Shown: in pieces, positions 1 through 24,000 of the stretch | How the letters are laid out: each line of letters starts with the position of its first letter | How positions within the stretch are numbered: position 1 is the first letter of the stretch | NCBI GenBank assembly: GCA_030646295.1 | Contig: JAUSND010000012.1 | Span: 39,723 to 63,722 of the forward strand | DNA length: 24,000 nucleotides | From: Moraxellaceae bacterium | Lineage (GTDB): Bacteria > Pseudomonadota > Gammaproteobacteria > Pseudomonadales > Moraxellaceae | Direction: 5' to 3' | Translations under genes and position numbers: made by a program | The notes under the pieces: generated by a model | The model's input: the letters and a program-made list of their open reading frames with translations, nothing else | The model's database searches: none | What the model was told of the DNA's origin: nothing

Positions 1-1
1 C

Positions 2-178
2 GACCCGTGGATCTTTGCCTTCCCGGTACGCCTTGATTTCGGCTATCAGGCGCACCTTCTCAAGGACCGCGAGTTCGAGCTGACGTCCAGCCAGGTCAAC
101 GGCGGCGCCCCGTACGAGACCCTTAAAACCGGTGGCACCGTGCATGCTGTTGCTGGCTCGCTGACACTGAAGTTCTGA
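2..178 (+). CDS. 3' end (58 codons) of an upstream gene, possibly an outer-membrane beta-barrel protein
   Basis: The frame is open from the window edge to TGA at 176-178. The peptide ends ...HAVAGSLTLKF, with alternating hydrophobic residues and a terminal Phe as in OMP C-termini. GAGGGGG and the ATG of the next gene follow within 14 nt, which suggests an operon. Confidence 0.4.
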   Translation, partial: DPWIFAFPVRLDFGYQAHLLKDREFELTSSQVNGGAPYETLKTGGTVHAVAGSLTLKF

Positions 179-191
179 GGGGGCCACCATC

Positions 192-3164
192 ATGCGCATG
201 CTACTCGTTCCCCTGATCCTGCTCGGTCTGCTGGCCGGCTGCGGTGACAAGCAAACAGCAACCCTGCCCGCATCATGGTCGGGCTCGACCGGCCTTTTGT
301 ATGCCTTTCCCCATGACAGCCAGACTCGCATCGCCCCGGCGGCGCCGGTCGTACTGCAATTCTCCAACCCCGTGCAGGCGGCCAGCGGCACCCTCGCCGA
401 CGCCTTCCGGATTGAAGATGATGCCGGCCTGCCGGTAACGTTCACTGCGTCCGCCACCAACGGGGGGCGTGGTGTCTACCTGCTGGCAGCCGCTCCCGGC
501 CTGCGCGAGAACACGCGTTACCACGTGAGCTGGAGCGGTCTCGATGCAGCCGATGGTGCCGTGCAACCGGTACCACTGTCGTTTACCACCCGCCCGGCCA
601 ATCAGGGCCCCGACAGCCTGACCCGCAGCGACAGCACGTTCAGGGTTGAGCGCGCCCTGCCGGTACAGACCAACTTCCCCTTCATGGACTTCTCCACCGT
701 GCGCCTGCAGCTCACCCAGCCGGTGGACACCCGCAGCCTGGTTTACGGCGGCAGCGTGCGCCTTGAGGATGGCAGCGGGACGCTGGTGCCGGCACGGGTG
801 CTGGCCAACCGCCAGTTGCTCAGTATTGACCCGGTCAACGACCTGCAGCCGGGCCAACCTTACACCCTGAAACTGACCCCGGACCTGCTCAGCACCCAGG
901 GTCAGGCACTGGTGCCCGGCACCTACGCCAGCCTTTCCCTGCGGCCAAAAAACTCGGCCCCGCGTGAAACCATTGCCCTGGAAGTACCGTCCACCGCCGT
1001 GACCTCGCCCCTCACCGGCAAGATCATCAACAACGTGCCCATCACCTCGCGCCTGCTTGGCAATGACAGCGCCTCGCAGCAGGGTGGCAGCCTCTACGCC
1101 GAACTGGCCTTTGTGCCCAACTACCCCGAGGCGACACCGTTGCGGGTACCGCGCGGCAACCTGCTCAACGGCAGCAGCGTTGACGTGCAGATCGTCGGCC
1201 GTGTGCCGGCCGGGCTCAATACCGGCGCCATCAGCGTCAGCATTGTCTCCGACGCCACCGGCTACATGACCGCCAACCCCTACAGCACCGCAGTGGATGC
1301 GCCCCGCCTGGTCTACCTGACCATGGACGCGGCCATGTCCTCCTCCACGCCTTCGGCCAATGGCGCCTTCAACCAGAACCTGTTGCATATCGATCTGGTG
1401 GGCACGGCCATCGTCAGGAACGGCCGTCTGGTCATGGATGCCGTGGGCGTGGCCGAGCTGGAGGTACTGGGCCTGGACCAGGCCGCCGGTGTGCTTTCCT
1501 TCCACCTTGAGGGGTATGCCGACCAGACCCTGACACCCGCCAAGCCTGCCGACCTCACCCCGCCGGCGCTGCAATCCTGGCTGCCGGGCAACGAATCCCT
1601 GCGCACCCGGCCCGGTGACCCGATCATCCTGACCTTCACCGAACCACTGGACCCGCAAAGCGTCACCAGCACCAGCGTCCTGCTGAGCAAGGACGGCGTC
1701 AGCGCCGCCGTTGACCTGCGTACCGATGGCAGCTCCGTGGTGATCCGGCCGCAACAGCCGCTGGCCCACAATGCCGACTACCGCGTGCAGTTCAGCGCCG
1801 GTCTCACCGATCTGGCCGGCAATCCCGCAACGCCGCTCAGCCTGGACTTCCGCCTGCCCGATCTGGCCAGTCCCGGCAGCCGCTCGCCAGTGGTGCTGGC
1901 CAGCTACCCCGGTTATCCCTGCGTGACCAGCGGCCGCAATGTCGCGGCCAACCAGCAAGGGCGCTGCGTTGGCGGCAAGGCCGGCGATGACATCCTGCCA
2001 CTGCCGACCCTGCCGACTGAACGCCTGATCCAGGTACAGTTCTCGCAAAGCCTGAATCCGGCCAGTATCCAGCTCGGCACGGCCTGCGCCAGCGGCAGCT
2101 TCCGGGTTGAACGCATGAGTGCGGGCGGCAGTTGCCTGGGTGCCGTGCCGGGCCGGCTCGAAGTCGCCAGCCAGTCGCTGCGCTTCGTGCCCGACCAGCC
2201 GTGGACCGCAGGCGAGCTCTACCGCTACACACTTGTTTCCAACGGCAACAGCCAGTCCTCGGTGGCCACCTGTGACGGCTCCCAGGCCATCTGCGGCAGC
2301 AACGGCCTGCCGCTGCAGACCCAGACCCTGGCGCAGACACCAGCCAGCGCTCCCACAGCCACTGGCGGCGGGACCCCCATGGAGATCTGGTTCCGTGGCG
2401 GCAATGCAGCCGACACGGTGCTCCAGCGCCTGCGCAGCCTGCCGGCCACCGATGTAAATGCCAACTTTGTGTATGACGCCGGCGAAGCGGGGGCCGTGGA
2501 TACCGGGGGCGGCGTGTTTGCCGCACGCAATGGCAGCCGCATCATTACCACGGGTCAGAGCGGCCTGGTGACCGGCTCCAACATCGGCTGCCCTGTCGGC
2601 TCCACGTGTCCGGGGCAGCAGTTCCTCTACCTGAGCAGCACCCTTGATGCCGAAGTGGCCGGCTACGACGAGACAGCGGGGGGTGTGCGTGTGCTGATCC
2701 AGCCCACCCAGCTGATCGCCTCCAGCGTGACCGTGTATGCCACCAGCACCTTTGGCAACATCGTCTCGCCAACCGGACTGCAGGTCATGCGGGCACGCTA
2801 TGCCGTCAATCCTGCCAACGGCCAGCGCGAGCTGCCCATCACGGCTTACATCAAGGACAACGGCGGCCAGCCGCAACTGATGGCCACGCTTGATCTGTAT
2901 CTGGACCTGCCGACCCTGGCACCCAGCCTGATCGGCATCCCCATCAACCATGACCTCTACAGTTATCCGCTCACCGTGGCCGTGAGCGGGCCGGTGCAGT
3001 TCCTGCCCGACGGCCGCATGCTGGCTGTGCTGAAGAACACGGCCGACGTCAACCTGACGGTCTCGCTGAGTGCAGCAACCGTACTGCCCGGCGGCACTAT
3101 CAGCCTGCGCATACCGGCTGGCACCCTGCAAATGGAAGGGGTATCGGCGCCGATCAAGCAGTAA
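192..3164 (+). CDS. large surface/periplasmic lipoprotein with repeated SbsA/Big_5-type Ig-like domains (990 aa)
   Basis: Lipobox signal MRMLLVPLILLGLLAGC. Repeated modules of the type 'SVxxxSVxLxxxGxxVxxxxxxxGxxVxIxPxxPLxxNTxYxVxxxGLxDxAGNP' recur, for example SVTSTSVLLSKDGVSAAVDLRTDGSSVVIRPQQPLAHNADYRVQFSAGLTDLAGNP. An RBS precedes the start and a strong terminator follows the stop. Confidence 0.85.
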   Translation: MRMLLVPLILLGLLAGCGDKQTATLPASWSGSTGLLYAFPHDSQTRIAPAAPVVLQFSNPVQAASGTLADAFRIEDDAGLPVTFTASATNGGRGVYLLAAAPGLRENTRYHVSWSGLDAADGAVQPVPLSFTTRPANQGPDSLTRSDSTFRVERALPVQTNFPFMDFSTVRLQLTQPVDTRSLVYGGSVRLEDGSGTLVPARVLANRQLLSIDPVNDLQPGQPYTLKLTPDLLSTQGQALVPGTYASLSLRPKNSAPRETIALEVPSTAVTSPLTGKIINNVPITSRLLGNDSASQQGGSLYAELAFVPNYPEATPLRVPRGNLLNGSSVDVQIVGRVPAGLNTGAISVSIVSDATGYMTANPYSTAVDAPRLVYLTMDAAMSSSTPSANGAFNQNLLHIDLVGTAIVRNGRLVMDAVGVAELEVLGLDQAAGVLSFHLEGYADQTLTPAKPADLTPPALQSWLPGNESLRTRPGDPIILTFTEPLDPQSVTSTSVLLSKDGVSAAVDLRTDGSSVVIRPQQPLAHNADYRVQFSAGLTDLAGNPATPLSLDFRLPDLASPGSRSPVVLASYPGYPCVTSGRNVAANQQGRCVGGKAGDDILPLPTLPTERLIQVQFSQSLNPASIQLGTACASGSFRVERMSAGGSCLGAVPGRLEVASQSLRFVPDQPWTAGELYRYTLVSNGNSQSSVATCDGSQAICGSNGLPLQTQTLAQTPASAPTATGGGTPMEIWFRGGNAADTVLQRLRSLPATDVNANFVYDAGEAGAVDTGGGVFAARNGSRIITTGQSGLVTGSNIGCPVGSTCPGQQFLYLSSTLDAEVAGYDETAGGVRVLIQPTQLIASSVTVYATSTFGNIVSPTGLQVMRARYAVNPANGQRELPITAYIKDNGGQPQLMATLDLYLDLPTLAPSLIGIPINHDLYSYPLTVAVSGPVQFLPDGRMLAVLKNTADVNLTVSLSAATVLPGGTISLRIPAGTLQMEGVSAPIKQ

Positions 3165-3185
3165 CGGCAGCGGATCACCGCACAT

Positions 3186-3217
3186 AAAAAAGCCCGTCGC
3201 GATGACGGGCTTTTTTA
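3186..3217. terminator. bidirectional rho-independent terminator
   Basis: Stem gcccgtc (3192-3198) pairs with gacgggc (3204-3210). It is flanked by an A-run (3186-3191) and a T-run (3211-3216), and lies between convergent genes. Confidence 0.75.
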
Positions 3218-3252
3218 TGTCATTTTGCGGGCAGCTTCAGGGCAACCTCAGG

Positions 3253-4236
3253 TCACCTTGCCTGCGCCGAGGCCACCTGCTTGCCGTCCTGGCACGTGTC
3301 GGCCTCGTCACCGATCACCCACACCCCCAGCAGGCGATGCACCAGCCCGCCCGGCTTGAGCACGGTAAACCACAGCAGCGCCAGCGCCAGCGGCAGGCCG
3401 ATGACGTAGCTGAGCACGTGCATGCCGGTGTTGGCCGGGATGTGGCCCAGACCGCGCGCCACGTGATTGCCCACGCCCAGTGCCGCCCCCACGTAATTCA
3501 CTACCACGGCCGAGAAGATGGCCGCGCCCAGGGCAATGACAAAGACCGCCAGCAGATAGCGCCCCAGCATGCGCAGACCAAAGCCCGTGCTGCGCACCGA
3601 CAGGTCCGGCCGCCCGCCATGCCGGCCCTCGGCACGCAGGCCCTCGGTGTACCAGCAGAACATCAGCACTCCGAACGGCGGCAACAGGTAGACGCCATCC
3701 AGATACAGGGTGAACGCCACGCCCGAGGTGAGAAAGGCCAGCACCGCCGGGAAAAATCCTGCCAGCGTGGTGGCGCCGCTCACGCCCGGCGTCCACGCCG
3801 GCGAGCCGGCCACCATGTCGCGGTCGTAGAAAAAGCGGTCAAAGCCCAGACCGTCCCAGCCATAGACCAGAATGAAGAACATGCCGAAGTAGCCCAGCAT
3901 CCAGTTAAGGTTGGCCAGGTAGATCTTGTTCTGGCGCAGCAACAGCACGCCCACCCAGAAGCCCAGGATGCCCTGCGTAATGTTGGTCAGGCCAAAACCC
4001 AGAATGAGAAACTCGTTCATGCTGGCCAGACTGTCCGCCGCCTGCATCGTCTCCCACGAGGGGTGCCGTATCAGCAGCAGCATGCCCGTGGGCGCCCAGC
4101 ACAGCGCCAGAAACAGCACCGTCCAGACAAAGTATTTGCTCTCGAACGGCTTGTCGCGCTTTACCAGCTGGCGGCCAGCCCCCAGCGCCAGACTGGCCCC
4201 AAACCCATAAGCCCAGAACACATCGACTTCGACCAT
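3253..4236 (-). CDS. multi-pass integral membrane protein of unknown function (327 aa)
   Basis: The sequence is strongly hydrophobic with about 8-9 predicted TM stretches. RBS GGAGAAGG lies 5-6 nt upstream of the ATG (reverse complement of 4240-4250). The 402-aa ORF on the opposite strand is Arg/Gln/His-rich junk. Confidence 0.8.
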   Translation of the reverse strand: MVEVDVFWAYGFGASLALGAGRQLVKRDKPFESKYFVWTVLFLALCWAPTGMLLLIRHPSWETMQAADSLASMNEFLILGFGLTNITQGILGFWVGVLLLRQNKIYLANLNWMLGYFGMFFILVYGWDGLGFDRFFYDRDMVAGSPAWTPGVSGATTLAGFFPAVLAFLTSGVAFTLYLDGVYLLPPFGVLMFCWYTEGLRAEGRHGGRPDLSVRSTGFGLRMLGRYLLAVFVIALGAAIFSAVVVNYVGAALGVGNHVARGLGHIPANTGMHVLSYVIGLPLALALLWFTVLKPGGLVHRLLGVWVIGDEADTCQDGKQVASAQAR

Positions 4237-4276
4237 GATCCTTCTCCTTTGCTGCGTCAGGCAAACACGCTCAAAT

Positions 4277-4300
4277 AACGGAATGACATATCATTCCGTT
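4277..4300. promoter_or_regulatory. perfect 10-bp inverted repeat (candidate operator) upstream of the membrane-protein gene
   Basis: aacggaatga-cata-tcattccgtt lies 41-64 nt upstream of the start codon at 4236. It sits in an AT-rich patch, and neither strand has a convincing T-run. Confidence 0.3.
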
Positions 4301-4450
4301 TAATTGCTTTAAAAAAACCACCTGCGGGCAGGGGCTTGTTTGCACTATTAGCGGTGACTCCGGGTCATGGATTGGCCCAATTGCCACACACTCCCGGCAA
4401 ACAGGCCAATCCGGCCCTGCCGTCGTTGCGGATGCCTGCCGGGTGAGGCG

Positions 4451-4858
4451 TCATGGTGCCAGCTTTGGTTGCCAGGCACAGTAGCCGGGGCGGGGGCCAA
4501 CCTGCGGGTGGTTGCGGCAAGTGTCCGGGCGTTTTGCATAAATGGTGCAAAGCCGGCTGGACGGATCAAGGTAGCGGCAGTCACCGTTAGCCCGCCGGGC
4601 CAGCGTAAACAGGCCGCTCTTGTGGTTGAAGTGCCCGATGATGCCGGCCTTGGTCAGGCGACGGGCAATCTGCTTTAGCGGCTCCTGCCGTTCAAATTCG
4701 TCGGCCTCACCCAGACGGATCAAATCCTCCAGACGCACTTCCACCGGCAGGCTGCAGCAGGTACCACGGCAGCTTGCGCACAGGGATTTGTGATACTTCA
4801 CCCACGTATCCAGCCGCTCGGTATCGGCGGCCACAGCCAGTTTTTTCATGACGCTCAT
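4451..4858 (-). CDS. YkgJ/UPF0153-family cysteine-cluster (Zn/Fe-chelating) protein
   Basis: The N-terminal motif CASCRGTCCS (CxxCxxxCC) and the C-terminal motif CRYL...SRLCTIYAKRPDTCRNHP are the family signature. Length is 135 aa. Confidence 0.8.
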   Translation of the reverse strand: MSVMKKLAVAADTERLDTWVKYHKSLCASCRGTCCSLPVEVRLEDLIRLGEADEFERQEPLKQIARRLTKAGIIGHFNHKSGLFTLARRANGDCRYLDPSSRLCTIYAKRPDTCRNHPQVGPRPGYCAWQPKLAP

Positions 4859-5132
4859 GCGGTAGGGCGCGTAGTTGCAGAAGGAGGAATGGCGCGGATA
4901 AGGGCCCGCTAAGCCAGCCTGCGGATTCTACGCCGACCGGTGCATCGGGGGCAGTGGTTCTGGAACAGTGGGCCTGGGGCCTGCCATGCCTCAGGCAGGC
5001 ATTCATGCCGCGTTTCTCCGGCAATGCGCACCGACTGTCGCCGCCACGGTAATCCTGTCACCCAGCCAGCCCGGGATGCCACGCCGGCCCGCAGACCTGC
5101 TTAACTGAACCCAAAGCCTCCGGAGTGTGGCG

Positions 5133-7565
5133 ATGATCTGCCGTTGCCGTAGTGATACAGGATGTACCCGGCTCTGCCACCGCCTCACGGCAGGCGTTGT
5201 GCTATGGCTTTGCCTGCTGGCAACGTCGGCCTTTGCGGCACCCCGCGTGTTGCTGCTCAACTCCTACCATCCGCAATTCGCCTGGGCGGCGCAGCTGACA
5301 CTCGGCGTGCAGCAGGCACTGGCCGGCCACATTCCCGAAGAAAACCTGCACATCGAATTTCTGGACGGCCGCCGCATGGTCGACGATCCCGCCTACCTGG
5401 CCCAGCTGAAAATTCTGCTCAAGCATAAATACGCCCGCTTTCCACCCGACGTCATCATCAGCAGTGACGACTACGCCTACGACCTGCTGTTGTCATCACG
5501 CGACGAGCTCTTCGGCCCCGACACACCCGTCGTCTTCTGCGGCGTGAATGTGTTTGATCCACTACGACTCAAGGGCAAAAAACATTTCACCGGCCTGCTT
5601 GAAGGCATGGAGATCGCAGGCAACCTGAACCTCATCCAGCAGATGCAGCCCGATGTGCAACGCATCATCATGCTCACTGATCGCACCACCTTCGGTGCAC
5701 GCATGGCGTCCGAGGCCCGACGCATGATGCAGCAGCGCGCCGGCAAGCCGGGGCCGCGTGTAGAACTCTGGGACGACTTCACTCAGGACGAACTGTGGCA
5801 ACGACTGCGGCAATTGCCGCCACGCTCGGCCATTCTCATGCTGGCCATCCACCAGACACGCGATAACCGCTACTTTTCCTTTGCCGAACACCTGCCACTG
5901 GTGTCCCGCAACGGTCACGCACCGGTCTACGGCATGTGGGGCGCCCTCATGATCGGCAACGGCGCCATCGGCGGACTGATGAACGACCCCCACCAGCACG
6001 GACATGCCGCCGCCAAGGTGGCACTCGATATTCTGGCCGGAACGCCGGCCGATGCCATTGCGATCCTGCCGCAATCGCAATTCAGTCCGCAGTTTGATTA
6101 TCGCGAACTGCAACGCTTCCGCATCAGCATGCAACGTCTGCCCGCCGGCAGCAGGCTGTTTTTCCGCCCCCCCAGTTTTTACGAAACCCACCGGCCCGTG
6201 TTGCTTGGCAGCCTTGCCGTTGTTGTCGGCCTGCTGGTCATCATCGGCCTGCTGGTCAATCGCAACCGGCGTCGCACCCATGTCACCGAACTGCTCGCCG
6301 ACGCCAACCGCCAGCTTGAGGTTCGCGTGCAAGAACGCACCGCCGAGCTGAGCGAAGCCAAGGCCAGTTCCGAAGCCGCAAACGCAGCCAAAAGCCTGTT
6401 CCTGGCCACCATGAGCCACGAAATCCGCACGCCCATGAACGGCGTCATCGGCCTGCTGGAATTGCTGCAGCAGGAATCACTGCCGCCGGAGCAGCAAGAA
6501 ATGCTGCACGCCGCCAACGACTCGGCCCACACACTGATGCAAATCCTCGACGACATCCTGGATTTCTCGCGCATCGAGTCCGGCCGCATGCAACTGGACT
6601 GCATTCCCTTCAATCCGGACGGTGTCGCGCGCAGCGTGATCATGACGCTGAAGCCTGTTGCTGCCACCAAAGGCCTGCGCCTGTCGTATGCCAACGGTCA
6701 TGCACCGTTGCCCGCCTGCATGGGTGATCCCGGTCGAATACGGCAAGTCCTGCAGAATCTGGTCAACAACGCCATCAAGTTCACGCCCGCCACGCCGGCC
6801 AGCAATGAAGACGAAGTGGTGATCAGCATCGCGGTGACCGGACAACAGGAAGACCGCATCACGCTCGTGATCAGCGTCAGGGACCGCGGCATCGGCATGA
6901 ATGACGAGGCGAGGGCGCAACTCTTCCAGCCCTTTACCCAGGCCGACAGCTCCATCACGCGCCGCTTTGGCGGCAGCGGCCTCGGACTGTCGATCTGCAA
7001 ACGCCTGGTCGACCTCATGGGCGGCAGCATCGAGGTACACAGCCAGCCGGACAAGGGCAGCGAATTCCGCATCCAGCTCACGCTGCCGCTGGCCGACAGT
7101 GCCGAGCATGTGGAGCAGCACTTTTCCTCCAGTGCCGTCATCGCCCGCCAGCCCATGGAAGATCTGGCCGAGGCCGAAGCGCAGGGCCGGCTCATCCTGC
7201 TTGCCGAAGACAATCCCGTTAACCAGCAGGTCGCCATTCGCCAGCTGGCATGGCTGGGTCATCCTTGTCTGCTTGCCACCAACGGCATCGAAGCACTCGC
7301 CCTGTGGCAGCAACATCGCATTGGCCTGATCCTGAGTGACGTGCAAATGCCGGACATGGATGGCCTGAGCCTGACACGGGAAATCCGTCGGCGCGAAAGT
7401 GAAAACCAGTTACCGCACACGCCGATTGTTGCCATGACCGCCAGCGCACTCACCGACGATACCGCGCATTGCCTGCGCGCCGGCATGGACGACTTTCTGG
7501 CCAAACCGGTTGAGCTCGGCGTGCTCAGGCAACGCCTGGACCGGTGGTTGCCACCACCGAAATAA
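5133..7565 (+). CDS. hybrid sensor histidine kinase/response regulator with a periplasmic ABC-substrate-binding-like sensor domain
   Basis: The ORF begins at GTG 5127, but the ATG at 5133 has GGAG at 5122-5125. There is a signal/TM segment, then a periplasmic domain ([14 protein letters not shown]...) and the TM helix [18 protein letters not shown]. Kinase motifs follow: H-box [11 protein letters not shown], then [16 protein letters not shown] and [11 protein letters not shown]. The C-terminal receiver reads [10 protein letters not shown]...[10 protein letters not shown]...AMTA...K. Confidence 0.9.
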
Positions 7566-7625
7566 TCCTGGCGACACCACGGTTTGCCACTCTCTCAACA
7601 ACGCCAGCCTCCCGGACATCACACC

Positions 7626-7660
7626 CAAAAGAAAAGCCGGCGCACATCATGCCGCCGGCC
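7626..7660 (-). terminator. rho-independent terminator for the small minus-strand gene, possibly also stopping the kinase
   Basis: Stem gccggcg (7636-7642) pairs with cgccggc (7653-7659). On the minus strand it is followed by TTTTCTTTTG. Confidence 0.55.
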
Positions 7661-7687
7661 TTCAGGTTGATGTAAACGGATGCAACC

Positions 7688-8008
7688 TTAGCGGGGCAAT
7701 GATTTTCCCGGCCGATTGCGCAACGCAGTTTTCGCGTTTTGTGTTGCCGGACGCGGAAACTTTTCATGCAGGAACGAGAGCAGGGCGCTGTGATCATGCA
7801 GCCGGTGCATGGCTGCACGTACCCGCTTGTAATCATGCTTGACCGCGCTCAGCGCGCTGGTTGTATCGCTACGTAAGTGAGTGAGCGCCGTCGTTGCATC
7901 ACTGCGGAAATGCTGCACCTTTTCCGACAACTGCTGCAGGGCGTCGCCCTCGGTGAACGGCTGCGGTTGTCCCGCCGCCTTGTGCTGCGTGATCTTTCTG
8001 GATTCCAT
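7688..8008 (-). CDS. small hypothetical protein (106 aa) with an internal RSDxTxAL duplication
   Basis: The ATG at 8008 is preceded by AAGGTGG 6 nt upstream, and a terminator lies downstream. The protein carries RSDATTALTHL and RSDTTSALSAV as a tandem motif. I recognise no family. Confidence 0.5.
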   Translation of the reverse strand: MESRKITQHKAAGQPQPFTEGDALQQLSEKVQHFRSDATTALTHLRSDTTSALSAVKHDYKRVRAAMHRLHDHSALLSFLHEKFPRPATQNAKTALRNRPGKSLPR

Positions 8009-8320
8009 GGTGGCCACCTTCAAGAATCAGTGCGTGCCAGATACGCATCAGTCTCGTCACGACTCCGGGCACTGATGAGTGTCCCGTTCCAGGGTCGGCT
8101 GTCGAGCCCCGGCGAGGCGAATGCACGCGCCCGGCGACATACGTTGCGGTCTGATCGGAGGGCGTGATGAAACCGTACTCCTACCGGCCTGTCGCTTCAA
8201 TGACAACAACCCCATTCCATTAAGCCAGTCTGCACCAAAGGACCCGTGCATTAGGCGAGTGCCATCTAAGGAAAATAGTCCGGTGCGTGCAACCAGCAAC
8301 GACAAGGGCGATCAGGCCAA

Positions 8321-9232
8321 TCAGTTCGCCTGCCGGCAATCCCCCAGAACCAGACCGCCCGGCTGCATGTCGATAACCGTGCCGGTTAGCGTGGCGAAGT
8401 TGCCTTCCGACAGGGTGAGGAAGAACTTGGCCTGGTCTTTGGCCAGTGCGCATTTGATCTGGTAGTTGAGGTCGTTGAACTGGGTTTCCTGACGCACGCC
8501 GAGCAGGCCGCGGGTTTGCGTGACCAGATAATTCACGGCCATGTCGCCGTGCAGGGGCGAGCCGGTAACGGTGTAGATCTGCCCGTCCACGCGGTATTTG
8601 CGGCCGATGTATTTGGCGCGCACCGAGGCAAAGGCCTCTTCGTATTCACCCGATGATGCCGATACACCGGTGCCGATCAGGGCACGGCTCAACTGGCCCT
8701 TGGCCGCCACGGGCGACAGCGCCTTTTTCACCACCTTGCCGATTTCGGCGGAGAGCTTTTCGGCCTTGGCATCCGTTACCTTGTTTATGCCGGTTTTCTC
8801 GCGCGCGGCAGCGGCGATGGCGTCGCCTTCCTTGCCGGTCTTGAGCTTTGCCAGCAGCGAACAGAATTCCGTGCGCACGGCGGCGGCTTCGGTTTTCTGG
8901 CCACGGGCCAGCTTGGTGCTGATGCTTACCTTGCCCGACTTGTCGGCCGTGGCCAGCATCACGATGGCAGGATTGTTGCTGTCCTGGATGAAATACAGCT
9001 CGCCGGCACCACCCTTGATGAGCTCGCCACCCACTTTGTAGCCGCCATCCAGCGCAATCTGCTGCAACTGCCCCAGCGCACTCTGCGCACTCAGGCCTTG
9101 CACCTTCACCTGCCCGGAAAAGAACAGGCCGTTACGGGGATCACCCACTGACTGAAAACCGTCTTCGCAGCTCTGCGCCAGCGCAAAACCCGAAAGCATC
9201 ACAAGACCTGCTGCGAAAACTGCCTTATTCAT
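8321..9232 (-). CDS. secreted/periplasmic protein of unknown function (303 aa)
   Basis: Sec signal MNKAVFAAGLVMLSGFALA-QS. The mature part is Lys/Ala-rich and soluble. Host-like GC content. Confidence 0.8.
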   Translation of the reverse strand: MNKAVFAAGLVMLSGFALAQSCEDGFQSVGDPRNGLFFSGQVKVQGLSAQSALGQLQQIALDGGYKVGGELIKGGAGELYFIQDSNNPAIVMLATADKSGKVSISTKLARGQKTEAAAVRTEFCSLLAKLKTGKEGDAIAAAAREKTGINKVTDAKAEKLSAEIGKVVKKALSPVAAKGQLSRALIGTGVSASSGEYEEAFASVRAKYIGRKYRVDGQIYTVTGSPLHGDMAVNYLVTQTRGLLGVRQETQFNDLNYQIKCALAKDQAKFFLTLSEGNFATLTGTVIDMQPGGLVLGDCRQAN

Positions 9233-9306
9233 GGGTATCCACCTGATTCCTGCCTATACGTTCGGCACAAATTCTGCCTGCCGCCACGCTGGCCTGTCCA
9301 GCCAAA

Positions 9307-9380
9307 GCGGGCACCGTGCAATGGTACTACCCTAGCTTCCCAAGCTAGAGCCGTGGGTTCGATTCCCATCGCCCGCTCCA
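9307..9380 (+). tRNA. tRNA-Gly(CCC)-like gene with a degenerate 5' third (possible pseudo-tRNA)
   Basis: A 74-nt cloverleaf can be drawn, with anticodon loop ttCCCaa, T-arm gtggg-ttcgatt-cccat and an encoded CCA. Three features look defective: C at position 8, an A7.C66 acceptor mismatch, and a D-stem C13.C22 mismatch plus a G.U pair. The 3' 53 nt are identical to the tRNA at 11766-11839. Confidence 0.5.
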
Positions 9381-9457
9381 CTGTTTTACAAGGGTTTTAA
9401 CCATACAGGCCCCTCGTCCTGAGGGCACTGTTATGACTTTTGTGGCCCCTTCTAGCC
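9328..9457. repeat. left arm of a 130-bp perfect inverted repeat (3' 53 nt of the tRNA plus 77 nt of 3' flank)
   Basis: I checked by hand, base by base, that this arm is the exact reverse complement of 11689-11818. Imperfect similarity continues outward to about 9281 (blocks cgctggc and gtccagcc) and more weakly inward (cgcacaagga at 9496-9505 versus 11667-11676). Confidence 0.92.
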
Positions 9458-9540
9458 ATACTTCCTTTCTTCACCATTTCCCCTAATGAGTTGCTCGCAC
9501 AAGGATTACTAGCGCCGCCATGAAATGTGATTGGAGGAAA

Positions 9541-10518
9541 TCATATGTCCGAAGTCTCGGCGGAAGGAGTTGATGACAATATGTCCCTCTTTAGCCGATC
9601 AACTTCTTTGAAATATTTTCTAAGCAAGCTTGAATAAAACCCAGGATCTACATGCCTGCAATATGCTAAATGACCTAGCAAGGACCTTTTGTCTTCATCC
9701 CGCAAAGAGCCCTTGCAATAAAGACTCAACATTAGTCTTACGTGATCCTTCTGCTTTCGATGAATTGTTACATGGCCATCCTCGCAAACCTTTAAGCCCG
9801 TCACTAAGGCCGAGCCACCAGAACTGCTTCCAATCTTTGTTTTCGATGGATTCAGCGCGAGTCGTGGCGAGCTCATGCTGCTAATGGCCTCGGATACCTC
9901 TTTAAATATCCCACCACATGCACCTTTGGTATTGGTGGAAAAAACAAGATCATCCGCATAGCGTGTGTAAACACACTTTCCGTATTTCCCGGAGCTCACA
10001 ATCAGCTTCGTGATGTGAATGTCAAAATCATTCATTACGATATTGCTGATTACGGGAGAGCTTGGGAAGCCAATGGGAAGGGTGTCATTTTTATAAAAAC
10101 AGGAAAGCCGTATAATCTCTTTTGCACGAGCATCCAACTCCCAGCCAGGGGCCTCTTGCTTATGCCACCTCTCCAAGATACCTATGAAGTCAGCATATTT
10201 AATGCTTGGGAAAAAATCCTTTAGATCCAATTTTAAAAAGAATCTATTGGCGGCATGATTCTTTGCGTTATCTAATATTGATAGCCCCGGGCGATATGCC
10301 GCTGCCGCGGCATGCACGGGAATTTTTGAGAACACATTATAAATTAACCAGTACTGTATGACTTTTAGTTTTTTTGACGGATGAAAGATGTCTCGAATCC
10401 CGCCATTTCTTTTTTTTATCCCAAACTTCTTGACGTCACGCCTAGCGACAAGTATGGCGCTTTTAATCACATCCTCAGTAATCCCAAGGTCCTTGGACAT
10501 TGTATCTTCAATGCGCAT
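9541..10518 (-). CDS. retron-type reverse transcriptase (325 aa)
   Basis: RT motifs occur in order: FGIKKRNGGIRDIFHPSKKLKVIQ, the retron-specific NAKNH (NAxxH), LDLKDFFPSI, LPIGFPSSPVISN, YTRYADDLVFS (YADD), LALNPSKTKI and the retron-specific ALVTGLKV (VTG). Size is typical of retron RTs. GGAG lies 9 nt upstream of the ATG, and the start overlaps the upstream gene by 11 nt. Confidence 0.9.
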   Translation of the reverse strand: MRIEDTMSKDLGITEDVIKSAILVARRDVKKFGIKKRNGGIRDIFHPSKKLKVIQYWLIYNVFSKIPVHAAAAAYRPGLSILDNAKNHAANRFFLKLDLKDFFPSIKYADFIGILERWHKQEAPGWELDARAKEIIRLSCFYKNDTLPIGFPSSPVISNIVMNDFDIHITKLIVSSGKYGKCVYTRYADDLVFSTNTKGACGGIFKEVSEAISSMSSPRLALNPSKTKIGSSSGGSALVTGLKVCEDGHVTIHRKQKDHVRLMLSLYCKGSLRDEDKRSLLGHLAYCRHVDPGFYSSLLRKYFKEVDRLKRDILSSTPSAETSDI

Positions 10519-11422
10519 AAAGGCGCTCCGGATACCCCTTAAGGATGTAATTTCTAAATATTGCCATTAAGTCATGAGAGTCAAATCTGTAATAATAATA
10601 GGTCTTTCCCAGCCTGCTTCTAAAAAGTCCGTTCCCATCTCTCTCGATAGACGCGAATGCAGACAGAATTGCCAAATGCTGCCTTAGCTTGAAATCGCCA
10701 TCTCCAAATATAATTTTTAAAATCTCGATGAGTTCTTTGTATGTGATTGGGCCAGTAAAATACACAAGATCATGAACAAACATTACGGATATTTTTGTGA
10801 ATTTTTGGGATGGATTGCAAGATACTAAATCAATGGGGGATCGCTTCGTTTTGATTGGGTCTTTTAGTAAATTAAAAATTCCCAAGAAGGTGTCGCCTAT
10901 TGCATCAAGGTGATCTACCCCATCAGGGCTCATCTTGTAGTGAATGATTTTATTTTTCCCTGCAGCCTCCTCAATGGCCTGAATGGGGCCTAGGTTGATA
11001 AAGGATTTTGCTGCTTTAAATTTATCATCATTGATTACTATTAGTTTTTTTCTTAAATCGTTATGAGAGAACGCGCCCAACTCCGTGTAAGAGCTCGGGC
11101 TCTCAAGGACGATAATGATATGGTCTGCGAACTGGGTTATTTCATGTTCCACATCAAGAATATTTTCTTTGTGCCCCTCATCTTGAAGGGTGGAAAATAC
11201 TCTCTCCGCGAGAAAGAACTGGGCATACTCTAAATGCGATTTGGAGAACCCAATCAGCGCTTTTCTGCGCTCAGAGATGGTGCCATCTGATTTGTTTGCG
11301 CCACAAAGGAATACAAACTTAGAGACCATTGCGGGAAGGTATACATTGGATCCCGAAACAGCCGCCTTTAGGCTCAATATTCCATCGCGCAATAGTTTCT
11401 TTTTCTTTATTTCATAAAGCAT
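10508..11422 (-). CDS. retron effector candidate: N-terminal nucleoside 2-deoxyribosyltransferase-like (NDT/TIR-like) domain plus C-terminal winged-helix-like domain (304 aa)
   Basis: The N-terminal half shows the NDT-like pattern: FVFLCGA (aa 36-42), then ADHIIIVLESPSSYTELGAF (aa 99-118, acidic residue plus Gly after a beta-strand). The C-terminal part (ITYKELIEILK...LRQHLAILSAFASIERDG) looks like a wHTH. The gene lies directly upstream of the RT and is translationally coupled to it (ATGCGCATTGA overlap), as with rcaT-rrtT in retron Sen2. The call rests on motifs only; no alignment was run. Confidence 0.6.
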   Translation of the reverse strand: MLYEIKKKKLLRDGILSLKAAVSGSNVYLPAMVSKFVFLCGANKSDGTISERRKALIGFSKSHLEYAQFFLAERVFSTLQDEGHKENILDVEHEITQFADHIIIVLESPSSYTELGAFSHNDLRKKLIVINDDKFKAAKSFINLGPIQAIEEAAGKNKIIHYKMSPDGVDHLDAIGDTFLGIFNLLKDPIKTKRSPIDLVSCNPSQKFTKISVMFVHDLVYFTGPITYKELIEILKIIFGDGDFKLRQHLAILSAFASIERDGNGLFRSRLGKTYYYYRFDSHDLMAIFRNYILKGYPERLYAH

Positions 11423-11582
11423 CTTAAAGCTTGCCTACTTAAGCATGCGTTTCTTCCGGACATGGAAGCCGCTGACTAGCGTCTTCCATGTCCGGAAGAA
11501 ACGCTAGAAAGCTAAAAAATTAAGGCAGAATGTGACTCACATCCCGATGGGCTCTCACCCATAATTGCTAGGCAATTTGATA
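11420..11582 (-). ncRNA. candidate retron msr-msd non-coding RNA
   Basis: On the minus strand, a1 TTGCCTA (11575-11569) is followed by G11568 in a uAGc context. Its complement a2 TAGGCAA lies at 11437-11431, and the pairing extends to about 14 bp with two bulges. Between them are two short msr-like hairpins (atggg/cccat and atgtg/cacat). A 58-nt hairpin at 11447-11504 has a 22-bp perfect stem, a 4-bp inner stem and a tetraloop, and no T-run follows it. The boundaries are a model, not measured. Confidence 0.45.
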
Positions 11583-11688
11583 ATACATAATGTTGCCACA
11601 AGGAAGAAGGTACGCCTGAAAGTAATAGCAATTACTTTGCGTGCACCGAGCCGTGCCGCAAGCAATTCCTTGTGCGGAGGGAAACTAG

Positions 11689-11818
11689 GGCTAGAAGGGG
11701 CCACAAAAGTCATAACAGTGCCCTCAGGACGAGGGGCCTGTATGGTTAAAACCCTTGTAAAACAGTGGAGCGGGCGATGGGAATCGAACCCACGGCTCTA
11801 GCTTGGGAAGCTAGGGTA
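11689..11818. repeat. right arm of the 130-bp perfect inverted repeat
   Basis: Exact reverse complement of 9328-9457. Degenerate similarity continues outward to about 11870. Confidence 0.92.
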
Positions 11819-11839
11819 TTACCATTATACGACGCCCGC
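11766..11839 (-). tRNA. tRNA-Gly (anticodon CCC), apparently intact
   Basis: The reverse complement reads gcgggcg-tc-gtat-aatggta-atac-c-ctagc-ttCCCaa-gctag-agcc-gtggg-ttcgatt-cccat-cgcccgc-t-cca. All stems pair, U8 is present and CCA is encoded. The acceptor stem, anticodon loop and T-loop closely match E. coli glyU-type tRNA-Gly(CCC). Confidence 0.9.
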
Positions 11840-11997
11840 TTAGGCTGGACTGATGCCAGCGGGTGCATGGTACGGATTCCGGCGCCGTTCGTCGACCTCC
11901 CCAAACATCTTTAGCCACCCTGCATCCAGATGCCCGCTGGCTCCGTACAGATACTCAGGCAGACAGGAGTTTGCCCCTATCTCCGGAGATCACGCTC

Positions 11998-12580
11998 ATG
12001 ACCATTTTCCACGATTCACTTCACGCCCCACTCCACGCCTCAAAGACCTTGCTGCCCATCGCCCTGCTTATGACACTGGCAGGCTGCCACACCATGGCGC
12101 CTTCCGCCCCGGCCTTCACGCAAGAGTCGCTGCCCGAGGCAGTCAAAGTGCCGGCGGGCCATGCCGTTGCACTGGAAACGGTTGGCGCAGGCGAGATTAC
12201 CTATGAATGCCGAGCCAAGGCCGACAACGCGGCGCTGGCGGACTGGGTGTTTGTTGGCCCGAAGGCCGAGCTGCGCGATCGTCGTGGCCGCCAGATCGGC
12301 ACCTACTTCGGGCCGCCCGCTACCTGCGGCCGCGCAGGATGGCTCCAGCATTACCGGCACCCAGGTGGCAATTGCACCGGCGGGCGCAGGCAACATTCCC
12401 TTCCAGCTGGTCAAGGCCAATGCCTCTGCCAACCCGGGCATGCTGGCCGGCACCGCCTATATCCAGCGCGTGGCGCTGAAAGGGGGCGCGGCACCCGCCA
12501 GTGCATGTTCCACCGCCACTGTGGGCACGCGTGAAACCGTGAACTATCAGGCCGATTACATTTTCTGGAAGGCCAGCTGA
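11998..12580 (+). pseudogene. DUF3455-family lipoprotein gene interrupted by a +1 frameshift near 12325-12333
   Basis: The ATG at 11998 has GGAG upstream, and the lipobox is LLMTLAGC. The first frame reads ...GTYFGPPAT, then becomes nonsense. The homologous continuation QDGSSITGTQVAIAPAGAGNIPFQLVKA...VNYQADYIFWKAS runs in the frame of ORF 12161-12580. One extra base within acctgCggccgcgcag would explain the shift. Confidence 0.7.
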
Positions 12581-12590
12581 GCGGGCATTT

Positions 12591-12626
12591 CCACTGAAAG
12601 GTGGCCGGCTGGCCGCTTTTCAGTGG
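12591..12626 (+). terminator. stem-loop downstream of the DUF3455 gene (weak terminator candidate)
   Basis: ccactgaaag...cttttcagtgg forms a stem of about 10 bp, with an inner ggcc/ggcc pairing. No T-run follows it, so its function is uncertain. Confidence 0.35.
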
Positions 12627-12780
12627 GGGCCTGATGCCGCACTCTCAGCGACCAGGCACCGGTGGTCGGGCCTGGCCGCCCGCTGGCACCCCTGACCACC
12701 GGATGGTGCACCCACGCACATTTCCGGATTTGCTTTTGTCATAGTCTGGCTGTCGTTGACTCCACCACCGACTCGCCGCC

Positions 12781-13626
12781 ATGCAACGCAATGTGAATGT
12801 GTATGCCGTGATTGTCTTCGCCATGCTCGCCGTGGCGCTTTTTGCTGGCTGGACCAGCTGGAGTGGCTATCGCCTATCCGGCACGCCACCGCAGATACAG
12901 GTGCTGCTGGATGCCCTGCGCTGGTTTGTTATCACCCAGGCCCTGATGACGCTGCTGGTGCTGGCCACCTTGGGCGGCATCTATCGCCTGTTGCGCGGGC
13001 GTGACCAGCGCGAGGCGGCCTCCCGTGCCGCCATGGCCAGTGCCCACGCAGAAGTCCTGCACAGCCGGGAACAGATGCAGCGCCTGAATGACCGGCAGAA
13101 CGCCATGCTGGCGATGTCGCGCAAGGTGCAGTCGGCCATTGGCGTTGAGCAGTTCTCGCAGGTGTTGCTGGCAGAGCTGTGTACGGCCTGCGATGCCACT
13201 GTCGGCATGGTCTGGCTTAACCGGGGCAAGGTCGGGCTGCGTTGCGTGGCCTCGCGGTGTATCAGTGGTATGGGGGGTAGCACAGGGGGGCGGCAACTGG
13301 AGCTGGACGAAGGCGAGGGCATGGTGGGTCAGGTGGCGGCATCCGGCCGCATGACCAGTTACGCAGTGCCACCGGGCTATCTGCATATAGAAAGCGGCAG
13401 CCTGAGCCTGGTGCCGGCCTGCACCATCCTGCTGCCGGTGCGCTATCAGGATGAGACGGTCGCCGTGTTCGAGTTTGCGCTCTTGGCGCCGCCCGATGCC
13501 GACAAGCTGGGCTTTGTGCGGGAGATGCTGGAGTCGATGGCGGTGCGCTACTTCATGTTCAGTTCGCGCGAAAACCCGGACTCGGTGCCGCTGTCGGTGC
13601 GGCGCACGCTGGCGGCCACGGCCTGA
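12781..13626 (+). CDS. membrane-anchored GAF-domain protein without a recognisable output domain (281 aa)
   Basis: Two N-terminal TM helices are followed by a coiled-coil-like linker. The GAF-like core includes FSQVLLAELCTACDATVGMVWL...EGEGMVGQVAASGR. Confidence 0.75.
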   Translation: MQRNVNVYAVIVFAMLAVALFAGWTSWSGYRLSGTPPQIQVLLDALRWFVITQALMTLLVLATLGGIYRLLRGRDQREAASRAAMASAHAEVLHSREQMQRLNDRQNAMLAMSRKVQSAIGVEQFSQVLLAELCTACDATVGMVWLNRGKVGLRCVASRCISGMGGSTGGRQLELDEGEGMVGQVAASGRMTSYAVPPGYLHIESGSLSLVPACTILLPVRYQDETVAVFEFALLAPPDADKLGFVREMLESMAVRYFMFSSRENPDSVPLSVRRTLAATA

Positions 13627-13678
13627 AAGGCCAGGGCCGCATCAGTCCTCAACAAGACAGACCTCAATCAAGCATCCG

Positions 13679-14110
13679 TCAGATATCAATCAGGCAGCGG
13701 TACTGGCCCTGTTGCCCGTGCGGAATGAAGCCCATGGCCAGCAGCATCTCCGGAATGCCTTCCTGGGTAAGGTCAAAGTCGGCCTCCAGCCAGCGCGTCT
13801 TGCGCTCCAGCTCCAGGCGACGCACCTCTTCTACCAGACGGTCGGCCACGCCTCGGCCACGGGTGGCATGGTGCACACAGAGGTAGCGCAGGTAGCGGGT
13901 ATCGGTCTCGCCGCGCACCAGTACCGAGGCGATGTAGTGACCATTGAAAACGCCTACATAGAGGGTATCGCCATCAGTGATGGCATCGGCCAGTACCTGC
14001 ACCGCGGCGGCGGCAGACACAAACTCCGGAGAGTCGGCATAGACCTTCTCCAGATCGGCAGCAATGTGCGCGGAGAGGGGGGCGGCGGCAACCGAAACCA
14101 GAAGAGGCAT
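13679..14110 (-). CDS. GNAT-family acetyltransferase-fold protein, PanZ/PanM-like (143 aa)
   Basis: The real gene is the C-terminal 143 codons of the 521-aa ORF, starting at the ATG at 14108-14110. It carries the acetyl-CoA motif LCVHHATRGRGVADRLVEEV. The remainder of the long ORF is antisense to hisB/hisH. Confidence 0.7.
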   Translation of the reverse strand: MPLLVSVAAAPLSAHIAADLEKVYADSPEFVSAAAAVQVLADAITDGDTLYVGVFNGHYIASVLVRGETDTRYLRYLCVHHATRGRGVADRLVEEVRRLELERKTRWLEADFDLTQEGIPEMLLAMGFIPHGQQGQYRCLIDI

Positions 14111-14202
14111 GACAACTCCAGCAAATAACCCACAGGACGATGCGGACGGTAGCACAAAGCCCGGCCTTTGTGGCCCCGGGTGCCTGCCGGGAGCGGGCAG
14201 GG

Positions 14203-14208
14203 TATAAT
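14203..14208 (+). promoter_or_regulatory. candidate -10 box (TATAAT) for the his cluster
   Basis: A perfect TATAAT lies 29 nt upstream of the hisB ATG. The -35 region is only weak (gtgcct). Confidence 0.3.
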
Positions 14209-14236
14209 GCCGTTTTGATCCCGCACGAGTTCCCCC

Positions 14237-14830
14237 ATGACTGCTCGCCAGGCCGAAGTCGTTCGCAATACCAATGAAACCCGCATCCGCGTTGCCATCA
14301 ATCTGGACGGCACCGGACAGGGCAAGCTCAACACCGGCATGCCCTTCCTGGACCACATGCTGGACCAGATCGTGCGGCATGGCCTGATCGACCTCGACAT
14401 CACCTGCGAGGGCGACCTGCACATCGATGCCCACCACAGCGCCGAAGACACCGGCATCACGCTGGGTCAGGCGTTTGCCAAAGCGCTTGGCGACAAGAAA
14501 GGCATCCGTCGTTATGCACATGCCTATGTGCCGCTGGACGAAGCTCTTTCGCGCGTGGTGATCGACATCTCCGGCCGCCCCGGTCTGGAATTCAACGTGG
14601 AATACACCCGTGCCCGTGTCGGCGATTTCGACGTGGACCTGTTCTATGAATTCTTTCAGGGCTTTGTGAATCACGCCGGCATGACCCTGCACATTGACAA
14701 CCTGCGTGGCCGCAATGCGCATCACCAGATTGAAACCGTGTTCAAGGCCTTTGCACGCGCCCTGCGCGGTGCCGTGGAGCTTGATCCGCGCATGCAGGGC
14801 GTGATGCCGTCCACCAAGGGCAGCCTGTAA
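14237..14830 (+). CDS. hisB: imidazoleglycerol-phosphate dehydratase
   Basis: [18 protein letters not shown]...[19 protein letters not shown]...[11 protein letters not shown] is the canonical monofunctional HisB. Length is 197 aa. Confidence 0.95.
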
Positions 14831-14833
14831 TCC

Positions 14834-15466
14834 ATGACAACCGTTGCTGTTCTGGATTACGGCATGGGCAACCTGCACTCGGTGGCGAAAGCCCTTGAGC
14901 ATGTGGGTGCCAGCCGCGTGGAAGTCACCAACGATCCGGTGCGCGTGCGCGCGGCCGATCGCATTTTGCTGCCCGGTCAGGGTGCCATGCGCGACTGCAT
15001 GGCCGAGATGAAGCATTACGGTGTGGATGCCGAGGTGCGCGAAATCATCGGCAACAAGCCAATGCTCGGCATTTGTGTCGGCATGCAGGCACTGCTGGCG
15101 CGCTCGGAAGAAAACAACGGCGTGGATGGCCTGGGCATTTATGCCGGCGACGTGAAATTCTTCGGCAATGACCGCGTGGAAAATGGCGAAAAGCTGAAAG
15201 TTCCGCACATGGGCTGGAACGAAGTCTGGCAGACGCAGGCGCACCCGTTATGGAGCGGCATTGCCGATGGCAGCCGCTTCTATTTTGTGCACAGCTATTA
15301 TTGCGCGCCGACCGATCCTGCGTTGTGTGCCGGCAAGTCGCATTACGGTCTGGACTTCTGTTGCGCCCTGGCGCGCGACAACATGTTTGCCGTGCAGTTT
15401 CATCCGGAAAAGAGTTCGACCGCAGGCCTGACCTTGCTGAAGAACTTCCTTAACTGGGCTCCCTGA
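14834..15466 (+). CDS. hisH: imidazole glycerol phosphate synthase, glutamine amidotransferase subunit
   Basis: [22 protein letters not shown], the catalytic GICVGMQ, and HSYY...QFHPEKS. The start is 4 nt after the hisB stop. Confidence 0.95.
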
Positions 15467-15524
15467 TTTTTCTTTTCACGCACGGGCATTGTCATTGCCC
15501 TGTGCGTGACTGTTTGACGAGAAC

Positions 15525-16262
15525 GTGACCATGCTGATTATCCCCGCCATCGATCTGAAAGACGGCAAGTGCGTGCGCCTGAAACAGGGCCGCATGGAAG
15601 ACGACACCGTATTTTCTGATGACCCCGTTGGCATGGCCACGCACTGGGTGGAGCAGGGCGCACGTCGCCTGCATCTGGTCGACCTGAACGGCGCCTTTGC
15701 CGGCACACCAATCCACGGCGAAATCGTCACCGCGATTGCGAAGAAATATCCGAACCTGCCCATCCAGATCGGTGGCGGCATCCGTTCGCTGGAAACGATT
15801 GAAGCTTATGTAAAAGCCGGCGTGTCGTTCGCCATCATCGGCACCAAGGCCGTGAAAGACCCGCAGTTTGTGGTCGATGCCTGCAAGGCCTTCCCGGGCA
15901 AGATTATTGTCGGCATCGATGCCAAAGACGGCCTCGTCGCCACCGATGGCTGGGCCGAAGTCTCCACCGTCATGGCCGTCGATCTGGCGCAGCAATTCCG
16001 CCATGCCGGCGTGAGCGCCATTGTGTACACCGACATCGCCCGCGACGGCATGATGCAGGGCGTGAACGTGGAAGCCACCGCACAGCTGGCCCGTGATGGC
16101 GGCATTCCCGTGATTGCCTCGGGCGGCGTCACCAACATTGATGACATCAAGCGCCTGAAGGTGGTTGCGTCCAGCGGCATCATTGGCGCCATTACCGGCC
16201 GCGCGATTTACGAAGGCACCATCAATGTTGCCGAAGCACAAGCGCTGGCAGATGCGCCCTGA
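15525..16262 (+). CDS. hisA: 1-(5-phosphoribosyl)-5-[(5-phosphoribosylamino)methylideneamino]imidazole-4-carboxamide isomerase
   Basis: [17 protein letters not shown]...LHLVDLNGA...QIGGGIRS...VIASGGV is the canonical HisA. Confidence 0.95.
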
Positions 16263-16265
16263 CGC

Positions 16266-16892
16266 ATGAATGCTGACAGCGCCCGCGCCTGGGTACGCCT
16301 GCCGTCCGGCAAGCGCCTTGATCTGCTGAACCCCACGCCGTTTGACTGGGATGACGAGGATCTGGCGATCGGACTGGCGCGCACCTACCGCTGGGGCGGT
16401 CATTCGGCGTGGCCGTTGCCGCTGTCTGTTGCGCAGCATTCACTGGCGGTGCTGGCCCTGCGTCGTGAGGCAGAGCCTACCGGGCTGGCGGCGCGTGCCG
16501 AATTACGCGAGCTGTTGCACGATGCCGATGAAGGCCTGCTGGGTTTTGATCCGCTGTCGGTGCTGAAACCGTTTCTGGGTGACGGCTTTCACGAACTGGC
16601 CGGGCGCCTGCAGGATGTGGTGTTTTTGCGCTACGGCCTCACGTACTGGACGCCGGAAGAAAAAATCGAGCACAAGAAAGCCGACCGCATTGCCGCTGCA
16701 AGTGAAGCCGTGCACGTGGCCGGCTGGACGCGTGACGAAGTGAAGCACGTGCTGAAAATTCCGTTCAAGCCACTGGAGCGGGATCCGCTGGTGGCCATTT
16801 ACGGCGGCACGCCATGGGAGCCCTGGGCACCCACTGTTGCGGCTGAACGTTTTCTGAAAGAACTGCAGCGCATACAAAAGAAATTGGCTTGA
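16266..16892 (+). CDS. HD-domain phosphohydrolase (YfbR-like) embedded in the his cluster
   Basis: The motifs RWGGHS, SVAQHSL, LLHDADE and KADRIAA give an H...HD...D pattern. The start is 4 nt after the hisA stop. Confidence 0.75.
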   Translation: MNADSARAWVRLPSGKRLDLLNPTPFDWDDEDLAIGLARTYRWGGHSAWPLPLSVAQHSLAVLALRREAEPTGLAARAELRELLHDADEGLLGFDPLSVLKPFLGDGFHELAGRLQDVVFLRYGLTYWTPEEKIEHKKADRIAAASEAVHVAGWTRDEVKHVLKIPFKPLERDPLVAIYGGTPWEPWAPTVAAERFLKELQRIQKKLA

Positions 16893-16896
16893 ATAC

Positions 16897-16955
16897 GTGG
16901 GAGCAGCTTTAGCCGCGATATTTTTCCGGAAAATCGCGGCCAAAGCCGCTCCCAC
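16897..16955. repeat. REP-like palindromic element (hairpin 1)
   Basis: The arms gtgggagcagctttagccgcgat and atcgcggccaaagccgctcccac match at 21 of 23 positions. The loop is itself palindromic (ttttccggaaaa). Confidence 0.8.
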
Positions 16956-16993
16956 AGATGAACCGAAGCGTAATCATCCGGCTGGATGCCCCG

Positions 16994-17030
16994 CTTCTTG
17001 TTTCTTGTTTCTTGTTTCTTGTTTCTTGTG
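16994..17030. repeat. 7-bp tandem repeat (CTTGTTT), 4 perfect units plus partial units
   Basis: cttgttt occurs at 16997, 17004, 17011 and 17018. It is flanked by ctt and cttgtg. Confidence 0.9.
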
Positions 17031-17090
17031 GGAGCGGCTTCAGCCGCGAAGATTTTGCAACCGACATTTCGCGACTGAATTCGCTACCAC
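17028..17090. repeat. REP-like palindromic element (hairpin 2, more degenerate)
   Basis: gtgggagcggcttcagccgcgaa (17028-17050) pairs with ttcgcgactgaattcgctaccac (17068-17090) at 19 of 23 positions. The consensus is the same as in hairpin 1. Confidence 0.7.
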
Positions 17091-17111
17091 CTTACTGAGT
17101 CATGGTGATTT

Positions 17112-17885
17112 ATGAGTCTCGCCAAACGCATCATTCCCTGCCTGGACGTGGACAAGGGCCGCGTCGTGAAGGGCGTGAAGTTCGAGGACATCCGCGATGC
17201 GGGTGATCCGGTGGAAATTGCGCGCCGCTACGATGCCGCCGGTGCCGACGAGATCACCTTTCTCGACATCACCGCCACGCATGAAGGCCGTGACACCACG
17301 GTGAAGACGGTAGAGCGCATGGCCTCGGAAGTGTTTGTGCCGCTGACCGTGGGCGGTGGCATTCGCGAGATAAAAGACATCCGCACCATGCTCAACGCCG
17401 GCGCCGACAAGGTGAGCATCAACTCGGCCGCCATCACCCGTCCGGAATTCGTGAAAGAGGCCGCCGACAAGTTTGGCGCGCAGTGCATCGTGATTGCGAT
17501 TGATGCCAAGAAAGTGAGCGCGCCCCACGAGAAGGACCGCTGGGAAATCTTCACCCACGGCGGCCGCAAGGCCACCGGCATTGATGCCGTGGAATGGGCC
17601 ATCCGCATGACCACCTACGGTGCGGGCGAAGTGTTGCTGACCAGCATGGATGCCGATGGCACCAAGGCCGGTTATGACCTGGGCCTGGTGCGTGCCATTT
17701 CCGATGCCGTGCCGGTACCGGTGATTGCCTCTGGTGGCGTTGGCAACCTGCAGCATCTGGCCGACGGCATCCTGCAAGGTCATGCCGATGCCGTGCTGGC
17801 CGCCAGCATTTTCCACTTTGGCGAATACACGATTCCCGAGGCCAAGAAGTACCTGCAGGAACGCGGTATCGAGATGCGGCTCTGA
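17112..17885 (+). CDS. hisF: imidazole glycerol phosphate synthase, cyclase subunit
   Basis: [22 protein letters not shown]...[11 protein letters not shown]...LTVGGGIR...IASGGVG...AASIFHFGE is the canonical HisF. Confidence 0.95.
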
Positions 17886-17999
17886 TTTGACGACACTCTG
17901 ACGCGGCAAACGTATTTGCCACGGCGGCGCAACAGGCTATGGTAATGCCATGTGCATTGGGGCAGGCATGCCCCGTCAACAGGGAGCCGACGGCACACC

Positions 18000-20396
18000 A
18001 TGTCATTTCATCCGGTTATCGTCCGCCAGTCGCTGTGGCACTGGCTTGCCCTGCTCGCCACCCTGCTGGTGGTTGCGCAGGCACAGGGTGCGGCCATCCG
18101 GATTGATCACCACACGCCCTACCAGACACTCATTCCGTGGATGCAGGAGTGCCTGACGTCGTCCGCCGCAGAAATGCCCGACCAGCTGGACCTGTCCACC
18201 TGCAGCAAGGGCCGGTTCACCCCGGTGGACCCCCGTGGCATCAATCACGGCTTTACCTCTGCCGCGCTCTGGCTGCGCTTCAGCCTGCACAATGGCGAGG
18301 CCACCGCCGTGCATACCCATCTTGAGATTGGTTTTCCGCAGCTGGATGACGTGCGGCTGTTCTGGCAAGACAACGGGCAATGGCTGGTCGGCAGAAGCGG
18401 CGACAGCCTGCCGTTCGAGGCGCGCACACCGCAAACCCGGCTACCCGGCTTCCTGCTGCACCTTGCCCCCGGTGAAACACGCGAGATCTACCTGCGCGTG
18501 GTGTCAACCAGCTCCATTACCACGCCGATTTCCATCGCCTCGCCGGCAGCGCTCCTGCAGCATCATGAAGACCGGAACATCCGGATCGGCATTTTCTACG
18601 GCATCAGTACGGCCGTCATTTTCATGGCCGCCATTTTCTATCTGCTGCTGCGGGAAACGGTCTACCTCAATTTCTTTTTCTTCATCCTCAGCATCACCGG
18701 CATCATGCTGTGCCTTGATGGTGTCGGCTACAAGGCGTGGTCACACCTGCAGGTGTGGGAGCAGTATGCCATCATCATCTTCGAGGCCCTGGCCGGCATC
18801 TTCGGCATTCTCTTTGCGCGCCACTTTCTTCGCTCAACCGCCACACCCGGCACGATTGACCTTATCTACCGCGGCCTGATTGCCTGGTTCGTGATTTGTC
18901 TGGTGCTGGCGTTTGCCACGCCCTACAGGACCTTTGTGCTTCTCGTGGCCATTGCCTGCCTGCTGCTCATTCCGGTGATGTTCATCCACGGCGTGATCAT
19001 GTCGTTCAGACGCGACAAGCCTGCCATCATGTTTACTGCCGGCTGGAGCGGTTTTTTTGTGGCCGGTGCCCTCATCTTCATCTCCAACCTTGGCTATGCC
19101 CACCACATGGATGTGTCGGTGGAATATTTCCGGCTTGGCATCGAGCTGGTCATGCTGGGCCTGTCCTTCAGTCTTGGCTGGCGCATTTACGAAATGAAGG
19201 AAGCGCGCCGCGTTGCCGAGGCGGCGGCCAGTGCCGCCCTTGAACTCAGCCGCACACGCAGTGAATTTCTGGCGCGCATGAGCCACGAGTTGCGCACCCC
19301 CATGAACGGGGTGCTGGGCATATCGGAACTGCTGCGTGACACGCCAATGAGCCCCATGCAGAAAAACTACATCAACACCCTGCATGACTCCGGGCGTCAC
19401 CTGCTGGATGTCATCAACGACATCCTGGATTTTTCCAAGCTGTCGGCCGGCAAGGTGGAGCTGCGCCATGAGGCATTTTGTGTGCAGGACATTGCAGATG
19501 ATGTGCACTCCATCTTTGCCATTCAGGCCGACACGCGAAACCTGTATTACTCGGTGGAAACCAGCGGCACCGCCACCCCGGTGACGGGCGACCCGACCTG
19601 GCTGCGTCAGGTGTTCATCAACCTGATTGGCAATGCCTTCAAGTTTACGGAAACAGGTGGCGTAACCGTATCGGTGCGCATGACGCCGGCATCAGACAAC
19701 CGGCAGGCCCTGCACGTTGATGTCACGGATACCGGACGTGGCATACCCCCCGACGCAATGGCGCAGCTTTTTCAGCCGTTCACGCAACTGGATTCATCCA
19801 CCCACCGCAGTCATGGCGGCACCGGACTGGGCCTTGCCATCTGCCGCCAGCTTGTGGAACTGATGGGTGGCACGATTGGCGTCGACAGTACGCCGGAGGC
19901 CGGCAGCCGCTTCTGGTTTGAATTGATGCTGCCGGTTGCCGACAGTCTGCCCGTCGCAAAAACGGCACACGCGGGACTGCACGATGCAGAAGACAGCAGC
20001 AACGCACTGGCAGGATTCTGCGTACTGATCGCCGAAGACAACCCGACCAACCTGATGATTCTTGAGCACAGCCTGCAGAAATACGGCATGGACATAAAAA
20101 CAGCGTGCAATGGCGAAGAGGCCGTGCAGATGTATTGTGCGGCCGGCGAGGCGTTCGATATTGTGCTGATGGATTGTGAAATGCCGTTGCTGAGCGGGCC
20201 GGATGCAACCCGCAGGATTCGCGCATTCGAAAAGGAAACCGGGCGACGCAAGGTGCCGGTCATTGCCCTCACCGCGCACACTGCCCCCGAACTGGTGGCA
20301 GAATTTCTTGGTGCCGGCATGAGCGGCCATCTCGGCAAGCCTTTCCGTCAGGACACGCTACGCAGCCTGATGCTGCAACACCTGTGCCTGGCCTGA
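18000..20396 (+). CDS. hybrid sensor histidine kinase/response regulator with a 7TMR-DISM-type N-terminus
   Basis: The ATG at 18000 gives MSFHPVIVRQSLWHWLALLATLLVVAQAQG (signal). A periplasmic beta-rich domain is followed by about 7 TM helices. Kinase motifs are H-box MSHELRTPMNG, NLIGNAFKFT, DTGRGI and GGTGLGLAICRQLV. The receiver reads VLIAEDNPTN...MDCEMPLLSG...ALTAH...K. Confidence 0.9.
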   Translation: MSFHPVIVRQSLWHWLALLATLLVVAQAQGAAIRIDHHTPYQTLIPWMQECLTSSAAEMPDQLDLSTCSKGRFTPVDPRGINHGFTSAALWLRFSLHNGEATAVHTHLEIGFPQLDDVRLFWQDNGQWLVGRSGDSLPFEARTPQTRLPGFLLHLAPGETREIYLRVVSTSSITTPISIASPAALLQHHEDRNIRIGIFYGISTAVIFMAAIFYLLLRETVYLNFFFFILSITGIMLCLDGVGYKAWSHLQVWEQYAIIIFEALAGIFGILFARHFLRSTATPGTIDLIYRGLIAWFVICLVLAFATPYRTFVLLVAIACLLLIPVMFIHGVIMSFRRDKPAIMFTAGWSGFFVAGALIFISNLGYAHHMDVSVEYFRLGIELVMLGLSFSLGWRIYEMKEARRVAEAAASAALELSRTRSEFLARMSHELRTPMNGVLGISELLRDTPMSPMQKNYINTLHDSGRHLLDVINDILDFSKLSAGKVELRHEAFCVQDIADDVHSIFAIQADTRNLYYSVETSGTATPVTGDPTWLRQVFINLIGNAFKFTETGGVTVSVRMTPASDNRQALHVDVTDTGRGIPPDAMAQLFQPFTQLDSSTHRSHGGTGLGLAICRQLVELMGGTIGVDSTPEAGSRFWFELMLPVADSLPVAKTAHAGLHDAEDSSNALAGFCVLIAEDNPTNLMILEHSLQKYGMDIKTACNGEEAVQMYCAAGEAFDIVLMDCEMPLLSGPDATRRIRAFEKETGRRKVPVIALTAHTAPELVAEFLGAGMSGHLGKPFRQDTLRSLMLQHLCLA

Positions 20397-20410
20397 AACA
20401 GCGCCCATGA

Positions 20411-20437
20411 AAAAGGCCGGATATTTCCGGCCTTTTT
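20411..20437. terminator. bidirectional rho-independent terminator
   Basis: aaaa-ggccgga-tatt-tccggcc-ttttt lies between the convergent kinase and ctpA genes. Confidence 0.8.
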
Positions 20438-20475
20438 CTGTTCATGCTGCTTGCATCAACACACTACGACCGCAC

Positions 20476-21894
20476 TCAACCGGCAGTGGCCGACACCTTG
20501 GGCAACTCCACTTTTTCAACCGGCTTTACCGGTGGCTGTGGCGCCGCCGGCGCACGCGACCAGGCGGCAGCCTTGAGAATGTTGAGCGACTCGTACATCT
20601 GGTAGTCCTGCTCGGTCAACGTTCTGGTTTCCGTTTTCTTGTTGTCGGCATCCGTCGTGACTGCGGCTTTTTCATCCTTCGCCTTTTCAGTGGCCTTGCT
20701 CTGGCTGAGGTGCCCCTGCAGGTCTGCCTCGCGCACGCTTAATCCACCCTCGAGCAGGCTGACGCGGGCAGGACTGACCACGATATCCGGCTTGATGCCC
20801 TCGGCCTGGATGGAGCGCCCGCTGGGCGTGAAGTAACGTGCCGTGGTGAACTTGATGCCCTTGCCGGCACTCAGCGGCAACACGGTCTGCACGGAACCCT
20901 TGCCGAACGTGGTGGTGCCTGCCACCAGTGCACGGCGGTTATCCTGCAATGCTCCTGCCACAATCTCGGAGGCCGATGCAGAGCCGCCATTGACCAGCAC
21001 CACCACCGGCACACCGGTGAGCACATCACCCGGCGTTGCCGTGAACTCCTGACCGGAGCCGGCCTGACGACCGCGTGTGGACACGATGATGCCGCTGTCG
21101 AGCATGGCGTCACTGACGGCGACTGCACCATCCAGTACACCACCAGGATTGTTGCGCAAATCCAGCACCAGACCCTTCAGCTGACCCTTGGCCTCGGTGC
21201 GCAGCTTTTCTGCCTCACGCCGGAAGTCACGGCCCGTATGCGTCTGGAACTGGCTGATGCGGATCATGCCGTAGCCGTCTTCCAGCATGCGGGAACGCAC
21301 ACTGATCATTTCGATGCGCGCACGCACCAGCGCAATTTCCTTTGGCTCTTCACCCTTGCGCACAATGGTCAGCACAATTTTTGTGCCGGCCTTGCCGCGC
21401 ATGAGGTTGATGGCCTCGGCCAGACTCATGCCCTGCACCGACTTGCCATCCAGCTTGATGATGTAGTCACCGGCCTGGATGCCGGCGCGCGCAGCCGGCG
21501 TATCGTCAATCGGCGACACCACGCGCACGAGACCATCTTCCATGCCGACCTCGATGCCAAGGCCGCCAAACTCGCCACTGGTATTGTTCTGCAACTCCTC
21601 GAAGGCCTTGGCATCCAGATAGGCAGAGTGGGGATCGAGCGAGGAGAGCATGCCGCGAATGGCGTTTTCGAACAGGGTGCGGTCGTCTACCGGCTCGACG
21701 TATGACGCGCGAATGCGCTCGAACGCTTCGACAAAGGCACGAAGGTCTTCCAGCGGCAGACGGGCGGCGGGAGCAGCCGGCTTTTCTTCACTGGCCGCAG
21801 ACACATCCGCCGGCAGCGGCACTACCGCTGGCTCGGCGGCCAGCACTGGCGTCGAGAGGGCAAGCAACAACAACCATTCTTTGTGAGCGCGCAT
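20476..21894 (-). CDS. ctpA: carboxy-terminal processing protease (S41 family)
   Basis: Signal peptide, PDZ region (GGLGIEVGMEDG...GDYIIKLDG) and S41 core (LDLRNNPGG...VLVNGGSASASEIVAGALQD...TFGKGSVQ). The ATG at 21894 has GGAG 7 nt upstream. The ORF-track start at 21897 is a TTG one codon earlier. Confidence 0.93.
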   Translation of the reverse strand: MRAHKEWLLLLALSTPVLAAEPAVVPLPADVSAASEEKPAAPAARLPLEDLRAFVEAFERIRASYVEPVDDRTLFENAIRGMLSSLDPHSAYLDAKAFEELQNNTSGEFGGLGIEVGMEDGLVRVVSPIDDTPAARAGIQAGDYIIKLDGKSVQGMSLAEAINLMRGKAGTKIVLTIVRKGEEPKEIALVRARIEMISVRSRMLEDGYGMIRISQFQTHTGRDFRREAEKLRTEAKGQLKGLVLDLRNNPGGVLDGAVAVSDAMLDSGIIVSTRGRQAGSGQEFTATPGDVLTGVPVVVLVNGGSASASEIVAGALQDNRRALVAGTTTFGKGSVQTVLPLSAGKGIKFTTARYFTPSGRSIQAEGIKPDIVVSPARVSLLEGGLSVREADLQGHLSQSKATEKAKDEKAAVTTDADNKKTETRTLTEQDYQMYESLNILKAAAWSRAPAAPQPPVKPVEKVELPKVSATAG

Positions 21895-21985
21895 CAACCA
21901 TCTCCGTCATGCCGGCATCGGACCAGCACAGTATCCAGCGAGCATAGAGGTCGGCCGGTGATGGTGCCACCGGGTTTCGTTGTAA

Positions 21986-23431
21986 TTATTTGAAGCCGCA
22001 CCAGGCAGCAGGATCGCTCGGACGACCGCGATGCCGGATTTCAAAATACAGGCCGGCCGCTTCGCTGTTGTCATCGCTGCCGACGGAGGCAATCACTTCG
22101 TTGCCGGCCACACTGTCGCCCGCCTTCTTGTGCAGCTTGTCATTCTGGCCGTACAGCGACATCAGGCCGCGACCATGATCAACAATGACCAGATAACCGT
22201 AACCGCGCAGGTAATCCGCATAGGCGACCTTGCCGGGCCGGACGGCACGGACCGGACTGCCCGGGGCGGCGGCAATGACAATGCCGTTCCAGCGCAGGCC
22301 GCCGGCACGGGCCGTACCGAAACGGGAACGAATGCCGCCATCGGCTGGCAGGGGGCAACGACCGCTGTACGGCACCGGGCGGTAATCCGGCTCTGCACTC
22401 CAGACCGGTGCCGGCGTCTTGCCCGGTGGTGGCACCGGCTTGCCCTGTGCCACGGCTTCGCGTGTCCGCTTTTCCTGATCCAGTTGCTGCTGCTTTGCCT
22501 GCTCCTGGCGCCGGCGCGCCTCACGCTCTGCCGACTCGCGTGCCACCCGCTCCAGACGGTCCATCACCGCCTGCAGGTTTTGCTGGTCACGCTTGAGGCG
22601 GGCAATTTTTTCTTCTTCCGACTCGATGCGGGCACTGAGCGCCTTGATGGTCTTGTTGCGGGTTTCCTGTGCCACCGCCAGTTTTGTCTGCTTGTGCTGC
22701 AGTTCGCCGCGCAGTGCCTTCAGGCGTGCCAGTTCGTCCTGCTCTTCCTGCTCGATCGCTTCAAGACGCGACAGGGTTTTATTGAGTGCCGCCACACGCT
22801 CGGCCCGGGCCTGCTGCAGGAATCCGTAGTACTTCATCAGGCGTGACAGTGCCTGCGGCTCCTGCTGGTTAAGCAGCAGCTTGTAATAATCCTCGCCACC
22901 CTGGCGTTGCGCCAGACGCAAGTCCGACTTGATCTGCACTACTTGCCGCTCGCGATCCAGCAACCGCTCGGAACGCTCCACGCGCAATTCATGCAACTTC
23001 TGTTCGCGCACCTGCACATCGGTCTGCACTTCACCGACATTGCTGCGCAACTCGGAAATCTCGGCCTCGGCCTGCCTGAGCTCGACCTCTTTCTGGGCGC
23101 GTTGCTCCCGCGTCAGCTGTATGCGTTTTTCTGATGCCCGGATCTGGTCCTGCACACGCGCCAGATCCTTTTGTGCAGAACCCACGCTGACCTGTTTTTT
23201 TCCGGATGATTTTTTGGTGGACTTCTTTGCTGCTTCTTTTTTTGCTGAAGATTTTTTTGTGGAGGTCTTCTTGGCCGCTGCCTTTTTTTGCGCGGACGTC
23301 TTGCTGCTGCTTGTTGTTTTTTCAGTGACCGCCCATGCGCCATCCGGCACGGCAACACACAGGCATGCCAGCGCCAGCATCAGGCCGGCACTGCGCAACA
23401 TCAGGGACGGGAAAAAACGACGCATGATCAC
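21986..23431 (-). CDS. envC: EnvC-like murein hydrolase activator / M23 (LytM) peptidase with a long coiled coil
   Basis: Signal peptide, Lys/Ser-rich linker, about 250 aa of coiled coil, and a C-terminal LytM domain (YLVIVDHGRGLMSLYGQN...GLYFEIRHRGRPSDP). The ORF-track start is the GTG at 23431. The ATG at 23425 (MRRFFPS...) is an equally plausible start. Confidence 0.85.
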   Translation of the reverse strand: MIMRRFFPSLMLRSAGLMLALACLCVAVPDGAWAVTEKTTSSSKTSAQKKAAAKKTSTKKSSAKKEAAKKSTKKSSGKKQVSVGSAQKDLARVQDQIRASEKRIQLTREQRAQKEVELRQAEAEISELRSNVGEVQTDVQVREQKLHELRVERSERLLDRERQVVQIKSDLRLAQRQGGEDYYKLLLNQQEPQALSRLMKYYGFLQQARAERVAALNKTLSRLEAIEQEEQDELARLKALRGELQHKQTKLAVAQETRNKTIKALSARIESEEEKIARLKRDQQNLQAVMDRLERVARESAEREARRRQEQAKQQQLDQEKRTREAVAQGKPVPPPGKTPAPVWSAEPDYRPVPYSGRCPLPADGGIRSRFGTARAGGLRWNGIVIAAAPGSPVRAVRPGKVAYADYLRGYGYLVIVDHGRGLMSLYGQNDKLHKKAGDSVAGNEVIASVGSDDNSEAAGLYFEIRHRGRPSDPAAWCGFK

Positions 23432-24000
23432 TCAGGCAAATTCCACCAGTGCACGGCCCTGCATTTCGGCAGGCACGGGCGTATTCATCAGCGTCAGCAG
23501 CGTTGGCGCCACATCCGCCAGGATGCCACCCGCCAGCAGTCGTACCGGACGCGGCCCCACATAGATCAGCGGCACCGGATCGGTCGTGTGTGCCGTCAGT
23601 GGCTGCTGCGAGCCTTCATCAAACATCTGCTCGACATTGCCATGATCGGCCGTGATCAGCATTTCACCGCGCACCTTCTGCACGGCAGCCTCGACGCGGC
23701 CGATGCAGACATCAACCGCCTCCACCGCCTTCACTGCTGCATCAAACAGGCCGGTGTGCCCGACCTGATCGGCGTTGGCATAGTTGCAGATGATGGCGTC
23801 GTATTTGCCGCTCTCAATGGCCTCAACCAGCTTGTCCGTGACTTCAAACGCCGACATCTCGGGCTTGAGATCGAACGTCGCCACCTTGGGTGACGGAATC
23901 AGGATGCGGTCCTCGCCGGCAAACGGCTCTTCACGACCGCCATTAAAGAAGAAAGTGACGTGCGCATATTTTTCGGTTTCGGCAATGCGCAATTGCGTCT
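23432..24000 (-). CDS. gpmI: 2,3-bisphosphoglycerate-independent phosphoglycerate mutase, C-terminal part (gene continues beyond the window)
   Basis: [18 protein letters not shown]...[14 protein letters not shown]...ITADHGN...HT..PVP is the canonical iPGM C-terminal half. The frame is open to the window edge. Confidence 0.9.

Follow-up and report, generated by a model that had tools for sequence, protein, structure and literature searches.

A retron in the window, which is the whole 24,000-nt stretch of Moraxellaceae DNA analysed here, lies at the centre of a large palindrome whose arms each carry a copy of tRNA-Gly(CCC). How such a cassette came to sit between inverted tRNA copies, and whether a dedicated mechanism of movement is needed to explain it, is the question raised by the locus. 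The original prediction described a perfect 130-bp palindrome around the retron, with each arm made of the 3' 53 nt of the tRNA and 77 nt of its 3' flank. As explanations it proposed that the arms had recently undergone gene conversion or inversion, or that an unusual capture or insertion mechanism was at work.

Anatomy of the inverted repeat

Both the palindrome and the make-up of its arms are confirmed by exact reverse-complement matching over 130 nt. A repeat search extends the inverted pair to 9296-9474 and 11672-11850 at 93% identity. In 24 kb, a perfect inverted repeat of 130 nt cannot be chance. The core consists of two features:

9328-9457, plus strand: left perfect arm, the exact reverse complement of 11689-11818; made up of the tRNA 3' 53 nt, a middle segment of 31 nt (9381-9411) and a retron tail of 46 nt (9412-9457)
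11689-11818, minus strand: right perfect arm, the exact reverse complement of 9328-9457; an inverted copy of the 46-nt tail (11689-11734), the 31 nt (11735-11765) and the tRNA 3' 53 nt

The inner end of the core is a 16-nt indel, and the outer end is a cluster of mismatches in the tRNA 5' part. Five differences lie in that part (9313, 9314, 9318, 9319 and 9327), and 137 of the 138 positions from 9320 to 9457 match the other arm. GC content is ~40% between the arms versus ~62% outside them.

The two tRNA copies had been regarded as full-length genes. The left copy is indeed full-length, but it is degenerate, and the two are not equivalent:

11766-11839, minus strand: native intact tRNA-Gly(CCC), called by ARAGORN; Rfam 63.5 bits, zero non-standard pairs
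9307-9380, plus strand: left tRNA-Gly(CCC)-like copy, probably a pseudogene; no ARAGORN call, Rfam 40.2 bits
11840-11890, minus strand: upstream (promoter) region of the native tRNA, forming the outer diverged right arm; 95% conserved in relative L018 and present in relative L020

The right copy is the native tRNA gene, since L018 and L020 keep it beside the right flank, and a tRNA of the same orientation lies by the left flank of L024. Non-standard pairs at 7:66 (A7:C66) and 13:22 (C13:C22) and C8 in place of U8 mark the left copy. Its score against Rfam RF00005 exceeds the gathering score of 29, yet ARAGORN rejects it. The left copy is counted as non-native because of these defects, and its sequence makes a decayed pseudogene most likely.

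The retron between the arms

The predicted retron is real. A complete, low-GC type II-A (St85/Sen2-family) retron, comprising an msr-msd, an NDT-like effector and a reverse transcriptase (RT), occupies the space between the arms:

9541-10518, minus strand: retron RT, 325 aa; PADLOC RT_II-A 1.6e-93 over residues 1-306
10508-11422, minus strand: retron effector, NDT-like, STM3845/RcaT family, 304 aa; PADLOC NDT_II-A 2.2e-46
11431-11575, minus strand: msr-msd non-coding RNA, from the consensus fold of five family members; a2 at 11569-11575, a1 at 11431-11437, msd hairpin at 11447-11504
11576-11654, minus strand: unique region upstream of the msr, the presumed retron promoter from its position
9458-9540, minus strand: RT-downstream non-coding region, part of which (9474-9517) has a degenerate inverted copy at 11655-11688

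The RT is further supported by Pfam RVT_1 (3.2e-22), a YADD active-site motif in the translation and the NCBI name 'retron St85 family', and PF28093 STM3845 is recorded for the effector protein. As in Retron-Sen2 (St85) and type II-A retrons, the order is msr-msd, effector, RT, and the effector gene, upstream of the RT, overlaps its start by 11 nt. The a1/a2 pairing and the long msd hairpin are likewise shared, here with covariation: the consensus fold of five loci has 52 pairs, 13 of them with compensatory changes. The a2/a1 pair TTGCCTA/TAGGCAA is (near-)invariant, its core GCCTA/TAGGC being paired in all five loci and the outer two pairs in four of the five. The fold z-score of the msr-msd is -6.4. 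The presumed promoter region is not conserved in other family members. RT identity to most members is 53-62%, with one relative at 86%. By its gene content, the element is a predicted anti-phage system of type II-A.

The 77-nt arm flank

Whether the 77-nt flank travels with the retron or with the tRNA has a divided answer: the inner 46 nt go with the retron, and the outer 31 nt are found nowhere else. In the closest retron relative, L007 (82% nucleotide identity overall), homology reaches window position 9412 in an unrelated genomic context, which delimits one further feature:

9412-9457, minus strand: retron tail with a hairpin (GCCCTCAGGACGAGGGGC on the minus strand), downstream of the RT; homologous to L007

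One stem change in this hairpin relative to L007 is compensated (C to T with G to A). Neither the 46-nt nor the 31-nt segment has an exact or degenerate match in viral contigs or JGI metagenome contigs, and 9381-11765 gives zero BLAST matches in plasmids or phages. A simple scan of the 77-nt flank for an intrinsic terminator misses the conserved hairpin, and the fold z-score is only -1.5; a terminator role is speculative. L007 is the sole close retron relative and its msr side is missing, so the tail could natively flank both ends of the retron.

A tail that accompanies the retron in L007 would fit a transposon-like cassette with terminal inverted repeats of its own, formed by the tail and the RT-downstream sequence at both ends, mobilised in trans and given its tRNA parts by conversion. 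Many St85-family retrons assemble as isolated contigs of ~2.1-2.3 kb, and restriction-modification cassettes flanked by inverted repeats without mobility genes are documented (PMC2853133). However, terminal inverted repeats are absent from three isolated retron contigs (~2.2 kb), and flanking ones from two long loci, L008 (Vibrio breoganii) and L011 (JGI metagenome). In the present locus, the arms hold host sequence, namely a tRNA with the region upstream of it; relatives that lack the retron have the outer left arm; a target-site duplication was not identified; and the msr side of L007 is missing. A cassette of this kind is accordingly very improbable.

Palindromic flanks are not a general trait of St85-family retrons, since the other loci examined lack comparable arms. 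The Vibrio breoganii loci L008-L010, L011 and the short Logan contigs L012 and L013 carry no tRNA, and among the family members examined only this retron lies between inverted tRNA-Gly copies. In published work, Sen2-like retrons are placed "directly in the chromosome" or else within dusA/integrase islands (PMC11701397). The proposed unusual capture or insertion mechanism finds no evidence, as the other St85-family loci examined have neither flanking tRNAs nor terminal inverted repeats.

Assembly evidence

In the Logan assembly of SRR13727526, one unitig of 2,291 bp is identical to window positions 9428-11718, and each of its ends falls 30 nt within an arm. In a k=31 graph, this means that both junctions between arm and unique centre exist in reads, and the independent assembly thus speaks against an artefact, the concern raised originally. 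The source is a metagenome-assembled genome (MAG), and the orientation of the centre rests on the assembler. Because assemblers can erase small differences between repeat copies, "perfect" may overstate the identity of the core.

An artefact would take the form of a chimeric path through common tRNA k-mers or of popped variant bubbles. Besides the metagenomic source, the occurrence of the tRNA in other organisms of the sample is compatible with it, and Logan contig L006 starts where the 31-mer first includes the base upstream of the tRNA. It is nevertheless highly improbable: the unitig of the second assembler enters the arm by 30 nt at both ends in opposite orientations, relative L020 links both outer flanks across the locus on a single contig, and an assembler would not create diverged homology around the core.

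The locus in relatives

Two flanking genes bound the locus:

8321-9232, minus strand: left-flank core gene, 303 aa, without a Pfam family; syntenic in L001-L004, L020 and L022-L029
11998-12580, plus strand: right-flank lipoprotein gene (DUF3455) with a frameshift; two reading frames match Pfam DUF3455

Compared with L020, whose intact gene encodes 197 aa, the frameshifted copy has a single additional C near 12327. Relatives of the right flank (GAF protein) in JGI metagenomes numbered zero, and the protein database was used instead.

Relatives without the retron have a single native tRNA at this site. L020 has both flanks, one tRNA-Gly on the minus strand and an Mrr gene where the retron sits here. 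In L018, the same tRNA has the same orientation, and 158 nt of its upstream flank are 95% identical. L024 is a nearly empty site, with the left-flank gene, ~170 nt and then the tRNA in minus orientation. The comparison with an empty site therefore yields one tRNA-Gly(CCC) each in L020 and L024, in the orientation of the right copy.

The same boundaries enclose differing contents in L002, L004, L020 and L022-L025, and every relative has a different sequence directly beyond the 3' end of the tRNA. The region from the left flank to the tRNA 3' end is a cassette-swapping hotspot, given the Mrr gene in L020 and the near-empty site in L024. No arms similar to those of the retron were found around the Mrr cassette of L020.

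An ancestral palindrome in strains without the retron had been named as an alternative. The outermost left arm does occur in three such relatives, but identical 77-nt flanks occur in none. One relative MAG has a second, oppositely oriented tRNA-Gly on the left-flank side. Together with the outermost left arm in relatives, this indicates that an inverted tRNA-Gly duplicate predates the present strain. An Infernal search beside the left flank of L002 did not find a decayed left tRNA at E <= 10.

Diverged homology around the core

Identity between the arms had been described as collapsing outward of the core. The five differences in the tRNA 5' part stand, but homology persists beyond them. The proximal 35 nt upstream of both copies align with a score of 26 versus 8.3 +/- 3.2 for shuffled sequences, and 0 of 500 shuffles reach 26. 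This outward homology covers the tRNA 5' part and ~45 nt upstream at ~80% identity. On the inner side, 11655-11688 aligns to 9474-9517 with two deletions at ~79% identity (p <= 0.001 versus shuffles). The corresponding features are:

9255-9306, plus strand: outer diverged left arm, an inverted copy of the tRNA upstream region, from the shuffle test; the outer limit near 9255 is approximate
11655-11688, plus strand: inner diverged right arm, a degenerate inverted copy of the RT-downstream region, from a gapped alignment to 9474-9517

The outer left arm sits between the start of the left-flank gene (9232) and the left tRNA copy and contains the hairpin GCTGGCCTGTCCAGC at 9288-9302. Left-arm sequence to about 9302 is common to relatives L002, L004 and L020, all without the retron. 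GCTGG...CCAGC hairpins are frequent in this genome (6 found versus 0.73 expected), and part of the outer-homology evidence is weakened because the hairpin is a common genome motif. The outer ends of the old repeat are diffuse, and no target-site duplication was identified outside the repeats.

On one side the inner homology spans just 34 nt, and its alignment requires two gaps. A simple inward extension of 17 nt, anchored and ungapped, matches at 10/17 positions and is not significant (p ~0.1); only the gapped alignment is. In a manual comparison, whose register automatic alignment missed, 11655-11688 shares several states with the outgroup L007 that the left copy has lost.

These observations bear on whether the whole repeat could stem from a single recent event, with no older repeat. 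Repair of a break after the retron had landed would have copied the opposite junction, with tRNA homology priming either synthesis-dependent strand annealing or template switching, and closure by microhomology would have left a 130-bp inverted duplication. The perfect identity of 130 nt takes in retron-derived sequence, and similarity just inside the arms is weak (the same 10/17, not significant by itself), both as expected of such an event. Priming, however, needs a pre-existing inverted tRNA copy, which is already an older repeat. Significant diverged homology lies on both sides of the core, and the outer left arm is found in relatives without the retron. A single event is therefore unlikely. 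The significant outer and inner homology and the outer left arm in these relatives argue that the inverted repeat is older than its perfect core.

Proposed history

Of the explanations first put forward, the best fit is a recent gene conversion or inversion involving the two arms, with the amendment that the core lies inside older inverted homology of ~78-80%. The evidence tips modestly towards an old inverted duplication of ~230-260 bp, within which a recent gene-conversion or inversion tract would have been halted by heterology. The locus is an unusual rearrangement by an ordinary mechanism, not a new way of moving genes.

The anatomy, the hotspot, the single native tRNA of relatives, the link of the tail to the retron and the diverged homology flanking the core are shown by the sequences; we infer how the events followed one another, how the first duplication arose and that recombination made the core. 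Between the left-flank gene and the 3' end of the native tRNA, small defence or toxin cassettes are swapped with no integrase resident at the site. The retron, with its own 3' tail, would have arrived there, beside the tRNA 3' end. In a second, still early step, ~230-260 bp may have been duplicated, inverted, onto the other side of the retron. This block would have comprised the tRNA upstream region, the tRNA, the 31-nt segment, the retron tail and part of the RT-downstream region. The copies would then have diverged to ~78-80%, the left tRNA becoming a pseudogene and the right RT-downstream copy acquiring deletions. Recently, a single homologous recombination between the arms, as gene conversion alone or with inversion of the cassette, may have rendered the central 130 nt (137/138) identical. 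Its tract would have halted inward at the 16-nt indel and outward at the mismatches in the 5' part of the tRNA. Since the old duplication would include retron sequence, this history requires the assumption that the ancestor of L002, L004 and L020 had the retron and lost it.

Comparison with known systems

As in tRNA-targeted islands, low-GC foreign DNA directly follows the 3' end of the tRNA, the tRNA's 3' part recurs at the far boundary, and the site is polymorphic among relatives. Classical traces of such islands occur at the same locus in relatives: L002 has a direct repeat and L001 an attR-like fragment. However, tRNA-targeted islands have direct attL/attR repeats and a tyrosine integrase, whereas here the repeats are inverted, the far copy is full-length, and the repeat includes 77 nt of non-tRNA DNA that is partly cargo. 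No direct repeat of the tRNA was found within 8500-12600. The claim that no recombinase is present holds: a Pfam scan of the window's open reading frames, including all long ones, detected no integrase, transposase or other recombinase domain.

A retron element bearing attP could have integrated at two opposite tRNA-Gly attB sites, its integrase acting in trans or later lost, with the giant palindrome trimmed by deletion to one retron between two attL-type junctions. The identity begins inside the tRNA and runs into non-tRNA DNA, as in attL. On this side of the locus, a tRNA-Gly copy of L002 holds an island with classical direct repeats, the attR-like 3' fragment of L001 is followed by the native terminator, and a Vibrio family member lies at the end of an integrase island. 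Two integrations and a precise deletion are required, however, and the window holds neither an integrase nor a remnant of one. The 31-nt and 46-nt segments are not found with any integrase or anywhere else, and the diverged RT-downstream copy at 11655-11688 is explained no better than by an old duplication. Such a double integration is quite improbable.

The restriction-modification cassettes of Furuta et al. (2010; PMC2853133) likewise combine a small defence cassette, long inverted repeats, no transposase or integrase, and a polymorphic site. Their repeats are unique to the inserted unit, which is flanked by 8-bp target duplications (PMC2853133). Here, in contrast, a host tRNA with its upstream region is part of the repeats, and a target duplication was not found.

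The proposed duplication and conversion have a parallel in inverted duplicate genes. Such genes, for example tufA and tufB of Salmonella, undergo gene conversion and inversion, and RecA-dependent exchange in pairs of this kind can invert the intervening segment. A perfect-identity tract within older, diverged inverted duplicates is common to both cases. The present locus differs in having a pseudogene as one partner and a tract made of non-coding DNA and DNA from the cargo, and its conversion or inversion is a putative event.

The locus shows turnover of integrase-free defence cassettes beside a tRNA gene, in which the tRNA is the conserved anchor and duplicated tRNA remnants are substrates for further recombination. 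It is also a caution against taking every tRNA repeat at the edge of an island for an integrase-derived att site. On present evidence, ordinary duplication and gene conversion account for this one locus.

Possible inversion of the cassette

The predicted RecA-mediated flipping of the retron cassette between its 130-bp arms is plausible. That the arms serve as a RecA-invertible switch of retron expression, with the repeat kept identical through use, would be a further step and appears a long shot. If true, inversion would be a reversible, population-level switch for a potentially toxic type II-A retron, and a cassette that truly inverts would illustrate, in a simple natural setting, how recombination can control a retron. 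At present the retron and the native tRNA-Gly promoter point the same way; flipped, the retron would read against that promoter.

The inverted repeat and its tRNA sequences

The retron lies between the arms of an inverted repeat whose core is perfect over 130 nt: as assembled, 9328-9457 and 11689-11818 are exact reverse complements of each other by direct comparison. An arm consists of 53 nt from the 3' end of a tRNA-Gly(CCC) plus the 77 nt that follow it, which bears out the palindrome of the original prediction. A repeat search extends the pair to 9296-9474 and 11672-11850 at 93% identity. The tRNA copies differ at 9313, 9314, 9318, 9319, and 9327, giving 137/138 identity over 9320-9457. GC content drops from ~62% outside the arms to ~40% between them.

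The palindrome had been read as two convergent tRNA-Gly(CCC) genes, which holds for the right copy but probably not for the left. The right copy (11766-11839, minus strand) is the only one of the two that ARAGORN calls and scores 63.5 bits with Rfam, with zero non-standard pairs. The left copy (9307-9377), which ARAGORN does not call, scores 40.2 bits, carries non-standard pairs at 7:66 and 13:22 and a C at position 8, where U is nearly universal, and is most likely a pseudogene.

The retron cargo

A complete type II-A retron occupies the minus strand between the arms:

9541-10518, minus strand, reverse transcriptase (RT; PADLOC RT_II-A, 1.6e-93; Pfam RVT_1)
10508-11422, minus strand, NDT-like effector of the STM3845/RcaT family (PADLOC NDT_II-A, 2.2e-46; PF28093)
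11431-11575, minus strand, msr-msd RNA gene (a2/a1 pairing and msd hairpin conserved in five family members)

In those five members, the a2/a1 pairing (TTGCCTA/TAGGCAA) and the long msd hairpin are conserved with 13 compensatory pairs. NCBI names the RT "retron St85 family", in a record from a Moraxellaceae MAG on a 273-kb contig. By every sequence-level criterion tested, the cargo is a type II-A retron of the St85/Sen2 family. The RT ATG falls inside the end of the effector gene, so that the two genes share 11 nt (10508-10518), and gene coordinates in loci L005, L007, L008, L011, L014, and L015 give an identical overlap. This shared arrangement suggests that the two genes may be translationally coupled.

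In agreement with the original prediction, Pfam scans of the window ORFs, all long ones included, gave no hit to an integrase, a transposase, or any other recombinase. The neighboring genes encode histidine-biosynthesis proteins, sensor kinases, proteases, and proteins of unknown function. The setting resembles that of tRNA-linked islands, but the direct repeats and integrase that define them are both missing. Published accounts place Sen2-like retrons either straight in the chromosome or inside dusA/integrase islands, in some cases through two successive steps (PMC11701397), and none of these accounts mentions palindromic tRNA flanks. A family member in Vibrio breoganii (L008; MCXN02000001.1, 4450-12400) lies at the far end of an island with CoiA-like and DUF5906 primase-like genes and a tyrosine integrase, adjoining dus and fis genes, a setting similar to the dusA/integrase contexts described for Vibrio retrons.

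The tRNA-Gly(CCC) site in related genomes

Two flanking genes, the one on the left at 8321-9232 and the GAF gene on the right at 12781-13626, served to retrieve relatives. In L020, a sediment metagenome contig, both flanks lie on a single contig (window 8565-9302 at 94% and 11766-15432 at 86%). Between them, a lone tRNA-Gly(CCC), oriented like the right copy, is accompanied by an Mrr restriction-endonuclease gene that takes the place of the retron; L020 has neither the left tRNA copy nor the inverted repeat. In L018, the native tRNA with 158 nt of upstream flank (95% identity) adjoins the GAF gene. The more distant L024 has the left-flank gene, ~170 nt, and then a tRNA-Gly 3' end in minus orientation, and is a nearly empty site. 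The tRNA count proposed as a check at the orthologous site is therefore one in L020, and the orientation and flanks of the tRNA in these relatives identify the right tRNA as the native gene.

The linked flanks in L020 also bear on whether the palindrome is an assembly artefact. The perfect identity of the arms and the orientation of the center rest on the assembly. However, a Logan unitig from an independent assembly (run SRR13727526) equals window 9428-11718, both ends reaching 30 nt into an arm, and an artefact is very unlikely.

Other, unrelated genes occupy the same place in L002, L004, and L022-L025, and the sequence directly past the tRNA 3' end is different in every relative. Given these varied contents, the interval from the left flank to the native tRNA 3' end is a cassette-exchange hotspot. 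In naturally transformable Moraxellaceae, cassettes may plausibly turn over through homology-facilitated illegitimate recombination that uses the conserved tRNA as its anchor.

The history of the site is nested. In L002, the closest long relative, three ORFs of unknown function are bracketed by a hybrid pseudo-tRNA-Gly (23.7 bits) and a direct repeat of the tRNA 3' fragment, in the orientation opposite to the native gene, which is a classical island signature. An inverted copy (15/18 nt) of the left-flank boundary motif lies ~190 nt from the tRNA 3' fragment. These L002 elements lie at 1-27, 217-234, 3558-3630, and 7027-7044. L004, from the same MAG as L018 (GCA_049655345.1), carries an additional tRNA-Gly, in opposite orientation, beside the left flank. 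The two flank contigs hold opposed tRNA-Gly(CCC) genes (L004 260-333 and L018 276-349) with one or two stem mismatches each, and the L004 contig terminates in the start of an IS3-family OrfA.

Origin of the arm sequence

In the closest retron relative, L007 (SRR22387801; RT 86% identical in amino acids, 82% nucleotide identity overall), the retron lies beside an IS66 element, without a tRNA. Homology between this retron and the window begins in the effector gene, spans the RT, and continues as far as 9412, 46 nt inside the left arm. This 46-nt tail forms a hairpin with a compensated stem change between the two retrons. Both observations link the inner 46 nt of the arm to the retron, and 11689-11734, upstream of msr, appears to be an inverted duplicate of this tail. 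The 31-nt segment at 9381-9411 has no match elsewhere in viral contigs, JGI metagenome contigs, plasmids, or phages. Whether the 77-nt flank travels with the retron or with the tRNA thus has a divided answer: the inner 46 nt go with the retron, and the remaining 31 nt have no match in those collections.

A retron-linked tail would fit a transposon-like cassette that brings terminal repeats of its own, an arrangement with a precedent in restriction-modification cassettes (PMC2853133). Terminal repeats are absent in the other family members examined, however, and the arms here include a host tRNA, which makes such a cassette distinctly improbable. Many St85-family RT matches (Logan/ENA) are on ~2.1-2.3 kb contigs, the size of a bare retron unit, suggesting that such cassettes are often inserted in some strains and not in others, and that assembly graphs break at their borders. 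Three such contigs were inspected and have no terminal repeats.

Diverged homology and proposed history

Outside the core, identity was originally described as collapsing to block-wise similarity over about 30 bp upstream. The two tRNA copies do differ at five places in their 5' part, but the 35-nt sequences upstream of them still align (score 26 versus 8.3 +/- 3.2 for shuffles; 0/500 reach 26). Past those 35 nt, the outward alignment signal is absent. Over the 35 nt and the five tRNA differences, divergence is ~22%. Inward, 11655-11688 aligns with 9474-9517 at ~79% identity with two deletions (16 and 10 nt; p <= 0.001). Where these inner copies differ, the right copy matches the outgroup L007 at several positions, by manual comparison in a register that automatic alignment missed, and both copies therefore look old. 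The perfect core appears to be embedded in an inverted repeat that is both longer and older. If the arms had arisen by one recent break-repair duplication, the diverged homology on both sides would be left unexplained, and this origin is rather unlikely.

The outermost left-arm sequence, including the hairpin GCTGGCCTGTCCAGC, occurs at the left-flank boundary of the retron-less L002, L004, and L020 and is absent in L024-type relatives. Hairpin stems alone carry little weight because GCTGG...CCAGC palindromes are common in this genome: short GC-rich GCTGG-loop-CCAGC palindromes number 6 versus 0.73 expected from shuffles (at 4167, 9288, 11844, 12844, 17795, and 21827). Two integrase-mediated insertions, into a pair of inverted att sites, with a later deletion would fit the attL-like outer boundary. 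That route needs more steps and has neither an integrase nor a known attP, and we consider it improbable.

We lean toward an old inverted duplication that diverged and whose core was recently homogenized by recombination. The retron, with its own 3' tail, would have arrived beside the native tRNA-Gly. A ~230-260 bp block, made up of the tRNA with its upstream region, the 31-nt segment, the tail, and some RT-downstream sequence, would then have been copied, inverted, to the opposite side of the retron. The copies would have drifted to ~80% identity while the left tRNA decayed. The central 130 nt may then have been homogenized by a recent homologous-recombination event involving both arms: gene conversion, or else a crossover with inversion of the cassette. 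The tract would end where heterology begins, at the 16-nt indel inside and the mismatch cluster outside. These ends and the diverged homology on both sides support the gene conversion or inversion first proposed, and the unusual insertion mechanism offered beside it finds no support. The locus neatly illustrates the recombination history of a defense hotspot, but it is a one-off accounted for by ordinary processes. It would be of greater interest if the retron were actively inverting, with orientation altering its coupling to the tRNA promoter.

Further features of the flanks

The right-flank DUF3455 lipoprotein gene (11998-12580) is in two frames, with one extra C near 12327 relative to the intact 197-aa gene in L020, and is wholly deleted in L018; either the gene is decaying or the split reflects a sequencing error within a run of Cs. 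In L028 (1-10000), a more distant relative whose left-flank protein is 78% identical, toxin-antitoxin and defense-like genes (PIN/PhdYeFM, MqsA-like, RelE, and a Schlafen-like helicase) crowd the DNA upstream of the left-flank gene, with no tRNA within 10 kb. The 5-kb contig L001, which has no integrase, carries an attR-like tRNA-Gly(CCC) 3' fragment followed by the native terminator. Adjoining the fragment is a TumE/TumA-type toxin-antitoxin pair (2725-3600; TumE toxin and HVO_A0114-type, TumA-like HTH protein), another small cassette beside a tRNA-Gly remnant.

Follow-up and report, generated by a model that had tools for sequence, protein, structure and literature searches.

The question raised by this locus is what kind of genetic element occupies a short AT-rich island in an otherwise GC-rich chromosome, encoding little more than a reverse transcriptase (RT) and one partner protein between two flanking repeats. 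In the window examined here, a 24,000-nt stretch of a metagenome-assembled genome, positions 9458-11688 (2231 nt) have a G+C content of 42.6%, compared to 61.7% elsewhere (62.9% on its left side, 60.8% on its right), and correspond exactly to the interval between the perfect cores of the flanking repeats (Table 1). The sharp drop in G+C at the inner repeat edges, described earlier in a sequence-only reading of this DNA, was borne out with coordinates that match the perfect-core edges; its estimate of roughly 38% G+C was slightly too low, since the island averages approximately 43% and the lowest 400-nt windows within it reach approximately 39-41%. The same reading named a 325-aa RT and a 304-aa partner as the genes of the island, with the stop of the partner overlapping the start of the RT. 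Both genes were found on the minus strand and share 11 nt (ATGCGCATTGA), and the other open reading frames of the island are antisense and would encode no more than 60-84 aa. It is highly probable that the island is a complete type II-A retron of subtype II-A1 (Retron-Sen2/St85-like), acquired horizontally by a GC-rich gammaproteobacterial chromosome, where it lies beside a tRNA-Gly(CCC) gene.

Table 1. Features of the retron island and its flanks, with positions given in the coordinates of the window.
Feature	Position	Strand	Description or basis
Left inverted-repeat arm	9296..9474	.	Perfect core 9328-9457; 179 nt, 93% complementary to right arm
Degenerate tRNA-Gly(CCC) copy	9307..9377	+	Rfam tRNA 40.2 bits; inside left arm
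Retron reverse transcriptase, 325 aa	9541..10518	-	PADLOC, NCBIfam, Pfam RVT_1, motifs
Effector, 304 aa	10508..11422	-	NDT-like N-glycosidase N-terminal domain and winged-helix-like C-terminal domain
Retron ncRNA (msr-msd), a1 to a2, 145 nt	11431..11575	-	Conserved upstream of effector; covariation
a2 inverted repeat TAGGCAA	11431..11437	-	Pairs with a1; 8 nt upstream of effector start codon
msd stem-loop, msDNA hairpin template	11447..11504	-	27-bp inverted repeat, 4-nt centre, 96% complementary
msr stem-loop 2 (CGGGAUGUGAGUCACAUUCUG)	11526..11546	-	Helix 3: 100% paired
msr stem-loop 1 (AUGGGUGAGAGCCCAU)	11547..11562	-	Helix 2: 98.8% paired
a1 inverted repeat TTGCCTA	11569..11575	-	Pairs with a2 TAGGCAA
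-10-like hexamer TATTAT, putative ncRNA/operon promoter	11580..11585	-	4 nt upstream of a1; sequence inspection
Right inverted-repeat arm	11672..11850	.	Perfect core 11689-11818; 179 nt, 93%
Intact tRNA-Gly(CCC)	11766..11839	-	ARAGORN; Rfam tRNA 63.5 bits; inside right arm

Profile searches with PADLOC placed both proteins in the families that had been proposed for them. The best model for the RT was RT_II-A (PDLC02939; 311.5 bits, 1.6e-93), followed by RT_I-A (219 bits), and the best 25 PADLOC models listed for this protein were all retron RT models. The RT also scored 307 bits against the NCBIfam model retron_St85_RT (cutoff 235). The diagnostic motifs previously pointed out are all present, with NAxxH found as NAKNH at residue 84, YADD at residue 187 within YTRYADD (residue 184), and VTG at residue 239 within ALVTGLKV. 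Among solved structures, the RTs of Ec78 and other type I-A retrons were closest (142 bits), with the Ec86 RT at 90 bits.

The best PADLOC model for the partner protein was NDT_II-A (PDLC02928; 2.2e-46), although with a score of only 156 bits, compared to 314 bits for the Ec86 effector on its own PADLOC model; because of this difference, the effector subfamily appears to be fairly diverged from the model seeds. The protein scored 192 bits against the NCBIfam model STM3845_fam (cutoff 100), had no match in the local copy of Pfam, and carries a precomputed annotation as PF28093 (STM3845). The earlier view that these sequences are highly diverged and likely undescribed was overstated, as NCBI already annotates an identical effector protein as "retron St85 family effector protein". 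There are, in addition, more than 100 relatives with identities of 52-65% to it, several of them bearing the same NCBI annotation. Residues 26-157 of the effector could be aligned with the stretch 21-150 of its Ec86 counterpart (6e-17), and sequence similarity between the two proteins is limited to the N-terminal domain (34% identity over 145 aa). Within this domain, Glu114 (TELGAF) lies opposite the catalytic Glu106 of Ec86, a position at which the E106A chain of PDB 8qbl reads TALGAF. The Glu114 column is invariant in 41 homologues, and the motif surrounding the catalytic Glu is conserved (ESPSSYTELGAFS in the window effector and ESPGSFTELGAFS in Ec86).

The NDT-like fold previously attributed to the partner, which was also described as having a winged helix-turn-helix, was likewise recovered in an AF2 model of the effector (pLDDT 86.4). 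A Foldseek search with this model placed chains of the Ec86 effector on top (7xjg_J, 8qbk_E and 8qbl_E, over 281-308 columns), followed by nucleoside 2'-deoxyribosyltransferases (NDTs) and DNPH1. The match between the C-terminal regions of the effector and the Ec86 effector is structural only (TM 0.47-0.55), and residues 210-269 of the model have a predicted H-H-H-strand-strand arrangement that is winged-helix-like.

The sequence upstream of the effector gene is conserved in 13 other loci, and RNAalifold yielded a consensus structure of 48 pairs. Across the 14 loci, 97.2% of the cells pair and half of the pairs (24/48) show compensatory changes, while the observed pairing was reached by 0 of 500 shuffles and slid controls were only 36-42% paired. 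The a1/a2 stem has five invariant pairs and an outermost U:A pair that is compensated to A:U and C:G, and the closing pair of msr stem-loop 1 occurs as GC, UG, CG and UA variants among the loci. In the msd hairpin (58 nt, helix 4), changes on both sides were found for 21 of the 27 pairs. In comparison, msr stem-loop 2 is near-invariant in the subfamily, with only G:U/G:C/A:U wobble changes; its position is that of SL2 in Ec86 (GGAUGU...CAUCC), which in retron complexes of solved structure is the part recognised by the RT (PMC12673091). The ncRNA expected upstream of the effector is thus present as a covarying msr-msd, giving the order ncRNA-effector-RT.

The G at position 11568, directly 3' of a1, is predicted to be the branching (priming) guanosine, and Ec86 has the same 'TA-G-C' after a1 at its known branching G. 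If reverse transcription proceeds as in Ec86, the copied stretch would extend over approximately 11438-11518, or roughly 81 nt. Most of the homologous loci have an A/T-rich, TATAAT-like hexamer similarly spaced upstream of a1, and an automated promoter scan upstream of the ncRNA returned no full sigma-70 site. A reading of the msd sequence found no GATC or CCWGG sites, and this retron may therefore not respond to the methylation triggers known from other retrons. Rfam searches at gathering and at permissive E-values detected only the two tRNAs and left the ncRNA unmatched, and matches of the hairpins to miRNA and snoRNA models were far under thresholds and were rejected as spurious. At the sensitivity of the searches used, no homologue of the ncRNA was found in 5,426 E. 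coli genomes and its core motif had no match in viral contigs (IMG/VR).

The flanking repeats reported earlier are present; they are inverted, not direct, and each arm carries tRNA-Gly(CCC) sequence. The perfect run within the repeat is 130 nt long, and the arms have diverged at both their outer and inner ends. The intact tRNA-Gly(CCC) has its 3' end directed into the island and is convergent with the degenerate copy, which was not called by ARAGORN and whose acceptor and D stems include non-standard pairs. The two copies differ at 5 of the first 21 positions, all of them between tRNA positions 7 and 21, and are identical from tRNA position 22 (window position 9328) onward. Beyond the perfect core, the 5' tRNA part and the sequence upstream of it are particular to each arm, and each arm continues into a different, unique host flank. 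In a relative that lacks the retron (L021), the corresponding position is occupied by an orthologue of the degenerate 5' tRNA part on the left. The retron cassette itself is very probably a horizontal acquisition, because its G+C content (42.6% vs 61.7%) departs from that of its surroundings and because the island is missing in close relatives of the host that do have the tRNA-Gly with its neighbouring gene. At the tRNA-adjacent site, related genomes hold other small modules, such as a Phd/PIN toxin-antitoxin pair, and the empty-site relatives show the site to be a variable hotspot that bare retron cassettes occupy. The cassette is bare in that it carries no integrase or transposase gene, and plasmid and phage collections contained only distant relatives (26-35% identity). 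A surrounding defence island was considered and rejected, as the surrounding genes have housekeeping roles: they belong to the his operon, encode histidine kinases or peptidases (CtpA-like and M23), or carry a DUF3455 domain. Inverted flanking repeats were also rejected as a general feature of the retron subfamily, since they are absent at five genome loci and on the contigs of the three closest relatives, and a search of JGI metagenome contigs with a 77-nt repeat flank returned no match. The setting between inverted tRNA-containing repeats could mark an undescribed capture, inversion or exchange of bare retron cassettes at tRNA genes, although this is improbable; recombination or gene conversion between the inverted tRNA copies would be a possible route, and a one-off rearrangement is the alternative.

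There are several potential explanations for this locus other than an intact, chromosomally encoded retron of the Ec86 effector class. As the RVT_1 core is common to all bacterial RTs, and as the enzyme has weak matches to group II intron, Drt2/3a/4 and AbiA models, it could be argued that this is a group II intron, DGR, Abi or UG/DRT enzyme whose gene lies next to that of the 304-aa protein by coincidence. However, these matches reach only 20-50 bits against cutoffs of 200-450 (group_II_RT_mat, 50 against 300; Drt3a, 38 against 200; Drt2, 35 against 390; Drt4, 20 against 450; AbiA, 27.5 against 250), in contrast to the retron model, which is well above its own cutoff. Searches of NCBIfam and Pfam at E<=0.1 matched only retron, group II intron, Drt, AbiA and RVT_1 models together with zf-HC2, the last of these sub-threshold (15.9 bits, cutoff 22.2). 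An Rfam scan of the window detected no group II intron or other RNA family besides tRNA, and a repeat search around the RT found no near-identical template/variable repeat pair. Considering in addition the NAxxH and VTG motifs, the uniformly retron models among the 25 best listed, the covarying msr-msd RNA adjoining the genes, and the co-occurrence of effector and RT at every related locus examined, a non-retron class is effectively refuted by these comparisons, in agreement with the original identification of the RT. An assembly or binning artefact, in which foreign DNA was joined into the contig through the shared tRNA-containing repeat and the retron would be no part of this GC-rich genome, is suggested by the metagenomic source, by the presence of the same 130-nt sequence in inverted form on both sides of the island (a configuration that assemblers can mis-join), and by the conservation of tRNA sequences across organisms. 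This explanation is nevertheless very improbable, as the arms differ outside the perfect core and lead into different unique host flanks, and the degenerate 5' tRNA part has its same-place orthologue in a genome that lacks the retron. Moreover, a Logan contig (L008; run SRR13727526, 2291 nt) is 100% identical to window positions 9428-11718, terminates in a perfect 30-nt inverted repeat, and independently reproduces the island and both island/repeat junctions, although it reaches only 30 nt into the repeat and the host flanks lie outside it.

Accepting the island as a chromosomally integrated retron, it may be asked whether it is still a defence system and whether its effector acts as that of Ec86. 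A retron by descent that no longer functions in defence, a leftover of horizontal transfer that is decaying or has been silenced, would agree with the large mismatch in composition between island and host, with the outcome of the promoter scan, which returned no strong promoter, and with the occasional inactivation of relatives by insertion sequences (IS), as seen in one locus with an IS between effector and RT (L001) and another with an IS inside the effector (L004). Such decay is improbable for the window retron, however, as both reading frames are full length, every family-invariant residue checked is kept, including the effector Glu114 and the RT motifs, the overlapping start/stop arrangement is intact, and the a1/a2 and msr hairpins contain no broken pairs. 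It is possible, though rather unlikely, that the retron works with an effector that is not an Ec86-like NAD(P)+ glycosidase but that attacks another nucleotide or nucleic-acid substrate or acts mainly by binding DNA, and that responds to a different trigger. The restriction of sequence similarity with Ec86 to the N-terminal domain and the difference in best effector sub-model are consistent with this reading, as are the missing Dam and Dcm sites in the msd and the point, stressed in PMC12673091, that the phage component sensed by a retron differs with its msd sequence. However, because there is conservation of the catalytic Glu together with the motif around it, and the modelled fold of the whole protein matches the Ec86 effector, glycosidase-type chemistry on a ribosyl- or deoxyribosyl-nucleobase bond is the most economical guess.

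For this preferred reading of an intact type II-A1 retron, a working model can be proposed that starts from the gene content, family membership, motifs, effector fold and covarying ncRNA structure observed in the window; from the published work on Sen2 and Ec86 we infer that msDNA is made, where it branches, how toxin and antitoxin relate, and what the substrate and trigger would be. A single transcript beginning just upstream of a1 would run through the ncRNA into the effector and RT genes. Held in position by the a1/a2 stem and both msr hairpins, the RT would prime from the 2'-OH of G11568 and copy the msd hairpin region into multicopy single-stranded DNA (msDNA) of roughly 80 nt. The RT-msDNA complex would then bind the NDT-like effector and keep it inactive, acting as an antitoxin, as has been described for Sen2, where RT-msDNA is the antitoxin of RcaT (bioRxiv 10.1101/2020.06.22.160168). 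Modification, degradation or titration of the msDNA by a phage would release or switch on the effector, which could use Glu114 for N-glycosidase attack on NAD(P)+ or some similar nucleotide and stop the infected cell (abortive infection). In Eco1, the complex of RT, msDNA and effector assembles into filaments that hydrolyse NAD(P)+, with methylation of the msDNA as the trigger (PMC12673091), and hydrolysis of NAD(P)+ by the window effector would be an extrapolation from Ec86.

These findings add one more well-formed retron, very probably of type II-A1, to a family that public annotation already recognises; its host is an environmental, GC-rich gammaproteobacterium that NCBI labels as Moraxellaceae. 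The module is an ordinary one, and the general understanding of retrons is unchanged by it. What it provides is an ncRNA, mapped precisely and supported by covariation, for a populous St85-like subfamily whose ncRNA escapes Rfam, which is of value for annotation, as PGAP names both proteins but not the ncRNA. In addition, it could contribute a compact retron to the sets that are screened for msDNA production or genome editing.

Compared to known systems, the window retron has the same order of ncRNA, NDT-like effector and RT as Retron-Sen2 (St85) of Salmonella Typhimurium (msrmsd-rcaT-rrtT). The Sen2-like order and type II-A assignment put forward by the sequence-only reading are supported by PADLOC, NCBIfam and the position of the ncRNA. 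The likeness to Sen2 is judged from gene order and from the family models STM3845_fam and retron_St85_RT, which take their names from this retron and whose cutoffs both proteins pass. The affinity of the window RT to type I-A RTs is as expected of RT clade 1, which is common to types I-A and II-A1 and has a shared (msr-msd)-RT module (Mestre et al., PMC7736814). The two retrons differ in that the host of Sen2 is enteric, while the window retron belongs to a GC-rich environmental gammaproteobacterium and is situated beside a tRNA-Gly between inverted tRNA-containing repeats. The ncRNA layout also fits that described for the related Retron-Vmi1, in which the msr forms two stem-loops, the branching G is close to the 5' end and the msDNA measures 85 nt (PMC11701397).

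The comparison with Retron-Eco1 (Ec86, type II-A3), which the sequence-only reading had also drawn, holds for the effector class but not for gene order. The N-terminal domains of the two effectors are 34% identical with their catalytic Glu residues aligned, and the modelled window effector matches the Ec86 fold over its full length; the RTs are 29% identical. The ncRNAs share a layout of a1, 'UA-G-C' branch point, two msr hairpins, 'UGC(C/A)UU' linker, long msd hairpin and a2, but are otherwise unalignable in sequence. In contrast to the window retron, Ec86 has the order effector-ncRNA-RT, has PDLC02941 and PDLC02930 (rather than PDLC02939 and PDLC02928) as its best PADLOC sub-models, and is found in a P2-like prophage context instead of as a bare cassette. 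Because these gene orders and best sub-models differ, and because the window RT has type I-A RTs rather than Ec86 as its closer relatives, assignment to II-A1 instead of II-A3 is very likely on the combined indications of gene order, HMM sub-models and RT affinities. Retron-Eco7 (Ec78) and other type I-A retrons have the RTs closest to that of the window among solved structures; however, their effectors are a PtuA/PtuB-like ATPase and HNH nuclease, while that of the window retron is a single NDT-like protein.

This locus carries a conventional, very likely Sen2-like type II-A retron, recognised by existing public annotation. The AT-rich two-gene island first described at this locus is confirmed: in a sliding profile of the window, G+C drops from about 0.60 to about 0.40-0.45 over approximately positions 9400-11700 and then climbs back, and by exact count the 2,231-nt island (9458-11688) has 42.6% G+C, with 62.9% on its left side and 60.8% on its right. 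The boundaries and the sharp drop proposed by the sequence-only reading therefore stand, and they coincide exactly with the gap between the perfect cores of two flanking repeats, but its figure of roughly 38% was slightly low. The island is filled by two minus-strand ORFs, one for a putative effector and one for a reverse transcriptase (RT), with only short putative antisense ORFs besides. As had been noted, the two genes overlap (shared sequence ATGCGCATTGA), and NAKNH, YTRYADD, and ALVTGLKV were all found in the 325-aa protein. A 2,291-nt Logan contig from run SRR13727526, an independent assembly, is identical to positions 9428-11718 and has 30-nt inverted termini. Whole-contig G+C is 35-36% in the cassette's three nearest relatives (L029, L030, and L031). 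That of the window copy is clearly higher, which may reflect partial amelioration towards the 62% G+C host.

Features of the retron island, its ncRNA, and flanking repeats, with cargo upstream of the 303-aa gene in distant relatives (L-prefixed loci); other positions are those of the window
Feature	Position	Strand or orientation	Details
Effector ORF	10508-11422	minus	304 aa
RT ORF	9541-10518	minus	325 aa
Left repeat arm	9296-9474	inverted relative to right arm	perfect core 9328-9457, 130 nt
Right repeat arm	11672-11850	inverted relative to left arm	perfect core 11689-11818, 130 nt
Intact tRNA-Gly(CCC)	11766-11839	minus	right arm; Rfam 63.5 bits
Degenerate tRNA-Gly(CCC)	9307-9377	plus	left arm, convergent with intact gene; Rfam 40.2 bits
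a1/a2 stem	11569-11575 with 11431-11437	minus	6-7 bp, consensus structure
msr hairpins (two)	11547-11562; 11526-11546	minus	consensus structure
ncRNA linker		minus	A/U-rich, consensus structure
msd hairpin	11447-11504	minus	27 bp, consensus structure
Phd/YefM-PIN toxin-antitoxin pair	L012:4239-4864		cargo
LuxR-type regulator	L011:1325-2068		cargo
Alkyl sulfatase	L009:2677-4650		cargo
DUF3455 + Rce1-like gene	L014:700-2248		cargo

The interpretation of the island as a retron is supported, and the results from PADLOC, NCBIfam, and structure comparison on both proteins favour it over the alternatives raised at the outset, namely a non-retron RT or a partner lacking a nucleoside deoxyribosyltransferase (NDT)-like fold. 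The top PADLOC model for the RT is RT_II-A PDLC02939 (311.5 bits, 1.6e-93), with RT_I-A second at 219 bits, while its partner matches NDT_II-A PDLC02928 (2.2e-46). The RT passes the NCBIfam model retron_St85_RT (307 bits, cutoff 235), and a group II intron, Drt2/3a/4, or AbiA identity is effectively ruled out by NCBIfam scores of 20-50 bits against cutoffs of 200-450. The effector passes STM3845_fam, the model for "retron St85 family effector protein" (192 bits, cutoff 100). In a search of solved structures, residues 21-150 of the effector of Ec86 (Retron-Eco1) align with residues 26-157 of the window effector (6e-17), placing ESPSSYTELGAFS opposite ESPGSFTELGAFS of Ec86; Glu114, the Glu of TELG, is the counterpart of Ec86 Glu106, which is replaced in the 8qbl inactive-effector filament structure. 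The effector was also modelled with AlphaFold2 from 41 homologues (pLDDT 86.4, pTM 0.83). The structures closest to this model are three chains of the Ec86 effector, 7xjg_J, 8qbk_E, and 8qbl_E (E ~1e-11, 281-308 aligned columns), then nucleoside 2'-deoxyribosyltransferases and DNPH1, in agreement with the NDT-like fold anticipated earlier. In this model the C-terminal part shows a helix-helix-helix-strand-strand pattern typical of winged helices.

A stretch of approximately 150 nt located 5' of the effector gene is strongly conserved between the window and seven genome loci encoding relatives of the RT; six more sequences came from a motif scan of metagenome contigs. Across the 14 sequences, 97.2% of cells are in standard pairs in the consensus structure and 24 of the 48 pairs show changes on both sides, with a covariation score of 0.361 compared to 0.117 in shuffles (none of 500 reached 0.361). 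As a control, sliding the partners by 1-3 columns left only 36-42% pairing. The RT is predicted to prime from G11568, the nucleotide next to a1 on its 3' side, and the "UA-G-C" context of this G is the same as that around the Ec86 branching G; the Ec86 ncRNA sequence aligned here is 100% identical in 48 E. coli genomes. If reverse transcription ends at the position corresponding to its stop in Ec86, an msDNA of about 80 nt would result. The msd hairpin, read by eye, contains neither GATC nor CCWGG sites. The hexamer 4 nt upstream of a1 reads TATTAT, with a similar A/T-rich hexamer in most related loci, and an automated scan called no complete sigma-70 promoter upstream of the ncRNA.

In Sen2, the RT-msDNA complex neutralises RcaT (bioRxiv 10.1101/2020.06.22.160168), and on this model the window effector would be neutralised by its own RT-msDNA complex until a phage-induced change in the msDNA released or activated it. 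According to PMC12673091, the Ec86 effector hydrolyses NAD(P)+ as an N-glycosidase in filaments of RT, msDNA, and effector, with methylation of the msDNA as the trigger. The conserved catalytic Glu and the overall fold support, by analogy, glycosidase chemistry for the window effector.

The flanking repeat arms, 179 nt each and 93% matching when mismatches are allowed, are inverted rather than direct. Base pairing in the left tRNA-Gly copy departs from the standard in both the acceptor stem and the D stem; this copy receives no ARAGORN call and is probably a pseudogene. Five mismatches to the intact gene, confined to the 5' part, fall among its first 21 positions; from position 22 the two agree completely to the 3' end and over the next 77 nt. 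This combination of a perfect centre with diverged inner ends and a diverged outer part (the 5' tRNA part and upstream sequence) suggests gene conversion between the arms as one possibility. Both inner sides contain the 10-mer CGCACAAGGA, at offsets that differ, and weak arm similarity may extend inward with an indel. Comparable flanking repeats were not found in the other examined members of the retron subfamily, and the 77-nt flank had no match in a metagenome search. It is considered very unlikely that the inverted tRNA-containing repeats reflect a mechanism, so far undescribed, by which bare retron cassettes are captured or inverted. The contig of L031 ends downstream of the RT (2260-2353) in a tRNA-like 3' end read in reverse complement (GTTCGACTC...GCCACCA), with a terminator-like hairpin before it; a convergent tRNA gene appears to adjoin this cassette too.

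Retron-free versions of the site were found in close relatives of the host that carry the left-hand gene, in Logan contigs L017 (1-200) and L021 (1-250). In both, a tRNA-Gly 3' end lies 165-220 nt upstream of the orthologue of the 303-aa gene at 8321-9232, in shared orientation. In L021, a hairpin resembling a rho-independent terminator follows the tRNA-Gly 3' end, and the second tRNA copy is represented by an inverted remnant of its 5' part, so this part predates the island. The position upstream of the 303-aa gene carries different cargo across more distant relatives and is a variable hotspot. A defence-island setting is ruled out because the neighbours are housekeeping genes: a Big_5/CopC protein, hybrid histidine kinases, DUF3455, hisB/hisH/hisF-type genes, and CtpA-like and M23 peptidases. 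The DUF3455 gene beside the tRNA (11863-12580, plus strand) is split over two reading frames, with PF11937 positions 1-43 in one ORF and 81-157 in another, so that it is either a pseudogene created by a frameshift or the product of an error in sequencing. A 36-nt direct repeat lies within the gene (12166-12201 / 12365-12400, 72%).

The expectation that the effector and ncRNA specifics were undescribed held weakly for the ncRNA, which no Rfam model detected in a search of the window, but not for the effector. NCBI already lists an identical protein under the name [quoted passage not shown], and the best 120 matches share 52-65% identity, several with the same St85 effector annotation, in Vibrio, Dickeya, Methylotenera, Gallaecimonas, Zhongshania, Microbulbifer, Halomonas, Endozoicomonas, and many metagenomes. 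Putative insertion sequences disrupt two of the related retrons, with a 448-aa transposase-like ORF between effector and RT in one (L001:4588-5934) and a two-ORF transposase-like insertion inside the effector gene in the other (L004:4834-5688).

NDT-associated retrons comprise three subtypes, II-A1, II-A2, and II-A3; II-A1, which includes Sen2/St85, has clade 1 RTs and an ncRNA-RT module in common with type I-A, while II-A3, which includes Ec86, has clade 9 RTs (Mestre et al., PMC7736814). The Ec86 proteins, too, carry the PGAP name "retron St85 family" (L028:1591-2670, E. coli strain C), so the label denotes type II-A broadly rather than Sen2-like elements specifically. At this locus the Ec86 ncRNA (2501-2670) shares its first 14 nt with the effector CDS as annotated (1591-2514). 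The proposed order of ncRNA, effector, and RT was borne out in the island and is that of Sen2, whereas the Ec86 locus is arranged effector-ncRNA-RT. Ec86 also has different best PADLOC sub-models (PDLC02941 and PDLC02930), and its identity to the window element is 29% for the RT and 34% over the N-terminal 145 residues of the effector. Type I-A RTs are nearer to the window RT (142 bits for Ec78, or Retron-Eco7, among solved structures; RT_I-A as scored by PADLOC) than is Ec86 (90 bits). Based on gene order, RT affinities, and PADLOC sub-models, with Sen2 compared by description, the window retron very likely belongs to subtype II-A1.

Follow-up and report, generated by a model that had tools for sequence, protein, structure and literature searches.

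A divergent RcaT-family effector in a probably complete type II-A retron of a Moraxellaceae bacterium

In a 24,000-nucleotide stretch of contig JAUSND010000012.1 from a Moraxellaceae bacterium (hereafter the window), one gene very probably codes for the effector, of RcaT type, in a complete type II-A retron (St85/Sen2 family) with the minus-strand order msr-msd RNA, effector, reverse transcriptase (RT). The protein is a divergent member of a family that has already been curated and structurally studied, not a new kind of protein. The features of the locus are listed in Table 1.

Table 1. Features of the retron locus, with positions counted from the first nucleotide of the window.
Feature	Position	Strand	Basis
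Effector gene, RcaT / retron St85 family effector (type II-A NDT effector), 304 aa	10508..11422	-	ORF, family models, Foldseek
NDT-like catalytic domain, about aa 26-160, after N-terminal helical segment aa 1-23	10943..11347	-	AF2, phmmer, Foldseek
C-terminal winged-helix, putative DNA-binding domain, about aa 206-304	10511..10807	-	AF2, Foldseek, conservation
F38 codon, counterpart of Sen2 F28 (catalytic triad)	11309..11311	-	MAFFT map to Sen2 RcaT, invariant column
E92 codon, counterpart of Sen2 E85 / Eco1 E84 (catalytic triad)	11147..11149	-	Alignments, spacing
E107 codon (LES motif, strand end), counterpart of Sen2 E100 / Eco1 E99, outside published triad	11102..11104	-	Alignments
E114 codon (TELGAF), counterpart of Sen2 E107 / Eco1 E106, predicted catalytic Glu	11081..11083	-	Alignments, 8qbl
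msr-msd non-coding RNA, 145 nt	11431..11575	-	Conservation in 13 loci, covariation
a2	11575-11569	-	Part of msr-msd RNA
Predicted branching G	11568	-	Part of msr-msd RNA
msd hairpin, 58 nt, apical CGCTAGTCAGCG	11504-11447	-	Part of msr-msd RNA
a1	11437-11431	-	Part of msr-msd RNA
Retron RT, St85 family (RT_II-A), 325 aa, NAxxH + YADD + VTG motifs	9541..10518	-	Profile matches
11-nt overlap, effector stop / RT start, ATGCGCATTGA	10508..10518	-	Sequence; kept in homologous loci
Left inverted-repeat arm, holds tRNA-Gly(CCC)-like copy 9307-9377, 5' third changed	9296..9474	+	
Right inverted-repeat arm, holds intact tRNA-Gly(CCC) gene 11766-11839, co-oriented with retron	11672..11850	-	

The effector open reading frame begins with ATG and runs for 304 codons, and homologues support this start, as they align from the first residue onward, with 100% coverage. 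Its GC content is 40.5%, vs. 61.7% in the remaining window, and the product is rich in Leu (10.9%), Ile (9.9%), Lys (9.2%), and Phe (6.9%), the last three of which an initial annotation of this DNA had already remarked on. That annotation also proposed an RcaT/Ec86-like effector belonging to a type II-A retron, and the family models agree. NCBIfam NF038232 (“retron St85 family effector protein”) matches at 192 bits over model positions 2-261 of 277 (E = 1.6e-56; curated cut-off 100 bits), and PADLOC NDT_II-A (PDLC02928) at 156.5 bits (E = 2.2e-46). PDB chains of the Eco1 effector are also found by sequence, both with phmmer (E = 5.9e-17, spanning effector aa 26-157) and in a profile search (E = 9e-25).

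Precomputed annotation places the effector family, which comprises 1,356 representatives at 50% identity (E ≤ 0.001), in Pfam PF28093. A local Pfam library that does not include this entry returned no family at E ≤ 1, neither NDT (PF05014 / PF15891) nor TIR; since the NDT profiles are silent, the NDT kinship of the effector is at the level of the fold only. The highest identity to the effector among 5.8 billion proteins is at most 65%, and tblastn of phage and plasmid collections gave only distant matches of 24-34% identity (Klebsiella P2-like and Pseudomonas phages, and an E. coli plasmid). The presumed distance from the enterobacterial examples is real: the effector shares 20.6% identity with Sen2 RcaT and 23.2% with an Eco1-like effector.

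According to the AlphaFold (AF2) model (pLDDT 91.3), the effector is an NDT-like domain joined to a C-terminal winged helix. Strands and helices alternate in the N-terminal domain, and the motifs picked out in the initial annotation lie where it had put them when counted on the translation (FVFLCGA at aa 36-42, IIIVLESPSSYTELGAF at aa 102-118). The top three Foldseek matches in the PDB are all Eco1 effector chains (7xjg_J/8qbk_E/8qbl_E; E about 1e-12, probability 1.00), aligned over their full length (308-314 columns) at about 21-22% identity. TM scores are only 0.48-0.55, so the arrangement of the domains or the linker differs. Nucleoside 2'-deoxyribosyltransferases and DNPH1/Rcl follow at probabilities of 0.9-0.99, which upholds the NDT-like reading of the N-domain. 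A fold unrelated to NDT/TIR-like domains, which would have spoken against the initial annotation, was not what the model gave. Of the two kinds of comparison proposed there, the structural one recovers the Eco1 effector, whereas the PF15891/PF05014 profiles remain unmatched.

The same results dispose of the “TIR-like” label, beyond the general Rossmann-like class, as there are no TIR structures among the top 50 Foldseek matches and Pfam is silent. They also bear on the idea of a metabolic nucleoside 2-deoxyribosyltransferase, or of a TIR-type NADase, with no relation to a retron, for which the sole support is the Rossmann-like beta1-Gly / beta4-acidic layout. With NF038232, a curated retron-effector model, matched above its cut-off, a winged helix fused to the catalytic domain, and an overlap with a retron RT gene, we consider this idea refuted and give it practically no chance. 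The enzymes themselves (PF05014-type fold) share the fold of the N-domain, including a catalytic Glu that follows strand 4 and an aromatic residue that follows strand 1; the effector differs from them in its additional N-terminal helix and winged-helix domain, its retron setting, and its predicted role in defence.

In the C-terminal domain, the AF2 model (pLDDT 91-92) predicts three helices (210-223, 228-239, and 246-255), a hairpin (259-269), and helices at 282-302. This corresponds to the winged helix that had been suspected from the sequence, in the form H-H-H-beta-beta plus two helices. When the C-terminal ~100 aa were searched alone, winged-helix proteins dominated the Foldseek results (MarR, PadR, IclR, ArsR, ScpB, cullin, ORC), although the significance of any one match is only weak (E = 0.03-0.4, with probabilities reaching 0.99). 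H217, D218, R290, and R300 are invariant and K295 is near-invariant in an alignment of 63 close homologues.

To place the catalytic residues we used a Salmonella sequence (L071:1453-2415) that we take to be Sen2 RcaT because all 17 of 17 residues named in the preprint 10.64898/2026.10.13.758329 match it. In a MAFFT alignment, Sen2 F28, E85, E100, and E107 pair with F38, E92, E107, and E114 of the effector, and these four columns are invariant both in the close homologues (63/63) and in an alignment spanning Sen2-like, Eco1-like, and environmental clades (38/38 sequences). E92 and E114 are 22 residues apart, a spacing equal to that in Sen2 and Eco1. Sen2 RcaT has the catalytic triad F28/E85/E107, and its E107Q variant is dead (10.64898/2026.10.13.758329). 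In PDB 8qbl, entitled “inactive effector (E106A)”, the effector chain deviates from wild type solely at the position aligned to E114. The triad thus appears intact as F38/E92/E114, with E107 as a further invariant residue, and E114 is the predicted catalytic Glu. Of the two candidates offered earlier, E107 or E114, it is E114 that corresponds to Sen2 E107/Eco1 E106, whereas E107 is invariant yet falls outside the triad.

This correspondence also informs the choice of substrate. Both the Sen2 and the Eco1 effector carry out NAD+-dependent auto-ADP-ribosylation that requires the Glu equivalent to E114 (10.64898/2026.10.13.758329), and PDB 8qbk is an ADP-ribosylated effector. It is therefore unlikely that the NDT-like domain has a substrate different from NAD+, such as nucleotides or nucleic-acid bases that it would attack as an N-glycosidase. 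In favor of such a substrate, the structural neighbors besides the Eco1 effector include DNPH1, a dNMP N-glycosidase, and nucleoside deoxyribosyltransferases, and no physiological target is established for RcaT toxicity.

The gene downstream encodes the expected partner. Its product matches NF038233 at 307 bits (cut-off 235), PADLOC RT_II-A at E = 1.6e-93, and Pfam RVT_1 at 3e-22, as well as retron RTs in the PDB. The effector gene stops with TGA (10510-10508) within the start region of the RT gene, whose ATG is at 10518 and is preceded by GGAG at a distance of 7 nt. The overlap behind the translational coupling asserted in the initial annotation is real and conserved: its 11 nt recur in at least 7 of the nearest homologous loci, and genes in such loci usually overlap by 4-14 nt. 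The proteins may also touch. Near its N-terminus the RT has a conserved acidic residue (D10, then L11), and the last effector helix has the conserved basic K295, a pair that echoes the Sen2 contact RT-D9/RcaT-R307. The residues at a second Sen2 contact, RcaT-K286/RT-E51, are D284 and K50 here, and charge-swap covariation at these columns is not clean across 27 loci; only the RT acidic residue and effector K/R295 are consistently kept as a pair among them.

Upstream of the effector we found an msr-msd RNA whose msr part forms two stem-loops. RNAalifold predicts 47 pairs for this RNA, which is conserved in 13 loci, and 28 of the 47 show compensatory changes. In the alignment 95.5% of cells are paired, vs. 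35-42% when it is slid, and none of 500 shuffles attained the observed values. A covarying RNA in this position implies that the retron is complete. Searches with Rfam returned no retron RNA family for it, only spurious miRNA-precursor matches to the msd hairpin, in either strand. Within the environmental RcaT subclade to which the effector belongs, the apical loop CGCTAGTCAGCG of the msd is invariant and the stem base TTCC...GGAA is conserved, and the middle of the stem covaries freely. The msd stem contains neither GATC nor CCWGG, and there is no methylation palindrome common to the msd stems (CCGG, CATG, and TCCGGA occur here; the relatives share none of them). A promoter scan of the minus strand gave no convincing sigma-70 promoter just upstream of msr, so the cassette may be transcribed by read-through of the tRNA gene.

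The closest parallel in organization is Retron-Sen2 (St85; STM3845; Salmonella Typhimurium, type II-A), which has the same gene order of msr-msd, effector, and RT, and likewise a long msd hairpin. Sen2 RcaT is longer (320 aa, vs. 304 aa here) and has the same two-domain architecture, NDT-like plus DNA-binding; the two effectors pass the same NCBIfam equivalog model, and the two RTs belong to one NCBIfam family. In Retron-Eco1 the order is msr-msd, RT, effector. The locus described here differs in that the effector precedes the RT. The Eco1 (Ec86) effector (PDB 7v9x/7xjg/8qbk/8qbl) is the best full-length structural match, and its E106 aligns with E114.

Several Sen2 features are missing from the new effector. 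Its beta-hairpin wing is shorter and has no counterparts of Y252-S253-S254, and the Sen2 insertion carrying R301 is absent. In Sen2, Y252/S253/S254 and R301 serve in reading GATC sites and in the dimer-dimer interface (10.64898/2026.10.13.758329). As the msd lacks GATC, Dam sensing as in Sen2 is unlikely, and without the wing residues that read DNA in Sen2, neither the trigger nor the oligomeric state nor the toxicity can be carried over from that retron. More generally, the phage trigger of this clade, a toxic tetrameric vs. a non-toxic dimeric state of the free effector, and the target of ADP-ribosylation cannot be transferred from either Sen2 or Eco1.

These differences raise the possibility of an Eco1-like mode of action, a sub-variant of our main reading and not another family, in which the effector would be dimeric, non-toxic alone, and active as an NAD+ hydrolase or in auto-ADP-ribosylation only within RT-msDNA filaments. 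There is precedent in the RcaT clade of Eco1, Eco3, Vch3, Cle1, and Bth2, whose members are dimeric and non-toxic and still defend (10.64898/2026.10.13.758329), and S253 and R301 of the Sen2 dimer-dimer interface are without counterpart here. However, the effector retains two Sen2 interface residues, D169 and D173, as D173 and D177. Moreover, even the tetramer formers conserve little of the interface sequence (10.64898/2026.10.13.758329), which makes absent residues weak evidence. In our tree the Eco1-like pair is split off by a branch of 4.04 with SH-aLRT 99, leaving the effector on the Sen2 side. This is the only strongly supported deep split, the other deep nodes being weak and the branches long, and there is no confident assignment to the published toxic (Sen2, Eco9, Eco10, Vvu1, Hin1) or non-toxic (Eco1, Eco3) clades. 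On balance we regard an Eco1-like mode as possible but doubtful.

For the RcaT-type effector of a type II-A retron, a mechanism can be proposed by analogy to Retron-Sen2 and Retron-Eco1, using facts from 10.64898/2026.10.13.758329. The RT would copy the msd hairpin into multicopy single-stranded DNA (msDNA). RT and msDNA would then bind the effector through its C-terminal winged helix, which would touch the msd stem-loop and the RT N-terminus; in Sen2 RcaT, the C-terminal domain binds the msd stem-loop and the RT (10.64898/2026.10.13.758329). Such binding would keep the NDT-like domain inactive, as a dimer, until a phage activity that modifies or destroys msDNA released the effector. The released protein would use NAD+, by N-glycosidic cleavage and ADP-ribosyl transfer, and stop the infected cell (abortive infection).

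The retron cassette forms a low-GC island between convergent copies of tRNA-Gly, a bracket that in congeners holds other defence systems, different in each. The tie is not one of the retron lineage: a tRNA gene lies within 3 kb in 6 of 46 homologous loci, and it is tRNA-Gly in none of those six. A literature search found nothing relevant on an inverted-tRNA defence hotspot. The foreign, low-GC character of the island, together with the absence of the effector family from the 18 congeneric genomes searched and of a clear promoter of its own, could suggest a gene without function today, left over from a cassette that was acquired horizontally and now decaying or silent. We consider this very unlikely, since the full-length frame keeps every column that is invariant in the 63 homologues, the RT motifs and the 47-pair RNA structure are intact, and the overlap that couples effector and RT is preserved.

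A further reading can be put only as a conjecture, and a rather improbable one. In the environmental RcaT subclade the phage activity that is sensed may be other than Dam/Dcm methylation (known for Sen2, Eco9, and Eco1), an idea prompted by the short wing, the invariant loop, and the TTCC...GGAA stem base that set the subclade apart; separately, the cassette may be captured by an undescribed exchange mechanism at the conserved convergent tRNA-Gly(CCC) bracket, which would be a swappable defence slot of the genus.

A tRNA-Gly slot with changing defence cargo is the less ordinary part of the locus, and the well-defined 145-nt non-coding RNA could be of interest for the engineering of retron editors. 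For the gene itself, an AT-rich, hypothetical-looking frame can now be annotated as an RcaT-type retron effector with F38, E92, and E114 named as its predicted catalytic residues. The RcaT family has been described as the most prevalent among retron effectors, and the protein reported here adds to it a divergent, well-aligned subclade. Without the Sen2 wing residues and GATC, such an RcaT would provide a useful comparison for how general the model of methylation and tetramerization is.

Profile searches bear out the initial annotation of the 304-aa ORF as a type II-A retron effector. It scored 192 bits (cut-off 100) against the NCBIfam equivalog NF038232, “retron St85 family effector protein”, and PADLOC assigned it to NDT_II-A (E = 2.2e-46, aa 26–283). 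The ORF downstream matched RT_II-A (E = 1.6e-93) and NF038233, “retron St85 family RNA-directed DNA polymerase” (307 bits, cut-off 235); its translation carries NAxxH, YADD, and VTG, and its matches to retron RTs of known structure have E values between 1e-40 and 1e-25. A Pfam scan of the effector gave no match with a library copy lacking PF28093, the family given to its homologs by precomputed annotation. Among 5.8 billion clustered proteins, 239 share words with the effector, many of them named “retron St85 family effector protein”, and the closest non-self relative is 65% identical. With phmmer run exhaustively over 1.84 billion representatives, 1,356 relatives passed E ≤ 0.001 and 75 of these also passed E ≤ 1e-30; nearly all are about 300 aa long and aligned end to end. 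The effector is thus a new member, divergent in sequence, of a large and curated family that is already known and structurally characterized.

Features of the retron locus (window positions) and cargo of equivalent brackets at loci of congeneric genomes (L016–L023). Codon positions of E107 and E114 follow from counting motif residues on the translation.
Feature	Position	Strand	Basis or remark
Effector ORF	10508–11422	−	translation, 304 aa
FVFLCGA motif	aa 36–42	−	count on translation
IIIVLESPSSYTELGAF motif	aa 102–118	−	count on translation
E107 codon	11104–11102	−	count on translation
E114 codon	11083–11081	−	count on translation
N-terminal helical segment	aa 1–23		AlphaFold2 model
Alternating strand/helix domain, then linker	about aa 26–160		AlphaFold2 model
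C-terminal unit	helices 210–223, 228–239, 246–255; hairpin 259–269		AlphaFold2 model
Helices after hairpin	aa 282–302		AlphaFold2 model
a2, TTGCCTA	11575–11569	−	13-locus conservation
Predicted branching G, in invariant TAGC	11568	−	13-locus conservation
Two msr stem-loops	within 145-nt segment	−	13-locus conservation
msd hairpin, 58 nt, invariant apical CGCTAGTCAGCG	11504–11447	−	13-locus conservation
a1, TAGGCAA	11437–11431	−	13-locus conservation
Inverted-repeat arms, 179 nt	9296–9474 and 11672–11850		convergent tRNA-Gly(CCC) copies
L016 cargo			AriA/OLD-like ATPase
L017 cargo			RmrT/RmrA and ShosT-like protein
L018 cargo			PDC-M68A/B; right flank syntenic with window's hisB/hisH side
L019 cargo			OLD/GajA-like nuclease and protein without assignment
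L021 cargo			PDC-M11A/B; partly assembled, one tRNA-Gly copy on contig
L023 cargo			E1-like set
L020, L022 cargo			proteins without assignment; partly assembled

An AlphaFold2 model of the effector, built from a 63-sequence alignment (A1), reached pLDDT 91.3 and pTM 0.86. The Foldseek comparison proposed at the outset put the Retron-Eco1 (Ec86) effector in the top three places among PDB entries (7xjg_J, 8qbk_E, and 8qbl_E; E = 1e-12 to 6e-12, probability 1.00, 308–314 columns aligned), in agreement with the type II-A assignment. Next ranked for the N-domain were nucleoside 2'-deoxyribosyltransferases (NDTs) and DNPH1/Rcl (probability 0.9–0.99), and no TIR protein appeared in the top 50; of the proposed “NDT/TIR-like” domain, the NDT part stands, and the TIR part has no support past the broad Rossmann-like class. 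The C-terminal 105 aa, modeled separately with sequences from 25 loci (pLDDT 92.3), had no Foldseek match at E ≤ 0.001. Nearly all proteins listed were winged-helix proteins, including MarR Rv0880 (probability 0.98), PadR Rv0047c (0.99, rmsd 2.0 Å, 61 columns), IclR BlcR (0.94, rmsd 1.7 Å, 59 columns), ArsR BigR, ScpB, cullin WH-B, and ORC. Since topology and structural neighbors agree, the model supports the suggested winged helix at fold level.

For comparison with Sen2, Enterobacteriaceae genomes were searched with NF038232 and the best match (L071:1453-2415, 320 aa) was used. This protein is identified as Sen2 RcaT because all 17 residues named for it (F28, E85, V106, E107, I155, D169, D173, L215, S216, Y252, S253, S254, K256, K286, Q289, R301, and R307) occur at their stated positions (10.64898/2026.10.13.758329). 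An L-INS-i alignment of 38 effectors pairs Sen2 F28/E85/E100/E107 with F38/E92/E107/E114 here, columns invariant in 38/38 effectors and also across A1. The Sen2 catalytic triad is F28/E85/E107, and E107Q abolishes toxicity and auto-ADP-ribosylation (10.64898/2026.10.13.758329). PDB 8qbl is titled “inactive effector (E106A)”, and its chain departs from wild-type Eco1 at the E114 column. Of the two glutamates initially put forward, E107 and E114, homology thus answers for E114 as the predicted catalytic residue, with partners E92 and F38, because it aligns with E107 of the Sen2 triad. Residue E107 of the effector, an invariant acidic residue ending the strand before E114, lies outside that triad; in Lactobacillus NDT, its plausible counterpart is the sugar-binding Asp located ahead of the nucleophilic Glu.

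By homology to Sen2 and Eco1, RT and msDNA would most likely bind the effector through its winged-helix domain and hold an NDT-domain dimer inactive. A phage-inflicted change in msDNA would then release or activate the effector, whose NAD+-dependent N-glycosidic chemistry would abort infection. Among relatives, Eco1 hydrolyzes NAD+, and both Eco1 and Sen2 auto-ADP-ribosylate (10.64898/2026.10.13.758329). An acidic residue is kept at the RT N-terminus (D10, with L11 after it) and a near-invariant basic one in the final helix of the effector (K295), a conservation that fits a retained effector–RT contact like Sen2 R307–D9.

The effector is as distant from enterobacterial examples as first thought: its identity is 20.6% with Sen2 RcaT and 23.2% with an Eco1-like effector. 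A quick maximum-likelihood tree groups it with sequences of environmental Gamma- and Betaproteobacteria in one large clade; a long branch sets the Eco1-like pair apart (SH-aLRT 99), the Sen2 group occupies a separate long branch, and deep nodes are weak. Its wing is shorter than that of Sen2 and lacks the GATC-reading Y252–S254, the segment bearing Sen2 R301 is missing, and the msd stem contains neither CCWGG nor GATC, the site read by the Sen2 wing. Given this low identity and these differences in wing, R301 segment, and msd, the mechanistic details of Sen2 and Eco1 do not transfer.

Translation and counts matched the earlier ORF, motif placement, and Lys/Ile/Phe-rich composition in every detail (L 10.9, I 9.9, K 9.2, F 6.9%). 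The reported RT junction is also present: the effector TGA (10510–10508) lies inside the start of the RT ORF (ATG at 10518), an 11-nt overlap (ATGCGCATTGA) with GGAG 7 nt 5' of the ATG. At least seven of the nearest homologous loci have the same overlap, and overlaps of 4–14 nt are usual in the remainder, a conservation compatible with translational coupling.

Upstream of the effector, a 145-nt msr-msd segment is kept in 13 loci that are not alignable otherwise. RNAalifold predicted 47 pairs, 28 with compensatory changes; 95.5% of cells are paired, vs. 35–42% with partners slid, and 0 of 500 shuffles attained the observed values. Across this copy and 12 related loci (ncRNA alignment A3), the msd stem base GCGTTACTTCC...GGAAGTAACGC is conserved and the mid-stem covaries freely; the double-stranded palindromes TCCGGA/CCGG and CATG found here are not common to relatives. 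This loop and stem pattern may present a sensing surface other than that of Sen2. About 100 nt separate the repeat arm from the msr start, and no convincing sigma-70 promoter was found there (11583–11700, −). Because the intact tRNA-Gly gene lies immediately 5' of the retron on the same strand, the retron could be transcribed by read-through.

The 2.2-kb retron cassette is low in GC (effector gene 40.5% vs. 61.7% for the rest of the window) and lies between convergent tRNA-Gly(CCC) sequences that form the 179-nt inverted repeat, whose perfect stretch begins at the tRNA anticodon arm and extends about 97 nt into the island. The left copy (9307–9377, +; Rfam match 40 bits, none by ARAGORN) is altered only in its 5' third (acceptor, D-arm) and is identical to the intact copy from the anticodon arm on. 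To the right (11863–12580, +), two long overlapping ORFs in differing frames (11863–12534 and 12161–12580) could be one frameshifted gene.

NF038232 had no match in the 18 congeneric genomes searched. At congeneric loci L016–L023, an equivalent bracket surrounds different low-GC cargo. Species with differing cargo have inner arm sequence in common (L016/L017; L018/L019/L023), so the framework that is conserved is the bracket, and its contents vary. Homologous retrons elsewhere showed no tie to tRNA-Gly, and no integrase occurs in these bracketed cassettes. At L016:2926-3021, ARAGORN joins a shortened left copy (3' 48 nt of tRNA-Gly) into an odd 96-nt “tRNA-Val(TAC)”, probably a chimeric pseudo-tRNA at the bracket edge. 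A six-gene set at L023:3407-7680, with a GHKL-type ATPase, an E1-like (ThiF) protein, and small partners, has weak PADLOC E1–E2 matches and may be a ubiquitin-like-conjugation defense system. Proteins of 191–628 aa at L020:937-3442, L022:493-3332, L019:5513-6859, and L017:3076-3651 have no Pfam or PADLOC match; situated in the tRNA-Gly-linked variable region, beside or replacing known defense genes, they are candidates for undescribed defense genes. It is this tRNA-bracketed defense slot, more than the effector, that merits attention at the locus.

Follow-up and report, generated by a model that had tools for sequence, protein, structure and literature searches.

The segment of the window (the whole 24,000-nucleotide stretch analysed here) between positions 11575 and 11431 on the minus strand very probably encodes the msr-msd non-coding RNA (ncRNA) of a type II-A1 (St85/Sen2-family) retron, situated in the 5′ leader of an operon for an effector and a reverse transcriptase (RT). 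Retrons are a known class of bacterial anti-phage system. In the fold deduced from sequence comparison, a1 pairs with a2, which places an invariant guanosine, G11568, opposite another, G11438, with two msr hairpins and a 58-nt msd hairpin between them. The original prediction, an msr-msd model read from these letters, is supported as essentially right apart from small corrections. Along the minus strand, a tRNA-Gly gene is followed by the 145-nt structured RNA, a 304-aa NDT-like effector and a 325-aa retron RT, with the following features:

11766–11839, minus strand: tRNA-Gly(CCC), called by ARAGORN and matched by the Rfam tRNA model at 63.5 bits; context, island border.
11592–11587, minus strand: alternative −10, cATTAT, by direct reading.
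11580–11585, minus strand: best candidate −10 hexamer, TATTAT, by direct reading, at −17 to −12 from the branching G.
11569–11575, minus strand: a1 inverted repeat UUGCCUA, the msr 5′ end, complementary to 11437–11431, with covariation in 45 loci.
11568, minus strand: predicted branching guanosine (priming 2′-OH) in the invariant UAGC, from alignment A2 and model R1.
11547–11562, minus strand: msr stem-loop 1 (SL1), AUGGGU-GAGA-GCCCAU, 6 bp with a U.G closing pair and a GNRA-type tetraloop.
11526–11546, minus strand: msr stem-loop 2 (SL2), CGGGAUGUG-AGU-CACAUUCUG, 9 bp with a triloop.
11514–11525, minus strand: single-stranded linker CCUUAAUUUUUU 3′ of SL2, from its conserved U-run and the Eco7 and Ec86 analogy.
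11439–11515, minus strand: predicted msd template, placed from Eco7 and Ec86 anchors.
11447–11504, minus strand: msd hairpin of 58 nt, with 22 bp, an A.G mismatch, 4 further bp and the loop AGUC, from fold and covariation.
11438, minus strand: 'opposing G', across from the branching G where the a1/a2 stem ends and probably not copied; invariant G147 of the alignment; model R1.
11431–11437, minus strand: a2 inverted repeat UAGGCAA, from complementarity and covariation; it ends 8 nt upstream of the effector ATG (11422).
10508–11422, minus strand: effector gene, 304 aa, NDT-like, RcaT / St85-family, from NCBIfam and PADLOC.
9541–10518, minus strand: retron RT gene, 325 aa, from NCBIfam, PADLOC and motifs.
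9296–9474, plus strand: left arm of an inverted repeat of 179 nt, made up of a degenerate copy resembling tRNA-Gly and a further 94 nt, pairing with 11672–11850.

The effector scores 192 bits against NCBIfam NF038232 (cutoff 100), with residues 26–283 covered, and matches PADLOC NDT_II-A with E = 2e-46; its N-terminal 130 aa resemble the Ec86 effector in a PDB search (65 bits), and it has the NDT-like form with a C-terminal domain expected of the St85 family (RcaT / STM3845). The RT, whose gene overlaps the effector gene by 11 nt, reaches 307 bits against NCBIfam NF038233 (cutoff 235), and its best PADLOC match is RT_II-A (E = 2e-93). As expected for a retron RT, it carries NAKNH at residue 84, the catalytic YADD at 187 and VTG at 239; NAxxH (retron-specific) and VTG are among the retron RT motifs named by Mestre et al. 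2020. An NCBI MAG protein named 'retron St85 family RT' has the identical sequence (100%), and the closest relatives of the RT in the PDB are the RTs of Ec78 (142 bits), Ec83 and Ec86 (90 bits). St85 is absent from the top matches of either protein search, and tblastn of the RT against phages and plasmids returned distant RTs only, with identities of at most 36%. The gene order, ncRNA-effector-RT, is that of type II-A1.

We aligned the window RNA with 44 homologous ncRNAs lying at the same place upstream of the effector, giving 45 sequences; the closest RT relative (P0002, 86% identical) contributes no ncRNA, its contig ending inside the effector gene. In the 51-pair model, 94.2% of alignment cells are paired, compared to 34–43% in slid controls, although close relationships among many of the 45 sequences make the cell counts overstate how many events were independent. 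Both sides have changed in 41 of the 51 pairs, and none of 500 shuffles reaches the observed values. The compensatory conservation of a1/a2 and the hairpins, sought in the 44 homologous loci, is present. For a1/a2, proposed as TTGCCTA (11575–11569) against TAGGCAA (11437–11431), the minus-strand coordinates are correct and the pairing covaries: over nine pairs, 90.6% of cells are paired, against 23–53% with slid partners, and seven of the nine have changed on both sides, with compensated variants such as GGCCACTGTATA/TATACAGTGGCC (L052), TCACCTA/TAGGTGA (L009) and TAGCCTA/TAGGCTA (L003). The 7-bp match alone is not significant, as five more perfect 7–9-nt inverted pairs occur in the same 411-nt region; its significance comes only through comparison with the other loci. 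A bulged extension to about 14 bp, which had also been put forward, can be drawn but lacks comparative support; it uses 11582–11576, overlapping the best −10 (11585–11580), and pairs with the effector start codon. The stem is 7 contiguous bp, at the short end of the family range (7–9 bp; up to 12 bp in L052), with an A.G mismatch at its eighth position.

Both msr hairpins that had been expected, atggg/cccat and atgtg/cacat, are present and covary, with stems that proved longer than described, at 6 bp and 9 bp: SL1 is 98.9% paired, with five of six pairs changed on both sides, and SL2 is 100% paired, with ACACG/CGUGU variants in four loci (L009, L018, L061 and L063). The long hairpin at 11504–11447 has exactly the architecture first assigned to it, a 22-bp perfect stem, one mismatch, 4 bp and a tetraloop, with its 3′ end 24 nt from the effector ATG; its 27-nt arms are 96% complementary, and 25 of its 26 pairs (helices 4 and 5) have changed on both sides. 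UAGC (T15 A16 G17 C18 of alignment A2) is invariant in the 45 sequences, as are G147 U148 A149 (the opposing G and the next two positions) and the linker U-run T67–T71. As in other retrons, an ncRNA adjoins the RT, its paired ends enclosing msr hairpins and one long msd stem-loop, and a conserved G, for which a branching role is predicted, lies directly 3′ of a1. Among other helices considered, CUUAA/UUAAG was rejected because it does not covary, and UUUAG/xUAAG at the msd base is conserved, at 91.8% paired, with no compensatory change.

A covariance model built from homologous loci (R1), trained on the other loci only with the window excluded, matches the window over its full length at 11428–11579 (161.2 bits, E = 1.3e-41); such a model was one of the checks suggested with the original prediction. 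R1 also matches the ncRNAs of Ec78 (Retron-Eco7; 38.3 bits, E = 3e-9) and Ec86 (30.9 bits, E = 4e-7). In its alignment the counterparts of G11568, suggested from its cctaGca context to be the branch site, are G1379 in the Ec78 locus, numbered G0 in the paper on the Retron-Eco7 structure (PMC12673091), and the G of CCUUAGCG in Ec86. Those of G11438 are G1506 in the Ec78 locus, which lies 127 nt downstream of the branching G, and in Ec86 the G of GACGUAAGGG; the Ec78 locus positions that we read equal the cryo-EM numbering exactly (G0, G127, U(−49) and A(−47); PMC12673091). Mestre et al. 2020 place the type I-A Ec78 ncRNA in a shared IA/IIA1 ncRNA structural class, which we gauged by proxy, the window-family model, used in place of Mestre's own, detecting the type I-A Ec78 ncRNA.

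These comparisons bear on whether the hairpins act in transcription control, either terminating tRNA-Gly transcription or serving the effector gene as an attenuator or leader, rather than as a template for reverse transcription. SL2 with its U-run fits a terminator-like pattern, the element sits in the 5′ leader and ends 8 nt short of the effector ATG, and msd deletions in Sen2 lower RcaT levels, making some regulatory side-effect plausible. However, no T-run follows the long hairpin, a1 and a2 covary as a long-range pairing, and the element, which always accompanies a retron RT, shares homology with the ncRNAs of Ec78 and Ec86, whose role as templates is proven. Rfam gives no cis-regulatory match either: at the gathering score only two tRNAs were matched, and relaxed thresholds added only spurious miRNA-hairpin matches and no retron family. 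We consider transcription control very unlikely; covariation and homology to the Ec78 and Ec86 templates support the earlier argument that a long hairpin lacking a T-run is an msd stem and not a terminator.

Less credible still is that the palindromes are ends of mobile elements or repeats (REP-, MITE- or IS-type) with no relation to the RT. The arms of the 179-nt inverted repeat (9296–9474 and 11672–11850) do bracket the cassette on both sides, and in L019 the cassette is bracketed by IS256 copies; yet the hairpin lies inside the cassette and not at its ends, each locus has one hairpin at a fixed distance from the effector gene, and in the 24-kb window R1 detects a single full-length copy, its only other match being the reverse strand of the palindromic msd hairpin. 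A general tie of retron cassettes to flanking inverted repeats was considered and rejected, the L019 arms being IS256 copies and the other checked loci having no bracketing repeats. The tRNA-Gly(CCC) gene lies upstream on the same strand, 190 nt from a1, and the left arm contains a 40-bit Rfam tRNA match at 9307–9377, where ARAGORN calls none. The inverted duplication comprises the tRNA-Gly gene and its 3′ flank, unlike the direct-repeat signature usual for tRNA-targeted islands.

Folding of the msr-msd RNA agrees with the retron reading in one respect and departs from it in another. The fold is far better than chance (z = −7.8 over 186 nt and −6.7 over 301 nt, no shuffle being as good), but the minimum free energy structures of both transcripts leave a1/a2 unpaired and form a local hairpin, AAUUGC-CUA-GCAAUU, instead. 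This hairpin shows no covariation and is beaten by a1/a2 at plausible transcript ends, the a1/a2 pair probability being 0.9–1.0 if the transcript starts at −7 to −12.

Among the homologs, 31 of 45 carry a TAnnnT hexamer that begins at −20 or −21 relative to the branching G and is preceded by TTGAAA at a distance of about 17 nt; the strong −35/−10 pair of most homologs is missing in the window, where we saw no convincing −35 and a consensus scan gave no full promoter. This would suit a decayed or silent retron, with an inherited fold in an element that is poorly transcribed or no longer makes msDNA, a reading to which the −10 shifted from the family pattern, the a1/a2 stem of only 7 bp with its mismatch, the position of the cassette within an odd inverted duplication and the visibly disrupted relatives L002, L010 and L077 also lend weight. 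We nevertheless judge it improbable: both open reading frames are intact and full-length against their homologs, all invariant ncRNA positions are kept in a full-length model match of 161 bits, and the shorter stem fits the 3-nt shift of the −10, which suggests that the 5′ end is coherent and not decayed. Transcription could also read through from the tRNA-Gly promoter.

For a working msr-msd RNA, the anchors in Eco7 and Ec86 allow the msDNA to be predicted. G11438, the conserved 'opposing G', is probably not copied, so that the msDNA would start TTAAGC... and not CTTAAGC...; cDNA synthesis would begin 5′ of a2, as first proposed, with A11439, one base inside the start given then, as the probable first template position. 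The msDNA is probably 77–79 nt, reading 5′-TTAAGCATGCG...GCTAGAAAGCTAA-3′ in its 77-nt form, and the template may reach 11517; the termination site is extrapolated from retrons with differing linkers, and St85 and Vmi1 DNA measure 85 nt, so this length may be several nucleotides off. Reverse transcription would be expected to end, and the RNA-DNA duplex to lie, in the linker at 11514–11525. In Eco7 the corresponding L1 linker is 10 nt, and in both Eco7 and Eco1 the counterpart of SL2 is bound by the RT thumb domain (PMC12673091).

By analogy with Eco7, Eco1 and Sen2, the RT would bind SL2 and the linker after it, prime DNA synthesis at the 2′-OH of G11568, copy the template from A11439 toward the 5′ end and through the hairpin, and stop about 10 nt past SL2, near 11515–11517. 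The 77–79-nt msDNA would stay on the msr via a short RNA-DNA duplex, and RNase H would remove the template. ExoVII removes the first 4 nt in Sen2 and Eco7; here it may remove TTAA, detaching the DNA from the branch, and the mature msDNA may end up unbranched, in which case a negative debranching result would not contradict the model. The RT-msDNA complex would hold the NDT-like toxin inactive, and phage interference with the msDNA would free the toxin and stop growth (abortive infection). Sen2 is a tripartite toxin-antitoxin system requiring RNase H and ExoVII, and the antitoxin role of RT-msDNA is known for Sen2 only.

At the tip of the msd hairpin, the decamer GCUAGUCAGC (DNA GCTGACTAGC) is almost invariant in the 45 loci, and the stem beneath it changes freely. 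The effector, the RT or a phage trigger could recognise the hairpin tip. AGUCA of the tip recurs in the loop of SL2. A pattern scan of viral contigs gave 22 matches, all attributable to chance, blastn with the ncRNA as query matched nothing in E. coli genomes and plasmids, and a literature search for conserved ncRNA strings returned unrelated papers only. Two further-reaching readings, which we weighed jointly and regard as doubtful, are that this retron sub-family bears a specific recognition element at the msDNA hairpin tip, and that the inverted tRNA-Gly duplication marks an undescribed route of retron cassette capture or inversion.

Genome pipelines had named only the two proteins and left the ncRNA unannotated; it now has a testable base-level annotation that spans the branching and opposing Gs, the limits of the template and the sequence predicted for the msDNA. 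Further products are an alignment of 45 members and a covariance model, both representing a marine and freshwater branch of St85-type retrons, and these could help in choosing compact retrons for DNA-writing tools. The locus is an ordinary St85/Sen2-type retron, and known retron biology is unchanged by it.

The nearest known systems of the same type are Retron-Sen2 (St85, Salmonella Typhimurium) and Retron-Vmi1 (Vm85, Vibrio mimicus), both type II-A1 (Mestre et al. 2020). As in the window, an msr-msd with a promoter a few bp upstream is followed by an effector of about 300–320 aa and then the RT, and both window proteins exceed the NCBIfam St85-family cutoffs. Vmi1 as described also shares two msr RNA stem-loops and one mismatch in the DNA stem, the ncRNAs being compared by description, and the tripartite toxin-antitoxin logic of Sen2 is expected here by homology. 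Unlike these systems, the window comes from a Moraxellaceae MAG with 60–65% GC, and its RT is only moderately similar to the St85 model (the 307 bits above). The branching G is RNA position 12 in Vmi1 and Yf79 and is predicted at about 8–13 in the window, the msDNA is 85 nt in St85 and Vmi1 against the shorter length predicted here, and the first four DNA bases are predicted to be TTAA, not TAGA as in the Sen2/Vmi1 group.

Retron-Eco1 (Ec86, type II-A3) has a related N-terminal NDT-like domain in its effector, including ESPxSxTELGAFS, a comparable branch site (CCUUAGCG, against GCCUAGCA in the window) and, like the window, one G between template and a2. It differs in its order, effector-ncRNA-RT, in its 12-bp a1/a2 stem (7 bp in the window) and in its more distant RT (90 bits), and its msDNA remains branched. 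Retron-Eco7 (Ec78, type I-A) has the closest solved RT to that of the window (142 bits), with cryo-EM structures available (PMC12673091). Its effectors, the PtuA ATPase and PtuB nuclease, are encoded downstream of the RT, whereas the window has an NDT-like protein between ncRNA and RT, and its SL2 and hairpin tip differ in sequence. In the R1 alignment, the two ncRNAs share the a1/a2 stem, the UAGC branch site, the opposing G, SL1 and the msd stem; branching G and opposing G lie 127 nt apart in Eco7 and 130 nt apart in the window, and both 3′ flanks read CGCnUnCUnAAGUA.

On the minus strand of the window, the region for which a retron msr-msd RNA had been proposed lies between a tRNA gene and two overlapping open reading frames:

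11839-11766, minus strand: tRNA-Gly(CCC)
190-nt spacer, minus strand: between tRNA-Gly(CCC) and the structured region
11575-11431, minus strand: structured RNA region
11422-10508, minus strand: effector ORF, 304 aa
10518-9541, minus strand: RT ORF, 325 aa, overlapping the effector ORF by 11 nt

The GC content of this 2.2-kb retron block is 41-51%, compared to 60-65% in the genome. The 325-aa protein matches the NCBIfam 'retron St85 family RT' model at 307 bits (curated cutoff 235), carries the motifs NAKNH, VTG and YADD, and is 100% identical to a Moraxellaceae MAG protein named retron St85 family RT at NCBI, so the retron as such was already annotated, its ncRNA being without annotation. The 304-aa protein matches the 'retron St85 family effector' model at 192 bits (curated cutoff 100), and the best PADLOC matches of the two ORFs are RT_II-A and NDT_II-A. 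The locus belongs to the type II-A1 retrons, with an ncRNA that is probably of the class expected for them; it is an ordinary object in an unusual host.

Re-reading of the minus strand confirmed all coordinates of the original prediction, and the long hairpin at 11504-11447 is laid out as claimed: a 22-bp stem, one mismatch, a further 4 bp and the tetraloop. The structured region folded far more stably than its shuffles (z = -7.8 and -6.7). The 7-bp complement proposed to pair the ncRNA ends (a1/a2) is unremarkable by itself, since the same 411 nt contain five further perfect inverted pairs of 7-9 nt, and MFE folds of long transcripts favour a local hairpin, AAUUGC-CUA-GCAAUU; the window sequence alone could therefore not settle the model. 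With plausible transcript ends, the MFE fold itself makes a1/a2, with pair probabilities of 0.9-1.0.

Homologous loci were collected by an RT alignment scan using one genome per species, yielding 20 loci (14 with the complete upstream region, two further ones cut inside it), and by a search pattern from the unpaired, conserved part of the RNA, yielding 37 metagenome loci, 35 of them with a complete RNA and one rejected as a chance match. One locus, L077, is rearranged and lacks a2. The resulting alignment A2 holds 45 distinct sequences including the window; many are close relatives, so that cell counts overstate independent events, and more weight can be put on the number of compensated pairs and on the slid controls. 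Extended to 51 pairs and scored on A2, the proposed model was 94.2% paired, compared to 34-43% when 3' partners were slid by 1-3 columns; 41 of the 51 pairs showed changes on both sides, and none of 500 shuffles reached the observed values. The a1/a2 stem alone was 90.6% paired (23-53% when slid), and compensatory change in seven of its nine pairs, as in L052 (GGCCACTGTATA / TATACAGTGGCC), L009 (TCACCTA / TAGGTGA), L003 (TAGCCTA / TAGGCTA) and L010 (CGCCTA / TAGGCG), supports the pairing. The local hairpin favoured by MFE showed no covariation in the family. Both UAGC, containing the proposed branching G, and GUA at the a2 start are invariant across the 45 sequences. A possible 5-bp helix between 11512-11516 (UUUAG) and 11438-11442 (UUAAG), closing the msd domain and stacking on a1/a2 if it forms, is conserved but unproven, being 91.8% paired in the family with no compensatory change there.

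Family members have an uninterrupted a1/a2 stem of 7-9 bp, with an eighth pair in 36 of 45 sequences and a ninth in 25 of 44; that of the window has 7 bp followed by an A.G mismatch. A bulged extension (11582-11576), also part of the original prediction, is not supported, as it overlaps the -10 hexamer and pairs with the effector start codon, whose ATG lies 8 nt from the a2 end. In 31 of 45 loci, the -10 hexamer of the family promoter begins 20-21 nt ahead of the branching G and TTGAAA lies ~17 nt upstream, a spacing that places the RNA 5' end ~8 nt before the branching G, at the a1 start. The best -10 in the window (TATTAT, 11585-11580) is 3 nt nearer to the branching G than in the family pattern, which fits its shorter stem. 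A silent or decayed retron copy, the only rival with some weight, would agree with this weak promoter and minimal stem; however, the effector and RT ORFs are both intact and every invariant RNA position is kept.

The two msr hairpins are present but longer than had been claimed: SL1 (AUGGGU-GAGA-GCCCAU) is a 6-bp stem with a GNRA-type tetraloop, SL2 (CGGGAUGUG-AGU-CACAUUCUG) a 9-bp stem, and both covary. The msd hairpin tip GCUAGUCAGC (11471-11480, A2 columns 122-131) hardly varies among the 45 loci, in contrast to the freely covarying stem beneath it; in L077 the tip is reverse-complemented (GCTGACTAGC). AGUCA recurs in the SL2 loop region (GAGUCAC, 11539-11533). SL2 followed by CCUUAAUUUUUU (11514-11546) makes an intrinsic-terminator-like pattern, whose U-run is invariant in the family and coincides with the expected reverse-transcription stop site.

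A covariance model from homologous loci, the check proposed with the original prediction, was trained on 43 homologs with the window left out (R1). It matched the window full-length at 11428-11579, minus strand (161.2 bits, E = 1.3e-41); its one other match in the 24 kb was this palindromic hairpin read on the reverse strand. A repeat from a mobile element is excluded, the element being single and at a fixed position beside the RT. In the Ec78 (Retron-Eco7) locus, taken from an E. coli genome, R1 found the ncRNA just upstream of its RT (38.3 bits, E = 3e-9). There, 127 nt separate the G of UUUAGCG from that of CAAGUAAAG, with U at -49 and A at -47, in exact agreement with the numbering of G0, G127, U(-49) and A(-47) in the Retron-Eco7 cryo-EM paper (PMC12673091). 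Eco7 G0 aligns to window G11568 and the opposing G to G11438. The Ec86 ncRNA, its sequence confirmed by 100% identical matches in 48 E. coli genomes, was also found by R1, with the same correspondences (30.9 bits, E = 4e-7), so that the likeness of cctaGca to the Ec86 branch site, rightly pointed out beforehand, reflects homology. Reading the hairpins as a terminator or leader, as the SL2 and U-run pattern might suggest, is not supported, because it leaves both the covarying long-range stem and the homology to proven templates unexplained.

A 179-nt inverted repeat (9296-9474 and 11672-11850, 93% complementary) flanks the cassette on both sides, each arm consisting of a tRNA-Gly(CCC)-like gene and 94 nt of 3' flank. 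The two arms share 129 identical nt that run from the anticodon stem to ...CTTCTAGCC, and weak similarity goes on inward (GCACAAGGAaTTrCT). The left tRNA-like copy (9307-9377; Rfam 40 bits, without an ARAGORN call) is degenerate in its 5' third, and its acceptor and D stems contain mismatches. Such inverted arms differ from the usual direct-repeat att signature, and no integrase or transposase was found near the bracketed cassette. Just outside the left arm, a 303-aa ORF (8321-9232, minus strand) with a signal-like N-terminus (MNKAVFAAGLVMLSGFALAQ) had no match in Pfam, NCBIfam or PADLOC. In L019, an Arenicellales MAG, a homologous 2185-nt cassette lies between two inverted IS256-family copies (96%, Transposase_mut), an arrangement resembling a composite transposon. 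Of 30 related loci scanned for tRNA genes, two (L004 and L013) have one near the cassette, which hints weakly at insertion beside tRNAs; a third tRNA, in L078, is more distant:

L019:1531-2925 and L019:5111-6505, inverted: IS256-family copies
L004:5116-5191: tRNA-Arg, ~170 nt after the RT
L013:2324-2400: tRNA-Met, ~530 nt before the ncRNA
L078:8002-8078: tRNA-Val, ~4 kb from the cassette

Some other loci are interrupted or contain insertion sequences, with ~1.6 kb between effector and RT in L002 (2375-4000), a ~0.85-kb insertion in the effector gene of L010 (2835-3687), and IS66 genes just downstream of the RT in L001 (2025-5027), the locus with the closest RT relative.

The fold of the window RNA and its homology are results of the present analysis; the later steps would most likely follow Sen2, Eco7 and Eco1. 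SL2 and the linker would be bound by the RT, which would prime on the 2'-OH of G11568 and copy from 11439 up to ~11515, with RNase H removing the template; the RT-msDNA complex would keep the NDT-like effector inactive, and the toxin would be freed when phage attacks the msDNA. In Eco7 (PMC12673091) and Ec86, the G facing the branching G is not copied and its 5' neighbour is the first template base, which makes A11439 the predicted first template base here; the msDNA should thus begin TTAAGCATGCG, one base inside the CTTAAG... start originally proposed. Synthesis stops 10 nt after SL2 in Eco7 (PMC12673091), and the Ec86 stop site aligns to window 11517; on both grounds the predicted stop is 11515-11517 and the predicted DNA length 77-79 nt, with a possible error of several nt given the 85-nt DNA of St85 and Vmi1. 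In this DNA, the 58-nt hairpin would be preceded by an 8-nt 5' tail and followed by ~11 nt ending in AGCTAA. In Sen2 and Eco7, ExoVII takes off the first four DNA bases, leaving an unbranched product (Eco7: PMC12673091), so a negative debranching result would be compatible with the model; the counterpart bases here would be TTAA. Toxin levels are lower in Sen2 msd deletions which, with a2 so near the effector ATG, makes coupling of the fold to effector translation possible. In Ec86 (Eco1) of E. coli, whose proteins PGAP also names 'retron St85 family' (L083:1591-3639), the order is effector, ncRNA, RT, and the ncRNA overlaps the effector gene 3' end by 14 nt.
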